NCBI GenBank assembly: GCA_963841435.1 | Contig: CAWJCS010000006.1 | Span: 448,001-512,000, forward strand | DNA from: an uncultured delta proteobacterium | GTDB lineage: Bacteria; Myxococcota_A; Polyangia; Polyangiales; Polyangiaceae | Reading direction: 5' to 3' | DNA length: 64,000 nt | Shown: positions 1 through 64,000 of the stretch, in pieces | How positions within the stretch are numbered: position 1 is the first letter of the stretch | How the letters are laid out: every line of letters starts with the position of its first letter | Notes under the pieces: generated by a model | The model's input: only the letters and a program-made list of their open reading frames with translations | The model's database searches: none | Told to the model about the DNA's origin: nothing | Made by a program: the position numbers and the translations under genes

Positions 1-1646
1 AAGCCGAGCGTGTAGTGGCCGAGGGCGAAGTTCGGGCTCAGATCGACGCTGCGCGCGAGCTCGGAGAGCGCCTCGTCTTGCGCGCCGCGGAGCCACAAGG
101 CGCGGCCCATGGCCCAGTGGGCCGCCGGATCACGGTCGTCGGCGCCGAGGCTCTGATGCGCGCAAGCGTAGGCCTGCTCGATCTGGTGCTCGCGGTCGCG
201 GGTGAGCTCGAGAAAGGCGTTCTGGAAGTGGGTGAAGGAGAGGGCAGCGTGGGCGCGCGCGAAGGTCGGGTCGAGCTTCAGCGCTGAGCCGAGGAACGTC
301 GCGGCGTCTCGGTTGTCCTCACCGTTGAAGCGGTACATGTGCCAGAGGCCTCGGTGGTAGGCTTCCCACGCGTCGAGCGATGTCGGTGCTTTCAGCACGG
401 CGAGGTTGCGCTCGGCCGTTTCGATTTCCTCGGCAATCGCCGCGACGATGCGGTCCGCCACGCCATCGAGCACGTGAAAGCCGTCGCCCAGCACGCCGCC
501 GAGCTCGTCGGTCCAGACGATGCGCGATGCGCGCGTCTCGACGAGCTCGACGCCGACGAGCACCTCGCTGCCCGAGCGCTTGACCCAGCCGCTCGCGACG
601 TAGTCGACGCCCAGGATGCGCCCCGCCTCCTCGGGTCCGATGCCGCGCTCCCCGAGCGCGTAGACGGTGCCGCGGGCAATCACGAACAGCACGCGGAGCT
701 TGGCGAGGCGCGTGATCACGTCGTCGGTGAGCCCGTCACCCACGTGGCCGCTCTGTTGCGCGCTCCGTTCCACGAACGGCATCACCGCGATGGAGGCGCG
801 ACTTCGCTGCGACGCCACGATGCTCGCGACCTGCTGAGGCCGCGAGCCGAGCACCCCGGACGCGGCGTCCACGATGAGAGGCCCCGTCACGGCCGGGCGT
901 TCACGGGAGGGCGCGGCCGCGGCGCGGGAGCTCCGGACCTCTTCGCGCAGCGCCAGCCACTCGAGCCCTTCCTGCTCGAACGCGCGGATGGTCGCGGCGA
1001 GATGCGCTTCGGCCTCGTGCCGCCGGCCGGAGGCGACGAGCGTCGCGAGCAGCGCTCGATGGGCATCGCCGTCGAACGCTGATGCCTGGAGCCAGCGCTG
1101 CAAAGTCTTCAGGGCCTCGTCCGAAGCCGGCGGCACGCGCCGCAGGAGCTCGCGCGCGAGCGCGACCTGCATGGCAGAGAGCCGCTGTCGCTCGGTGCTG
1201 AGCCATCCGGCGAGGCCCGGGCCGGCGTCGAGCTCGAGGCCTTCGAGCAGCTCGCCCCCCATCAGGTCTACGGTGCGTCGCAAGCGCTCGTCCGTACAGT
1301 CACCGACGCCGTCCTCGACGACGCGTGCGATGTCGAGGGCATCGACCGTGCACTCGGAGAGATCGAGCGCGACGAGGTCGCGATCGCTCGTGACGAGACG
1401 TGCGGCGTTCGCCTCGCCGAGCACGCCGCGGAGCTTGCTCAGGCACCAGCGCAGCTCGCCGCGCGGGTCGTTGGCGGCGTCCCAGAGCAGGTCACAGAGC
1501 TTCGAGCGCGAGACGGCGCCTGGGCTCATGGCCAAATAACCCAGTAAAAACCGTATTTTGCGCGAGCGTGGCAGCAGGCGTCGCTCGCCCTCGGCGATCA
1601 CGCTGAGCGGCCCGAGCAGGCGGATTTCCAGCGTGGGATGGCTCAT
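1..1646 (-). CDS. SARP/BTAD-type transcriptional regulator with C-terminal TPR region (partial, runs off the window start)
   Basis: Not in the ORF track; I translated both ends by hand. N-term MSHPTLEIRLLGPLSV...SRSKLCDLLWD...RGELRWCLSKLR (winged helix/BTAD). C-term ALKLDPTFARAHAALSFTHFQNAF...SPNFALGHYTLG (TPR). Both are in the same frame. Confidence 0.85.
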   Translation of the reverse strand, partial: MSHPTLEIRLLGPLSVIAEGERRLLPRSRKIRFLLGYLAMSPGAVSRSKLCDLLWDAANDPRGELRWCLSKLRGVLGEANAARLVTSDRDLVALDLSECTVDALDIARVVEDGVGDCTDERLRRTVDLMGGELLEGLELDAGPGLAGWLSTERQRLSAMQVALARELLRRVPPASDEALKTLQRWLQASAFDGDAHRALLATLVASGRRHEAEAHLAATIRAFEQEGLEWLALREEVRSSRAAAAPSRERPAVTGPLIVDAASGVLGSRPQQVASIVASQRSRASIAVMPFVERSAQQSGHVGDGLTDDVITRLAKLRVLFVIARGTVYALGERGIGPEEAGRILGVDYVASGWVKRSGSEVLVGVELVETRASRIVWTDELGGVLGDGFHVLDGVADRIVAAIAEEIETAERNLAVLKAPTSLDAWEAYHRGLWHMYRFNGEDNRDAATFLGSALKLDPTFARAHAALSFTHFQNAFLELTRDREHQIEQAYACAHQSLGADDRDPAAHWAMGRALWLRGAQDEALSELARSVDLSPNFALGHYTLG

Positions 1647-1735
1647 GGGGCCGATCCCGGGGGCGTTTCCACGGCTCGTACCACGCGATGGCCCATGCCT
1701 CGTCGCCATCTTCGCACCCCAGGAGGTCCAAGCCA

Positions 1736-2218
1736 ATGACCCAGCCCCAGACCCTTTCCGAGCCAGCGCGTGACCCTCGAGCGCTCAGGCAGGCCAAGGC
1801 CCAGGTGGCCGAGCTCAAGAAGATGTTCGCGGACAGCGCGCAGGCGCGGGCCGAGCGCCAGCGGCGAAAGCCCCTCTACGAGCGCCTCGGCGGCCGCCCC
1901 GCCCTCGAGGCCGTCGTCGCCGACATCGTCGAGCTCCATTTCACGGAAGCCATCACCAAGCCGCTCTGCAAGGGCGTCGATCAGCAAAAGCTCGTCAGGC
2001 TCGTCGTCGAGTTCTTGTGTCGCGGCGCCGGTGGCCCCGAAACGTACACGGGGCGCGACATGGTGAGCGCGCATGCGCACCTCGGCATGACCGACGTTCA
2101 CTTCATGGCGGCCGGTGACCAAATCATGCGGGTTTTGCGCAAATACGGCGTGCCCGAGCCGGAGCAGCAAGAGGTGATGTGCCTCATCATCGCCCATCAC
2201 GACGACGTCATTCGCTGA
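1736..2218 (+). CDS. Group I truncated hemoglobin with N-terminal extension
   Basis: LYERLGG, GGPETYTGRDMVSAHAHL (proximal His); AGGAGG RBS at 1721-1726. Confidence 0.9.
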   Translation: MTQPQTLSEPARDPRALRQAKAQVAELKKMFADSAQARAERQRRKPLYERLGGRPALEAVVADIVELHFTEAITKPLCKGVDQQKLVRLVVEFLCRGAGGPETYTGRDMVSAHAHLGMTDVHFMAAGDQIMRVLRKYGVPEPEQQEVMCLIIAHHDDVIR

Positions 2219-2340
2219 CGCTCGACGAACGGCGGGGTCGGCGGCACGACCGTCCGGCGTCGGCCCGCGCTGGCGCTCGACGGACGGCGGGTCGGCGGCA
2301 CGACCGTCCGGCGTCGGTCCGCGCTGGCGCTCGACGCTCG
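2214..2340. repeat. Tandem repeat, two 54-55 bp units, between convergent globin and glnE
   Basis: ctcgacg anchors at 2221, 2276 and 2330; unit ...acggcgg(g)gtcggcggcacgaccgtccggcgtcggYccgcgctggcg. Confidence 0.85.
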
Positions 2341-2344
2341 AGTG

Positions 2345-5270
2345 TCACACCGATGGGCTCGAGCGCTTCTCGGGGTCGAGGTCGGACTCCGCGTCCGCGA
2401 CACCGAGCACGCGCAGGTACGCGACCCGGACCCGTTCCGTGAGAATCGTGGTAGCGGGCGAGCAGCGTGGTCGCGGCGGGCGTTTCGGGGCCGTCGCGGT
2501 AGCCGAGGCTGCGCGCGACGGCGCGAAGGGCCGGTCCCTCGGTTTCGAGGACGCTCGAGCTGCGCCCGCGCTCGACGTGCAAGCGCTGCTCGACTCGACG
2601 CAAGAAGCGGTAGCCTTCGCGCAGGGGCTCGTATTCGGCAAAGTCGATGTAACCCTGCGTTGCCAGCGCTTCGAGGGCGTCGGCCGTATCCTGCGTGTGG
2701 ACGCGCGGATCGTGACCGTGCCGCATCTGCAGGTACTGGACGGCGAACTCAACGTCGAGCAGCCCCCCGCGCCCGGCCTTGAGGTCGCGCCGGTCGGCGC
2801 GCTCGCGGCCGAGCTCGCGCTGCAGGCGCAGTCGCATGCGGTGGAGCTCGGAGCCCTCCGGGGGCGGACCGCCGTACGCCGCCCGCTCGGCAATCTGCTG
2901 TGCACGGGTGCCTAGCTCGGCGTCGCCCGCGGCGAACCGCGCGCGTAAAAGCGCCTGGCGCTCCCAGCTCGCGGCGGTCGCGCCCACGGCTCCCTCTGCG
3001 GGCTCGCCCGTGCCGAGCGGCACGGCGTGGTAGCGCGCGAAGGCCTCGAGCGACGTGACGAGCATGCCCTGCGAGCCCGAGGGACGGAGCCGCGTGTCGA
3101 GCTCGTAGCCGGGGCCGGTGACGTGCGGCTCGGAGATCAGGCGAATCACCGCCTGCGCGCGGCGCGAGAAAAAGGCCGCTGCTTCGTCCGGATCGGGCGC
3201 CTTTTCTGGATCGTAGACGAACAGCACGTCGAGGTCCGAGCCGTAGCCGAGCTCTCGGCCACCGAGCTTGCCCATCGCGAGCACGGCGAGCCCGCCCCGC
3301 TCACCGAGCACGTGGCCCATGGCGCGGCCGAGCTGCTCGTCCGCGAGCGCGGCGAGCAGACGCGTGGCCTCGTGGGTGAAGAGCGAGCCGGCGAGATCCG
3401 CGGTCGCCACCTCGAGCATGACGCGCTGTTTGGCGATGCGAAGCCCGGCGATGAGCGAGTCGCGCCGCTCCGCGTCCCCCGCGTCCTCGCTCAGTATCTG
3501 AGCCTGGACTTCGATCTCGATCTCGACGGCGGCCTCGGGGTCGCTGATGTTGCCGGCGCCGAAGACGATAACGTCGGCGAGCTCGGGCCGGCCGAGCACG
3601 GCATCGCGCACGAAGGCGCTCGACGCAAACGCCGTGATCATGCGCCGGAGGGCGAGCCTGTCGGTCGCGAGCGCGGCAAAATACGGTTCCGCCGAGGAAA
3701 ATCGCCCGAAGAAGCGGCGCAGGCCCGCGGCCGCTTGCTCGGGGTCCGAGGCGCCCCCCAGCTCCTCGAGCACGGCGAGGGCGAGGTCGGGGTGGCGCTC
3801 GCGCGTGAGCTCGCCGAGCAAGGCGTCCGGCCGCCGCGCCAGGGCGAGAAGGTGATCGCCGATCTCGGCGTTGCCGTACGCGGCTTCCACGGCTCGCTCG
3901 AGCGTTTCGCGATCGGCGCCCAGGTGCGCCACGAGCGGCTCGAAGGGCGAGCGTCGTCGTCGCGTGTTGGCACCCGGGGCCAGCGTGAGGAACAGGTCGT
4001 GCACCGCGTCGCGGGCGCGCGCGAGGGCCGTGGTGAGGCTTTTCTCGGCGACGCTCAGCGTGCGAGCCAGGTGCCCGAGCTGGTCGCCCTTCGGAAGCAG
4101 GTGCGTCTGCAGGCCGCTCATCCACTGCACGCGGTGCTCGAGCCGCCTGAGCAGGACGTACGCTTCGCCGACGGCGCGCGCTTCGGCGTCGCTGACGAGA
4201 CCGCGGCTCTTGAGCCGGGCGATGCCGGCGAGCGTGCCGCGAGCGCGTAGTGTCGGGTCGCGCCCGCCCCACACGAGCTCGAGCGTTTGCACGAAGAATT
4301 CGGCCTCGCGGATGCCGCCCTCGCCGAGCTTGAGGTCCCGCCGCGGGTCGGGTGACAGCTCGGCGCGCGAGCGCTTCACGAGGTCGGTCATGCCCGCCGC
4401 GATCTGCGGCTCGACCGCGCGCCGGAACACGAACGGGTGGATGATCTCGCGCTCGACGAGCCTGCCGAAGCGCTGATCGCCCGCCGAGGGGCGCGCCTTG
4501 AGCAGGGCCGCGCGCTCCCAAAGGCGTCCCCAGCGCGCGTAGTAGCGCTCCGCCGCGTCGGCGGAGTTGACGAGCGCGCCGCCCGAGCCCTCGGGACGCA
4601 GCCGCAGGTCGACGCGCCAGATCGGGCCGTCCGCCGTCGGCGCCTCGAACAGCTCGACGAGCCGCCGGACCACCTGCGTCCAGTGCTCGTGCAGGCTTCG
4701 TTCGCTCCGACCGTCGTCGGTGTCGTAGACGAACAGGAGGTCGACGTCGGAGCCCGCGTTGAGCTCGAGCCCGCCGAGCTTGCCCATGCCGAACACGGTC
4801 AGGACGGAGCGACCGCCGTCGGCGCGCAGTGGCGGGCCGAAGCGTGCCGCCACCTCGCTGGACGCGAGCTCGAGCACCCCTTCGAGCGCCGCATCGGCCA
4901 GCAGGCTGAGCTCGCGGGCGGTCGACTCGATCTCGGCTCCGCCGAGCTCGACGGGCAGAAGCTCGCGCAGCGCGACGCGCGCTTTCTCGGCCCAGACCCG
5001 GCGGCGGAGCGGGGAAAGCAGATCCTCGGCGGCCCCGGCTGAGGGGGCCCGCGGTCGCAGCCCGGCCGCGAGCTCGCGCTGGTGGCGCTCGGCGCGCCAG
5101 CCGCGCGCGGCGATTTCGTCGAGGGCGTCGACCTGCCAGCCGAGCGTGGCTGTAAGCGGCGGAAAGGCCGTTCCGAGCAGGATGGCGACCGGGCGGGCGC
5201 CGAGCTCCTGGGCGAGGAGCCCCGCGCGCTCCGCGTCGATCCTCTCGGCCAGGCGGTTGAGCTCGTCCAT
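2345..5270 (-). CDS. glnE: Bifunctional glutamine synthetase adenylyltransferase/adenylyl-removing enzyme; apparent single-base frameshift near 2444
   Basis: Two nucleotidyltransferase domains (MGKLGGLELNAGSDVD, MGKLGGRELGYGSDLD; DLRLRPEG, DTRLRPSG). Start MDELNRL at 5270. The C-terminal helix LTERVRVAYLRVLG lies in another frame, ending at 2345. Confidence 0.92.
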
Positions 5271-5387
5271 GGCTCCGGGGTGCCGTGCGCTCTCGCCGGC
5301 AAAAGAGAGCTTATACACGACACCATTGCGGTACGCTCCCCACGGCAGTAACCCGCGAAGCGCGAACTCTTCGCGGCAAGCGCTCTC

Positions 5388-6020
5388 ATGCGGTTTCTCT
5401 GCGTCTCTGACATCCACGGGCACGCGCGTGCGCTCGAGGCCGTGTTGCGCGAGGCGGACGCGTTCGGCTGGGATCAGCTCATCGCGTGCGGTGACCTGTG
5501 TTTTCCCGGGCCGGATCCGCTGAGCGTGTGGAAGATACTCGTCGAGCATCGCGCGCTCTGTGTGCAGGGCATCGGCGACCGTGCGCTCGCGCAGGTGGAT
5601 CCTTCCAAGCTCGCCGCTACCAAGCCCGTCGAGCGCGCGCGCATCGAGCGGCTCAAGCAGGCGCATCAAGAGCTCGGAGAGCTCATCATCGCTCGTCTCG
5701 GCAAGCTGCCGCAGCAGGCGTCGCTGCCGCTCGAGTCGGGACACACGATGCTCATCGTGCACGGCTCGCCGGCGGATCCGAGTGAGCCCCTGAGCTTCGA
5801 CATGACCGACGACGAGATCCTCGCGCTGCTCGGCGACGAGCCGGGGGACATCATCGTGTGCGGCGGCAGCCACGTGCCGTTCGAGCGCGAGGTCGCCGAC
5901 GTGCGTATCGTGAACGTCGGCTCCGTCGGCGAGGCCCCCGAGGGCGGCGTCGCTCACGGCGCGATCATCGTCACGTCGCAGACCGGCCACGCCGTGCGGA
6001 TGCTCAACGCGACCCTGTGA
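5388..6020 (+). CDS. Metallophosphoesterase (calcineurin-like, YfcE-type)
   Basis: SDIHG, GDL, HGSP, NVGSVG motifs; the GNH-type motif reads GIGD. Confidence 0.88.
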   Translation: MRFLCVSDIHGHARALEAVLREADAFGWDQLIACGDLCFPGPDPLSVWKILVEHRALCVQGIGDRALAQVDPSKLAATKPVERARIERLKQAHQELGELIIARLGKLPQQASLPLESGHTMLIVHGSPADPSEPLSFDMTDDEILALLGDEPGDIIVCGGSHVPFEREVADVRIVNVGSVGEAPEGGVAHGAIIVTSQTGHAVRMLNATL

Positions 6021-6056
6021 CGCCGCGTGCGGCGCCGTGACGCCGTGTGCGGCGCT
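6017..6056. repeat. Two 20-bp tandem hairpin units between convergent genes; possible bidirectional terminator or REP-like element
   Basis: gtga-cgccgc-gt-gcggcg-cc, then gtga-cgccgt-gt-gcggcg. Confidence 0.6.
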
Positions 6057-6886
6057 CAGCGTGCGGCCGCGCGCCGCGGGGCGGCGTCGAGCGCCCGGCG
6101 CAGCGAGCCCACGAGCGCGCTGACGGCGGCGACCCGGGCGTCGCTCGTTTTGCCACCGGCGATGGCGCGCACGACCTCGGTGCCCACGACGATGCCGTCA
6201 ACACCGGCCGCCGCGACGCCCGCCGCCTGCTCCGGCGAGCGGATCCCGAAGCCGACCACCACGGGTAGCCCCGCGCGGTCGCGAAGCGCTGCCGCCTCGC
6301 GCGCCGCCTCGGCGAGCGGAGCCTCGCGGCTGCCCGTCACTCCCGTGACGGAGACGTAGTAAATGAACCCGCGCGCCCTCTTCAAAAGCGCCGGCTCGCG
6401 CTCGCGTCCCGTCGTCGGCGCGACGAGCGGGATCATCGCGAGGCTTTCGCGCTCGGCGGCGTCGCGCAGCGCGGCGCCCTCCTCGGGGGGCAAATCGACG
6501 ACCAGCAGCGCATCGATGCCCGCCCGCGCGGCCGCCGCCGGCAGCGTCGTCTCACCGAAGGCGAGCAGCGGGTTCACGTAGGTGAAGAGCACGAGCGGCG
6601 CTTCCGACTCGGCGCGCAGCCGCTCGGCGACGGAGAGCGCCGCCTTGAGCGAGCCGCCCGTCTTGATCGCCCGGTAGCTCGCCGCCGCGATCACCGGGCC
6701 GTCGGCCGTCGGGTCGCTGAACGGCACGCCGAGCTCGAGCACGTCGGCGCCCGCGGCGAGCGCGGCCCGCGCGCAGGCGAGGCTGTCATCGACGCTCGGA
6801 TCGCCGATCGTGAGGTACACGCCGAGCGCCGTCCGCCCCTCGCTCGCGAGCTTCGAGAAGCGCTCGGAAAGCCGCTCGACGGTCAT
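6056..6886 (-). CDS. trpA: Tryptophan synthase alpha chain
   Basis: [31 protein letters not shown]; start overlaps the trpB stop. Confidence 0.97.
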
Positions 6887-8091
6887 TTCGGGAGCCTCGC
6901 GAGCAGCGTGGCGAGATCCTTGTCGCCGCGCCCCGAGAGGCACACGGCAAGCTTCACGGCCCGCCCGAGGCGCCCGCTCTCGCGCTCGGCGACGTCGGCG
7001 ATGCGCGCGAAAGCGTGCGCCGTTTCGAGCGCAATCAGGAGCCCCTCGGTGAGGGCCACGCGCTCGGTCGCGGCGAGCGCCTCCTCGTCGGTCGCCGTGA
7101 GGTACGTCGCGCGCCCGCTCGCCTTGAGCGCGGCGTGCTCGGGACCGACGCCCGGATAGTCGAGCCCGGCGCTGATCGAATGCGCCTCGAGGATCTGCCC
7201 GTCGTCGTCGGCGAGCACGCGCGTGCGTGCGCCGTGCAGCACACCGACGCGTCCGGCCGTCAGCGTCGCGGCGTGGTGCGTCGTCTCGAGGCCCTCGCCC
7301 GCCGCCTCGACGCCGTAGAGCGCGACCTCGTCACCGATGAAGGCGCGGAACATGCCGATCGCGTTCGAGCCGCCGCCTACGCACGCGACGACGGCGTCCG
7401 GCAGCGTCCCGCTCGCCGAAAGCAGCTGCGCCCGCGCCTCGTCGCCGATCACGCGCTGGAGCTCCGAGACGAGCGCGGGGTAGGGGTGTGGGCCCGCGGC
7501 CGAGCCCACGCAGTAGTGCGTCGTCCGCACGTTGGTCACCCAGTCGCGCAGCGCCTCGTTCATGGCGTCCTTGAGCGTGCGCGAGCCGGACTCGACCGGG
7601 ATCACGCGGGCGCCCAGCATGCGCATGCGCGCGACGTTCGGCGCCTGCCGCTCGATGTCGACCGCGCCCATGTACACCTCGCAGGGCAGGCCCTGCATCG
7701 CCGCGGCCGTCGCCGTCGCCACGCCGTGCTGCCCGGCGCCCGTCTCGGCGATGATGCGCGTCTTTCCGAGCTCCTTGGCGAGCAGCACCTGACCGAGCGC
7801 GTTGTTCAGCTTGTGAGCGCCCGTGTGGCACAGATCCTCGCGCTTGAGCCAAAGCTCGGCGAGCACGCCCGGGCTCGGCACGAGCGCCTCGGCGAGGCGC
7901 GGCGCGCGGTAAACGGGCGTCGGCCGCCCCACGTAGCTCACGAGTAGATCGCGCCAGCGCTTCTGAAAGGCGGGCCCGAGCACGATCTCGTGGAACGCGC
8001 GCTCGAGCTCATCGAGCGCGGGCACGAGCGTCTCGGCGACGAAGCGGCCGCCGAACTCGCCGTAGTAGCCGGCTCGCGCCGCGTCGCTCAT
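6883..8091 (-). CDS. trpB: Tryptophan synthase beta chain
   Basis: [45 protein letters not shown]. Confidence 0.98.
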
Positions 8092-8762
8092 GGTGCCCGG
8101 CTCGTAGTCCACGAGCCTCCGCTTGTCGAGCCATCCGGGCCCGCCGGGGCGGCTCTGGCGGCGCGCACGAAGCGCTCCACCTTGCCGGGGTCCTTGCGGC
8201 GCGGATCGGCGCCCTCCACGCCGCTTGCCGTATCGACGCCGAACGGCCGCACTTCGGCGATGGCCTGCGCGACGTTCTCGGGCGTGAGCCCCCCCGCCAC
8301 GATGAGTTGCCGCTCACCCGCGAGGGCGCGCACGAGCCCCCAGTCGAAGCGTTGCCCCGTGCCGCCGAGCGCGCCCGTCACCTTGGCGTCGGCGAGCAGC
8401 CGAGCGCCCGGGTACGCCGCGGCTCGCGCTATGTCGCTCACCTCGGCCACGTGCAGCACCTTGTACGCGCTCGGCAGGAGCGCCCGCACGAGGTCTGGGC
8501 TCTCGTCGCCGTGCAGCTGCAACCACTCGATGCCCGTCTCGGCGCGGAGCGCCTCGAGCGCCTCGCAGTCGAGATCCGCGACGACCGCGACGACCTCGAC
8601 GCGGTCACCCACCGCCTCGCGCACGGCGCGCGCCGTCGCCGCATCGACGCGGCGCTTCGAGCTCGCGACGAGATTGACACCCACGGCGTCCGCACCGGCC
8701 TTTACGGCCACGAGCGCGTCCTCGACCGTCGTGACGCCGCAGATCTTCACCCAGACCGACAT
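8088..8762 (-). CDS. trpF: Phosphoribosylanthranilate isomerase
   Basis: [40 protein letters not shown]. Confidence 0.97.
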
Positions 8763-8965
8763 GGGGCCCGCTCTTTTAGCTCAACCGAACACGTGGCGCG
8801 ATGCTTCGAGCCTCCCCCGGTGGCGTGCAGCCTCTGCGGCGCCGCCGTCGCCTGCTGCCCGCTGCCCGCTCCGGGCCCGTGCCCGCGAGCAAGCCCGACG
8901 TCGCGCCGGTGTCCAGAGCCGTCCGATTGGCAGGGGGTTTGGGCGACCACGGTCGCTCGCCGCGG

Positions 8966-9050
8966 GCGGCGCCGTTGCACGCCGTTCCACGCCGGAGGCG
9001 ACTGCATCGCTCGCGCGAGCGGCGCCGTTGCACGCCGTTGCACGCCGCCG
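8966..9050. repeat. Short nested repeats (10-bp gccgttgcac units within a ~29-bp duplicated block)
   Basis: gcggcgccgttgcacgccgttccacgccg near 8966 and gcggcgccgttgcacgccgttgcacgccg near 9018. Confidence 0.65.
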
Positions 9051-9089
9051 CCGACTCCGTCGCGTGGCGTCGCCGCGCGAGGCTCGTCG

Positions 9090-10388
9090 CTAGCGTGCGC
9101 AGCCGACCTGCTCGGTGCCGACGAACACGTCGTCGTAATAAACCTGGCCGAGCTGGCCGCTGAAGTCCTGCACGCCGATCTTCAGGAAGTTGAACATCGG
9201 CCCCCACGAGACGCGCGGCGTGCCGTTGCCGCCGAAGTCGTGAACGTGCATCTCCGTGAGCTCGGCATCGTCGACCCACACGCGAAACTCGCTGTCGCCG
9301 CCGTCGAAGAGCGCCTCGAGGCAGTACCAGCGTGTGGCTTCGAACTGAAAGCCGGCGCCCGGGAAATCACCGGGATTGCCGCCGTCGGTGAAGCCGTTCG
9401 AAAAGTGCGTCACCTCGCCGGGGCCGTCGGTGGGCGCCTGGAGATTCAGGTCGAGCATTTCGACGTTGCCCGAGGGCTTGGACAACCCGAGTCGGAGCTC
9501 GGTGCCCGCGTTGTCCTTCGCGACGGCGCCCACGAGGAAAGTGGTGTGACCCGAGACGGCGCTCGTCGCCTTCTCGAAGCTCACGTACATGCGCGCGTAA
9601 AATTTGTTGTTCGGCGGGGGAAAGCCAACGACGGGAATGATGAACGAGCCGACGCTCGTGCCCGACGCGCGCACGGAGTTGGGCGCGCTATGCGCGAGCG
9701 TATTGGTGACGACGGGCTGCTGGTTCGCGTCGAAGGAGGGGTAGGGCTCCCACTTGGCGGCGTCGGGCGGCATGGCGTTCGTCGCCGCGTCGAAATCGTC
9801 CTGAACGAGGATCGTGCCCGTGTAGGCGGTCGAGCCGGCCCCGCCGCCGATGCCGGCGTCGCCCGCGCCGCCCGCCGTGCCCGCGCCGTCGCCCGCGCTG
9901 CCGCCCGTGCCCGCGCCGCCACCCAGTCCGCCCGGGTCGCCGCCAACGCCCGCGCCTCCAGCATCGAGGCCCGCCCCGCCACCGAGCCCGCCCACGCCGC
10001 CGAGCCCGCCCACGCCGCCCGTCGGCGTTGCCCCCGCGCCGCCGCCCGTGCCGCCCGTCGCAGCGCCGCTCGAGCCCCCCGCGGCGGAAGCGCCGCCCGT
10101 GCCGCCGCCGCTCCCGCCCGTGCCTGCCATGCTGGCGCCCGCCGTGCCGCCGAGCGCACCGCCGACGCCGCCGGCGCCGCTCGCGTCGATGTCCGGCTTC
10201 GTTTCCACCGAACAGGCGACGGCTCCCGTGAGCGCGAGCGCCAGGCTGGCACGCACGAGGACGAGGGCACGGCCCGTCGGGGCCCGTCCGCAAAGCTCGC
10301 GACGGCGCGGGGTGCTCGCGCGGGGTGCGCCCGTGCGCGGGGCCGTGGCGTCCGTCGAGGCTGGGCGAGCGTTGCTAACGCCCATCAC
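9090..10388 (-). CDS. Lipoprotein with Gly/Ala-rich linker and Cip1-like (polysaccharide-lyase-like beta-sandwich) domain
   Basis: Lipobox AVAC, long GGAG linker, C-terminal FYARMY...WYCLEALFDG...RVWVD...YYDDVFVGTEQVGC. The start is uncertain. Confidence 0.7.
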   Translation of the reverse strand: MMGVSNARPASTDATAPRTGAPRASTPRRRELCGRAPTGRALVLVRASLALALTGAVACSVETKPDIDASGAGGVGGALGGTAGASMAGTGGSGGGTGGASAAGGSSGAATGGTGGGAGATPTGGVGGLGGVGGLGGGAGLDAGGAGVGGDPGGLGGGAGTGGSAGDGAGTAGGAGDAGIGGGAGSTAYTGTILVQDDFDAATNAMPPDAAKWEPYPSFDANQQPVVTNTLAHSAPNSVRASGTSVGSFIIPVVGFPPPNNKFYARMYVSFEKATSAVSGHTTFLVGAVAKDNAGTELRLGLSKPSGNVEMLDLNLQAPTDGPGEVTHFSNGFTDGGNPGDFPGAGFQFEATRWYCLEALFDGGDSEFRVWVDDAELTEMHVHDFGGNGTPRVSWGPMFNFLKIGVQDFSGQLGQVYYDDVFVGTEQVGCAR

Positions 10389-10762
10389 TCGATGCGCAAG
10401 AGCTCCTTCACGGTCGCGATCACCTGGGGAGCCTGAATGGGCTTGGTGATGTACGCGTTGGCCCCGAGCTGCAGGGCGCGCTGGCGGTCTTCCTGCGACC
10501 CCTCGGTCGTGATGATGACGATCGGCGTGTCCTTGTGGACCGGATCGCTACGCACGCGCTTCACGAGCTTGAGCCCGTCCATGATCGGCATGTTGATGTC
10601 GGTCACGATGATGTCGTAGCGAGCCGACGCGAGCTTGCGCAGGCCATCGACGCCGTCGTCCGCCTCCGTCACTCTCAGGTTCTTCACTCTTGCGAGCGCG
10701 AACACCAAGAGCTGACGCATCATCGGCGAGTCTTCGACGATCAAGCAGGAGAACTCACTCAC
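10385..10762 (-). CDS. Single-domain CheY-like response regulator
   Basis: IVEDS, TDINMPIMDG, TT, YITKP. Confidence 0.95.
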   Translation of the reverse strand: MSEFSCLIVEDSPMMRQLLVFALARVKNLRVTEADDGVDGLRKLASARYDIIVTDINMPIMDGLKLVKRVRSDPVHKDTPIVIITTEGSQEDRQRALQLGANAYITKPIQAPQVIATVKELLRIE

Positions 10763-10838
10763 GACGCCCCCACTCTACGGCAAAGCGACCCCGCCTGCCC
10801 CATGCTTTGATGCCGTCGAACTTCAATAAATGCTCCCC

Positions 10839-11684
10839 TCATACGCTGAGGTCCAAGAACGCCTCGAGGCCAGGTAGCCGACGCTCGGCTGCCGCGAAAA
10901 GGCTCGCACTGACGAGCGCCGAGGCGGCGTGCTGTCCCAGCAGCCGAAACAGCTCGTAATCGACCGCGTCGAAACGCGTCTTTTGCGACAGTGTCGAGAA
11001 GATGGCGATCACGCCGACGACGCGCTCGTCGACCGCCAGGGGAATCACCGCGGCGGGCCGCTCGATGCCGCCCTGGCTCGGGTCGGCCGTTTCCTCCACC
11101 CGCGCCTCACCGCTGCGCAACACTTCACCGAGGGGTGAGCCTTCCGAGGGCACCGGCAGGAGCTCGCCGCCCGGCACGCCCTCGGAGGCTATCGGCACGA
11201 GCTCGGTGCCGTCGGGGTTCGCGAGATACACCGAGTAGCGCTCCGCGCCGACGAGCTGTGCCAGCACTTCCTTGATGCGGCGCGTGACCCCGCGCGGCGA
11301 CAGACTCGAGTGGAGCTGGTTGGAAGCGACATACAGGTTCGCGAGGTTGCTGAATTCACTCTCGACTTCCTGCACGCGCGTCGTGAACTGGCTCGACAGG
11401 GCCTCGGCCCTGTTGGTGCGCGACAAAAGCTCGCTCTTTTCCGCTTCGAGCTTCTCGATCTTCTCGAGCAGTTCGCGCACGGCGCGGTCGGCGGCAACCT
11501 GAGCCTTGAGGTTGGCGTTCTCGCCCTCGAGCGCGTGGAGTCGTGCGACGAGGCGGTCGTAGTCTTGCGTGACCTCGTCGGTCAGCGAGCCACGCGTGAA
11601 GCTCTTCACGAATCGTTCGCGCTCGGACTTGAGATCCGGGGGCGGCGAGTTGCTGTCGCTTCCGGGCGGCGGTTGCTTCGGCAT
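10839..11684 (-). CDS. Coiled-coil plus GAF domain protein
   Basis: Heptad-rich N-terminal half; GAF LYVASNQLHSSL...IPLAVDERVVGVIAIF...LFRLLGQHAASAL. Confidence 0.85.
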   Translation of the reverse strand: MPKQPPPGSDSNSPPPDLKSERERFVKSFTRGSLTDEVTQDYDRLVARLHALEGENANLKAQVAADRAVRELLEKIEKLEAEKSELLSRTNRAEALSSQFTTRVQEVESEFSNLANLYVASNQLHSSLSPRGVTRRIKEVLAQLVGAERYSVYLANPDGTELVPIASEGVPGGELLPVPSEGSPLGEVLRSGEARVEETADPSQGGIERPAAVIPLAVDERVVGVIAIFSTLSQKTRFDAVDYELFRLLGQHAASALVSASLFAAAERRLPGLEAFLDLSV

Positions 11685-11816
11685 GGGTCGGCGCGCCCGG
11701 AGCACCGACTCCAGGGCTACTCCCCAGTATAGATCAGCCAGGCGATGGCGAGCGGAACGCGCGGCCGGTCGGTCGGCGATGCCCGTTCCGGGGACCGAAG
11801 TCGGAGGTAGGATACG

Positions 11817-12197
11817 GTGCGCGTTGCAGCGCGCGTGCTCGAGGGGCTTCCAATGCGGCGGGAGGCGCCTATGCTGGTGGGTGGATGCCGGAAGCGGACA
11901 GCACCCCCGAGGCCGTCGAACGCATTGCTCGAGGCGGGCAAGCTGGATGAAGCACGCACCCGCCTCTCGCAGACGTCGTCAGCGGACGAAAGCTATGCCG
12001 TCGTGCGCGTGAAACTCGGGCTGCTCGACGGGTCGATGCCCGCGGGCGCCGCGCAGCAAGCGCTCATCCGCTTGATGCGGCGTGACGCGGAGTGGCCCGG
12101 CGCCAAGGAGCTTTATCACAAGGCGTCGGCCGCGGCGTACACGGGCGGGCAGTCGTCCGCCTCGCACTCGCATCCGCCGCCGCCCGTGCGAAAGTAG
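11817..12197 (+). CDS. Hypothetical protein (start uncertain; possibly ATG 11885 with a single-base frameshift near 11921)
   Basis: Coding-like codon usage from about 11922 (ALLEAGKLDEARTRL...). Confidence 0.55.
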   Translation: MRVAARVLEGLPMRREAPMLVGGCRKRTAPPRPSNALLEAGKLDEARTRLSQTSSADESYAVVRVKLGLLDGSMPAGAAQQALIRLMRRDAEWPGAKELYHKASAAAYTGGQSSASHSHPPPPVRK

Positions 12198-12237
12198 GCG
12201 CCGCCCGGGAGGTGCAGAGAGGACGGCGCGCGTCGCT

Positions 12238-13284
12238 TCAGGCCAGCGTGAGCCACGTCGCGAGCTCACCCGTGACGAGGCGCGGCGCCTCGCGCAGCGC
12301 CGCGAGATCCTTCGCTCCCACGAGGAGCATCGCCGCGCGGAGCTCCGCTTCGACGCGATCGAAGAAGGCGAGCGCGCCGTCGCGTCCTCCATTCTCGACC
12401 GCCTGGAGCGCCGCCCGCGCGATCCCTCCGACGCTTGCGCCGAGCGCGATGGCCTTGGCGATCGTCAGCCCGTCGGAGACGCCGCCCGTGGCGAACACCG
12501 TCTGGAAGCCGTGCCGGGCCATGAACGCCACGCTCGCCGCCGTCGGGATGCCCCAATCACGGAACGTTTCCCCGAGGCCGCGCTCGGGACCCTCGGCGCG
12601 GTGCATTTCCACGGCAACCCAGCTGGTCCCCCCGGCGCCCGAGACGTCAACGTGCCGGATGCCCGCGCCGACGAGCCTTCGCGCGACGCTGGGCGAGAGC
12701 CCCGAGCCGGTCTCCTTCGCGATCACGGGGACGCCGAGCTCGCGCGCGAGGCGCTCGAGCGTCGCGAGCGCGCCACGAAAATCGCGATCTCCCTCGCGCT
12801 GTATGAGCTCCATGGCGGGGTTCAGGTGCACGCAGAGCGCGTCGGCGCCCACCACCCGCACGAGCTTTTCGATCTCGCTCGTCGAAAGCTCGCGTGCCTG
12901 CACGACGCCAATGTTGCCGAGCAAGAGCACGTTGGGCGCGACATCGCGTACGGCGTAGGTCGGTAGAACGGCGGGGTTCTTGAGCAACGCGCGCTGGCTC
13001 CCGAGACCGAAGGCATAGCCACGCTCGTCCGCAATCCTCGAAAGCTCGCGGTTGATGCGTTGAGCGCGTTCGGTGCCACCCGTCATGCCCGCGATGAGGA
13101 TCGGTGCGGCGAGCTTCTTGCCGAGCACTTCGAGAGTCGTGTCGACTCCTTGGAGATCGAGCTCGGGGAGCGAATCGTGGACGAGCTCGACGCACTCGAA
13201 GAGCGTCGTCCGCCGCAAGAAGCCCACGTCTCCCGACCGGGCAAGCTCGATGTGGTCGGCTTTGCGCGCCGAGATGTCCGCCAT
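12238..13284 (-). CDS. fni: Type 2 isopentenyl-diphosphate delta-isomerase
   Basis: RKADHI, GMTGG, LGSQR, HLNPAMELIQREGDRDF, KETGSG, GAGGTSW. Confidence 0.97.
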   Translation of the reverse strand: MADISARKADHIELARSGDVGFLRRTTLFECVELVHDSLPELDLQGVDTTLEVLGKKLAAPILIAGMTGGTERAQRINRELSRIADERGYAFGLGSQRALLKNPAVLPTYAVRDVAPNVLLLGNIGVVQARELSTSEIEKLVRVVGADALCVHLNPAMELIQREGDRDFRGALATLERLARELGVPVIAKETGSGLSPSVARRLVGAGIRHVDVSGAGGTSWVAVEMHRAEGPERGLGETFRDWGIPTAASVAFMARHGFQTVFATGGVSDGLTIAKAIALGASVGGIARAALQAVENGGRDGALAFFDRVEAELRAAMLLVGAKDLAALREAPRLVTGELATWLTLA

Positions 13285-13385
13285 GACCCCGCGCTACATA
13301 CCATCTCGCTCGGCGGCCGCCGGGCGGCTCGTGCCCCGAGGGGCCACTCGGGCGATAGGAAGGCGTGCTAGGCTCGCGCCGAAAA

Positions 13386-14486
13386 ATGCGAGTGCGTACC
13401 GACAGTTCGAGACGCAGGCGACGCCGCCGGCCGGGAGCGCCGAAGGCCATCGTCCCGAACCCCTTTCTCGCGCTCCTGCCGACGGTGAAGCGGGACCTCG
13501 ACGCGCGGCTCGAGGCCTTCTTCGACGACAAGCTCGAAGCGGTGTCGTCGCACGGCGGCGAGGTTTCGGCGATGCTCGCGGCGCTCATGCGGCTCGCGCT
13601 CCGCGGCGGCAAGCGTATCCGACCCGCGCTCTCGTTCGTGGGCTACCGCGTGGCGAGCCCGCGCGGCTCCGCGGAGGTCGCCCTCGACGCCGGGCTCGCG
13701 CTCGAGCTCTTGCACACGTACATGCTGGTCCACGACGACTGGATGGACGGCGACGTGATGCGCCGCGGTGGGCCCACGGTGCACGCCGAGCTCGCGCGAC
13801 GCTTTCGCGACGAGCATCGCGGTCACTCGGCCGCCATTCTGGCGGGCGATTTCGCGGTCGGGCTCGCCGCGGAGGCGATGGCGGCCGTCACCATTCCGGA
13901 GGGTCGCGTGGGGCCCGTGCTCGAGTGCTTCGCGCGCATGCAGCAAGACGCCGTGCTCGGCCAGGTGCTCGACGTCGCGGGTCGCGGTTACGACCCCGAG
14001 GTCGCCTATTCGCTCAAGACCGGCAGCTACACCGTGCGCGGCCCGCTCAGGCTCGGCGCGCTGCTCGGCAAGGCGCCCGCGCCGCTGCTCCGCGCGCTCG
14101 ACCGCTATGCGACGCCCGTGGGGATCGCCTTCCAGCTCGCCGACGACTTGCTGAGCGCGTTCGGTACGCCCGGCGCCACGGGCAAGGCGCTCGGCAACGA
14201 CCTTCGCGCCGGCAAGCGCACGCCGCTCGTGCTCGCCGGCCTGCGCCGTGCGCGCGGGCGTGATCTCAGGGTGCTCAAGGCCGCCTACGGAAAACCCGAT
14301 GCCAGCGACACCGCGGTGGCTCGAGCGCTCGAGGTGCTCGACCGCTCGGGCGCGCGGCAACTCGTGGAACGTCGCGTGGAGGAGCTCGTCGTGGTCGCCC
14401 TCGCCGCGCTCGGGCCGAGCTTTCCAGCCCAGGGGCGCGAGCTGCTCGAGGGGGCAGCGCTGGCGCTCACGTCGCGCCGCCGCTGA
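13386..14486 (+). CDS. Polyprenyl (probably geranylgeranyl) diphosphate synthase
   Basis: GGKRIRP, first Asp-rich motif HDDWMDGDVMRRG, GQVLD, KTGSYT, FQLADDLL. The start is uncertain. Confidence 0.93.
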   Translation: MRVRTDSSRRRRRRRPGAPKAIVPNPFLALLPTVKRDLDARLEAFFDDKLEAVSSHGGEVSAMLAALMRLALRGGKRIRPALSFVGYRVASPRGSAEVALDAGLALELLHTYMLVHDDWMDGDVMRRGGPTVHAELARRFRDEHRGHSAAILAGDFAVGLAAEAMAAVTIPEGRVGPVLECFARMQQDAVLGQVLDVAGRGYDPEVAYSLKTGSYTVRGPLRLGALLGKAPAPLLRALDRYATPVGIAFQLADDLLSAFGTPGATGKALGNDLRAGKRTPLVLAGLRRARGRDLRVLKAAYGKPDASDTAVARALEVLDRSGARQLVERRVEELVVVALAALGPSFPAQGRELLEGAALALTSRRR

Positions 14487-14491
14487 GCGCG

Positions 14492-15430
14492 ATGGCTCGG
14501 GCGTACGGCAAGGTGATCCTGCTCGGCGAGCACGCCGTGGTGTACGGCGCGCCCGCGCTCGCCGCGGCGCTCGAGCTCGGCGCCGTGGCCCGCGCCGTGC
14601 CTGCGACCACCGCATCGCTGACGCTCGGCGGGCGCTCGATCGCGCTCGGCGGCGACCTGGCCGCGCAGCCCGAGGAACACGACCTCGCGCGCGGCTTCGC
14701 CGCCCTGCTCGGGGCGCTCGGCGTGCCGCCCCTCGCCGTCACGGCCGAGCTCGAGCTGCCGCCCGGCGCCGGGCTCGGTGCTTCGGCGGCGCTCGGCGTC
14801 GCCATGGCGCGCGCGGCGCTCGAGGCCGTGGAGCCCGGGCTCGATCTCGCGAGCGCCGGCGCGCGCGAGCGGGTGCTCGCCGCCGCCGCGGCCTGGGAGG
14901 GTGTCTTCCACGGCAACCCCTCCGGCGTCGATGCCGCGGCGGCCGAGGGGGGCGGCTGCATCCACTTCATGCGCGGCGAGGGTCCGACGCCCGTGCCAGT
15001 GGCGCGGCTTTTGCCGCTCGTCGTTGCCATCGCGGGCCCGCCCGCGAGCACGCGCGAGATGGTCGCGAACGTGGCGCGCCTGTTCGAGCGGCGTCCCGAG
15101 GTGGCGGGAAAGACAATCGAGGGTATCCGCCTACTCGTCCGAAATGCGAGGCTCTGCATCGAGGCGGGCGACCTGCCCGGCCTCGGCAAGCTCATGGATC
15201 TGAACCAGATGCTGCTCGCCGGGCTGATGCTCTCCACGGAGCCTATCGAACGGGCGTGCGCGGCCGCGCGGCAGGCGGGCGCGCTCGGCGCGAAGCTCAC
15301 GGGTGCCGGCGGGGGCGGGGCCGTCGTTGCGCTCGCCGACCTCGATCCCGAGCCCGTGCTCGCGGCGTTCCGCGACGAGGGCTTCGTCTGCTTCGCGACG
15401 AACGTCCCCGCGACGGGGGCCTCGCGATGA
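14492..15430 (+). CDS. mvk: Mevalonate kinase
   Basis: GKVILLGEHAVVYG, PPGAGLGASAA, HGNPSGVD, KLTGAGGGG. Confidence 0.95.
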   Translation: MARAYGKVILLGEHAVVYGAPALAAALELGAVARAVPATTASLTLGGRSIALGGDLAAQPEEHDLARGFAALLGALGVPPLAVTAELELPPGAGLGASAALGVAMARAALEAVEPGLDLASAGARERVLAAAAAWEGVFHGNPSGVDAAAAEGGGCIHFMRGEGPTPVPVARLLPLVVAIAGPPASTREMVANVARLFERRPEVAGKTIEGIRLLVRNARLCIEAGDLPGLGKLMDLNQMLLAGLMLSTEPIERACAAARQAGALGAKLTGAGGGGAVVALADLDPEPVLAAFRDEGFVCFATNVPATGASR

Positions 15431-16446
15431 CGTCCGCTCCAGCCTCCTCGCGCTCCGGCTCCGCGCCGAGCGGCTCCGGCGCGGTCGTCGCCGTGGCGCA
15501 CGCGAACATCGCGCTCGCGAAGTACTGGGGCAAGGCGGACGACGCGAACAACATCCCCGCGGTACCGAGCCTGTCGCTCACGCTCGGTGCGCTGACCACC
15601 CGCACGCGTGTCGACCTCGACGCTCGCCTCGCCGAGGACGCCGTCGTGCTCGACGCCATCGCGGCGACGGGCCGCGCCCGCGAGCGCGTGGTGGCCATGC
15701 TGGACGCACTCAGAGCTCGGGTGCGCTCCACCGTTCGCGCGCGCGTCTCGTCGTCCAACGACTTTCCAACGGCCGCCGGGCTCGCGTCGAGCGCCTCCGG
15801 TTTCGCGGCGCTCGCGCTCGCCGCCTCCAACGCCTACGGGCTCGCGCTCGACGAGAGCGAGCTCAGCGCGCTCGCGCGCCGGGCGTCGGCGTCGGCGGCG
15901 CGCTCGGTGCTCGGTGGCTACGTCGAGCTCCGGCAGGGCGCTCAGGCCGCCGAACGTCTGCTCCCCGGCTCGGAGCTGCCGCTCGTCATGCTCGTCGCCG
16001 TCACGGTGCGCGGCAAGAAGAGCGTCGGCTCGACGGAGGGCATGCGGCACACGCGCGCGACGAGCCCTTACTACGCGGCCTGGCTCGAACAGGCTCCCGC
16101 CATCTACGAGCGCGTGCGCGCCGGTGTGCTCGCGCGCGACCTCGAAGCGATCGGCACGGCGATGGAGGAGAGCGCGCTGACGATGCACGCGTCGATGCTC
16201 GCTGCGCGCCCTGCGATCGTCTACTTCGCGCCGGCGACGCTCGCGGCGATGGAAGCGGTGCGTACGCTTCGCCGGGCAGGCACACTCGCCTATTTCACGA
16301 TGGATGCCGGACCGCACGTGAAGGTCCTCACACGCTCCGAAAGCGCCGACGCCGTCGAGCGCGCGCTCGCGGCCGTGCCCGGCGTCTCGAGCGTGCTTCG
16401 GAGCGGCCCGGGAGGCGACGCGCGGCTGGAGCCCGAGGGCGGCTGA
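15427..16446 (+). CDS. mvaD: Diphosphomevalonate decarboxylase
   Basis: HANIALAKYWGK, FPTAAGLASSASG, SASAARS, FTMDAGPHVK; ATGA overlap with mvk. Confidence 0.96.
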   Translation: MTSAPASSRSGSAPSGSGAVVAVAHANIALAKYWGKADDANNIPAVPSLSLTLGALTTRTRVDLDARLAEDAVVLDAIAATGRARERVVAMLDALRARVRSTVRARVSSSNDFPTAAGLASSASGFAALALAASNAYGLALDESELSALARRASASAARSVLGGYVELRQGAQAAERLLPGSELPLVMLVAVTVRGKKSVGSTEGMRHTRATSPYYAAWLEQAPAIYERVRAGVLARDLEAIGTAMEESALTMHASMLAARPAIVYFAPATLAAMEAVRTLRRAGTLAYFTMDAGPHVKVLTRSESADAVERALAAVPGVSSVLRSGPGGDARLEPEGG

Positions 16447-17399
16447 TGCTCGTGCGGGCACCGGGTAAGCTCGTCCTTTCGGGAGCCTACGCGGTCCTCT
16501 CCGGCGCCCCGGCCGTCGTCACGGCGGTCGATCGCTTCGTCGTCGCCGACGCGGCGCGTCCTGCCGAGCGCGTGACCCCCGAAGTGCGCGCCGCGCTCGG
16601 CGACGCCGTCGCACCCTGGTTCTCTGCCGACGAGCTGCGCGAAGGCGACCAGAAGCTCGGCCTCGGCTCGAGCGCCGCCATCCTCGTTGCGAGCCTCGCG
16701 GCGCGCGTGGTGCTCGAGCGCGGCCCGCTCGTCGAGCCCGAGCTCGGCCGCTCGGTGCTCGCAGCCGCGCTCGCTGCGCACGCCGCAGCCCAGGGGGGCG
16801 GCAGCGGCGTCGACGTCGCTGCGTCAGCGCTCGGCGGGACGCTTTTGTACCGGCGTGCAGCGCCGGACGGCGCGTCACGGCACGGCACGGCGCCGGAAAC
16901 GGCGCCGCCGGCCGGGCCGAGCGTCGAGCCCGTCGTCCTTCCGGCGGGGCTCGTGCTCGAGGCGTGGTGGAGCGGCGCTGCTGCCGTCACCTCCGAGCTC
17001 GTCGGTCGCGTGGCGGCTCTCGGCTCGCGCGAGCCCGGCACGCACGCCCGTCTGCTCGGCGCTCAGACCGAAGCCGCGCTCGCCGCCGCACAGGCGCTTC
17101 GCGACGGCGACGACGCGGCGTTCATTCGCTCGCTCGTCGCGCAGGGCCGTGCTCTCCGGGCGCTCGGCGAGGCCGCGGGCGCGCCCATCGTCACCCTTGC
17201 CGCCCGGGAGCTCGGCGAAGCCGCGGAGCGAGACGGCGGCGCCGTGCTTCCTGCGGGCGCTGGTGGTGGCGACATCGTCGTCTACTTCGGCCCCCGCGCC
17301 TCCTCGGCCGAGGTTCGAGCGGTCGCCGCGCGTCACCGTCACCGCCTGCTGTCGCTCGCCGTGGGCGCGCGCGGGGCGCACGTCTGGCCGGACGGCTGA
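16446..17399 (+). CDS. Phosphomevalonate kinase (GHMP family, divergent)
   Basis: APGKLVLSGAYAVL, KLGLGSSAA, GGSGVDVAAS, GAGGGD; operon context. Confidence 0.85.
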   Translation: MLVRAPGKLVLSGAYAVLSGAPAVVTAVDRFVVADAARPAERVTPEVRAALGDAVAPWFSADELREGDQKLGLGSSAAILVASLAARVVLERGPLVEPELGRSVLAAALAAHAAAQGGGSGVDVAASALGGTLLYRRAAPDGASRHGTAPETAPPAGPSVEPVVLPAGLVLEAWWSGAAAVTSELVGRVAALGSREPGTHARLLGAQTEAALAAAQALRDGDDAAFIRSLVAQGRALRALGEAAGAPIVTLAARELGEAAERDGGAVLPAGAGGGDIVVYFGPRASSAEVRAVAARHRHRLLSLAVGARGAHVWPDG

Positions 17400-17422
17400 A
17401 AAGGGGCTAAAGCGGCAGGTCG

Positions 17423-18844
17423 ATGAGCGGCGGCTCGCGCATTCCCGGCTTCTACCGGCTCTCGATCCACGAGCGGCGCGCGCTCGTCGCAGAGCGCTCC
17501 GGGGTTCCCGTGGCGGAGCTCGAGGCGGCGCTCCACGGCGGGGGCATGGATCCGGACAAGGCCGACAAGGTCGTCGAGAACGTGCTCGGGACCTACGGCC
17601 TGCCGTTCGGCGTGGCCCTCAACGTGCGCGTGAACGGCCGCGATCACCTCGTGCCCATGGTCGTCGAGGAGCCGAGCGTCATCGCGGCGGCGTCGAACGC
17701 TGCGCGCATGGTGCGGGCGAGCGGCGGGTTCACGGCCGAGGTGACCGAAGCGCTCATGACCGGGCAGGTGCAGCTCGTCGACGTCCCGTCGCCCGCGGCG
17801 GCCTGCGCGCGGCTCGTGCACGAAACGCCCCGGCTCATGGAGATCGCGCGCGCGGCCGTGCCGAACCTCGTGTCGCGCGGAGGCGGACCGCGCGAGATCG
17901 AGGTGCGCGACCTCGGGGCAGGTTGTCTCGTCCTGCACGTCTACGTCGATTGCCGCGACGCCATGGGCGCGAACCTCGTCAACGCCATCGCGGAAGCCAT
18001 CGGCCCCGTCGCCGCCGAGCTCGCCCACGCCACGCTGGGGCTGCGCATCCTCTCGAACCTTTGCGATCGCCGCCGTGTTCGCGTGCACTGCCGCGTCCAC
18101 CCGCGCGACCTCGGCCTCTCGTCGCGCTCGTCCGAGCGACCGAGCGACCGCGTCCGCGACGCGAGCTCCGTACCGCCGCCGCCCGACACGCCCGGCGTCG
18201 AAGCCCCCGCGTACGGCGCGCCGATCACGCCGGCGCCCACGCGGCCGAGCCGCCCACCGCTGGGCGCGGCGGACTTCGTCGACGGTTCCGTCGTCGCCGA
18301 CCGCATCGTGCTCGCGTCGCGCTTCGCCGAGGTCGATCCGTACCGCGCCGCCACTCACAACAAGGGCGTCATGAACGGCGTCGACGCCGTCGTGCTCGCG
18401 AGCGGCAACGACTTTCGCGCCGTCGAAGCGGGCGCCCACGCGTACGCCGCGCGCTCCGGTCGCTACGCCCCGCTCGCCGTCTGGCGCCGCGACGGCGACG
18501 ACCTCGTCGGCGAGCTCGAAATGCCGCTCGCGCTCGGTATCGTCGGCGGCACGCTGCGCGTTCACCCGGTGGCCCAGACCTCGCTCAAGCTCATGGGCGT
18601 CAAGACCGCCGACGAGCTTGCCATGGTGGCCGCGAGCGTCGGCGTGGCCTCGAACCTCGCGGCGCTGCGCGCCCTTGCCACCGAAGGCATCCAGCGCGGC
18701 CACATGTCCCTGCACGCCCGCTCCGTCGCCGTCGCCGCCGGCGCCCTCGGCGACGAGGTCGAGCGCGTCGCCCTCGCCATCTGCGAGCGAGGAGCCATCA
18801 CCCTCGAAGCCGCCGAAGCCGTCCTCGAAACCCTGCGCATCTAG
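17423..18844 (+). CDS. mvaA: Class II HMG-CoA reductase with internal Pro-rich insertion
   Basis: ENVLG, EEPSVIAAASN, DAMGANLVN, RAATHNKGVMNG, TEGIQRGHMSLHA. Confidence 0.96.
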   Translation: MSGGSRIPGFYRLSIHERRALVAERSGVPVAELEAALHGGGMDPDKADKVVENVLGTYGLPFGVALNVRVNGRDHLVPMVVEEPSVIAAASNAARMVRASGGFTAEVTEALMTGQVQLVDVPSPAAACARLVHETPRLMEIARAAVPNLVSRGGGPREIEVRDLGAGCLVLHVYVDCRDAMGANLVNAIAEAIGPVAAELAHATLGLRILSNLCDRRRVRVHCRVHPRDLGLSSRSSERPSDRVRDASSVPPPPDTPGVEAPAYGAPITPAPTRPSRPPLGAADFVDGSVVADRIVLASRFAEVDPYRAATHNKGVMNGVDAVVLASGNDFRAVEAGAHAYAARSGRYAPLAVWRRDGDDLVGELEMPLALGIVGGTLRVHPVAQTSLKLMGVKTADELAMVAASVGVASNLAALRALATEGIQRGHMSLHARSVAVAAGALGDEVERVALAICERGAITLEAAEAVLETLRI

Positions 18845-18956
18845 CGTCCGCGGTTCGCCTCGCTCCCCCGCACGCAACGGTTCGCGACCGCAGCCGTCGT
18901 TGCCCGTCGTCCGTCGTCGCCCGTCGTTGCCTATCGCCCTCCGCGGTCGCTCGTCG

Positions 18957-19115
18957 TCGCCCGTCGCCCGTCGCCCGTCGCCGCCCGCGGTCGCCCGTCG
19001 CCCGTCGCCGCCCGCGGTCGCCCGTCGCCCGTCGCCGCCCGCGGTCGCCCGTCGCCCGTCGCCCGTCGCCCGTCGCCCGTCGCCCGTCGCCCGTCGCCCG
19101 TCGCCCGTCGCCCGT
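18957..19115. repeat. Heptamer (TCGCCCG) array: three 27-bp higher-order units followed by ten pure heptamers
   Basis: tcgcccgtcgcccgtcgccgcccgcgg at 18964, 18991 and 19018; (tcgcccg)x10 from 19045. Confidence 0.95.
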
Positions 19116-19156
19116 CCGGCCCCACCCGTCCACCACCACTTGCGGGCGCACATCGC

Positions 19157-19561
19157 AGCGTCGCGCCAGCGTCCGTCCACGGACCGAGCGTCGCGCCAGC
19201 GTCCGTCCACGGACCGAGCGTCGCGCCAGCGTCCGTCCACGGACCGAGCGTCGCGCCAGCGTCCGTCCACGGACCGAGCGTCGCGCCAGCGTCCGTCCAC
19301 GGACCGAGCGTCGCGCCAGCGTCCGTCCACGGACCGAGCGTCGCGCCAGCGTCCGTCCACGGACCGAGCGTCGCGCCAGCGTCCGTCCACGGACCGAGCG
19401 TCGCGCCAGCGTCCGTCCACGGACCGAGCGTCGCGCCAGCGTCCGTCCACGGACCCAGCGTCGCGCCAGCGTCCGTCCACGGACCGAGCGTCGCGCCAGC
19501 GTCCGTCCACGGACCCAGCGTCGCGCCAGCGTCCGTCCACGGACCCAGCGTCGCGCCAGCG
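19157..19561. repeat. 30-bp tandem array, 13 full units plus a partial unit, each with a hairpin
   Basis: Unit agcgtcgcgccagcgtccgtccacggaccS; internal inverted repeat GTCCGT-cc-ACGGAC; no unique spacers. Confidence 0.97.
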
Positions 19562-19571
19562 CCCTCTTGCA

Positions 19572-19600
19572 CGCAATTCATATATATGCTAATTCAAGTT
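19572..19600 (+). promoter_or_regulatory. AT-rich patch, probable promoter region of the HUH transposase gene
   Basis: caattcatatatatgctaattcaagtt in very GC-rich surroundings, immediately upstream of the CDS. Confidence 0.45.
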
Positions 19601-20404
19601 GTGGTCTTCGCCAGCGCAAGAAACCGCTCGCCGGCTCGGCATCGTTCCAGCCAGCGCAAGAAGGCGTCACGCGGCGCCGAGCGCCAGCTCCCGTTGGCGT
19701 TTCGCACGTGGGGCGGCGCGCGCCGTGGCGCCGGCCGGCCGCCGAACGGCTCGAGCGCCGGCGTTTCGCACCTGGCGCGGCCTGCGCTGTCGCGTCACCA
19801 TCCCGTGCACGCCACGCTGCGGCTGCGCGCGGGTATCCCGTCGTTGCGAGGCACGGCGTTGTACGGCGCCGTGCGCGGCGCGCTTGCGGCGGGGCGCGAG
19901 CGGTTCGGCTTCCGGCTCGTGCACTACTCGGTCCAGAGCAACCACTTGCACCTCATCGTGGAAGCGGGCGACCGTCGCGCGCTGGCGCGTGGCATGCAGG
20001 GCCTCACGATCCGCATCGCCCGCGCCGTCAATCGACGGCTCGGGCGCACAGGGGGCATCTTCGGGGACCGCTATCACGCTCGTGCTCTCGGCACGCCGCG
20101 CGCCGTCCGCCACGCGCTCGCGTACGTCCTTTTGAATGCTTCCAAGCATGGTGGTGCTCGCGCGGTTCCGGCCGGCTTTTTGGACCCGTGCTCCTCCGCT
20201 GCATGGTTCGAGGGATGGAACCGCCCGAGAGCCCTGATCTTCGGCACGGAAGCGGTCGGTCGCACCGCGGGCGGCGGCGCGTCGCTGCGAGCCGCGCCGC
20301 CCGTGGTCGCGGCACGCACCTGGTTGCTCAGAGTTGGCTATCGGCGCGCGGGCCCCGTCGATCCTGACGCGATGGTTCCCGCGTCGCCACGGGCATCGCC
20401 GTAG
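19586..20404 (+). mobile_element. Y1 HUH endonuclease, REP-associated tyrosine transposase (RAYT/TnpA-REP)-like
   Basis: HPVHATLR, HYSVQSNHLHLIVEA (HUH), DRYHAR, LAYVLLNASKH (catalytic Tyr), DPCSSAAWF; no tnpB; flanked by repeats. Alternative start GTG 19601. Confidence 0.88.
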
Positions 20405-20512
20405 CCACTCGCAACGCCGCCCGCGTCGCCACGGGCATCGCCGTAGCCACTCGCAACGCCGCCCGCGTCGCCACGGGCATCGCCGTAGCCACTCGCAACG
20501 CCGCCCGCGTCG
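20378..20512. repeat. 42-bp tandem repeat x3, starting inside the RAYT 3' end and containing GTAG
   Basis: gcgtcgccacgggcatcgccgtagccactcgcaacgccgccc at 20381, 20423 and 20465. Confidence 0.95.
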
Positions 20513-20789
20513 GCGCCGGCGCCCACGCGCTCGGTCGCGGCGGGTAGCCGCGCTGGCGCTTCGCTACCGGACTTCGCGGCACGTCACGCCCCGCACGTCC
20601 CGCACGTCCCGCACGCCCCGCACGCCCCGGAGCCGGGCTATGCTCCGGACGATGTGCGCCCTCGCCGCAGCGTCGCGACTCCCTCGCCTCCAAGCGCTGC
20701 GCGCGGCGCTACGACGTTGCCTGCAAGCGCTCCCTGCGGCGCAGCAAGCGCTCCCCGCGGTCCCGCGACGTTGCCTGCAAGCGCTCCGC

Positions 20790-21460
20790 ACGTCGCCGTG
20801 CCCCCCGCGCCCGCAAGCCGCCCAACGCGCGTCGCCGTGCCCCCCGCGCGCGCAAGCCGCCCAACGCACGTCGCCGTGCCCGCCGTGCCCGCAAGCCGCC
20901 CAACGCGCGATCGCCGCGCCCGCAAGCCGCCCAACGCGCGTCGCCGTGCCCCCCGCGCCCCCAAGCCGCCCAACGCGCGTCGCCGTGCCCCCCGCGCGCG
21001 CAAGCCGCCCAACGCGCGTCGCCGTGCCCGCCGTGCCCGCCGTGCCCGCAAGCCGCCCGACGCGCGTCGCCGTGCCCCCCGCGCCCGCAAGCCGCCCAAC
21101 GCGCGTCGCCGTGCCCGCCGCGCCCGCAAGCCGCCCAACGCACGTCGCCGTGCCCGCCGTGCCCGCCGCGCCCGCAAGCCGCCCAACGCGCGACGCCGCG
21201 CCCGCAAGCCGCCCAACACGCGTCGCCGTGCCCCCCGCGCCCGCAAGCCGCCCAACGCGCGTCGCCGTGCCCCCCGCGCCCGCAAGCCGCCCAACGCGCG
21301 TCGCCGTGCCCCCCGCGCGCGCAAGCCGCCCGACGCGCGTCGCCGTGCCCGCCGTGCCCGCCGCGCCCGCAAGCCGCCCAAGCGCCGCGTCGCCGTGCCC
21401 GCCGCGCCCGCAAGCCGCCCAACGCGCGTCGCCGTGCCCCCCGCGCCCGCAAGGCGCCCG
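20790..21460. repeat. Degenerate ~39-bp tandem array (17 anchors) with modular 9-bp length variants
   Basis: gcaagccgcccaacgcgcgtcgccgtgccccccgcgccc; spacings mostly 39, also 48, 30, 31 and 41. Confidence 0.93.
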
Positions 21461-22001
21461 ACGGCGCGCCACGCTCGGGCTACTCGCCCTCGCCGCGCTG
21501 CCGCTCGCCTGCCAGGGCGACCCCAAGGCGTCGTCGTCGCTCACGGTGAACGACACCGATGCCGGCGTCGCGCTCAGCGCCGCGTGGCACTACCGGAGCT
21601 TCGAAGTCAACGTCAACCTCACGCTCACGACGCACGAAGCCGACGACACGTGCACGACCACGGCGCACCTGCGCGTCAACGACGCCCTGAGCGGGGCCGA
21701 CGACTACAATCTTCCCGCGACCGACTGCACGGTGCTCCGTCTCGGCGCCGACGGCGACATCGTCATGGACGCGGCCCCCACGGGCCACGACTGGACCCAC
21801 GAACAGCTCAGTGTCAACACGGGACGCGAAATCATCTCGCTCGGCCCCGTTTCGCTCGCCGATCCCGACACGGGCGACCCCGTGAGCATCACGTTCACGA
21901 TCGCGGCGCCGCCCTGCGGCGACGGCACCGACTGCGACTGTGGCGTGCTCCGCCGCACGGGCGGCACGGCGCACAGCCTCTCGCTCGGCCGCAAATGCTA
22001 G
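21434..22001 (+). CDS. Putative Cys-containing lipoprotein (start unresolved; 5' end merges into the repeat array)
   Basis: RRRATLGLLALAALPLAC signal/lipobox followed by a Thr/Asp-rich domain with coding-like codon bias; corresponds to the C-terminal part of ORF 20334..22001. Confidence 0.65.
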
Positions 22002-22004
22002 CGA

Positions 22005-22120
22005 CCCCGCGGGTGGGGCTGCCCCCGACCCGCCGGTGCTCGGCCTTCGGCCTGCGCGCCGTCAACCACCCCCAAACCGCGTGCTCGGCCTCCGGCCTGC
22101 GCGCGCGGAGGGGGTGGTAC
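22005..22120. repeat. REP-like palindromic element / bidirectional terminator between convergent genes
   Basis: gtgctcggcctYcggcctgcgcgc x2; long stem ccaccccc...ccgcg...cgcgg...gggggtgg; ggggctgccccc. Confidence 0.7.
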
Positions 22121-22131
22121 GGCGCGGAGCG

Positions 22132-23247
22132 TCAGCCGCCGCCGAGCCAGGCTTCGCCCGGCGCGATGACGCCGGCCCAGCCGTCCACGTAGCGCGACGG
22201 GTCGCCGGGGCTCGAAACGTCGACCCACGCGACGTGGCGTGTGCCGTAGGCGCGCACGTCCAGGTGAACGAAGACGTTGTTCGGGTAGTAGCCGCAGCCG
22301 GTGTCGCGGAGCTTTCGGCACTCGCGAAAGAGCAGGTCGTTTCCGACGCCCTCGACGTAGATGTCGATGGCCTTGCCGCGGCGGTGCAGGCTCGTGTGAG
22401 CGTCGGGACGGTAGCCGCTCATGATGACGATGCGCTTGCCGGGAAACGCCGCGCCGATCTTGCCGAGCGCCCAGACGAGGCGCGGATCGAGCAGTCTGAG
22501 ACCCGGGAGCCATTCGCCGGGGCGGCCGTGCTGCGCTTCCGGGGGCAGCGGCAGGCTCGGCGTGGGCGTGCCGGGCGCGCGCGAAAGCATGCTCACGCGG
22601 TCGATGACCTCGGGCGCGATGGCGCCGTCGCAGTCGAAGAGCGCGAGGCGCTCGGTCTCGCCCGCGTAGCGCGTGAGGGTGACCGCCCGTGGCGCGAGCC
22701 AGCGCGGGCAAGGGCGGCTCGCACGCACGGGCAGCTCGGCGGGGGCGGGCGCGAAGTCGAGACGCCACGCGAGCGACGGTGCGGGCGCGGGACCGTACGC
22801 GCCGTCGCGGAAGGCGCGCCAGTCGGGCGTGTGATTTTCCCAGGGGCGAAGGTAGCGGCCGAGCGCAGCGAGCGTCGCGGGAGGCGCCAGCTGCCAGTGC
22901 TGCTTCGCGTTGCCCGCCGAGAGCCCGGCCGAGAGCCACGCCGTGTCGCGGACGCGTGGCGCCCTCGGGCGAAGGGCCCGCTCGGCCTCACCGAACGACG
23001 CGTACGCGGAGCTTCCCTTTGCGAAGCCGGGCTCGCGAGGCGCCGCCGGCGCCGACGGCACGCCGAGGTGCGCGCGCGTGGGTGCCGCGGCGAGCGCCAG
23101 CGCGGCGGCCGCGAGGGGCCCACCGAGCGCGAGGAGCGGCGATCGCAGCGTGCCCGGGCGCGTCACGGCGCCGAGCATACCGCGACCCGCCCCAGCGCGG
23201 GACGGCGCCGGCCTCGCCGGTTTCTGGCGCGGTTCGTAGCGGCTCAC
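22132..23247 (-). CDS. Peptidase M15 / DUF882 (YcbK-like) family protein
   Basis: LDPRL, IMSGYRP, SLHRRGKAIDI, GCGYYPNNVFVHLDVR. Confidence 0.88.
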   Translation of the reverse strand: MSRYEPRQKPARPAPSRAGAGRGMLGAVTRPGTLRSPLLALGGPLAAAALALAAAPTRAHLGVPSAPAAPREPGFAKGSSAYASFGEAERALRPRAPRVRDTAWLSAGLSAGNAKQHWQLAPPATLAALGRYLRPWENHTPDWRAFRDGAYGPAPAPSLAWRLDFAPAPAELPVRASRPCPRWLAPRAVTLTRYAGETERLALFDCDGAIAPEVIDRVSMLSRAPGTPTPSLPLPPEAQHGRPGEWLPGLRLLDPRLVWALGKIGAAFPGKRIVIMSGYRPDAHTSLHRRGKAIDIYVEGVGNDLLFRECRKLRDTGCGYYPNNVFVHLDVRAYGTRHVAWVDVSSPGDPSRYVDGWAGVIAPGEAWLGGG

Positions 23248-23275
23248 GCTCCTGCCACCGACTGGCGGAGCGGTT

Positions 23276-23935
23276 CTAGGCGCCGTTGACGGGGGCGTCG
23301 AGGGCGCCCTGGAGCAGGCCGAGGAAGGCGTCGTAAGCCTCCTTCGCCTTGATCTCGTCGCCCTCGAGGTACTCGGTGACGCTGAGGCCGTTGAGGACGG
23401 CGAGCACGAGCGTCGCGAGCGCCTCCGAGCGCTGACCGCGCGAGGCGCCGCTCACGACGTCGCGCACGACCTGTCGTGCGTCGCGCTGCAGCCCGGCGGC
23501 GCGGCGCTTGAGCTCGGGATCGCGGCGCGCCGCGCTCCAGACCTCGATGTTGAGACCCGTGCCGGTCTTGTTGCTCTGGATGGCGTCCCAGAGCGCCCGG
23601 AGCGCCTCGGTCGCCTGATGCGGCGAGCCATCACCGTTGCGGATCGCTTCCTTCAAGCGGTCGAGATAGCGGTGATACGTGAAGCTCTGCACTTCGTGAA
23701 TGAGCGCCGCTTTGCTCGCGAAGTAGTAGTGGACGATGCTTTTTCTCAGGCCAAGCTCCTTGCCGATCTCGGCGAGGGTCGTGGCAGTGAACCCCTTGCG
23801 GGCGAAGCACTTCGCAGCCGCAGAGAGGATCGAAGCAACGCGCGGGTTCTCCCAGTCGGCGCTGCGGGTGGCGGTCCCGTTCTCGTCGGTGGGTTTGCGA
23901 GCGGGGACAGCAGTTTGTTCCGTGGTCGTCATCAT
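23276..23935 (-). CDS. TetR/AcrR family transcriptional regulator
   Basis: ILSAAAKCFARKGFTATTLAEIGKELGLRKSIVHYYFASK. Confidence 0.95.
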   Translation of the reverse strand: MMTTTEQTAVPARKPTDENGTATRSADWENPRVASILSAAAKCFARKGFTATTLAEIGKELGLRKSIVHYYFASKAALIHEVQSFTYHRYLDRLKEAIRNGDGSPHQATEALRALWDAIQSNKTGTGLNIEVWSAARRDPELKRRAAGLQRDARQVVRDVVSGASRGQRSEALATLVLAVLNGLSVTEYLEGDEIKAKEAYDAFLGLLQGALDAPVNGA

Positions 23936-24127
23936 GGTGGATTCGCTTACCGGCCAGCCGGTGTCAGAAGGGGCCAAATCTCCGAGGATCTCCTGCCTCT
24001 CGTCCGGGGCGGCGTTCTTCGCCTAGCTCGTCCGTCGAGTCAAGCCCGCGTCGCCCAAAGCGTCCCCCCGGCCGGCCTCGCCGCCGCCCTGAGCGGCGCC
24101 TGAGCCCTCCGCGAGCGCGAAAAAACT

Positions 24128-25864
24128 TCACGCAGGGCCTCGTTTCTTGCCGGAAGCATGGGTTTTTGCGTCTGTTTCCGGCACGGGGCGGCGACTTTTC
24201 CAAACGGGCATCCCAAGCTTCTCCGTCCAGCCCGGTGTGCCGAACCGCCCCGGCTCCCGGCGCTCCCACATCGAGTCGCGATCGCCCGTGGCGCCCTCCG
24301 ACTCGTCGTCGTCGTCGGGGCCCTGCGTCGTCACGAGCAGCTCGTCGGCGAGGTACTCGGGGTGCGCGTCGTCCTTCGCCGTCTTGTCGGCGCGCGCGTC
24401 GCCGGCACCGACTTTCACGATCTGCGGGGTCGGCGGGTACACGTCGTCCCAGCGCTCGCGCACCGCGTGCGTCCCGTTGCGCACGATGCGGTAGCGACGC
24501 ACCTTGAAGCCCGCGACGCCGCGCTGCGCGAGCACGCGCTCACCGGACGGCAAGCTCTTGTCGGGGCGCTCGATCTCCTCGTACGGGATGGCGTCGATGA
24601 CGCGCCGGATCATCGTCACGGTGCGCGTTCTAGTCGGGCCGAGAATTTCCGCGCGGACGATGCCGTTCTTCACGGTCTCGTGCAGTACGACGGGGAAGGA
24701 AAAATCGTTCTTCACGCGGAAGTTGATGGTCGGGTACACCACCGTCGCGTCGAGCCCGAGCTTGATGTACGAGCTCGGGCGCGTGTGCGGGTAGCGCTCG
24801 ACGATCTCGAGCCCCGCGAAGAAGGCCGCGCCGTGCAGCGTCCCCGAGACCTGGCAGGTGCCGCCCCCGATGCCGTCGACGAGCTCGCCCTCGGCGATGA
24901 CGGGGGCCACCTTGTACCCATTCGCCTCGTCGCGCGGCCCCACAACGTCGTTGAAGTCGAAGATTTCGCCCGGCAGAAGCACGTGGCCGTCGAGCTTGCT
25001 CGCGGCGATGCCGAGGTTGTAGCTCCTCGCGCGGTATCTCTCGGAGCGGTCGTAGCGCGTCTCGAACCAGCCGAGCACGGCGTCGAACTTCACGCCCGCG
25101 AGCTCCTTTTGCGTGCGCTTCGGCCGGCGTGCGACGAAGGCGATCTTCGCGCCCGGCTCGCCCGCCTCGAGCGCTCGTTCGATCGAGAGCAGCGTCGCGT
25201 CCACGTCGAGCAACCGCCCCTCGCGCTCGGGGACGAGCTTGCGCTTTTCGAGATCGAGCCGTGCGTCCTCCGGTGAGCGGTCGAGAGCATCCTTGAGGTC
25301 GGCGAGGGCCGGCAGCGCGAGGTCGCGGTTGAGCGTCACGGGCAGGGGCAGGGCGAGCGGCGCGTTGCCCTTTTCGGCGCGCGCCCGGCGGAACAGCGCG
25401 CTCGTGGGATCGCGCGCGTCGTGCACGAGGTCCGAGAGGCGCACCTTGTCGAGCTCGGCGCCGAGCTGGCCGAGGTAAACTTCGCGGCGCTCGCCCGCGG
25501 CGATCTCGAGCACGAAGCGCCGTGCGACGTAATGCCTCACCCGGTCGAGCGCGCGCTCGCCCGCCGTGCGATCGAGCGCCAGGGGTCGCCCGAGGAGCGT
25601 CACGGCGAGCGGCGCGGGCGGCGTCGAGCCGGGCGAGGGAAGCCGCGGCACGAGCACGAACCCGGCCGCGAGGCCCGAAAGGACGGCGACCACGAGCGCG
25701 GCTCCGGCTCGTCCGAGCGGGAAGCGGCCGAGGATCTCGCGGAGCGCGCGGGGGAACGCCACGGGCCTTCGGGTAGCATGAAGAGCGGGGGCGTGCGTGG
25801 GGGGCGCTTCGGTGTCAGCTCGCTCGCGCCCCCGTCCCTCGAGCTCCGGCGGCGCCTCCGGCAC
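24128..25864 (-). CDS. VanW family membrane-anchored protein with G5-like region
   Basis: N-terminal TM; GEIFDFNDVVGPR, GIGGGTCQVSGTL, ERYPHTRPSSYIKLGLDATV. Confidence 0.9.
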   Translation of the reverse strand: MPEAPPELEGRGRERADTEAPPTHAPALHATRRPVAFPRALREILGRFPLGRAGAALVVAVLSGLAAGFVLVPRLPSPGSTPPAPLAVTLLGRPLALDRTAGERALDRVRHYVARRFVLEIAAGERREVYLGQLGAELDKVRLSDLVHDARDPTSALFRRARAEKGNAPLALPLPVTLNRDLALPALADLKDALDRSPEDARLDLEKRKLVPEREGRLLDVDATLLSIERALEAGEPGAKIAFVARRPKRTQKELAGVKFDAVLGWFETRYDRSERYRARSYNLGIAASKLDGHVLLPGEIFDFNDVVGPRDEANGYKVAPVIAEGELVDGIGGGTCQVSGTLHGAAFFAGLEIVERYPHTRPSSYIKLGLDATVVYPTINFRVKNDFSFPVVLHETVKNGIVRAEILGPTRTRTVTMIRRVIDAIPYEEIERPDKSLPSGERVLAQRGVAGFKVRRYRIVRNGTHAVRERWDDVYPPTPQIVKVGAGDARADKTAKDDAHPEYLADELLVTTQGPDDDDESEGATGDRDSMWERREPGRFGTPGWTEKLGMPVWKSRRPVPETDAKTHASGKKRGPA

Positions 25865-25882
25865 CCTCGTTGGTCAGCGGCG

Positions 25883-27949
25883 ATGCCGCTCGCTAGTCTT
25901 GCCCCCGTGGCCGCCGACGACCTTTTGCAGAAGCTCGAGGGGCTCCCCGCGGAGCCCGGCTGCTACCTGTTCAAGGACAAGGACGGCGCGACGCTCTACG
26001 TCGGCAAGGCGAAGAGCCTGCGCGCGCGCGTGCGGAGTTATTTTCAAGCCGCGGGCTCCGACACGCGCGCGTTCTTGCCGCTCTTGAGGCGCCACGTTGC
26101 CGACGTCGAGACGGTCGTCACGGCCACGGAGAAGGAAGCCGCGATCCTCGAGAACAGTCTCATCAAGGAGCGCAAGCCTCGCTACAACGTCAAGCTCCGG
26201 GACGACAAGGAGTACCTCTCGATCCGCCTCGCGAGCGACCATCCGTGGCCGCGGCTCGAGCTCGTGCGCAAGCCGAAAACCGACGGGGCGCGCTACTTCG
26301 GTCCTTACCATTCGGCGACGGCGGCGCGCCGCACGCTCCATCTCGTCGAGAAGCACTGGCGCCTGCGCACCTGCTCCGATCGCGAGATCGTGAGCCGCAA
26401 ACGGCCGTGCCTGAAGTACCAGATCGGCCGCTGCCCGGCGCCGTGCGTCTACAACGTCGACCGCGAGCTTTACGCGGAGCAGGTGCGCTCGGTCGCGCTC
26501 TTTCTCGACGGCCGCCACGACGAGCTTTCGGAGACGCTCGACGAGCGCATGCGCGCCGCGAGCAACCGGCTCGAGTTCGAGCTCGCGGGCACCTACCGTG
26601 ACCAGCTCGCCGCCGTCGAGTCGGTGCGCGAGGCGCAGCGCGTCGTCTCGGTGACCGACCGCGACGAGGACGTCGTTGGGCTGTTCCGCGAGGCGGACCT
26701 CGTCGAGCTCGTGCTGCTCGTGGTGCGCTCGGGGCGCGTCGTCGATACGGCGAGCTTCTCGAGCAAGAAAGTCGAGCTACCCGACGACGAGGTCATCGCG
26801 GGCTTCTTGCGCGAGCACTACGGCGAGGGTGGCTCGGGCGAGGCGCACATTCCCGACGAGGTGCTCGTGCCCGTCTTGCCGGACGGCTCGGCCGGTGTCG
26901 CCGAATGGCTTTCCGAACGCCGCGCGGCGCGCACGGCGGGTCGCGCGCCCGCGCGCGTCGAGCTCGTGGCGCCGCAACGCGGCTCGCGCCGCCGCTTGCT
27001 CGAGCTCGCCGAGAGCAACGCCAAGCACGCCTACGAAGAGAAGCGCCGCGCCGAGAGCGATATGGGCGAGCGCCTGTTCCGCGTTCAGGAGCGGCTCCGA
27101 CTGCCGACCTTGCCGCGCCGCATCGAGTGCGCCGACATCTCGCACCTCGGCGGAGAGGACACCGTGGGCGCCATCGTGTCCCTGTTCGACGGCAAGCCCG
27201 ACAAGAAGCGTTACCGGAGCTACCACGTGAAGACGGCGGGCCCCGGCGACGACTACCAGGCGCTCTACGAGGTCCTGCGGCGCCGCTTTCGTCGCGGCAA
27301 AGCGGCGCGCGACGGCACGCCCAGCGACGGCACGCCCAGCGACGGCACGCCAGCGAACATTCCCGTCGAGACGGCGGACAGCGTCGAGCGTGCCGAAGGC
27401 ACGGCGTCACCCGAGGTGGCGCCGGCCGCCAACGTTGGCGAGCCGCACGCGCACGCCAACGGCGCGCCCGAGCCCGACTGGCAACTGCCGGACCTCTTCG
27501 TCGTCGACGGCGGCCGCGGCCAGCTCGGCGTCGCGCTCGCTGCGGCGCACGATCTCGGTATCCACGACCTCATGATCGTCGGACTCGCCAAGGAGCGGGA
27601 GAGCGAGCTTGGTGACAAGCAGGTGGATCGCGTCTACCTGCCGGGGCAGAAAAATCCGATTCCACTGCGTCCCAACAGCCCCGAGCTCTTCATGCTCGCG
27701 CTCGCCCGCGACGAGGCCCACCGCTTCTCGAACGCCGGTCGCAAGAAGACCGGTAAGCGTCGCCGCTTCGAATCCGCGCTCGATCGGGTCAAGGGGATCG
27801 GGCCGAAGACCCGGAAAGCGCTGCTTAAAGAGCTCGGCTCGGTCGAGGCCATCCGTGGGGCGAGCGACGACCAGATCCTCGCCGTGACCGGCGTGACGAA
27901 GAACCACCTCGCCGCCGTTCGGCGCTGGCTCTCGGACCCCAAAATCTGA
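25883..27949 (+). CDS. uvrC: Excinuclease ABC subunit C
   Basis: PGCYLF, YVGKAKSLRARVRSYF, IECADISH, VDGGRGQL, RDEAHRF, HhH GIGPK. Confidence 0.98.
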   Translation: MPLASLAPVAADDLLQKLEGLPAEPGCYLFKDKDGATLYVGKAKSLRARVRSYFQAAGSDTRAFLPLLRRHVADVETVVTATEKEAAILENSLIKERKPRYNVKLRDDKEYLSIRLASDHPWPRLELVRKPKTDGARYFGPYHSATAARRTLHLVEKHWRLRTCSDREIVSRKRPCLKYQIGRCPAPCVYNVDRELYAEQVRSVALFLDGRHDELSETLDERMRAASNRLEFELAGTYRDQLAAVESVREAQRVVSVTDRDEDVVGLFREADLVELVLLVVRSGRVVDTASFSSKKVELPDDEVIAGFLREHYGEGGSGEAHIPDEVLVPVLPDGSAGVAEWLSERRAARTAGRAPARVELVAPQRGSRRRLLELAESNAKHAYEEKRRAESDMGERLFRVQERLRLPTLPRRIECADISHLGGEDTVGAIVSLFDGKPDKKRYRSYHVKTAGPGDDYQALYEVLRRRFRRGKAARDGTPSDGTPSDGTPANIPVETADSVERAEGTASPEVAPAANVGEPHAHANGAPEPDWQLPDLFVVDGGRGQLGVALAAAHDLGIHDLMIVGLAKERESELGDKQVDRVYLPGQKNPIPLRPNSPELFMLALARDEAHRFSNAGRKKTGKRRRFESALDRVKGIGPKTRKALLKELGSVEAIRGASDDQILAVTGVTKNHLAAVRRWLSDPKI

Positions 27950-28051
27950 CAAACTCAGTTGGCCGCGCCGACGGGCATCGCCAACTCGGTTGTCGGCTCC
28001 AGCCGCGGTAGGCAACGATGCTCGGCCCTCGCGAATCGGCATGAGCCTTGC

Positions 28052-28082
28052 GTTGACACTGTCCCGCGTCAACCCCTACGCT
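28052..28082 (+). promoter_or_regulatory. Sigma70-type promoter with overlapping inverted repeat
   Basis: TTGACA(28053)-N18-TACGCT(28077); GTTGAC-N10-GTCAAC palindrome; AAGGAG RBS at 28095. Confidence 0.6.
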
Positions 28083-28110
28083 CTCGGCGCCTCCAAGGAG
28101 TTCCCCCGCT

Positions 28111-30561
28111 ATGACGCTCTCGACTCGCTCGTCCACGTCCTTGTTCACCAAGGCTCTCAGGACCCTGAGAAAGGGCGCCACCGGCGCCGCGTTGCTCGCC
28201 GGCTCGGCTGCCCTCACCGCGGGCTGCCTCGATCGCCCGGTGACGCCGGCAACACCGACGACGAGCAACGTCTTCATCAGCCAGATCCGCCAGACGGGCG
28301 TCGATAAGATCGACCTCTTGTTCATGATCGACAACTCGATCTCCATGGCTGACAAGCAGCAGATCCTGAGCCAGGCGGTGCCCGTGCTCGTGAACCGCCT
28401 CATCAGCCCCATCTGCGTCAACATGAACGGTATGCCGGCGGGCGGGCAGGCGCCGAACTGCCCGAACGGCTCGAGCCCGGAGTTCAAGGCCGTCGAGAAC
28501 ATCCACATCGGCCTCATCACGTCGAGCATCGGCGACCACGGTAGCGCCGACGTGTGCTCGGACGCCACCGCCACCGCCGACACGACGTACAACGATCGAG
28601 CGCAGCTCCTGCCGAGCGTGAACCAGCAGGCCACCGGCCGCGCTGCCCTCGCGAGCTGGAACAATTCAGGCTTTCTCGTGTGGGACCCCCGCCAGGCGAC
28701 CGGCGGCGTCACGCCGCACATGCCGCCCGGCTACGGCTCGCCGCTCGCGGGCAGCCCCGGCGACGCCGCCGCGATGATCACGGCGTTCACCAATCAGGTG
28801 ACGGCCGCTGGCGAGCACGGCTGCGGCTACGAGGCGCAGCTCGAGTCCTGGTACCGCTTCCTCATCGATCCGGAGCCTGTCGAGACCATGGGCAACAACG
28901 GGCAGTCGAGCGTGCGCGGCCCCGTGAACCAGGTCGTGCTCGCGCAGCGCGCCGCCTTCATGCGCCCCGACTCCCTGCTCGCGATCATCATGCTTTCGGA
29001 CGAAAACGACTGCTCCATCCTCGACGAGGACGGGTTGCAGGGCTGGCTCGTACCGTTCAAGGGCGGCCCCATGTTTAACACGTGGCGCATGCCGCGCGCC
29101 CACCAGATCTGCGCAACGCAGCCGAACAGCCCTGACTGCAAGCCCTGCGGCGCGGGTGACCCCGATCCGGCCTGCACGGGCATGGGCGAAAAGATGACCA
29201 CCTCCGAGGACAGCCCGAACGTGCGCTGTTTCAAGCAGAAGCAGCGCTTTGGCGTCGATCTCCTGTATCCGGTGCGCCGCTACATCGACGGCCTGACGCA
29301 GCCCTTCATCGACCCGCGCTACAACGGCATGCCCGTGGCAAACCCGCTCTTTGCAGGCGGCGCCGCCGGTGAGGCGGGACGTGACCGTGGCCTCGTGTTC
29401 CTCGCCGGTATCGTGGGCGTCCCCTGGCAGGACATCGCGACCGACGGCTCGATCATGGGTCAGCCGAACAGCCTGACGGCGATGCGGACGTTGCAGTACA
29501 TGACGGCCGAGGAGCTCAATGCGGCCAAGCGCTGGGACGTGATCCTGGGCGATCCCGACAACGCCGTGCAACCGACCGATCCCTTCATGATCGAATCGAT
29601 CGATCCGCGGCCCGTCATGCCGCACCCGTTCCTGCCGGGTGTTTCAACGTCGCCGCCGGACGCCACGATGCTGCTCAATCCGATCAACGGCCACGAGCAG
29701 CAGGTCATCGCCACCGAGCGCGCGGATCTCCAGTTCGCGTGCATCTTCGACCTCTCGACGCCGACGCCCTGCACCATGGCGAACGAGGGCGGCTGCGACT
29801 GCAACGCCGACGAGTATCCGAAGAACAGCCCGCTCTGCCAATACCCGGCGGCCGATATGGACGGCACGCAGCAGCGTGCCAAGGCCTACCCGGGAACGCG
29901 CGAGCTCCAGGTGCTCAAAGGCATCGCGTCGAACGCCATCGTCGCGAGCATCTGCCCGAAGAACATCACCGCCATGGGCGGCATGGCCGCGGACGCCAAC
30001 TACGGCTACAACCCCGCCGTCTCCGCGATCATCAGCCGCCTCAAGGAAGCGCTCACGGCGAAATGCCTGCCCCGCGCGCTCACTCCCGAGGACAACCCGG
30101 CATCGCCCGAAGTTGGCAAGGTGCCCTGCCAGGTGGTCGAGGTGCGACCCGAGGGGATGGGCGGCTCGTGCGAGGCCTGCGATCCGAGCATCGGTCGCTC
30201 GCCGCTCGAGGGCGAGGAGGCCAAGATCATCCCGGCCGTGAAGGAAGACCTCTTCAACCATGGCCAGTGCGGTGGCAGCGGTCAGGTGAGCTGCAGCGAC
30301 TTCTGCTTCTGCAAGATCCGGCAGTTCACCGACGCGGACCTCAGCACGTGCGTCAGTGTTGCGCAGGATCCGGGCAACCTGTTCGGCTACTGCTACGTCG
30401 ATCCGACGGTACCGAACTACAACAAGGACCTGCTCGCGTCGTGCGACCCGACGCAGCAGCGCATCCTGCGCTTCCTCGGCGGCAACCTGCCGGCCAAGGA
30501 CGGCCTCGCGTTCATCGCCTGCATCGGCGAAGCGGCGAGCGCGACCCAGGTCGCCCCGTAA
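28111..30561 (+). CDS. Large Cys-rich lipoprotein with vWA-like (MIDAS DxSxS) domain
   Basis: Lipobox LTAGC; KIDLLFMIDNSISMADKQ; GCGYEAQLE; LAIIMLSDENDCS; many Cys. Confidence 0.8.
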   Translation: MTLSTRSSTSLFTKALRTLRKGATGAALLAGSAALTAGCLDRPVTPATPTTSNVFISQIRQTGVDKIDLLFMIDNSISMADKQQILSQAVPVLVNRLISPICVNMNGMPAGGQAPNCPNGSSPEFKAVENIHIGLITSSIGDHGSADVCSDATATADTTYNDRAQLLPSVNQQATGRAALASWNNSGFLVWDPRQATGGVTPHMPPGYGSPLAGSPGDAAAMITAFTNQVTAAGEHGCGYEAQLESWYRFLIDPEPVETMGNNGQSSVRGPVNQVVLAQRAAFMRPDSLLAIIMLSDENDCSILDEDGLQGWLVPFKGGPMFNTWRMPRAHQICATQPNSPDCKPCGAGDPDPACTGMGEKMTTSEDSPNVRCFKQKQRFGVDLLYPVRRYIDGLTQPFIDPRYNGMPVANPLFAGGAAGEAGRDRGLVFLAGIVGVPWQDIATDGSIMGQPNSLTAMRTLQYMTAEELNAAKRWDVILGDPDNAVQPTDPFMIESIDPRPVMPHPFLPGVSTSPPDATMLLNPINGHEQQVIATERADLQFACIFDLSTPTPCTMANEGGCDCNADEYPKNSPLCQYPAADMDGTQQRAKAYPGTRELQVLKGIASNAIVASICPKNITAMGGMAADANYGYNPAVSAIISRLKEALTAKCLPRALTPEDNPASPEVGKVPCQVVEVRPEGMGGSCEACDPSIGRSPLEGEEAKIIPAVKEDLFNHGQCGGSGQVSCSDFCFCKIRQFTDADLSTCVSVAQDPGNLFGYCYVDPTVPNYNKDLLASCDPTQQRILRFLGGNLPAKDGLAFIACIGEAASATQVAP

Positions 30562-30637
30562 CGCACCGCGGGGCGACCGGGCTCGCGCCCTGGTCGCCCG
30601 CCTGCGGCATTCCGAGGCGCGTGCTAGCTTCGAGTGC

Positions 30638-31210
30638 GTGACGGTCGCGCCGAAGCTCCGGTTCTCCTTTCGAGAATACCTGCGCGTCGAGGCAGGGAGC
30701 AGCGCCAAGCACGAGTTCTTGGACGGGCTCATTCTCGGCATGGCGGGCGGCACGCCGGCGCACGCGGCGCTTGCCAGTGCCGTGGGGAGCTCGCTCACTC
30801 GCCAGCTCGAGGGGAAGCGTTGCCGGGTCTACAGCGAGGCGCTCCGCATCCGGGTCCTCGCGACGGGATTTGCCGGCTACCCCGACGTGACCGTGGTGTG
30901 CCAAAAGCTCGAGGTCAATCCCGAGGACGAGAACACCGTCACGAACCCCGCGGTCGTGGTCGAGGTCCTGAGCCCGAGCACGGAGGGCTACGACCGCGGC
31001 GAGAAGCTCGCCCAATATCAGCGTATCCCGTCACTTTCTCACATCGTGCTCGTCGCGCACGACACGCCCTCGATCGAGGTCTGGCTTCGCGAGGGCGCGG
31101 CGTGGCGCTCGATCAGCGCCGGTCCGGGCGGGCGCGCGGAGCTTGCTGCGATCGGTTGCGTGCTCGACGTGGACACCGTCTACCGCGATCCGCTGGCTCT
31201 GCCGTCGTGA
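30638..31210 (+). CDS. Uma2 family putative endonuclease
   Basis: KHEFLDG..MAGGTPAH, YPDVTVVC, VEVLSPSTEGYDRGEK. Confidence 0.93.
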   Translation: MTVAPKLRFSFREYLRVEAGSSAKHEFLDGLILGMAGGTPAHAALASAVGSSLTRQLEGKRCRVYSEALRIRVLATGFAGYPDVTVVCQKLEVNPEDENTVTNPAVVVEVLSPSTEGYDRGEKLAQYQRIPSLSHIVLVAHDTPSIEVWLREGAAWRSISAGPGGRAELAAIGCVLDVDTVYRDPLALPS

Positions 31211-31302
31211 AGGCGCTCTGGGACCTGCCCTCCGCGCTCCAGCCGCACGCCGCGCTTGCTGCTTGAACACCGGTGCCGCTCGGGACAAGCTCGCTCTCGA
31301 CG

Positions 31303-32001
<699 letters not shown>

Positions 32002-32030
32002 CCTCGAGCTCGCGTCGGCTTCGCGGGCCG

Positions 32031-32279
32031 TCAGCGCGGGCGCGCCCGCTCAGTGGCGGCGTCTGGCCCGGCGTCGCTGCCCGCGTCGACGGCGACGGGC
32101 ACGGGGACGCAGGCGTCGCCATCGGGCAGCGTGCCGCGCGGGCAGGCCGCGGTGAGCGAGGGTGCGAGCTCGCTCGATGTGGATGGCAGCGCTTGCGCAC
32201 CCACGCGCACGATGTGGGGGGAGCGCGCCACCGCGACGGCCAGGGCGGCGAGGACCGCGGCGAGCACACCGGCTTTCAC
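32031..32279 (-). CDS. Small membrane-anchored/secreted hypothetical protein
   Basis: Hydrophobic N-term GVLAAVLAALAVAVA; CPRGTLPDGDAC motif; fills an intergenic gap. Confidence 0.55.
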   Translation of the reverse strand: MKAGVLAAVLAALAVAVARSPHIVRVGAQALPSTSSELAPSLTAACPRGTLPDGDACVPVPVAVDAGSDAGPDAATERARPR

Positions 32280-32321
32280 GACGGGCGACACGAGCCCAGG
32301 ATAGCGCGCTATTGTCGTCCC

Positions 32322-33143
32322 GTGTTTCGAAGCGGCAAGCTCTCTCCGGCCGACGCGGCCATCTTCGAGACGTTCGTCGTCCCGCGCTACCTCTCGCTGT
32401 ACGGCGAGCTCGCGCTCGACCTCTTGCTCTCGGGGGACGTGGCGCGCGCCCTTCACGTCGGCTGCCGCACGGGATACCCGGATCTCAAGCTCTACGAGCG
32501 TGTCGACCAGGTGGAGATCATCGGCCTGGACGCGTCCTTGCCGGCGCTCGAGCTCGCGCGCAACAAGGCGGCCGCGCGCCGCGCCGAGAGCATCGAATAT
32601 CGCGTGCTCGAGGACGGTCTGGGCGACATGGAGGGCGGCCAGTTCACGCACGCACTCTGCTTGCATCCGATCACGCTCGTCGAGGATCGCCTCGAGCTCT
32701 TTCGTGACCTTCGGCGCCTGCTCTGCGAGGGCGGCCAGGCGCTCGTCGCGCTGCCGCTGCGCGGCTCCTTCCAGGAGATCGCGGACCTTTTGCGCGAGTA
32801 CGCGCTGAAGTTCGACGCGACCGACTTCGGCAAGGCCGTCGAGTTTGCGCTCGCCACGCGCCCGTCGATCGAGTCGCTGTCCGAGGAGCTCGAGGGCAGT
32901 GGCTTCGAGGACGTCGACGTGGAGATCCGGCAGACGGTCTTGCCGTTCGACAGCGGGCGCGCCTTCGTCGAAGACCCCGTGACACGCCTTCTCATCATGC
33001 CGGAGCTCGAGACCTGGCTCGGCGGCCACGATCTCAAGAAGCCCATGGAGTACGTGCGCGACGCCGTCGACAAGTACTGGTCCGAGGGCAAGCTCGAGGT
33101 CACGCTGAACGTCGGCTGCGCGAGCGCCCGCGCCTACGGCTGA
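32322..33143 (+). CDS. Class I SAM-dependent methyltransferase-like protein
   Basis: FETFVVPRY, ALHVGCRTGYPD, IGLDASLPALELAR; degenerate GxGxG. Confidence 0.8.
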   Translation: MFRSGKLSPADAAIFETFVVPRYLSLYGELALDLLLSGDVARALHVGCRTGYPDLKLYERVDQVEIIGLDASLPALELARNKAAARRAESIEYRVLEDGLGDMEGGQFTHALCLHPITLVEDRLELFRDLRRLLCEGGQALVALPLRGSFQEIADLLREYALKFDATDFGKAVEFALATRPSIESLSEELEGSGFEDVDVEIRQTVLPFDSGRAFVEDPVTRLLIMPELETWLGGHDLKKPMEYVRDAVDKYWSEGKLEVTLNVGCASARAYG

Positions 33144-33162
33144 CGCGCGGGCGCGCGACTTT

Positions 33163-33927
33163 TCACGTGGCGGCGAGCACGGCGCCGAGCGCGGCGACGC
33201 TCGCGAGCTCGGTGCGCAGCACGAGTCCACCGAGGCGGGCGCGCACGAAGCCCGAACGTTCGGCTGCTTCAATCTCGCGGGCGCTGAGGCCACCCTCGGG
33301 TCCGACGAGCAGCACGACGCCGCGCTCACCGCGCCCGGCGACGAGAGCGCCGAGCCCCGTCTCGCCGAGCGGATCGAGGCAGAGCTTCAGGGCGGGATCG
33401 GCGGCGAGCGTGGGAACGAGCTCGGCGAGCAGGCTCGGGCCGTCGATTTGCGGCAGGTCGCCGCGACCGCTCTGGCGCGCGGCGTCGAGCGCAATCGCGT
33501 GCCAGCGCTCGTTGCGCCGCCCGGGCTCGCGCGACAGGCGCACCACGCTGCGCTCGCTCTCGGCGACAATGAGGCGACCCACGCCGAGCGCGGTCGCCGC
33601 TCGCACCACGTCGTCGATCTTGTCGCCCTTCGCGGCACATTGAATCAGGGTGACGCCGCGCGAGCCGTGCCGGGCCGCCGCGACGGGCGTCGCGAGCCGG
33701 CACACGAGGTGATCACGCGCGACGCGGGCGATCACCGCCTCGGCCTCGATTTCGCGCTCGGGGTCGAAGGCCGTGAAGCGATCGCCCGCACCGAGCCGGA
33801 GCACACGCGTGAGGTAGCGCGCCTCCGCGTCGCCGATGCGCCGCTCCCCCTCGCTCGGATCGGCCACCCACACGCGCGGCAGCCGCGTCCGCTCGCTCGG
33901 CTCGGAACCGGATCGCGCGTCGGTCAT
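33163..33927 (-). CDS. rsmE: 16S rRNA m3U1498 methyltransferase
   Basis: RVLRL, ATALGV, AARQSGR, VGPEGGLS, LGGLVLRTELA. Confidence 0.95.
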   Translation of the reverse strand: MTDARSGSEPSERTRLPRVWVADPSEGERRIGDAEARYLTRVLRLGAGDRFTAFDPEREIEAEAVIARVARDHLVCRLATPVAAARHGSRGVTLIQCAAKGDKIDDVVRAATALGVGRLIVAESERSVVRLSREPGRRNERWHAIALDAARQSGRGDLPQIDGPSLLAELVPTLAADPALKLCLDPLGETGLGALVAGRGERGVVLLVGPEGGLSAREIEAAERSGFVRARLGGLVLRTELASVAALGAVLAAT

Positions 33928-33943
33928 CGTGACGTGCTCCGGG

Positions 33944-34654
33944 TCAGTCGGGCAGCGCGTGACCGTAGTCCGCGTACGCGGTGCGCGCCGGCACCGACAC
34001 GAGCACGTCGCGGCGCTCGGCGGGCGGCGGTGGCAGCGTGCCTTTCGGGAGCACGAGCGCCGTGAGCTCGCCGCCGTAGACGCACGCCGTGTCGATGCCC
34101 GTCGCGTCGGGGTGAAGCTGCGGCTCCTTGCGCGCGTTGTGGCCGAACACGACGTGCGGCGGGCCGACGTAGGTCTTGCCCCACGGCGTGCCCCATTTGA
34201 CGCTCGGCGTGCCGTCGTCCGAAATGGAGCGAACGTGCGTGAGAAGGTACGGATCTTGTTCGGAAAACGGGACGCCCGGCACGACGCCAGCATGAACGAT
34301 GCGAAGCCCCGCGTCCCGCACGTCGATGAAGAGCGGAAAGCTCTCGAGCATTGCCCACTCCTCGGCGTCGAGCTCCTCGAAGAGCGCCTGGTGCGTGCGA
34401 CCGAGCTTCGGCAGGGGCTTGCCCTCGCGGTGCGCCGCGCGCGCGTCGAGTAGCCGTTCTTCGTGGTTGCCGCGCACGACGCCCGCGCCGAGTGCCTTGA
34501 CGACCGAGAGCACGTGATGGCTGTCGGGCCCGCGCGCCACGAGGTCGCCGACGAAGAGCAAGCGGTCGTCCGCGCTCGGTCCGAGCTTCTCGAGCAGACG
34601 CTCGAGCTCGGCCGCGCACCCGTGCACGTCCCCGATGACGATCGTCCGTGCCAC
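33944..34654 (-). CDS. ApaH/PPP-family metallophosphoesterase
   Basis: IGDVHGC, VGDLVARGPDS, RGNHE, VHAG, FGH, GIDTACVYGGELTA. Confidence 0.93.
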   Translation of the reverse strand: MARTIVIGDVHGCAAELERLLEKLGPSADDRLLFVGDLVARGPDSHHVLSVVKALGAGVVRGNHEERLLDARAAHREGKPLPKLGRTHQALFEELDAEEWAMLESFPLFIDVRDAGLRIVHAGVVPGVPFSEQDPYLLTHVRSISDDGTPSVKWGTPWGKTYVGPPHVVFGHNARKEPQLHPDATGIDTACVYGGELTALVLPKGTLPPPPAERRDVLVSVPARTAYADYGHALPD

Positions 34655-34876
34655 GGAGAGGGACTCTACAGCGAAATTTGCGCTCAGGCTGGCGGGAGGG
34701 CGCGCGTTGCAGCGTGGGAGCGCGGCCTTGCGCTGGTCCGACGGGGCCCTGGCCGGGCGGCCGAGGGCGCCGCAGGGAGCCTTGCGGTGGCGGTGGAATG
34801 CGGACTAATGTGGCGACCTCTCGCGGCCCGCCGGTTGCGGCGCGAGGTCGAGCCCAATGCTCGAGGAGGCTCCCCG

Positions 34877-35578
34877 ATGTTTCCCAAGGTCGCTCGTATT
34901 TCCTTGTTGATGGGTGCAACGCTGGTCCCGCTCGCCTGCGGGCAAGAGGAAGCCAAGTACGAGCCGAAGCCGGCGTACAGCGGCACCAAGGCGTCGTTGC
35001 CCTCCGTGCCCACGCTACAGAAAAAGCCGATCAAGCAGGGCGACGCCTACACGGTGTGGGGCGCCGCCTACTACCTGCGCAGCCTGGTGCACAGGAAGGA
35101 CATCGCCGGCAAAGACATCACCATCGCGGGTTACATCACCAAGACGAATCTCGGTGATGCGCCCGAGTGCGCCGTTCACAAGACCGGCAAGGCCGATCCC
35201 GAAGGTTGCAAGGCGCCCGTGCCCACGTTCTGGGTCGGCGACACCAAGGACGCGCCCGAGAACGAGTCGATCAAGGTGATGGGCTGGGCCTCGAACTTCG
35301 CGAACCTGCACGACGCGATCGAAGCGTTCGACAAGCCGAAAGACGATGCCGGCTACGACGATCAGCTCTGGGGCGTGAAAGTCCCGGACCCGCTGCCCGC
35401 CGTGGGCGCGAAGGTGCTCGTCAAGGGCAAGTACTCGACGACCTTCATGAAGGCGTCGTCCGGTGCCGAGGCGGATCCCTACCAGGGCATCCTCGACTTC
35501 CAGGACATCACCGTGCAGGAGCCGGCTCCCGAGCTGGCAACGCTGCCCGGGATGAAGCGCAAAGCGCCCGCCAACTGA
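34877..35578 (+). CDS. Lipoprotein, hypothetical
   Basis: GAGGAGG RBS; lipobox VPLAC; strong codon bias. Confidence 0.85.
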   Translation: MFPKVARISLLMGATLVPLACGQEEAKYEPKPAYSGTKASLPSVPTLQKKPIKQGDAYTVWGAAYYLRSLVHRKDIAGKDITIAGYITKTNLGDAPECAVHKTGKADPEGCKAPVPTFWVGDTKDAPENESIKVMGWASNFANLHDAIEAFDKPKDDAGYDDQLWGVKVPDPLPAVGAKVLVKGKYSTTFMKASSGAEADPYQGILDFQDITVQEPAPELATLPGMKRKAPAN

Positions 35579-35842
35579 GCGGCGCGGCCACGGCACGCCG
35601 CCGTCGTACGGCGGCGCGCGGGCCTGTCCTCGTTGGACGGCTGAGCGCGTAGGGTTTCGTGCGTCCTCGTCGGGCGGCAGGGCTGGCTGGGTCCCCGCCG
35701 GACGCCTGAGGTCGCGCGAGCCGTGGCGCGCTCCTGCGGTCGCCCGTGGACGCCGTCGTGTCTCGGGGCACACGCCTCGCGAAGGCGGAAGCGAGCCAAG
35801 TCCGCGGTCTCGTTGGGTCCTTGGTTGGGAACGCCGCTTGCG

Positions 35843-35962
35843 ATGGATGGCGACATGCTCGTCATCGCCATGCTCCCTGCCGCGCTCGCCGTCGCCCTGT
35901 TCGCCTCGACGCTCCTCTGGGCGCCGCCTCGCGTGCGTGAGCGGCGCTCACTGAAGAGCTGA
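35843..35962 (+). CDS. Possible 39-aa single-TM small protein
   Basis: MDGDMLVIAMLPAALAVALFASTLLWAPPRVRERRSLKS: hydrophobic helix plus basic tail, GC3-rich codons. Confidence 0.45.
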   Translation: MDGDMLVIAMLPAALAVALFASTLLWAPPRVRERRSLKS

Positions 35963-36036
35963 ACGCTAGTTCATGTGGGTGTCTGGAGTAGCACCAAACA
36001 CAGGGTGTTTGGCCGGCGGCGAGCCTTCCAGCATTG

Positions 36037-36122
36037 TTGACAGACCGGCGGCTGGACCCTTAGCTTCGGCAGGTCCAGTGGGAAATAGTGGGGCTGAGTG
36101 TCAAGCCAGCCCACCCAGTGGC
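36037..36122 (+). promoter_or_regulatory. dcw operon promoter with MraZ-type direct repeats
   Basis: TTGACA(36037)-N18-TAGCTT(36061); AGTG at 36077, 36087, 36097 and 36117 (10-bp period; the first two are AGTGGG). Confidence 0.8.
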
Positions 36123-36144
36123 AGAAACGAGCCACCCCAAGCCG

Positions 36145-36591
36145 ATGTTCCGCGGGCACTTCATGCACAGCGTCGATGCGAAAGGTCGCATCAGTCTGCC
36201 CGTGCGCTTTCGCGAGCTCGTCTCGGCTTCGGGCGACGCGCGCGTCGTGCTCGCGCCGGCGCCGTTCGATCCGTGCCTGCACCTCTATCCGTTGCGCGCC
36301 TGGGAGGTGTTCGAGAGCCGTGTCACCGAGCTGCCGAGCCTCGCGCGCCACGCCGTGCGCTTTCGCCGGCTCTACGTGTCCGCGGCCGTCGAGTGCGAGC
36401 TCGATGGCTCGGGTCGCGTGCTCGTACCGCCGAACCTGCGCGAGCGCGCGAAGCTCGACAAGGACGCCGTCTGGGCCGGCATGGGCAAGCACCTCGAGCT
36501 CTGGTCGAAGAGCGAATGGGACCGCGCGCTCACGATGACCGAGTCCGAGGTCGAAGAGCTTCGCGCTGCCATGGAAGGGGTCAACCTATGA
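36145..36591 (+). CDS. mraZ: Division/cell wall cluster transcriptional repressor MraZ
   Basis: MFRG, DAKGRISLP, DGSGRVLVP, ELWS. Confidence 0.97.
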   Translation: MFRGHFMHSVDAKGRISLPVRFRELVSASGDARVVLAPAPFDPCLHLYPLRAWEVFESRVTELPSLARHAVRFRRLYVSAAVECELDGSGRVLVPPNLRERAKLDKDAVWAGMGKHLELWSKSEWDRALTMTESEVEELRAAMEGVNL

Positions 36592-37520
36592 TGGCCGCCA
36601 CTCGAATCGACTCCGACCACCAGGCGTTTTTCCACGCTCCGGTGATGCTGAAGGAAGTGCTCGAGGCGCTCGCCGGCGTCGGAAACGGCGTCGTGATCGA
36701 CGCCACGCTGGGTGGAGCAGGGCACTCGACGGCGCTGCTCGAGGCGCTTCCCGAAGCGACGCTCTACGGCTTCGATCGCGACCCCCGCGCCGTGACGGTG
36801 GCGCGCGAGCGACTCGCCCGCTTCGGCGCCCGCGCCATCGTGACGCACGCGTGCTTCGACGAGATCGAGGCTGTGCTCGACGAGCACGGCGTCGGGGAGG
36901 TCGCCGGCATGATCGTCGATCTCGGTGTGAGCTCCGAGCAGCTCACCGATGGCGAACGTGGCATGAGCTTCCGCGTCGCCGGCCCCATCGACATGCGCAT
37001 GGACCCGACCCGTGGCGAGACCGCGCGGGAGCTCATCGAGCGCTCGTCGCAAGAAGAGCTCGCCGACATCATCTACGAGCTCGGTGAGGAGCGCGCGTCG
37101 CGGCGCATCGCGCGCTGCGTCAAGCAGGCGCTCCTCGCCGACCGTCTCTCGGACACGCTGGATCTCAGGCGCGCCGTCGTGCGCGCCGTCGGCCCGCGGC
37201 GCGTCGGCGGCATAGACCCCGCGACGCGCACCTTCCAGGCGCTGCGCATGGCCGTCAACGGCGAGCTCGTCCAGCTCCGCTCCGTGCTCGCGCTTGCCCG
37301 CAAGCGCGTGGCCCTCGACGGCGTGGCCGCCGTCTTGAGCTTTCACTCGATGGAGGACCGCCTGGTCAAGCGCGAGCTCTTCGGGCGACCCGAGTGGGAG
37401 GCGCTCTCGAAGAAGCCTCTCGTGCCGAGCGACGAAGAGGTGGAGACCAACGCCCGTTCGCGCAGCGCGAAGTTACGTGCGGCGCGGCGCGTCGCCGTCG
37501 AGGACGGGGAGGCGGGATGA
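36588..37520 (+). CDS. rsmH: 16S rRNA C1402 N4-methyltransferase
   Basis: HAPVMLKE, DATLGGAGHS, DLGVSS, DMRMD, FQALRMAVN, SFHSMEDR, SRSAKLR. Confidence 0.98.
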   Translation: MMAATRIDSDHQAFFHAPVMLKEVLEALAGVGNGVVIDATLGGAGHSTALLEALPEATLYGFDRDPRAVTVARERLARFGARAIVTHACFDEIEAVLDEHGVGEVAGMIVDLGVSSEQLTDGERGMSFRVAGPIDMRMDPTRGETARELIERSSQEELADIIYELGEERASRRIARCVKQALLADRLSDTLDLRRAVVRAVGPRRVGGIDPATRTFQALRMAVNGELVQLRSVLALARKRVALDGVAAVLSFHSMEDRLVKRELFGRPEWEALSKKPLVPSDEEVETNARSRSAKLRAARRVAVEDGEAG

Positions 37521-37873
37521 CCGAGGACAACCGCTTCCTTGCGCTCTGGATCCTCGCCGTGGTGTCGGCCACGGCGGCGTTCGTGCTTCATCTGGCGCTG
37601 CGCGTCCGCTCCGTCGAGCTCGGCTACGAGCTCGGGCGCACGCACGCCCACGTGGCGCGCCTCCGCGAGGTGGAGCACGTGCTCGAGCTCGAGCTTGCGA
37701 GCCACAAGACGCCCGAGCGCGTCGAATTCGTCGCGCGGACCTTGCTCGGCATGGGCGAGGCGAGCGCCGACCGCATTCTCCCCGCGGGTCCGTTGCCGCG
37801 CGAGGTCGCCGATGCCGACGGCGAAACGGGGCGCGTCGCCGCGGGGCCGCCGTCGCTGGAGAGCGCTCCGTGA
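37517..37873 (+). CDS. ftsL: Cell division protein FtsL
   Basis: TM plus coiled coil, LELELASHKTPERVEFVARTLLGM; position between rsmH and ftsI. Confidence 0.88.
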   Translation: MTEDNRFLALWILAVVSATAAFVLHLALRVRSVELGYELGRTHAHVARLREVEHVLELELASHKTPERVEFVARTLLGMGEASADRILPAGPLPREVADADGETGRVAAGPPSLESAP

Positions 37874-39942
37874 TCGACGAAGCGGCCCGCGGACGCTGGG
37901 TGCGCATCCGCATGGGCCTTTTGTGCGGCGTTCTTTCGCTCGGGCTCGGCCTCGTGGTCTCGGCCGCCTACTCGATCATGGTCGAGGACCACGGCGGGTG
38001 GCGCGAGATCGCCGAATCGCAGCGTCAGAGGCGCTTGCACGTCGCGCCGAAGCGCGGCGGGCTCTACGATCGGAACGGCGACGCCCTGGCCGTCAGCGTC
38101 GACGTGCCGAGCGCGAGCCTCGATTCCGTGGAGCTCTTGCGCGGCGTCGTGCCGCAGCAGGTGCCGCTCGTCGCACGCGAGGCCGCGAACCGCATCGGCG
38201 CCGCGCTCGGCATCGATCCCGCTCAGGTCGAGAAGCGCATCCTCTCGAAGCGCCGCTTCAGCTGGCTCAAGCGTCAGCTCACCGCCGAGGAAGCCGACGG
38301 CATCCGACGCCTCGCCGCGGGCGAGGACGGCAAGACGCCGCTGCGCGGCCTCGTCGTCGAGGGCGAGGGGCGCCGGTACTACCCGCGGCGCGAGCTCGCA
38401 GGACCCCTGCTCGGCTTCGTGGCTCCCGACGGCGAGGGCAAGGACGGCCTCGAGTATTCGCTCAACGACGACCTCGCAGGGCGCGTCGAGAGGCTTCGCG
38501 GGTTGCGCGACCGCTCGGGGCGGCTCCTTTTTTCCGAGGGCGCCGAGGACGAGCGCGCCCTCGCGGGGCACAGCATCACGCTCACGCTCGACCAGGGGCT
38601 GGAGTACGTCGCCGAGCACGAGCTCGCCGCCGCGGTGCGCACGTTCGAGGCGGCAGGCGGCTCGGTCGTCGTCGTGGATCCGTCGAACGGGCGAGATCCT
38701 CGCGCTCGCGAGCGTGCCGTACTTCAATCCCAACGACTACACGGAGAGCGAGCCCGAGGCGCGGCGCTTGCGCGCGACGGGCGACGTCTTCGAGCCGGGG
38801 TCCACCTCGAAGATCTTCACGGTGTCGGCGGCGCTCGCGGCGGGCACCATCCAGCCCACCGAGAAGCTCTACTGCGAAAAGGGCATGATGCCCCTCGACA
38901 ACGTCGTCATTCGCGACACGCACCCGTCCGAGTGGCTGACGATCGCGCAGGTGCTCGCCGTGTCGTCGAACATCTGCGCCGCCAAGATCGGCCTCGGTCT
39001 CGGCGGCGACCGGCTCTACGAGTCGCTGCGCCGCTTCGGCTTCGGTGAGCCGACGGGGTTGCCGGTGCCCGGTGAATCGTCGGGCACCTTGCGGCCCAAG
39101 GGGCGGCCCTGGGTGCAGGTCGAGACGGCGTCCGCCGCGTTCGGCCAGGGTATCGGCATCACCAACGTGCAGCTCGCGATGGCCGCTGCCGCCATCGCGA
39201 ACGGCGGCGAGCTGATGGAGCCCGTGCTCGTCAAGCGCGTGACGACGGCCGACGGCGAGATCGTGCGCGAGGCGACGCCGCGCGTGCGCCGGCGGGTCGT
39301 GCCGACGCACGTCGCGCGCACCGTCGCGGAGCTGCTCGTCGCCGTCACCGAAGGCGAGGGCACGGGCATCGAGGCGGCCATCGACGGCTATCGGGTCGCC
39401 GGCAAGACGGCGACGGCGCAAAAGGCCGAGCCCGGCACGGCGCGCTACTCGCTCGACCGCTTCATCGCGTCCTTCGTGGGCTTCGTGCCCGCCGAGAAGC
39501 CCGTCGTGGCGATCGCCGTGACGATCGACGAGCCCATGGTGGAGCACGCGGGTGGCGCCGTCGCGGCGCCCGTGTTCCGCAAGGTCGCGCAGGCGAGCCT
39601 CAAGCTTTTCGGCCTCGCGCCGCGCGGCGCAGGTCACGCCGACGTCGCCGAGCTCGGGCACCTCCCCGACCCCGCGAACGCCGCCATCGAGCTCATCCGC
39701 CGCGCCCAGGGCAAAGCGCCCGCCGTCCAGGAAGGCGTGGCGGACAATGGTCCGGTCCCCGCGGGGAGCGTGCGCGTGCCCGACATGACGGGTTGGCCGG
39801 CGCGCTCGGCGCTCAGGCGCTCTTTCGAGCTCGGCGTCAAGCCGCGCCTCTCGGGTAGCGGGCTGCTCGTGAGCCAGACACCGCGGCCGGGCGCCGTGAT
39901 GGACAAGGGGCAGGACCTCTTGCTCGTGTTCGAGCCCGCGTC

Positions 39943-39946
<4 letters not shown>
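37870..39946 (+). CDS. ftsI: Septal penicillin-binding protein with C-terminal PASTA domain; single-base frameshift at about 38690
   Basis: RGGLYDRNG, RYYP, GLE, TLDQGL; then EPGSTSK, SSN, GQG, KTAT in the next frame. Removing one G from GGG (38689-38691) restores DPSNGEILALAS. Confidence 0.93.
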
Positions 39947-41462
<1,516 letters not shown>

Positions 41463-41463
<1 letters not shown>

Positions 41464-42890
41464 TGGCGAGCGCGCTTCCCGACAATAGCGCGAGCTTCTC
41501 GCTCGAGGAGGTGCTCGCGATCACGGGTGGCACGCTCGCGCCGTCGTCGCGCGGCGCCTCGCCCGGGGCTCGCGTCGAGCGCGTCGTCACCGACAGCCGC
41601 GCCGACGTTGACGAGGCGCTGTTCGTCGCCCTCAAGGGCGAGCGTTTCGATGCTCACGATCACGCCGCTCAGGCGGCGCGCGGCGGGGCGCGCGTCCTCT
41701 TGCTCGAGCGCGATCTCGGCGACGTGGGGGCGCCGTGCGTGCTCGTTTCTTCGACGCTCGCGGCGCTCGGCGCGCTCGCGGCCGCGCATCGCCGGCGCTC
41801 GCCGGTGTGCGTCGTGGCCATCGCCGGCTCCGCGGGCAAGACCACCACGCGCAGCGCCGTCGGCGCCGCCCTCGAGCTCGCGGCGCCTGGCGTGGTCCAC
41901 CAGACGACGGGCAATCTCAACAACCAAGTCGGCGTGCCCCTCGTGCTCTTCGGCCTTCGTCCCGAGCACCGCTACGCCGTCGTCGAGCTCGGCACGAACG
42001 CGCCCGGCGAGGTCGAGCGCCTGGCCGCGATCGCCGCCCCCGATGTCGCGGTGCTCACGCTGATCGGCATCGAGCACAGCGAGGGCCTCGGTGATCTCGA
42101 CGGCATCGAGGCCGAGGAGGGCGCGCTCTTCGCGCGGCTCGGTGAGCAGGGCATCGCCATCGGCAACGGCGACGACGCGCGCGTGCGGCGAACGCTCGAG
42201 CGTGCCCCCGGACGAAAGCTCACCTACGGCTTCGGCGACGACGCTTTCGTGCGCGGCGTTGCGCGCGCGCCGAACGGCGTGTCGGGCCAGCGTCTCACGG
42301 CTACGGGGGGCTTCGGGCGCCTGACGTTCGAGCTTTCGATGATCGGCGAGGCAGGCGCCTACGCGGCGCTCGCGGCCCTCGCCGTGCTCGAAGCGCTGTC
42401 GCTCTCCCCGGCCCCGAGCGCGCTCGCCCGCGCGTTCGCGAGCGCGGGCGAGCCCGGGCGGCTGCAGGCCCGCGAGCTCGCCGACGGAACGGTGGTGCTC
42501 GACGACGCGTACAACGCGAACCCCGCGAGCGCGCTCGCGTCGCTGCGCACGGCCCGCGAGCTTGCGTTGAGCCGGCGCGCACGGCTCGTCGTCGTGCTCG
42601 GCGAGATGCGCGAGCTCGGCGCGATTGCGGCGCGCGAGCATGCTCGCGTGGGCGAGCAGGTGGGCGCGAGCGGCGCGGCCCTGCTCATCGCCGTGGGCGG
42701 CGACGCCCGGCTCTACGTGGACCCGGCGCGCGCGGCCGGCGTGGAAGCGTGCTTTGCCGCCGACGCCGAGGCGGGGCTCGGCGAGGCCCTAAGGCGTGTA
42801 CGCGCGGGTGACGTTGTGCTCGTGAAGGCGTCGCGTGGCGTGCGAGCCGAGCTCGTCGTCGAAGGGCTCGTCGCGCGAGGTGCCGCGTGA
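41463..42890 (+). CDS. murF: UDP-MurNAc-tripeptide--D-Ala-D-Ala ligase
   Basis: TDSR, GSAGKTTT, NNQVGVP, DDAYNANP, LGEMRELG, VKASRG. Confidence 0.98.
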
Positions 42891-44014
42891 TCTACGAGAT
42901 CCTGTTCCCGCTGCGCACCCTCGCCGGGCTCGGTTGGCTCAACGTGCTCAGGTACACGTCGTTTCGCGCCATCATGTCGGCGCTGACGGCGATGATCGTC
43001 TCGTTCCTCGTCGCGCCTTGGTTCATCTCCAAGCTCCGCGGCAAGCAGATAAGCCAGATCATTCGTGAGGAGGGGCCAGAGAGCCACCTTTCGAAGAAGG
43101 GCACGCCGACCATGGGCGGCGCGCTGATCCTGCTCAGCGTGCTCGTTCCTACCGTGCTTTGGGCCGACGTGCGCAACGTCTTCGTCATCTGCACGGCGGC
43201 CGTGACGGCGGGCTACGGCGCCGTCGGCTACCTCGACGACTTCATGAAGATACAGGGCTCGAGCTCGCGCGGCCTGCCCGGACGCTACAAGCTGCTCGGT
43301 CAGATTGCGATCGGCGGCGCGGCCATCGGCTACCTGTTTCTCGCGCAGGACGATCTGCCTTCGCAGTGGCTCGATGTGCGGGCGCGCGTGGCCATCCCGT
43401 TCCTCGCCTTCGAGAAGCACCCCGTTGCCTTACCGCTCGCCGCCTACGCGGCGTTCGCTTTATTCGTCGTCGTCGCCACGAGCAACGCCGTGAACCTCAC
43501 GGACGGTCTCGACGGGCTTGCCATCGGCCCCGTGATCGTCAACGCCGGCACCTACTCGCTCTGGGCGTACGTCGCGGGCTCGGTGCTGTTCGGTCGTCCA
43601 CTCGCCGGCTACCTCGACGTCGCGGGCTTCCCCGAGATGGCCGAGCTGACGGTGTACGGCGCGGCCGTGGTCGGCGCGGGTATCGGCTTTTTGTGGTACA
43701 ATACCTATCCTGCTCAAGTCTTCATGGGGGACGTCGGCTCGCTCGCGCTCGGCGGCGGGCTCGGCATGCTCGCCGTGCTCACGAAGACCGAGCTCTTGAG
43801 CCTGATCCTCGGCGGCATCTTCGTGGTCGAGGCCGCGAGCGTCGTCACGCAGGTCATTTCCTTCAAGCTCTTCAAGAAGCGGGTGTTCTTGATGGCGCCC
43901 ATTCACCATCACTTCGAAAAGAAGGGCTGGCCGGAGCCTCGCATCATCGTGCGGTTCTGGATCATCACCGTCCTGCTCGCCCTCGTGGCGCTCTCCTCGA
44001 TGAAGCTCAGGTGA
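42887..44014 (+). CDS. mraY: Phospho-MurNAc-pentapeptide transferase
   Basis: GTPTMGG, NAVNLTDGLDGLA, PAQVFMGDVGS, MAPIHHHFE. Confidence 0.99.
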   Translation: MIYEILFPLRTLAGLGWLNVLRYTSFRAIMSALTAMIVSFLVAPWFISKLRGKQISQIIREEGPESHLSKKGTPTMGGALILLSVLVPTVLWADVRNVFVICTAAVTAGYGAVGYLDDFMKIQGSSSRGLPGRYKLLGQIAIGGAAIGYLFLAQDDLPSQWLDVRARVAIPFLAFEKHPVALPLAAYAAFALFVVVATSNAVNLTDGLDGLAIGPVIVNAGTYSLWAYVAGSVLFGRPLAGYLDVAGFPEMAELTVYGAAVVGAGIGFLWYNTYPAQVFMGDVGSLALGGGLGMLAVLTKTELLSLILGGIFVVEAASVVTQVISFKLFKKRVFLMAPIHHHFEKKGWPEPRIIVRFWIITVLLALVALSSMKLR

Positions 44015-44016
44015 CC

Positions 44017-45345
44017 ATGGATCTCAAGGGTAAACGCGTCATCGTGGTTGGACTCGGCAAGAGCGGCGTTGCCGCGGCCAAACTCTGCGTCGCCCAGGGC
44101 GCGCGCGTGGTCGGCACCGACGCGGCGCCGCCCGAAGCGCTCGCTCCGGACGCCCGCTCGCTCGCCATCGAGCTCGTCGCCGGTGGCCACGGGGGAGTCG
44201 ACTTCGACGGTGCGGACCTGGTCGTGGTTTCACCGGGCGTGCCGGCCCTGCCGGAGCTCGAGCGCGCCGTCGCGGCGGGCGTCGAGGTCATCGGCGAGCT
44301 CGAGCTCGCGTGCCGCTTCGTGGAAGCACCGATCGTCGCGATCGGCGGCACGAATGGCAAGAGCACGACGACGACGCTCGTCGGCGAGCTTCTGGGCGCG
44401 ACGGGCCGCTCCGTGTTCGTGGGCGGCAACCTCGGGCGCCCCGCCGCCGACGCGGCAGCGCACGACTACGATGCAGTCGTGCTCGAGGTCTCGAGCTTCC
44501 AGCTCGAGCGCGCGCCGCACCTTCGTCCGAAGGTGAGCGTGCTGCTCAACCTGAGCGAGGATCACCTCGACCGCTATCCGAGCTTTTCCGCCTACGCCGA
44601 GGCCAAGGGCAACGCCTTCGTCAATCAGCTCGCGGGGGACGTCGCGGTGATCCCGTTCGGCGACGCGCTCTGCGAAGAGCAGGCGCGCCGTGGTCAGGGA
44701 GACCTCTTGAGCTTCGGGCGCGGAGGGGACTACCCCGTCGAGCAGGCCGTCGTCGTCGAGGCCGCGACCGGCGAACGGTTCGACCTCGGCCGCTCGCGCC
44801 TGCATGGCCGTCACAACCAGGACAACGCCGCCGCCGCCATCGCGGCCGCGCGCGCACTCAACGCGCGCCTGGACGCCGTGCGCCGCGGTCTCGAAGGCTT
44901 CGAGCCGCTGCCGCACCGCATGGCGCTCGTCGCGAAGGTTTCGGGCGTCTCGTTTTACGACGATTCGAAGGGCACGAACGTCGGGGCTTCGGTGACGGCG
45001 CTCCTCGGCCTCGGCGAGGAACGCGGCGTTCTGATCGCGGGTGGACGCGACAAGCAGGGCTCCTACGCACCGCTCGTCGAGGCACTCCGCGCGCGCGGGC
45101 GCGCCGTCGTCCTGATCGGCGAGGCCGCGCCCCGGATCTTCGACGCCGTGGGTGGCGCGTTGCCCGTGGAGCACGCCACCGATATGGACGACGCCGTACG
45201 GCGCGCGATGCGTCTGGCGCAGCCCGGCGACGCCGTGCTCCTGAGCCCCGCGTGCTCGAGCTTCGACATGTTCAAGAGCTACGCGGAGCGCGGCGATCGC
45301 TTCGCGGAAGCGGTGCTCGCCCTCGGACGGGAGGCCAAGCCATGA
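44017..45345 (+). CDS. murD: UDP-MurNAc-L-Ala--D-glutamate ligase
   Basis: GLGKSG, SPGV, GTNGKSTT, EVSSFQLE, DDSKGTN, LSPACSSFD. Confidence 0.98.
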   Translation: MDLKGKRVIVVGLGKSGVAAAKLCVAQGARVVGTDAAPPEALAPDARSLAIELVAGGHGGVDFDGADLVVVSPGVPALPELERAVAAGVEVIGELELACRFVEAPIVAIGGTNGKSTTTTLVGELLGATGRSVFVGGNLGRPAADAAAHDYDAVVLEVSSFQLERAPHLRPKVSVLLNLSEDHLDRYPSFSAYAEAKGNAFVNQLAGDVAVIPFGDALCEEQARRGQGDLLSFGRGGDYPVEQAVVVEAATGERFDLGRSRLHGRHNQDNAAAAIAAARALNARLDAVRRGLEGFEPLPHRMALVAKVSGVSFYDDSKGTNVGASVTALLGLGEERGVLIAGGRDKQGSYAPLVEALRARGRAVVLIGEAAPRIFDAVGGALPVEHATDMDDAVRRAMRLAQPGDAVLLSPACSSFDMFKSYAERGDRFAEAVLALGREAKP

Positions 45346-46589
45346 GAAACCTCGGCGCCGTCTGGTCTCGCGCCCGGCCCAAGGCGCCCATGGACGTCGT
45401 GCTCGCGGCCGCGGCCGTTGCGCTGCTCGGCTTCGGCGTCGTCATGGTGTACTCGGCGAGCGCCGTCGAGGCGACGACCACTTTCCACGATCCGCAATAC
45501 TTCGTCGTGAGGCAGGCGATCTTTGCGGGGGTTGGGCTCGTGTTGATGCTCGCGGCGTCGCGTATCGACTACCACCGGCTCAAGGCGTTCACGTACCCCA
45601 TCCTCGGCGTCGTGACCGTGCTCATGGTCCTCAGCGTCACGGGTTTCGGGCACACGGGCGGTGGCGCCGCGCGCTGGCTCTCGCTCGGTCCGATTCACGT
45701 GCAGCCCTCGGAAGCCGCGAAGCTTTCGCTGATTCTCTGGCTCGCGTACTCGCTCGAGAAGAAGCGCGAGCGCATGAAATCGTTCTCGATCGGCATGCTG
45801 CCGCACTTCTTGATGGCCGGCTTCTTGATGCTTTTGTGCTTGAAGCAGCCGGATTTCGGCGGCGCCGTCGTGCTCTTGTTCCTCACCTTCGCGCTGCTCT
45901 TCGTGGCGGGAGCGCGGCTCGGCTACCTGCTCGGCGCGGCGATGCTCGGCAGCGTGTTCGCCGCGTGGGCCGTCAGGTTCACGAGCTATCGCTGGGAACG
46001 CATGCTCGCCTGGTTCAACATGGCCGAGCACCGTCAGGATCTCGCGTACCAGCCCTTCCAGTCGGTCATGAGCTTCGGCTCGGGCGGACCCTTCGGTGAG
46101 GGGCTCGGTCGCGGCCTGCAGGTGCTCTACCTGCCCGAGGCGCACACCGATTTCGTGTCGGCGATCATCGGTGAGGAGCTCGGGTTCGTGGGCATCCTGC
46201 TGTTGTGTGGGGTGTTTCTGTTGATCGTGGCGCGCGGGGTGCGGGCCGCGCTCGCCGCCGAGGACGAATACGGCGCTTACATCGCGTTCGGCATTTCCGT
46301 GCTGTTCGGTGCGCAGGCGCTCGTGAACCTGGCCGTCGCCATGGCCATGCTGCCGACCAAAGGGCTGACGCTGCCGTTCGTGAGCTACGGCGGGTCATCG
46401 TTGCTCGTGAGCTCGGCCGCCATGGGCGTCCTGCTCAGCGTGTCGCGCGGACGCACGACGCCGCAAAACCAGAAGCGCGACGCCGACGCTCCCGCGCCCG
46501 AAGCGAGCGCGCTGCTCTTCAGTGAGGCAGGCTTCGCCGACGCGCCGGGCGAGCGCGCGAGCCACCGGGCGAGCGAGGCGAGCGCGTGA
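45342..46589 (+). CDS. ftsW: SEDS glycosyltransferase FtsW
   Basis: MVYSAS, QPSEAAK, QPDFG, LPEAHTDF, GEELG, PTKGLTLPFVSYGGSS. Confidence 0.98.
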   Translation: MRNLGAVWSRARPKAPMDVVLAAAAVALLGFGVVMVYSASAVEATTTFHDPQYFVVRQAIFAGVGLVLMLAASRIDYHRLKAFTYPILGVVTVLMVLSVTGFGHTGGGAARWLSLGPIHVQPSEAAKLSLILWLAYSLEKKRERMKSFSIGMLPHFLMAGFLMLLCLKQPDFGGAVVLLFLTFALLFVAGARLGYLLGAAMLGSVFAAWAVRFTSYRWERMLAWFNMAEHRQDLAYQPFQSVMSFGSGGPFGEGLGRGLQVLYLPEAHTDFVSAIIGEELGFVGILLLCGVFLLIVARGVRAALAAEDEYGAYIAFGISVLFGAQALVNLAVAMAMLPTKGLTLPFVSYGGSSLLVSSAAMGVLLSVSRGRTTPQNQKRDADAPAPEASALLFSEAGFADAPGERASHRASEASA

Positions 46590-47755
46590 CGCTTCCCGCT
46601 CCCACCCTGCTCTTCGCCGGCGGCGGCACCGGGGGGCACGTGTACCCCATGATCGCCGTCGCCGAGGCGGTGCACGCGCTCGCGCCCGCGGTGCGCGTCG
46701 TGTTCGTCGGCACCGAGCGCGGCATCGAGACTCGCGCCGTGCCGAAGAGCGGCCACGATCTCGAGCTCATGCGCGTTCTGCCGCTGCGCGGCGGCGGGCC
46801 GCTCGGCTTCGTCAGGGGCGTGGCACGTGCCGTGGGCGCCGTGGGCGACGGTCGCGGGCTCGTGCGGCGACTCGCGCCGCGCGCCGTGCTGTCCGTCGGC
46901 GGGTACGCGGCGGGCCCGGTGTCGCTCGCGGCCTGGTCGCTCGGCGTGCCGCTCGCCGTGCTCGAGCCCAACAGCGTGATCGGCCTCGCCAACCGGCTCG
47001 TGGCGCCGCTCGCGCGCCGTGCGTACCTCGCGTTTCCCCAAGCCGAGCGGCACTTTCGCCGCGAACGCGTGCTGTGCGCCGGCGTGCCGCTGCGACCCGG
47101 CTTCATGCCCGCGCCGCTCTCCCCCGCGAGCGAGCGGTTGCGCGTCCTCGTGCTCGGTGGGAGCCAGGGCGCGCGAGCGCTCAACGACGCGATGCCGCGC
47201 GCCGCGGCGGCGCTCGGTGCCGCGGTCGAGGTGGTGCACCAGGCCGGCGCAGCAGGCGAGGCGAGCGTCACGGCGCTCTACGCGGAGCTCGGGCTCGGCG
47301 AAACGGCGCGCGTCGTGCCGTTCATCGACGACGTGCCGGCGGCGCTCAGGGCGGCCGACCTCGTCGTGGGGCGCTCCGGTGCCGGCGCGCTCAGCGAGAT
47401 CTGCGCCGTCGGACGGCCTTCGCTGCTCGTGCCGTATCCGTTCGCTGCCGGTGATCACCAGCGCGTGAACGCCGAATCGCTCGTGCGGGCGGGCGCGGCC
47501 GTGAGCGTCGCCAATGCCGAGGCGACCCCCGAGCGACTCGCGCGCGAGATCGGCGCGCTCGCCGGAGATCGCGTGCGCCTCGCCAGCATGGCGGGGGCCG
47601 CGCAAAGAGCAGGGCGACCGCACGCAGCCGAGGCCATCGCGCGCGACTTGCTCGAGCTCGCCGGGCTCGCGGTGCCGCGCGCTCCCGTGACCGAGCTCGC
47701 GAAGCCGCCGCCGTCGGGCCTCGCGGCGCCGCTCGTCGCCATGGAGGCGGAGTGA
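46586..47755 (+). CDS. murG: Lipid II GlcNAc transferase
   Basis: GGGTGGHVYP, GGY, GGSQGA, RSGA, HQRVNA. Confidence 0.98.
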   Translation: MTLPAPTLLFAGGGTGGHVYPMIAVAEAVHALAPAVRVVFVGTERGIETRAVPKSGHDLELMRVLPLRGGGPLGFVRGVARAVGAVGDGRGLVRRLAPRAVLSVGGYAAGPVSLAAWSLGVPLAVLEPNSVIGLANRLVAPLARRAYLAFPQAERHFRRERVLCAGVPLRPGFMPAPLSPASERLRVLVLGGSQGARALNDAMPRAAAALGAAVEVVHQAGAAGEASVTALYAELGLGETARVVPFIDDVPAALRAADLVVGRSGAGALSEICAVGRPSLLVPYPFAAGDHQRVNAESLVRAGAAVSVANAEATPERLAREIGALAGDRVRLASMAGAAQRAGRPHAAEAIARDLLELAGLAVPRAPVTELAKPPPSGLAAPLVAMEAE

Positions 47756-49149
47756 TGTTTCGCGGTCGCGTGCGGCACGTGCACTTCATCGGCGTCGGAG
47801 GCATCGGCATGAGCGGGCTCGCCGAGATCCTGCGGACGCTGGAGTTCGACGTGTCGGGCTCCGATCTCCGCGAGGGCGAGAACACGCGGGCGCTCTCGCG
47901 GCTCGGCGTGCGCATCGACATCGGACACCGCCCCGAGAACGTGCGCGACGCCGACGTCGTCGTGGTCTCGAGCGCCGTCGCGGCGGACAACCCCGAAGTG
48001 GTCGAGGCGCGCGCGCACGGCGTGCCGGTGATCGCCCGCGCCGAGATGCTCGCCGAGCTGATGCGCGTCAAGTACGGCATCGCCATCGCCGGCTCGCACG
48101 GCAAGACGACGACGACCTCACTCGTCGCCACCATCCTGCGCGCGGCCGGCTTCGATCCCACCGTGGTCGTGGGCGGGCGCATGGCGGCGCTCGGCAGCAA
48201 CGCGCGCCTCGGGGCTGGCGACCTGCTCGTCGCGGAGGCCGACGAGAGCGACGGCTCCTTTTTGAGGCTCACTCCCACGATCGCGGTCGTCACGAACATC
48301 GATCCCGAGCACCTCGATTTTTACCGGACGCACGAGCGGCTCAAGGACGCGTTCGTGGCGTTCATCGAGAAGGTGCCGTTCTACGGGCTCGCCGTGCTCT
48401 GCCTCGATCACCCCCACGTGCAGGAGCTCTTGCCGCGCGTGGGGCGGCGGCACGTCACCTACGGTCTGTCGCCGCAGGCCGACTACCACGCGCGCGCCCT
48501 GTCGCAGCAGGGGCTTACTTCGACGTTCGTCGCCTACCGGCGCAGCGAGCCGCTCGGCGAGTTCGTGCTGCACATGCCGGGCCGGCACAACGTGCAAAAC
48601 ACGCTTGCCGCGATCGCCGTCGCCGACGAGCTCGAGGTGCCGCTCGACGTGGTCAAGGACTCGCTGTCGAGCTTCAACGGCGTCGCGCGGCGCTTCTCGA
48701 TCGTCGCCCGAGCGCGTGGCGTCGATCTGGTCGACGACTACGGACACCACCCGGCCGAAGTGGAGGCGACGCTGTCGGCCGCCCGCAGCGCCTACCCGGG
48801 CCGCGTGATCGTCGCCTTCCAACCGCACCGCTTCACGCGCACGGAGCTACTTTTCGACGACTTCACGCGCGCCTTCAACGATGCCGACTGCCTCTTTGTC
48901 GCCGACATCTACGCCGCCGGCGAAAAACCCATCGAGGGCGTGACGGCCGAGCGGCTCGCTCGGGCGATCGCCGAGCACGGCCACCACACCGCGAGCTACG
49001 TCGGCAATCGCGCCGAGCTCGTCGAGCGTGCCGCCGCCATGGCCGAGCCGGGCGACGTCGTCATCGCGCTCGGTGCGGGAGACATCAACAAGATCTTGCC
49101 CCCGATTGCTCAGGCGCTTCAGGGTCGCGGGCCGGAGCCTTCACCATGA
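47755..49149 (+). CDS. murC: UDP-MurNAc--L-alanine ligase
   Basis: GVGGIGMSG, GSHGKTTTT, EADESD, DDYGHHP, FQPHR. Confidence 0.99.
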   Translation: MFRGRVRHVHFIGVGGIGMSGLAEILRTLEFDVSGSDLREGENTRALSRLGVRIDIGHRPENVRDADVVVVSSAVAADNPEVVEARAHGVPVIARAEMLAELMRVKYGIAIAGSHGKTTTTSLVATILRAAGFDPTVVVGGRMAALGSNARLGAGDLLVAEADESDGSFLRLTPTIAVVTNIDPEHLDFYRTHERLKDAFVAFIEKVPFYGLAVLCLDHPHVQELLPRVGRRHVTYGLSPQADYHARALSQQGLTSTFVAYRRSEPLGEFVLHMPGRHNVQNTLAAIAVADELEVPLDVVKDSLSSFNGVARRFSIVARARGVDLVDDYGHHPAEVEATLSAARSAYPGRVIVAFQPHRFTRTELLFDDFTRAFNDADCLFVADIYAAGEKPIEGVTAERLARAIAEHGHHTASYVGNRAELVERAAAMAEPGDVVIALGAGDINKILPPIAQALQGRGPEPSP

Positions 49150-50039
49150 AAGCCCAACGCGCACAGGTGCACGGTGCCTCCGTGTCGGCTCCAGCCGAGG
49201 ACGTGGCCGTCGGCGAGAGCCCGGCGCCCCCCAAGGCAGGAGGCAAGCGCGGTGGGGTCCGCCCCGGCGGCACGAGCTCGGGCACGAGTCGCGTGCTGCT
49301 CGCCGTCAAGCTCCTCTTGGGGCTCGCCATCGTGGCAGTGGCTTCGTCTGCCGTCGCGTTCAGCTTGCACCGCTATGCCCTGAGCACGCCGCGCTTCGCC
49401 ATCCGCGAGCTCAGGCTCGAGGGCGAAAAGCGCCTGACGCCGGAGCGGATTCGAAAAATTGCCGGCATCGAGCTCGGCCAGAACCTCTTCTCCTTCGACA
49501 CGCACGCCGCCGAGGAGCGGCTGCTCGCCGACCCCTGGCTGAGCGCCGCCCGTGTCGTGCGGGAGCTTCCGGGCACGCTCCGGGTCTCCGTGAAGGAACG
49601 CGAGGCCTACGCCGTCGCCGTGCTCGGGGACCGCCCGTTTCTCGTCACTCGCGACGGCGAGCCGTTCACCGAGCTCCGCGCCGAGGAGCCCTTCGACCTA
49701 CCCGTGCTGACGGGGGTGTCGGCCGCCGCGCTCGCCCGCGACCGGGCCGGCGCCGTCGAGCGGCTCAAGACCGGGGCCGACCTTCTGGGACAGTACGGGC
49801 GGCTCGGCATCGCCAAGGTCCACCCCGCCGAGGAGGTTGCCCTGGGCCCCACGGGCCGGGCGGTCCTCACGGTTGGAAAAGCGGGCATCACGCTCGAGCT
49901 CGGCCTCTTTCCCTACGCCCGCAAGCTTGCCATGGCGGAGCGCGTCCTCCGGGAGCTCGCCAAGAAGGGCCGCACTCCCGGGATCGTGTTTCTCGACAAC
50001 GAAGCACACCCCGAGCGGGTCGTGGTTCGCATGCGCTGA
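49146..50039 (+). CDS. ftsQ: Cell division protein FtsQ/DivIB
   Basis: TM plus POTRA (NLFSFD...PWLSAARVVRELPGTLRVSVKER); position before ftsA. Confidence 0.92.
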   Translation: MKAQRAQVHGASVSAPAEDVAVGESPAPPKAGGKRGGVRPGGTSSGTSRVLLAVKLLLGLAIVAVASSAVAFSLHRYALSTPRFAIRELRLEGEKRLTPERIRKIAGIELGQNLFSFDTHAAEERLLADPWLSAARVVRELPGTLRVSVKEREAYAVAVLGDRPFLVTRDGEPFTELRAEEPFDLPVLTGVSAAALARDRAGAVERLKTGADLLGQYGRLGIAKVHPAEEVALGPTGRAVLTVGKAGITLELGLFPYARKLAMAERVLRELAKKGRTPGIVFLDNEAHPERVVVRMR

Positions 50040-50151
50040 GGATGCCGATGAACCCCCGTTTTCCCAATGCGCGCGGAAACTTGGCCCCAAAAGAACCAGG
50101 GTGGCAGGGTCGCCCGAGCCTCCGGTTCAAGCTTCGATGGAACGTCTCGAC

Positions 50152-51411
50152 ATGAAAACCCCCCCCGTTGAAGGTGGCATCGTCGTCGGTCTCGATCTCG
50201 GTACCACCAAGGTCTCCGCGGTCGTCGGAGAGGTGGACGCCGAAGGCATCACGATCCTCGGTGTCGGCAACGTGCCGTGCCGCGGCCTGCGCAAGGGCGT
50301 GGTCAGCAACATCGACTGGACCGTGCGCAGCATCCGCGAGGCGGTCGACGCCGCACAGACCATGGCCGGCGTCGAAATCGAAACCGTCTACGTCGGCGTC
50401 GCCGGCAGCCACATCCGCTGCCAGGTCTCCGACGGCGTGTGCGCCATCTCGGGTCGCGAGGTGACGCGCGCCGATCTCGAGCGCGTGCTCGAAGGCGCTC
50501 GTGCCATCCCGGTCGATGCCGACCGGATGATCCTCCACGCGCTGCCGCGCGAGTACGTGGTCGACAATCAGGACGGCATCCGCGATCCGGTCGGCATGAG
50601 CGGCGTGCGCCTGCAGGTGCGCGTGAACCTGGTCACGGCGGCCACTTCCTGCATCCAGAACGTCGTGCGCTGCGTCGAGCGCTGCGACCTCAGCGTCGCG
50701 GACATCGTGCTCGAGCCGCTCGCCAGCGCCGACGCGGTGCTCAGCGAAGACGAGAAGGAAATCGGCGTCGCCGTCATCGACATCGGCGGCGGCACGACGG
50801 ATCTGCTCCTGTTCGCCGACGGTGGCATCGCTCACACGAGCGTCATCCCGGCCGGCGGCAACAACATCACGCTCGACGTCGCGGCGGGGCTCCGCACGCC
50901 CGTCGCCGAGGCCGAGCGCCTCAAGCGCAACTACGGCTGCGCCCTCGGTCGCATGATCGCCGACGACGAGGAGATCGAGGTGCCGGGCGTCGGCGGCCAT
51001 GCCCCGCGCCGGGTCGCTCGCCGCCTGCTGAGCGACATCATCGAGCCGCGCGTCGAGGAGATCTTCGGCGAGGCACGGCGTCGCATCGAGGAGACGGGCA
51101 TGCTCGAGCAGGTGAGCTCGGGCTGCGTCCTCACGGGCGGCGCCGCGCTGATGGAAGGCATGGTCGAGTGCGCCGAGGAGATCCTGGGTATGCCGGTGCG
51201 GCTCGGGTTCCCCGTGGGCGTGAAGGGTATCTTCCAGCTCGTGCAGGGACCGCAGTACGCGACCGGCGTCGGCCTCGTGCGCTACGGCGCCGCGGAGCTC
51301 ATCGAGCACGCGGCCCGCGCCGAGGAGCACCGTGGGGGGGAACCGACACTCCGGGCCGTCGAGGCTCGCAAGGGATCCGGGATTTGGGAGTGGGTGCGCG
51401 CCGCCTTCTAG
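50152..51411 (+). CDS. ftsA: Cell division protein FtsA
   Basis: GLDLGTTKV, GLRKGVV, DIGGGTTD, AERLK, VLTGG, YATGVGL. Confidence 0.98.
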   Translation: MKTPPVEGGIVVGLDLGTTKVSAVVGEVDAEGITILGVGNVPCRGLRKGVVSNIDWTVRSIREAVDAAQTMAGVEIETVYVGVAGSHIRCQVSDGVCAISGREVTRADLERVLEGARAIPVDADRMILHALPREYVVDNQDGIRDPVGMSGVRLQVRVNLVTAATSCIQNVVRCVERCDLSVADIVLEPLASADAVLSEDEKEIGVAVIDIGGGTTDLLLFADGGIAHTSVIPAGGNNITLDVAAGLRTPVAEAERLKRNYGCALGRMIADDEEIEVPGVGGHAPRRVARRLLSDIIEPRVEEIFGEARRRIEETGMLEQVSSGCVLTGGAALMEGMVECAEEILGMPVRLGFPVGVKGIFQLVQGPQYATGVGLVRYGAAELIEHAARAEEHRGGEPTLRAVEARKGSGIWEWVRAAF

Positions 51412-51431
51412 GCGCACCAAAAGGCGAGGTC

Positions 51432-52676
51432 ATGAGCTTTTCAATCGAATTCGCAGAAGAGTCCCACGCGTACAACGCCCGCATCAAGGTGATCGGGGTT
51501 GGTGGCTCCGGTGGCAATGCCATCAACACGATGATCCACTTCGGTCTCGAGGGCGTGGAGTTCGTGAGCGTCAATACCGACGCCCAGGCGCTGAGCTCCA
51601 ATGCCGCGGTCGAGAAGATCGCGATCGGGCAGAACGTGACCCGGGGCCTCGGCGCCGGCGCGGATCCCGAGCGCGGGCGCAAGGCCGCGCTCGAGGACGT
51701 GAATCGCCTCAAGGAGATCGTGATGGGCGCCGACATGGTGTTCGTCACGGCGGGCATGGGCGGCGGAACCGGCACGGGCGCAGCGCCGATCGTCGCGCAG
51801 CTCGCGCGCGAGGCCGGTGCGCTCACCGTGGGCGTCGTCACCAAGCCCTTCGGCTTCGAGGGCAAGCTCAGGGCACGCCGCGCCGAGCAGGGCATCGTCG
51901 CTCTCAGCGAGCACGTCGATACCCTCATCACCATCCCCAACGAAAAGCTCATGACGCTCGCCGACGACGACCTCACCTTCGTCGACGCCTTCCGCAAGGC
52001 CGACGAGGTGCTGTTCCAGGCGGTCAAGGGCATCAGCGACCTCATCACGCTCGACGGCATCGTGAACGTCGATTTCGCCGACGTGCGCACCGTGATGGCG
52101 GGCAACGGCCGTGCTCTCATGGGTACCGGGTGCGCCAAGGGCGAGGGGCGTGCGCGGCTCGCCGCGGAGCAGGCGATTCACTCGCCGCTGCTCGACGACA
52201 TCTCGGTGCAGGGCGCGACTGGCGTGCTCATCAACGTCGTGGGCGGCCACGACATGAAGATGAAGGAAATCCAGGAAGCGGCGTCGCTCGTTCAGGAGCA
52301 GGCGCACGAGGACGCAAACATCATCTTCGGCGCGAGCATCGACGAGAGCATGGGCGACGCGCTCAAGGTCACGGTGATCGCCACGGGTTTCAACCCGGTT
52401 GCCGAGGAAATACCCGTCGAAATCGCGCGCGAAACGCGCCGCAGCAGCCTCTCCTTGCGCGAGAGCCTCGCGCCGCGCTCCGCGGCCGCCGCGTCGCGCG
52501 ACGCCGCCCCCGCGTTCTCGACGCGTCGCCCCGCCGCTCCGGCGCAGCAGGCCACGAATGCCCGCGACGGCCAGATCGGCCTGCCCGTGTTGCGCGATCG
52601 CATCACGTTCCCCTCGGCGCTCGATCCCGATGCCGAGTGGGACGTGCCGGCGTTTCAGCGTCGACAGGGTGGTTGA
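51432..52676 (+). CDS. ftsZ: Cell division protein FtsZ
   Basis: IKVIGVGGSGGNA, GMGGGTGTG, NVDFADV, C-terminal DVPAFQR. Confidence 0.99.
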   Translation: MSFSIEFAEESHAYNARIKVIGVGGSGGNAINTMIHFGLEGVEFVSVNTDAQALSSNAAVEKIAIGQNVTRGLGAGADPERGRKAALEDVNRLKEIVMGADMVFVTAGMGGGTGTGAAPIVAQLAREAGALTVGVVTKPFGFEGKLRARRAEQGIVALSEHVDTLITIPNEKLMTLADDDLTFVDAFRKADEVLFQAVKGISDLITLDGIVNVDFADVRTVMAGNGRALMGTGCAKGEGRARLAAEQAIHSPLLDDISVQGATGVLINVVGGHDMKMKEIQEAASLVQEQAHEDANIIFGASIDESMGDALKVTVIATGFNPVAEEIPVEIARETRRSSLSLRESLAPRSAAAASRDAAPAFSTRRPAAPAQQATNARDGQIGLPVLRDRITFPSALDPDAEWDVPAFQRRQGG

Positions 52677-52718
52677 GGGCTGGTCGCGGGCCGCTCGATG
52701 CCCAAAGAGGGCACCGAG

Positions 52719-52748
52719 TTGACGAAAAGAGTGGCCGCTCGGTACTAT
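52719..52748 (+). promoter_or_regulatory. Sigma70-type promoter of the chemosensory operon
   Basis: TTGACG(52719)-N18-TACTAT(52743). Confidence 0.6.
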
Positions 52749-52836
52749 GTGAGTTGATGTTCGAGGGTGTCTGTCGGAGCGTCTTTGGCGCTGCTACCCC
52801 AAAGGTAGCCCCGGACTAGGGAAGAGAGGGGGACCC

Positions 52837-53262
52837 ACGGCCACCTTTCTGCTCTGTCGCATCGGGGCTCGTGTCTGCGGCCTGCCGCTCGACCACGTCC
52901 GCGAGGTGATGCGTGCGCTCCCCATCGAGCGCGTCGCGGGTGTGCCAAGCTTCGTGCTTGGCGTGAGCGTCGTGAGGGGCGAGCCGTGTCCGGTCGTCAA
53001 CGCAGCCGCGTTGCTCGGCGGCGACGCCCGCTCGGGCGCTCGGCTCGTGTCGCTCCGTGTCGCCGAGCGCAGCGTGGCGTTGCGGGTCGACGCCGTGCTC
53101 GGGACGCGGAGCGTTCCGGACGCCGTGCTCGGCAGCGTGGCGCCGCTCCTTTCGGGCGCACCCGGCCGCGACGCGCTCGGCGCACTCGACGGCCAGCTGC
53201 TCGAGATCCTGGATCTCGCGCGCCTTCTCCCCGTGGAGCAAGCGGCGGAGCTCATGCCTTGA
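52837..53262 (+). CDS. cheW: CheW adaptor (apparent ACG at the start position)
   Basis: FLLCRIGARVCGLPLDHVREVMR...FVLGVSVVRGEPCPVV...VALRVDAVLG; homology extends upstream of the called GTG at 52906. Confidence 0.88.
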   Translation, partial: TATFLLCRIGARVCGLPLDHVREVMRALPIERVAGVPSFVLGVSVVRGEPCPVVNAAALLGGDARSGARLVSLRVAERSVALRVDAVLGTRSVPDAVLGSVAPLLSGAPGRDALGALDGQLLEILDLARLLPVEQAAELMP

Positions 53263-54725
53263 GCGCGCCTTCCGATCCCATCGCCCAGCGGCTGGGAGCG
53301 GCTGTCGAGAAGCGCCTTGGGGTTTCGCTCGACGCGCGCGGGTTGTGCGACCTCGTGGAGCGGCTGTATGCCACGCGTGGTATCGCCGCAGCCGACGCGC
53401 TCGTCGCAGGCCTCGAGAGCGGGGGCGAGCGCGAGCTCTTGGAGCTCGTCCCCACGCTTACAGTGGGGGAAACCTACTTTTTTCGTCACCGGGCTCAGTT
53501 CGACGCGCTAGCTTCGCTGGTCGCCCGGGGCGAGCTCGGCAAGCTTCGCCTGAGCTGTCTCAGTGCGGCTTGCGCTTCGGGCGAGGAGCCCTATTCGCTG
53601 GCCATGGTCCTCGACGAGCTCGGTGGGGCCGCGGCCCGGGGCGCGACGATCGCGGCGTTCGACGTGAACCCGGTGGCGCTCGAGCGGGCGCGGACCCGTC
53701 GTTATGCCGCGTGGTCGTTGCGCGAGACCAGCGCCGAGGCGAAGCGGCGCTGGTTCGCGGCGACGGGCGGAGGCTTCGAGATCTCTCCGGTCATCGCGGA
53801 ATCGGTCACGTTCGTCGAGGGCAATTTAACGGTGGACGACGACGAGCTGTTTCGGGAGGGCGCCTACGACGTCGTGTTCTGTCGCAACGTGCTCATGTAT
53901 TTCACGCGCGAGCAGGCCGCGCGGGCAGTCGCGCGCATCGCGCGAAGCCTCGTGCCCGGGGGCTATCTGTTCCTCGGGCACGCAGAGACCTTGCGGGGCC
54001 TGAGCCACGACTATCAGCTCTGCCACGCCGACGGCGCCTTCTACTATCGCCGCAGAGGGAGCGCCCTGCAGCCGGCGCCCGAAACGGCCGGCCCCGGCGT
54101 GCGGGACGTGTGGACGCTGCCATCGAGCGATTGGGTCGAGGCCATCGGCGACGCAACGCGTCGCATCGAGGCCCTGTCGGCCTCCACGCCGCCGGGGTCG
54201 GCCATGGCGGGCGCTCGGCAAGCCGATCTGAGCGAGCCCCTGCGGCTGCTCGGCGAGGAACGCTTCGAGGAAGCGCTCGGGCTGCTCGGGTCCCCGGGCC
54301 ATCGTGCGGCGGCCAGCGATCCCGAGCACCGCCTGCTCGAGGCCGCGCTCTACGTGCAGACCGGCCGGCTCCATGACGCCGAGCGCGCCTGCGAGGCACT
54401 CCTTTCGCTCGACGGTCTAGACGGCGAGGTCTACCACCTGCTCGGTCTGTGCCACGAGGGTAGGGGGCGAGTGCCGGCGGCGCTCGAGGCGTACCGGATG
54501 GCCGCGCACCTGGCGCCGACGTTCTCGCTGCCCCGCTTTCAGCTCGGCCTACTGCTCAGGCGTTGGGGGGAAGCGGGCCCCGCGCGGGAGGCGCTTTCCG
54601 AGGCCCGAGCGCTGCTCGAACGCGAGGACGCATCGCGCATTCTTTTGTTCGGGGGCGGCTTCGGGCGTGCGGCCCTACTCGCTTGCTGCAACGCGGAGCT
54701 CGCGGCGCTCGAGGCGAGATCATGA
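53259..54725 (+). CDS. cheR: CheR methyltransferase with C-terminal TPR (WspC-like)
   Basis: TVGETYFFR, SAACASGEEPYSLA, DVVFCRNVLMYF, GGYLFLGHAE, TPR repeats; TTG start overlaps the cheW stop. Confidence 0.95.
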   Translation: MSAPSDPIAQRLGAAVEKRLGVSLDARGLCDLVERLYATRGIAAADALVAGLESGGERELLELVPTLTVGETYFFRHRAQFDALASLVARGELGKLRLSCLSAACASGEEPYSLAMVLDELGGAAARGATIAAFDVNPVALERARTRRYAAWSLRETSAEAKRRWFAATGGGFEISPVIAESVTFVEGNLTVDDDELFREGAYDVVFCRNVLMYFTREQAARAVARIARSLVPGGYLFLGHAETLRGLSHDYQLCHADGAFYYRRRGSALQPAPETAGPGVRDVWTLPSSDWVEAIGDATRRIEALSASTPPGSAMAGARQADLSEPLRLLGEERFEEALGLLGSPGHRAAASDPEHRLLEAALYVQTGRLHDAERACEALLSLDGLDGEVYHLLGLCHEGRGRVPAALEAYRMAAHLAPTFSLPRFQLGLLLRRWGEAGPAREALSEARALLEREDASRILLFGGGFGRAALLACCNAELAALEARS

Positions 54726-55240
54726 GCGAGCACGACGACGACCGCTTGCGAGTGCTGCGCGAAACGTTCGATCGCTCCTTCGCGGAGCCCTATTTCGGCA
54801 CGGTGAAACGGACCGCGCCGCTGCTCGAGGTGCGCGTCGCGGAGTCACCGTACGCCCTCGATCTCGCCGAAATCGGTGCCGTGGTCGCGGGCATCTCGCC
54901 CACTCCGGTGCCGAGCGACGAGCCAGCGTTGTTGGGCGTCGTCGGCGTCTCGGGCGAGCTCATCGCGGTTTACGACCTGTCGCGCGTGCTAGGCCACGAG
55001 GGGTCGCGCCCGCCGCGCTGGCTCGCGCGCGTGCGCGGGCAGCCCGTGGCGTTCGCGTTCGACGCTCTCGACGGGCACAGCCAGCTGCCACCCGGGGTGC
55101 TCCTCGAGCCCGCAGCCGAAGGGGCGGACGCGCTGCCGGAGCTCGTGTGGCTGTCTGGCCTTTCGCGTCCCTTGATTCGACTTTCCGTGCTGGCCGCTCG
55201 GCTTCGGCGGCGGCTCACCCCGAGAGAGGAAGCGTTGTGA
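54722..55240 (+). CDS. cheW: Second CheW-domain protein
   Basis: [37 protein letters not shown]. Confidence 0.88.
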
Positions 55241-55241
55241 C

Positions 55242-56708
55242 ATGAAGAACGAGTGGAGCTTCGGCAGGAAGATCGGCGTCGGATTTGCGCTTGCGGTGGC
55301 GCTCACGGTGGCCGTGGGCTGGATCGGCGCGTACGCCCTGCGTCGCGTCGTCAACGCCAAGGACCGCGTTCTGTCTCGCACGGCGACGGCACTCGTCGAC
55401 GGCCAGCGCTTCGAAGCCAACGTCGAGGCCGAAGTGTCGGCGATTCGTGGCTACGCGCTCACACGGGAGCCGCACTATCTCGAGGAATGGTCGAGCGTGC
55501 GTGCCGAGGCGCTCAAGATCATGGGACACTTGCGCGCTGGCGCGACGCAGCGCGCGGCGCTCGCCGAAGACGTTGCGAGGGCCGAGGAGGACTATTTTCA
55601 CGCGCAGCAGGCGCTCGTGGAGCTCGTCAAGCGTGGTGGGTCGCCCGCAGAAATCTCGCAGTCACTCGTCTCCGATCTACGGCCCGGCCGCCGTCAGCTG
55701 CGGACGGCCGTCGATGCCCTCGTGAGCGCCGAGGAGCAGGCCCTGAAGGTCGAGACCCAGGAAGGCACGCGGATTGCGAGCTCGGCCATCGAGCAGGTCG
55801 TGATGCTCACCGCATTCGTGGGGTTGCTCGCAGCCGTGGTCGCCGCCCTCCTGGTTCGCACGCTCAGCCGGCAGATCGGCTCGGCCGTCGGACAGGTGCA
55901 AAGTTCCTCGGCCGAGCTCCAGGCCGCCGCCAACCAGCAGGCGGCGAGCTCGCGCGAGCAGTCGACGGCCATGGCCGAGATCACGACCACGATCAGCGAG
56001 CTTTTGGCCACCTCACGTCAGATCGCCGAGAGCTCGCAGCGAGTAGCGCAGATGGCGGCACAGACGGCGGGCTCCGCTCGCTCGGGCGACGAAACTGTGG
56101 CGCGCGCTCGTGAGTCCATCGCGGGCATTCAGCGCCAGGTGGAGCTCGTCGTGGGGCACATGCTCGATCTCGGCAAGAAATCGCAGCAGATCGGGGTCGT
56201 GCTCGACATCGTCTCCGAGCTCGCCGAGCAGACCAACATCCTCGCCATCAACGCCACCATCGAGGCGACCGGCGCGGGTGACGCCGGACGCCGCTTCGGC
56301 GTCGTGGCCGACGAGATCCGCAAGCTTGCCGACCGAGTCGCCGGCTCGACGAAGGAGATCCGCAGGCTCATCGAGGAGGTGCGCAGCGCCGTCAACACCA
56401 CCGTCATGGTCACCGAGACGGGTTCCAAAGCCGTCGATGCCGGCACGCGCCAGTTCGGTGACGTCACGACCGCGCTCCGCCAGATCGGCGGGCTCGTCTC
56501 GAGCACGACGGATGCCGCGCGCGAAATCGAGCTCTCCACGAAGCAGCAGAGTACGGCCGTCGAGCAGGTCAACGTCGCGATCGCCAACGTCGCCCAGGCG
56601 TCGAAGGAATCCGAAGTGAGCTCGGCGCAAACGCTGCAGACCGCGTCGCAGCTCGCGACGCTTTCCAAGGATTTGTTGCGCTTGATTCGGCCCGACAAGG
56701 CGGCTTGA
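55242..56708 (+). CDS. Methyl-accepting chemotaxis protein with periplasmic CHASE3-like sensor
   Basis: Two TMs; [42 protein letters not shown]. Confidence 0.96.
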
Positions 56709-58732
56709 TGCCGAACGACGACCCGTTCAAGTACTTTCGCGTCGAGGCGGTGGAGCTCACCGAGCTATTGACTCAGGGCGCCGCGGCGCTCGAGCAGGGC
56801 CTGGTGCCGCCGGCCGGCGTGGCCGCGCTCTTGCGCCACGCCCACACGCTCAAGGGAGCGGCACGCGTCGTGAAGCAGCCTGAAATCGGCGACCAGGCGC
56901 ACGCCATCGAGGATTTGCTCTCGCCGTACCGCGCGCCCGGGGCGCAGCCGCCGGTCGAGTGCGGGCGGGCGTTGCTCGAGCGTCTCGCGGCCATCCGGGC
57001 GCTGCTCGCGTCGCTGGGCGCGCCGATCGAGCGGCGGAACGCCAAACCTTCGGTTGCCGACGACCTTCGCACGCTGCGCCTCGACGTGAAGGAGATCGAA
57101 GCGGTCGTCGAGAGCGTCGCCGAGGCGCTCGCCGAGCTCGAGCCGTTGCGCGAGGCGCTGCCCGTGCTCGACGACACCAAGAAGCTCAGCGCGTTGCTCG
57201 GTCGGCAGCTCGACGCCGCTCGTTCCGACGATGCGCGGCGCGTCGCGGGTGCGCGCTCGATTGCCGGCAATCTCGAACAGGGCCTGGGCAAGGTCGAGCG
57301 GATCGTTCGGTCCGGGTTCGAGCGGCTCGAGCGCGCGCTCGAGCAGACGCACGTGCGCGCGGAGCGCCTGCGCCTCATTCCCGTCGAGCGGCTTTTCGAA
57401 GTGCTCGAGAGCGCGGGGCGCGAGGCGGCGGCCGAGCTTGGTCTCGAGCTCGTCTTCGAACGCTCGGGCGACGACCTCAGGGTCAACGCGCACGCCCTTG
57501 GCGTCGCCCAGCGCGCGCTGCTCCACGTCGTTCGCAACGTGGTGGCGCACGGCATCGAGCCTCCGGCCGAGCGCGTTGCCGCCGGCAAGCCGCGCGCGGG
57601 CTCGGTGCGGCTCGGTGTGAGGCGAGATCGACGCCAGGTCGTGTTCAGCTGTCGCGACGACGGTCGAGGGCTCGACACCTCGGCGGTTCGGCGCGCGCTG
57701 GAGGCGGCGGGCGTCCACGTCGGCGGCCTCGGCGAGGCTGCCCTGCTCGAACGTCTGCTGGAGAGCGGGGTCTCGACCGCGACCGGTATCACGGGGCTTT
57801 CCGGCCGAGGCCTGGGCCTCGACGTCGTGCGCGACGCAGCGGAGACGCTCGGCGGTTCCGCCCGGCTCTTCACCGAGCGCGGTCGAGGTTTCGGGGTCGA
57901 GCTCAGACTGCCAATCACGGCGCTCTCCATCCCCGGCTTGGCCGTCGAGTGCGAGGGTCGCGTGCTCACCGTTCCGCTCCACGCCGTGCTCGAATGCGCG
58001 CGCCTGCGCCGCGATGAGATTTCGCATGGTGCCGAGGGAGACCAGGTGGCGTACGCGGGGACCCCCGTCCCTTTTGCGCCGCTTTCACGCGTGCTCGGGG
58101 CCACGCCGGGCTCACAGCGCGACGCCTGGGCCGCGCTCTTCGTCCGCGGAGACGGAGGGACGGCGGCCGTCGGCGTCGATCGCCTGCTCGGTCCGCGCAA
58201 CGTCGCCCTGCAGCTATTGCCCGAAGTGGCGCGCGCGAGCAACGTCGTGGCCGGAGCGTCGCTCGACGCGCTCGGCCAGCCCGAGCTCGTGCTCGATCCG
58301 GACGGCCTCGTCGCCAGGATCCGTCGTTCGGCGCACCGCGAGGTCACGCGTCGCGCGCCACGCCGGGTGGTGCTGGTCATCGACGACTCGCTGACGACGC
58401 GCATGCTCGAGCAGAGCATTCTCGAATCGGCGGGCTATGACGTAGACCTCGCCACCTCCGCCGAGGAAGCGCTCGAGCACGCCGACCCCGAGCGCCACGC
58501 GCTGTTTCTGGTCAACGTCGAGATGCCGGGCATCGACGGTTTCACGTTCGTCGAGCGGATCCGCAACGATCCCCGGCTCGGCCGCATCCCGGCCGTGCTC
58601 GTGAGCTCACGCGCCGCTCCCGAGGATCTGGCGCGCGGCAAGGCTCTGGGTGCAGCGGGGTACATGGTCAAGGACCGCTTCGACCAGAAGGAGCTGCTTT
58701 CACTGATCGCGCGACTCGTGGGGCCCGCATGA
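56708..58732 (+). CDS. cheA: Hybrid CheA (Hpt-kinase-CheW-REC, WspE-like); receiver has Asn at the phosphoacceptor site
   Basis: AHTLKGAAR, RNVVAHGIE, DDGRG, SGRGLGLDVV, IDDS...FLVNVEMPG. Confidence 0.95.
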   Translation: MPNDDPFKYFRVEAVELTELLTQGAAALEQGLVPPAGVAALLRHAHTLKGAARVVKQPEIGDQAHAIEDLLSPYRAPGAQPPVECGRALLERLAAIRALLASLGAPIERRNAKPSVADDLRTLRLDVKEIEAVVESVAEALAELEPLREALPVLDDTKKLSALLGRQLDAARSDDARRVAGARSIAGNLEQGLGKVERIVRSGFERLERALEQTHVRAERLRLIPVERLFEVLESAGREAAAELGLELVFERSGDDLRVNAHALGVAQRALLHVVRNVVAHGIEPPAERVAAGKPRAGSVRLGVRRDRRQVVFSCRDDGRGLDTSAVRRALEAAGVHVGGLGEAALLERLLESGVSTATGITGLSGRGLGLDVVRDAAETLGGSARLFTERGRGFGVELRLPITALSIPGLAVECEGRVLTVPLHAVLECARLRRDEISHGAEGDQVAYAGTPVPFAPLSRVLGATPGSQRDAWAALFVRGDGGTAAVGVDRLLGPRNVALQLLPEVARASNVVAGASLDALGQPELVLDPDGLVARIRRSAHREVTRRAPRRVVLVIDDSLTTRMLEQSILESAGYDVDLATSAEEALEHADPERHALFLVNVEMPGIDGFTFVERIRNDPRLGRIPAVLVSSRAAPEDLARGKALGAAGYMVKDRFDQKELLSLIARLVGPA

Positions 58733-59799
58733 GCGCGCTCAGGGTTCTCATCGTGGACGATTCGCTCACCGTGCGTTCACGGCTCGCCGAGGTGCTCGGC
58801 GCGAGCGACGACATGTGCGTCGTCGGCGCTGTCGGCGACGGCCAGAGCGCCGTCGAAGCGTGCGCGACGTTGCGCCCCGACGCCATCACCATGGACATGA
58901 TGCTGCCGGGCATGAACGGCTTGCAGGCAACCGAGCACATCATGGCGCACTTTCCCACGCCGATCCTCGTCGTGTCGTCCTCGTTCAATCGCGGCGAGCT
59001 CTTCAAGACGTACGACGCGCTCGCGGCGGGTGCGGTCAACGTGCTCGAAAAGCCGGCGGGTGACGAGCCCGAGGGCGCGTGGGAGGCTCGCCTGCTTGCG
59101 AGCTTGCGTCTCGTCTCGCGCGTCCGCGTCATCACCCACGTGCGTGCACGCCTTGGCACGCCGAGGGCGTCACCGTCACCGGTCGTGAACCTGGGCTGGG
59201 CGGGGTCGAGCCTAAGGCGTCGCGCGATCGCGCTCGGGGCTTCCACGGGCGGGCCTGCCGCGCTCGTGCGCGTCGTTGGCGCGCTGCCCCGCGAGGATCC
59301 CGTCCCCATACTGATCGTGTTGCACCTGGCAGCGCCGTTCGCGGGGGCGTTCGCCGAATGGTTCGGCGCGCAAACGCAGCGGTCGGTGCGCTACGCCGCG
59401 GGCGGCGAGCGCCTCGCCGAGCTCGACCATCAGGTGATCCTGGCGCCCCCGGATCGGCACCTCGTGGTTCGCGACGGTGCGCTCGCGCTAACGCTCGACC
59501 CGGAGCGCCACTCGTGCCGGCCGTCGGTCAACGTGCTGTTCGAGTCGCTCGCGGCCGAGCTTGGTGCGGGCGTCGCGGCCTGTCTACTCACGGGGATGGG
59601 CAAAGACGGCGCGCTCGGGCTCCTCGCCTTGCGTCGCGCGGGGTCCTTCACGCTCGCGCAAGACGAGGCCACGTCGTCGGTGTACGGCATGCCGCGCGAG
59701 GCAGCGCTGCTGGCGGCGGCCGCACGAGTGTTGTCGCTCGACGCGGTGGCGCCGGCGCTCGCGGGCTGGCTGTCGGTCGCCGCAGGCAGGGCGCGGTGA
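58729..59799 (+). CDS. cheB: Chemotaxis methylesterase CheB
   Basis: REC plus GASTGGP, VLH, LTGMGKDGA, QDEATSSVYGMP. Confidence 0.96.
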   Translation: MSALRVLIVDDSLTVRSRLAEVLGASDDMCVVGAVGDGQSAVEACATLRPDAITMDMMLPGMNGLQATEHIMAHFPTPILVVSSSFNRGELFKTYDALAAGAVNVLEKPAGDEPEGAWEARLLASLRLVSRVRVITHVRARLGTPRASPSPVVNLGWAGSSLRRRAIALGASTGGPAALVRVVGALPREDPVPILIVLHLAAPFAGAFAEWFGAQTQRSVRYAAGGERLAELDHQVILAPPDRHLVVRDGALALTLDPERHSCRPSVNVLFESLAAELGAGVAACLLTGMGKDGALGLLALRRAGSFTLAQDEATSSVYGMPREAALLAAAARVLSLDAVAPALAGWLSVAAGRAR

Positions 59800-61865
59800 T
59801 GCCGACCGTGCTCATCGTCAACGACAGTCTCACGGTGCGCATGGACCTCGTCGAGGCCTTCGAATCCGTCGGATTTCGCTGTCTGGGCTGCGGCACCGTG
59901 CGCGAGGCGACGGAATTTCTCGGGCGCGAGGCGATCGACGTCGCGGTGCTCGACGTGATGCTGCCCGACGGCGACGGCATCGAGCTCTTGGAGCGCGTAC
60001 GGGGCGGCGCAGCGGCCCGCCGCATCGTCGTGCTCATGCTCTCGAGCGAGGCCGAGGTGCGTGATCGCCTGCGCGGGCTCGCGACGGGCGCCGACGAGTA
60101 CGTCGGCAAGCCCTACGAGGCGAGCTACGTCGTTGCCCGCGCCCAGGAGCTGATGGGTGGCGCGGAAGCGGCCTCGGAGCAACCCCTCGTCTTGCTCGTG
60201 GACGACAGTGCGACATTCCGAACCGCGTTCGGTCGGGCGCTCGTCGAGGGTGGCTTTCGCCTGGTCACGGCGAGCTCGGGCGAGGAAGGCCTCCGCATCG
60301 CCGCCGCGCGCGCGCCCAACGCCATCGTCGTCGACGGCGTGTTGCCCGGGATGGACGGCCCCACGCTGATCCGACGCGTGCGCCTCGACGGAGCGCTGCG
60401 CGGCGTGCCTTGCCTGCTCCTGTCGGGGTCGCAAGGCCCGGAGCACGAGCTCGCGGCGCTCGACTCCGGGGCCGATGCCTTCGTCAGCAAGACCGACGAC
60501 GCTCGCGTGATCCTTGCCAAGCTGCGGGCTCTCCTGCGCGCGTCCACCGAGGCCCGCGACGCGCCGCGCACGCGGAGCCTCGCGGGCCCTCGCCGCGTTC
60601 TCGTCGTCGACGACAGCGCGACTTTTCGCGAGACGATGGCGGAAGCCCTGCGGCTCGAAGGCTACGATGTCGTGCAGGTTGCCTCCGGTGAGGAAGCGCT
60701 CGAGCTCGTCGCGGTGCAGCCCGTGGACTGCGTGCTGCTCGATCTCGTGATGCCCGGTCTCGGCGGCACGGAAACCTGCCGGCGGCTCAAGCTGGCCGTG
60801 CCGTCGCGCGACATCCCCGTGCTCGTGCTCACGGCCGTCGAGGATCGATCGGTCGTCCTGGAAGTGCTCGGCGCCGGCGCGGACGATTTCATCCAGAAGT
60901 CGAGCGAGCTCGACGTGCTCAAGGCGCGTGTCCGGGCACAGCTCAGGCGCCGCCAGTTCGAGGACGAGACGCGCCGGGTGCGTGAGCAGCTGCTCCGGAG
61001 CGAAATCGACGCGGCCGAGGCACGTGCGGCCCACAAGGCCGCCGTTTCGCGCATGGCGTTTCTCGAGCGCCTCGCGGAGAAGAATCGGGAGCTCGACCAG
61101 GCCTACAAGGATCTCCAAGCGGCGCAGGCCCAGCTCGTTCAGGCAGCGAAGATGGCGTCGCTCGGCGGGCTCGTGGCGGGTATCGCGCACGAGATCAACA
61201 ACCCGTTGGCCTTCTCGCTCTCGCACCTGTCCACCGCGGAGCGCGACCTCGATGGCCTGGCGGCCTTGGTACTCGGCGCGCTCGGCGATGCCGAGCGTCC
61301 CGCTTGGGAGCGAGCACACACGCGCTTGCGCGAGATGCGCATCGGGCTCGAACGAATTGGTCAGCTGGTGCTCAAGTTGCGCACGTTCTCGCGCCTCGAC
61401 GAAGGAGCGCTCGAGCGCGTGGACATCGTCGAGAGCGTTGATTCCGTTCTCACCATCCTGCAGCACCGGCTCCGCGATCGCATCAACGTCGTGCGTCGCT
61501 TCGACGCGCCGCGCAAGCTCGATTGCTATCCTGGACCGTTGAATCAAGCCATCATGAACCTCGTCGCGAACTCCATCGACGCCATCGCCGGGCAAGGCAC
61601 CATCACCATCAGCACCGACGTGCAAGGCGACCGCTATTGCATCGCCGTGGCCGATACGGGCTCGGGCATCCTGCCCGAGCACCGCGAGCAGGTCTTCGAT
61701 CCGTTCTTCACGACCAAGCCCGTGGGGCAGGGCACGGGCCTCGGCCTCAGCATCACGTACGCCATCGTGCGTCAGCACGGCGGTGAGCTCGTCGTTTCAC
61801 AGCCGAGCACCGGCGGCACGACGATGACCATGCGCTTGCCCCTGTCGCAGGAGGGTGCGGCGTGA
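59799..61865 (+). CDS. Triple-receiver histidine kinase (REC-REC-REC-HisKA-HATPase)
   Basis: Three REC domains; [33 protein letters not shown]. Confidence 0.95.
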
Positions 61866-63790
61866 GCGCGAACGCGGCTCAGCGCGTGCTCGTCGTCGAC
61901 GACGAGCCCCAGGTGCTCGTGGCGCTCGAGGATCTCCTGCGCGACCAGTTCTTCGTGCTCACGGCCGACTCCGCCGAACGCGCTCTCGCCGTCGCACGGC
62001 GCGAGCCCGACATCGCCGTCGTCTTGACCGACCAGCGGATGCCCGGGATGAGCGGTGACGAGCTCCTCACCCAGCTCGCGGGCTCGCTACCCGCCGAGCG
62101 CATCCTGCTCACGGGGTACGCCAACGTCGCGGCCGTCGTGAGAGCCGTCAACGAAGGCCGCATCTTCGCGTACGCCACGAAGCCGTGGAACCCCGACGAC
62201 CTGCGGATCAAGGTGGCGAAGGCCGCCGAGCGCTACCGGCTCGCCACGGAGCTCACCCACGAGCGAGAGCTCTTGAATCGCGTGCTCGGTGGCATGGCCG
62301 ACGGCGTCATCGCCGCCTCCCGCAGCGGAGAGCTTTTGCTCTTCAACCTGCAAGCGGAGCGTCTGCTCGGGATCCAGGCGTCGCGGTTCGACCCGCGGAC
62401 TTGGCTCGAGGCCTGCGGCGTTCACGAGCCCGACGAACGCACGCCGCTCGATCCGGCTCGCGATCCGCTGCGCCACGCGATGGACGGACGGCCCCAGGGC
62501 GATTGCGAGATTTTCGTGAAAAATGCGCGGGTCGAGGGGGCGTTTCTTTCCGTCGCTTCGGCCGAGCTGCGCGACGAAGCGCGCGCGGTCGTCGGCGGCG
62601 TCCTCGTCTTGCGGGACATCACCGACCGAAGGCGGCTCGAGAGCGAGCTCGCCCAGGCTCATAGGGTGGAAGCCCTGGGAATGCTGGCGGGCGGCGTGGC
62701 TCACGACTTCAACAACATGCTCGCCGTGATCACGGGCCACGGGGAGCTGTTGCTCGGTGAGCTCGCCGAAGACGACGCTCGGCGGCCCGATCTCCTGCAG
62801 ATGCTGACGGGCGCGCGCCGCGCAGCGGGTCTCACGCGACAGCTGCTCACCTTCAGCCGCAAGCAGGTGCGACGGCTCGAGATCGTCAACGTGAACCAGA
62901 TCGTGGCGGGCATGCGCAGCATGCTCGAGCGGGTGATCGGGGAGGACATCGCGCTTTTCGCCGAGCTTTCGCCCGACCTGTGGCCGGTGCGTGCGGACGT
63001 GAGCCAGCTCGAGCAGGTGTTGCTCAATCTCACGGCGAATGCGCGAGACGCAATGCCGTCGGGCGGACGTTTCACGATCCAGACCGCAAACGTCGCGGCG
63101 AGCGCCGCGGGCGAGGGGCGCGTGCGCCTCGCCGTGACGGACACGGGTGTCGGCGTCGACGACCAGACGCGTCTCCGCATGTTCGAGCCGTTCTTCACGA
63201 CCAAGGAGCCCGGGCGCGGAACCGGCCTCGGCCTTGCCACGGTGCAGCGCATCGTGCAGGAGCTTCACGGCGAGCTTCGGGTCACGAGCACGGTCGGCCA
63301 GGGCACGACGTTCGTGTTGGACCTGCCAGCCGCGCCGGGCCTCACGCCGGCGGGGCTCGGCACCAGGCGATCACTTTCGCCCATTGCCGAGGGTGGCGCT
63401 TCGATCCTCGTCGTGGAGGACGAGGACGCCGTCAGGAAGGTCACGGCGCGCCTCCTGCGCCAGCGTGGCTACGCCGTGCTCGAGGCGCGGCTGCCAGGCG
63501 ACGCGCTCGAGCTTTGCGAGCGGGAAAGCACGCGCGTCAACCTGCTGCTCGCGGACGTCGTCATGCCGCAGATGGCTGGGCCCGAGCTCGCCGAGCGACT
63601 GCGGCGCATGCGCCCCGATCTGCGCGTGCTCTACGCCTCTGGTTACTCGGCATCGAGCGTCGCCGAACGCGGCGTCAACGTGCTCGGTGCTGCCTATCTC
63701 GAGAAGCCATTCTCGGCGGAAGCGCTCTACGCGGAGGTCGCCGCGGCGCTCTACGGGCCCACGAGCCTCACGCCTCGTTCCGCGCCCTGA
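61862..63790 (+). CDS. Hybrid histidine kinase REC-PAS-HisKA-HATPase-REC
   Basis: TDQRMP, PAS-like region, [23 protein letters not shown]-terminal REC ADVVMP. Confidence 0.95.
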
Positions 63791-64000
63791 GCACGAGCCC
63801 CGCGAGCAGGCCCGTGAGCGCCGCGAGCCGCAGGCCGGTGCGACCCTGGACCCACGGGGCGGGCACGCGCTCGACGAGCAGCTCGGCGCATCTTTCGAGC
63901 TCGAGTGGGCGCGGCCGAAAGATGCGGCGCGCCATGGGGCGGACGTCGAGGCGCTCCGGCAGGCGCGCCCCCTCGGCTCGCAGGCGCTCCGAAGGGAAGA
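63768..64000 (-). CDS. 3' end of a hypothetical protein (partial)
   Basis: Open frame ...PERLDVRPMARRIFRPRPLELERCAELLVER...RARNEA* with GC3-rich codons. Confidence 0.45.
   Translation of the reverse strand, partial: FPSERLRAEGARLPERLDVRPMARRIFRPRPLELERCAELLVERVPAPWVQGRTGLRLAALTGLLAGLVLRARNEA

Follow-up and report, generated by a model that had tools for sequence, protein, structure and literature searches.

Asparagine codons at conserved aspartate positions in a chemosensory operon are most likely motif-specific consensus errors at GTCGAC

A chemosensory operon in the genome assembly of an uncultured delta proteobacterium (GCA_963841435.1) carries Asn codons at seven positions where close orthologues have Asp. 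We consider it highly probable (roughly 0.9) that these codons are motif-specific errors in the assembly consensus, of the type that methylation induces in long reads; what we infer from the pattern described below are the platform used for sequencing, GTCGAC methylation and, site by site, the base that is truly present. At some GTCGAC sites the fourth base would have been written as A, giving GTCAAC, or GTTGAC on the other strand, and where GTC-GAC lies in frame in a plus-strand gene this would turn Val-Asp into Val-Asn. The changes are specific to one motif, are spread throughout the genome, depend on the strand written in the FASTA file and affect acidic residues that are otherwise conserved. 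The window referred to here is the whole 64,000 nt stretch of contig CAWJCS010000006.1 that was analyzed, and coordinates are window positions unless stated otherwise.

The chemosensory operon

The questioned sites between 52996 and 63541 are all in frame and all lie in plus-strand genes of a single eight-gene cluster (Table 1), in the order CheW, CheR-TPR, CheW, methyl-accepting chemotaxis protein (MCP), CheA with a receiver (REC) domain, CheB, a kinase with three REC domains (HK1) and a REC-PAS-kinase-REC protein (HK2). CheA, CheW, MCP, CheR and CheB occur together, as in a Che-type operon, with all families above their Pfam cut-offs. All eight reading frames are open, the GC content of 0.69-0.71 is like that of the remainder of the window, and the order CheW-CheR-CheW-MCP-CheA-CheB-kinase is also found in the orthologous operons of 11 same-genus genomes. 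The operon is probably an ordinary, intact chemosensory cluster whose true sequence has Asp codons at the seven positions of Table 1 that now read as Asn.

Table 1. Genes of the operon, and GTCAAC sites inside and outside it. The seven operon sites are probable miscalled GTCGAC; the last column gives Pfam matches for genes and residues in orthologues for sites.
Feature	Position	Strand	Evidence
CheW-like gene (CheW1)	52906..53262	+	CheW, E 5.9e-15; 118 aa, N-terminus short, match begins at profile position 24
CheR methyltransferase with TPR tail	53259..54725	+	CheR, E 5.9e-43, and TPR families; start codon not fixed
Second CheW-like gene	54713..55240	+	CheW, E 3.8e-11; start codon not fixed
Methyl-accepting chemotaxis protein	55242..56708	+	MCPsignal, E 1.8e-36
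CheA kinase, C-terminal receiver domain	56705..58732	+	Hpt, HATPase_c, CheW, Response_reg
CheB methylesterase with receiver domain	58729..59799	+	CheB_methylest, E 3e-50, and Response_reg
HK1, hybrid histidine kinase, three receiver domains	59796..61865	+	Response_reg x3, HisKA, HATPase_c
HK2, REC-PAS-histidine kinase-REC	61862..63790	+	Response_reg x2, PAS_4, HisKA, HATPase_c
CheW1 V31-N32, GTCAAC	52996..53001	+	12 D, 1 N of 13
CheA V260-N261, GTCAAC	57482..57487	+	10 D, 3 E of 13
CheA receiver V603-N604, GTCAAC	58511..58516	+	13/13 D
CheB receiver V103-N104, GTCAAC	59035..59040	+	11 D, 1 E of 12
CheB methylesterase V267-N268, GTCAAC	59527..59532	+	11/11 D
HK1 first receiver V8-N9, GTCAAC	59817..59822	+	7/7 D
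HK2 second receiver V559-N560, GTCAAC	63536..63541	+	7 D, 1 H of 8
OmpR-family response regulator outside the operon, GTCAAC	31726..31731	+	Response_reg and Trans_reg_C

Questioned positions in orthologues

The letters given in the preliminary description were confirmed: GTCAAC is present at the seven operon sites of Table 1 and at 62885, CCCAAC at 60315 and GCCAAC at 62120, and unaltered GTCGAC is present at 41023, 48730, 60606 and 61895. Its statement that the family consensus is Asp was checked on orthologous operons, taken from the 11 genomes of the genus and from one outside the family, and on a single paralogous locus. Among close orthologues this held for seven of the ten sites and failed at 60315 (HK1 N175; T, A or L in orthologues, D in 0/7), 62885 (HK2 N343; three Q, two E, two D, one N and one S) and 62120 (HK2 N88; one D and two G in only three aligned rows). 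In the MCP, GTC-AAC at 56391 and 56568 encodes true Asn, with N in 13/13 and 12/13 orthologues. CheA N604 occupies the phospho-acceptor position, which the receiver census described below places in its D57-like column (58514; contig C6 position 506514), HK1 N9 is the first acidic residue of its receiver (59820; contig C6 position 507820), and CheB N268 lies at what we take to be the Asp of the catalytic triad. A metagenome scan with CheB returned 80 loci with a best identity of 61% and was used for family columns only. Among 79 of these more distant homologues, 44 have D, 23 S and 2 N at residue 268, and 44 have D and 24 A at residue 104, so that at least by tblastn alignment the two positions are invariant in close orthologues only.

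If the Asn residues were real, the operon would be degenerating or rewired: its CheA receiver could not be phosphorylated, its CheB would be weakened and its kinase receivers altered, and GTCAAC would represent the usual Val-Asn codons of a GC-rich genome. GTC and AAC are indeed preferred codons, and at columns conserved in all other rows the operon of this genome carries 70 private substitutions in 758, above most relatives (5-31 in the in-genus rows). However, the reading frames are intact, 11-13 orthologues retain Asp, and repeated loss of key residues in different proteins, through one identical base change in one hexamer, is unlike relaxed selection. The private substitutions are led by A>V (5), followed by V>I, D>N, L>F and A>G (3 each), with no dominant transition class and no G-to-A spectrum indicative of deaminase-type hypermutation. 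The losses also do not behave as those of a pseudo-receiver or a dead CheB, which would be common to orthologues or independent of context, because the orthologues retain Asp (13/13, 11/11 and 7/7) and Asn follows the GTC codon and the FASTA strand. Since the Asp-to-Asn pattern also recurs in unrelated genes, as detailed below, genuine Asn in this operon appears very unlikely.

Genome-wide excess of GTCAAC and GTTGAC

The whole genome contains 4316 copies of GTCGAC, 2824 of GTCAAC and 1873 of GTTGAC. GTCAAC has a density of 603/Mb, compared to 214-458/Mb in 18 same-genus genomes, and the ratio (GTCAAC+GTTGAC)/GTCGAC is 1.09, compared to 0.25-0.83 in the same set. Gene calls were crude (3,684 GC3-based ORFs covering 64-73% of the genome), and the relatives are only 40-60% identical and not independent of one another. 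Against 855 kb from five relatives, GTC-AAC makes up 0.418 of GTC-AAC plus GTC-GAC pairs (0.21-0.32 in the relatives) and GTT-GAC makes up 0.187 of GTT-GAC plus GTC-GAC pairs (0.02-0.07). The GTT-GAC excess, together with AAC in place of GAC where orthologues have Asp, identifies these as G-to-A / C-to-T substitutions. In the context G-TCN-AC the rare Ser codon TCA accounts for 0.208 of TCA plus TCG; its share is 0.025-0.074 where the preceding base is C, A or T and 0.015-0.021 where AG or AA follows, indicating that the effect is independent of reading frame. A single short motif is involved, as seen in the enrichment of TCA only in G-TCA-AC and in the hexamer asymmetry and flat control codon pairs presented below; the preliminary description was right to tie the changes to the GTCGAC context. 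In a genome-wide scan for third-position context outliers, natural codon-context bias dominates and GTCAAC is not in the top rows, and targeted comparisons were used in its place. In-frame TGA within GTTGAC, interrupting an ORF that is coding-like on both sides, was found in 4 of 4,697 cases and is not enriched over other contexts; with 99 in-frame GT-CGA-C, CGA codons are too rare for many such interruptions to arise, which leaves this test uninformative.

The 10,885 bases of the operon hold 13 GTCAAC, 0 GTTGAC and 7 GTCGAC. Thirteen copies are reached in 4.1% of 7,721 genome segments of this size when both orientations are summed, and in 0.47% for one orientation. The apparent conversion in the operon, 7 of about 14-15 Val-Asp sites, is about twice the rough genome-wide estimate, which counts against the consensus-error reading. 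A contrast that had been drawn between the operon and core genes did not survive these counts, as the operon shows no depletion of GTCGAC (7 versus a genome mean of 6.05 at equal length) and the Asp-to-Asn pattern is also found elsewhere. The same applies to restriction-site avoidance, another earlier suggestion, in which SalI-type sites would have been purged from a horizontally acquired island. Nothing specific favors such avoidance; the GTCGAC density of 555/Mb is toward the bottom of the 392-913/Mb spanned by the genus. Avoidance would be expected to leave synonymous changes rather than Asp-to-Asn at conserved sites; with an undepleted operon whose composition matches the window and whose same-order orthologues are common to relatives, we find this explanation scarcely credible.

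The pattern outside the operon

In a census of the two acidic columns of 134 receiver domains, Asn was found in 11/46 positions after GTC versus 3/152 otherwise (p = 8e-6). The Asn residues following GTC are all in plus-strand genes (11/34, versus 0/12 in minus-strand genes; p = 0.044), and HK1 N9 is among eight Asn residues at the first acidic position, each of which is preceded by GTC and located in a plus-strand gene. The exceptions, located elsewhere in the genome, are two Asn codons after ACC and one after GTG, and these three domains may be genuine pseudo-receivers, as the reading of real Asn would have it. When ORFs of relatives were aligned to the ORFs of this genome, GTC-AAC stood opposite Asp in 16/51 pairs in plus-strand genes beyond the operon and in 0/18 pairs in minus-strand genes, with controls at 0-10%. 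An example in the window is the OmpR-family response regulator of Table 1, whose Asn is opposite D in 4/4 PDB alignments among those listed.

Dependence on the assembly strand

The asymmetry between GTCAAC and its reverse complement GTTGAC has a z of 13.9 and ranks second of 1810 hexamer pairs, behind only poly-A, which owes its rank to two artefactual tracts: in this assembly of six contigs a 1573-base A run adjoins a 445-base T run, and there is a second such pair. Most of the remaining 5- to 8-mers with high asymmetry contain GTCAAC/GTTGAC or are contained in it. The forward share of the pair is 0.57-0.62 in 6/6 contigs, whichever the sign of GC skew and with about half of the genes on each strand, and in relatives it is at most about 53.5%. 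Among the 3,684 crude ORFs, those on the plus strand contain 1075 in-frame GTC-AAC and those on the minus strand 770 (Fisher p = 6e-9 versus GTC-GAC), and for in-frame GTT-GAC the counts are 205 and 384, respectively (p = 1e-10); the control pairs GTG-, ATC-, CTC- and GCC-AAC exhibit no strand effect (p = 0.05-0.9). Contigs, ORF counts, relatives and the receiver census all associate the changes with the assembly strand rather than with the gene or replication strand. GTC-AAC is in excess by 305 in plus-strand genes, and its mirror GTT-GAC by only 179 in minus-strand genes; this counts against an error, as a process entirely blind to coding should yield similar numbers. A plus-strand bias at a palindromic motif is also beyond read-level errors alone, and presumably must come from assembly or polishing.

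A genuine genome-wide mutation of GTCGAC to GTCAAC/GTTGAC, e.g. by deamination of 5-methylcytosine laid down by a GTCGAC-specific methylase, with many changes too recent for selection to have acted on them, would fit an excess that is motif-specific and of transition type. The genome does encode one C5 cytosine methylase, adjoining an HhH-GPD glycosylase, and m5C methylases predicted for GTCGAC in other organisms are listed in the accessible portions of two sources (PMC11033074; bioRxiv 10.1101/2025.09.09.675021). However, biology cannot track the arbitrary plus strand of six contigs irrespective of gene strand and GC skew. In addition, conserved residues are struck and rough conversion rates are of similar order for Asp-to-Asn (0.418 versus a baseline of 0.25) and synonymous TCG-to-TCA (0.238 versus 0.13 or lower), which would need almost zero purifying selection, and the sole C5 methylase reads as split across two frames. 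We therefore judge such mutation highly improbable. The process preferred in the preliminary description, motif-specific deamination or a deaminase acting under relaxed selection, is likewise unsupported because the excess is genome-wide and FASTA-strand dependent and the operon has no G-to-A spectrum, D>N making up only 3/70 of its private changes; the alternative it had mentioned, methylation-induced basecalling error, is the one favored by the evidence. There is a very slim chance that the letters are correct throughout, with Asn real at the CheA phospho-acceptor, the CheB Asp, receiver metal-binding sites and hundreds of other Val-Asn pairs, the changes being either produced by very recent or ongoing deamination directed to methylated GTCGAC or compensated in the RNA; an entire signalling module would then work without its canonical acidic residues. 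RNA editing back to Asp was rejected, as it leaves the synonymous changes, the GTT-GAC excess and the FASTA-strand dependence unexplained.

Methylases and metagenomic sequences

In addition to the C5 gene, five N6/N4 methylase matches were found in the genome; none of the six could be assigned as the cognate methyltransferase, which counts against the consensus-error reading. A profile search for the XamI-type endonuclease family (RE_XamI) gave a match in neither this genome nor 14 control genomes and so carries no weight. Among public runs, only a soil metagenome (Logan contigs) contains a share of the words sampled, 0.05, and the listing includes no RNA run. Of 111 pieces from this metagenome, 13 match at 99% or more. 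The exact pieces of 151-159 bases listed (55669-55819, 60349-60507, 60852-61002 and 61033-61183) span none of the questioned sites, and a listed piece covering 58497-58556 differs in 7/60 letters and so derives from another organism.

Significance

The Asn codons are most likely not real biology, and as biology the finding is of little import; it has more weight as a caution about data quality. The assembly belongs to the species-representative genomes and, on a rough estimate, carries several hundred spurious Asp-to-Asn codons: taking the ratio of 0.25 in the relatives as the real baseline, the 3,684 crude ORFs would contain about 600-750 GTC-AAC too many. Silent changes, from GTC to GTT and from TCG to TCA, would come on top of these. 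As these errors strike catalytic and phospho-acceptor residues, they invite false calls of pseudo-receivers, dead enzymes or relaxed selection in automated surveys. Reverse-complement asymmetry of k-mers within a finished assembly offers a cheap, read-free detector of such motif errors. The confinement of the changes to a palindrome and their strand-dependent G-to-A / C-to-T character, resembling nanopore errors, hint that this uncultured organism methylates GTCGAC.

Comparison with known systems

Pseudo-receivers, or atypical response regulators, lack the phospho-acceptor Asp, and the present case resembles them in that Asn replaces the phospho-acceptor or a metal-binding Asp in receiver domains that are otherwise normal. 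True pseudo-receivers are conserved as such across orthologues, whereas here the CheA phospho-acceptor is Asp in 13/13 orthologues and Asn tracks the hexamer and the FASTA strand. Hot spots of 5-methylcytosine deamination at methylase targets, e.g. Dcm sites in E. coli, resemble these changes in that C-to-T / G-to-A transitions fall on a motif that is methylated, in the present case presumably so, but genuine hot spots show no bias toward one file strand and are thinned out by selection where residues are essential, and neither feature is seen here. Systematic errors that methylation induces in nanopore basecalling and consensus were reportedly described by Lohde et al. in 2024 (PMC11610573). 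According to the accessible parts of two papers, modified bases in bacterial DNA lead to C2T and G2A errors in nanopore R10.4.1 reads on one read strand only (Liu et al. 2024, Genome Res, PMC11610603), and certain motif positions have >50% alternative base, resulting in SNP-like calls (Liu et al. 2026, bioRxiv 10.64898/2026.01.14.699587). The present changes differ, as far as those parts extend, from the cases described there in being known from a finished assembly alone and in their uniform plus-strand bias at a palindromic motif, but they resemble them in being G-to-A / C-to-T changes within a short motif that are strand-dependent, affect part of the copies and can enter called variants.

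Asp-to-Asn changes in the chemosensory operon

The recurrent Asp-to-Asn changes (CGAC to CAAC) that a preliminary description reported at ten conserved sites in the chemosensory operon are real in the sequence file, but not a genuine biological trait of this operon. The Asn codons are best explained as a genome-wide, motif-specific consensus artefact, a reading to which we give a probability of roughly 0.9. ORF reading and Pfam matches delimit a cluster of eight plus-strand genes directly downstream of ftsZ, with open reading frames in all eight, and the operon belongs, as an ordinary representative, to a type of chemosensory cluster that its relatives share. The assembly comprises 7.78 Mb in 6 contigs at 69% GC; the window corresponds to 448001-512000 of contig C6, and base composition is even throughout it. 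Even when translated from the start codon furthest upstream, the first CheW-like ORF yields just 118 aa. The Pfam profile is matched from position 24 onwards, and stop-to-stop frames of the homologues in relatives continue upstream for some 30 residues or more. In most of the same-genus relatives (loci L021-L031), the best homologue of HK2 precedes the first CheW, at the upstream end of the retrieved locus, while in this genome and in L029 HK2 is found downstream of HK1.

Genes of the chemosensory operon and residues at the questioned sites (window coordinates; site positions are those of the hexamer)
Feature	Position	Strand	Evidence or residues in orthologues
CheW-like gene	52906-53262	+	Pfam match
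CheW1 N32	52996	+	D 12/13
CheR with TPR tail	about 53259-54725	+	Pfam match
Second CheW	about 54713-55240	+	Pfam match
MCP	55242-56708	+	Pfam match
CheA with C-terminal receiver	56705-58732	+	Pfam match
CheA N261	57482	+	D 10/13, E 3/13
CheA receiver N604	58511	+	D 13/13
CheB	58729-59799	+	Pfam match
CheB N104	59035	+	D 11/12, E 1/12
CheB N268	59527	+	D 11/11
HK1, kinase with three receivers	59796-61865	+	Pfam match
HK1 N9	59817	+	D 7/7
HK1 N175 (CCCAAC)	60315	+	opposite T, A or L
HK2, REC-PAS-kinase-REC	61862-63790	+	Pfam match
HK2 N88		+	three aligned rows only
HK2 N343		+	opposite variable column
HK2 N560	63536	+	D 7/8, H 1/8

Each of the hexamers quoted for these changes is present at its reported coordinate. 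The comparison set consisted of the orthologous operons of 11 genomes of the same genus and one of another family, together with one paralogous locus; ORFs were paired by blastp and then aligned. The nearest relatives share only 42-46% identity in CheA, so that there is no close strain for comparison; a metagenome search found no same-species contig. The statement that the family consensus is Asp holds in these alignments at seven of the ten sites and fails at HK1 N175, HK2 N343 and HK2 N88. The operon contains 13 in-frame GTC-AAC pairs, of which seven stand opposite an Asp majority and one opposite Glu (E 10/13); the remainder comprise two genuine conserved Asn residues, at 56391 (N 13/13) and 56568 (N 12/13), and three variable columns. 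Among 79 distant metagenome homologues, CheB residue 268, which we take to be the catalytic-triad Asp, aligns to Asp in 44, to Ser in 23 and to Asn in 2, limiting its strict conservation to close orthologues.

Comparison of the operon with the rest of the genome

The operon holds 13 GTCAAC and no GTTGAC. A count of 13 over both orientations is matched or exceeded in 4.1% of 7,721 operon-sized genome windows, and 13 in one orientation in 0.47%; the operon is only mildly special for GTCAAC content. Its 7 copies of GTCGAC compare with a genome mean of 6.05, and this hexamer is not depleted. A G-to-A signature among lineage-specific substitutions was not recovered, as D>N makes up just 3 of 70 private operon substitutions (positions where this genome differs and every other row has one common residue), alongside 5 A>V and 3 each of V>I, L>F and A>G. 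Nor is the contrast drawn between the operon and core genes confirmed: surviving GTCGAC copies are many and lie all over, and so do converted copies. One GTC-AAC falls at 31726-31731 in an OmpR-family regulator (31267-31998), within the window and 21 kb upstream of the operon, and its Asn is Asp in all four PDB homologue alignments printed, repeating the pattern of the operon. Five GTCAAC occur within 460 bases at 21606-22061; they fall near the end of an ORF (20334-22001) located after a long GC-rich repetitive stretch. At 18900-21500 lie long tandem repeats that read as open in several frames of either strand, their short peptide units recurring a dozen or more times.

Whole-genome counts are 4316 GTCGAC, 2824 GTCAAC and 1873 GTTGAC, and the same counts were made for 18 genomes of the same genus and 12 of the same order. 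GTCAAC density is 603/Mb versus 214-458/Mb in the genus (relatives' genome sizes rounded), and the ratio (GTCAAC+GTTGAC)/GTCGAC of 1.09 lies outside the genus range of 0.25-0.83. The in-frame ratio GTC-AAC/(GTC-AAC+GTC-GAC) is 0.418, versus 0.21-0.32 in 855 kb from five relatives. In these five relatives GTT is avoided before GAC (0.02-0.07 of GTC+GTT); here its share is 0.187, enriched over the 0.134 that GTT reaches overall. The rare Ser codon TCA, read in frame 2, accounts for 0.208 of TCA+TCG when preceded by G and followed by AC; with C, A or T in front the values are 0.025, 0.074 and 0.052, and with AG or AA behind they are 0.021 and 0.015. The GTCAAC effect is independent of reading frame.

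Dependence on the FASTA strand

GTCAAC and GTTGAC are reverse complements, and near-equal counts of the two on one strand are expected in a bacterial assembly. The asymmetry of this pair (z = 13.9) ranks second of 1810 hexamer pairs in the genome, and most of the remaining 5- to 8-mers with strong asymmetry are contained in GTCAAC or extend it. The first rank belongs to AAAAAA/TTTTTT because of A/T runs on contigs C2 and C6, both outside the window: an A run of 1573 bases directly adjoins a T run of 445 bases at C2 851351-853368, and a T run of 191 bases adjoins an A run of 354 bases at C6 1694909-1695473. In a 69% GC genome these tracts look like long-read assembly artefacts. The forward fraction of the GTCAAC/GTTGAC pair is 0.57-0.62 in all six contigs, and this bias holds regardless of GC skew, which varies in sign among contigs, and of gene strand, which is split about evenly. 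Among 3,684 ORFs from crude gene calls, plus-strand genes contain 1075 copies of GTC-AAC (Val-Asn) and minus-strand genes 770 (p = 6e-9 relative to GTC-GAC), and the mirror image GTT-GAC is present 205 and 384 times, respectively (p = 1e-10); four control codon pairs in these ORFs had no strand effect. The plus-strand-gene excess of GTC-AAC (305) is larger than the mirror minus-strand-gene excess of GTT-GAC (179). The GTCAAC signal tracks the FASTA strand, and this is the key result. Mutation linked to replication or transcription cannot follow the arbitrary orientation of six contigs, but a consensus or polishing step can.

Residues protected by selection are hit, and only in the GTC context. 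A receiver-domain HMM made from the present alignments identified 134 domains in the genome. The first acidic receiver residue is Asn in eight of these, all after GTC and all in plus-strand genes; the phospho-acceptor column is Asn in six, three after GTC (all in plus-strand genes), two after ACC and one after GTG. With both columns pooled, Asn occurs at 11/46 positions after GTC versus 3/152 otherwise (p = 8e-6), and after GTC at 11/34 in plus-strand versus 0/12 in minus-strand genes (p = 0.044). An unbiased comparison led to the same result: 645 ORFs from loci of relatives, distant from this genome and related to one another, were aligned to its ORFs, and the 251 pairs (median identity 45%) with at least 40% identity and 120 residues were kept. 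Outside the operon, and with sites aligned to several relatives counted repeatedly, GTC-AAC stands opposite Asp in 16/51 aligned pairs in plus-strand and 0/18 in minus-strand genes. The corresponding plus- and minus-strand values for control Asn are 0/21 and 1/10 with GTG in front, 24/235 and 6/153 with another C-ending codon, and 12/205 and 8/119 with any remaining codon.

A probable motif-specific consensus error

Under the consensus-artefact reading, a share of GTCGAC copies would have been altered in the consensus by G-to-A, or the mirror C-to-T, at one palindromic hexamer, in a manner dependent on strand and blind to coding. On a rough estimate, some one-fifth to one-quarter of the in-frame GTC-GAC sites in plus-strand genes are read as GTC-AAC, which would amount to several hundred spurious Asn codons genome-wide. 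The operon stands out because it is wholly plus-strand and rich in receiver and kinase domains, which frequently use Val-Asp. Its converted share, 7 of about 14-15 sites, is about twice the rough genome-wide estimate, and local read-strand coverage could be the cause. Among the exact matches listed from public read data, none spans a questioned site, and the true base at each single site is one that we infer from sequence.

The only C5 methylase match in the genome lies on contig C2 at about 544748-546000 (1289-2541 of the C2 piece L074), the methylase itself at 544769-545802, with an HhH-GPD glycosylase, an MTaX1 and an Mrr_N protein encoded next to it. The methylase match is split over two frames that join at a run of six G, which may reflect a homopolymer-length error. 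Five N6/N4 methylase matches were also found. Two reports present cytosine methylases of other organisms predicted to target GTCGAC (PMC11033074; 10.1101/2025.09.09.675021). Liu et al. 2024 (PMC11610603) describe bacterial modification leading to C2T and G2A errors in reads of one strand only, and a 2026 preprint (10.64898/2026.01.14.699587) describes motif positions with >50% alternative base that pass SNP filters. The hexamer-bound, strand-dependent, coding-blind and partial G-to-A/C-to-T pattern of this genome matches published methylation-induced nanopore errors.
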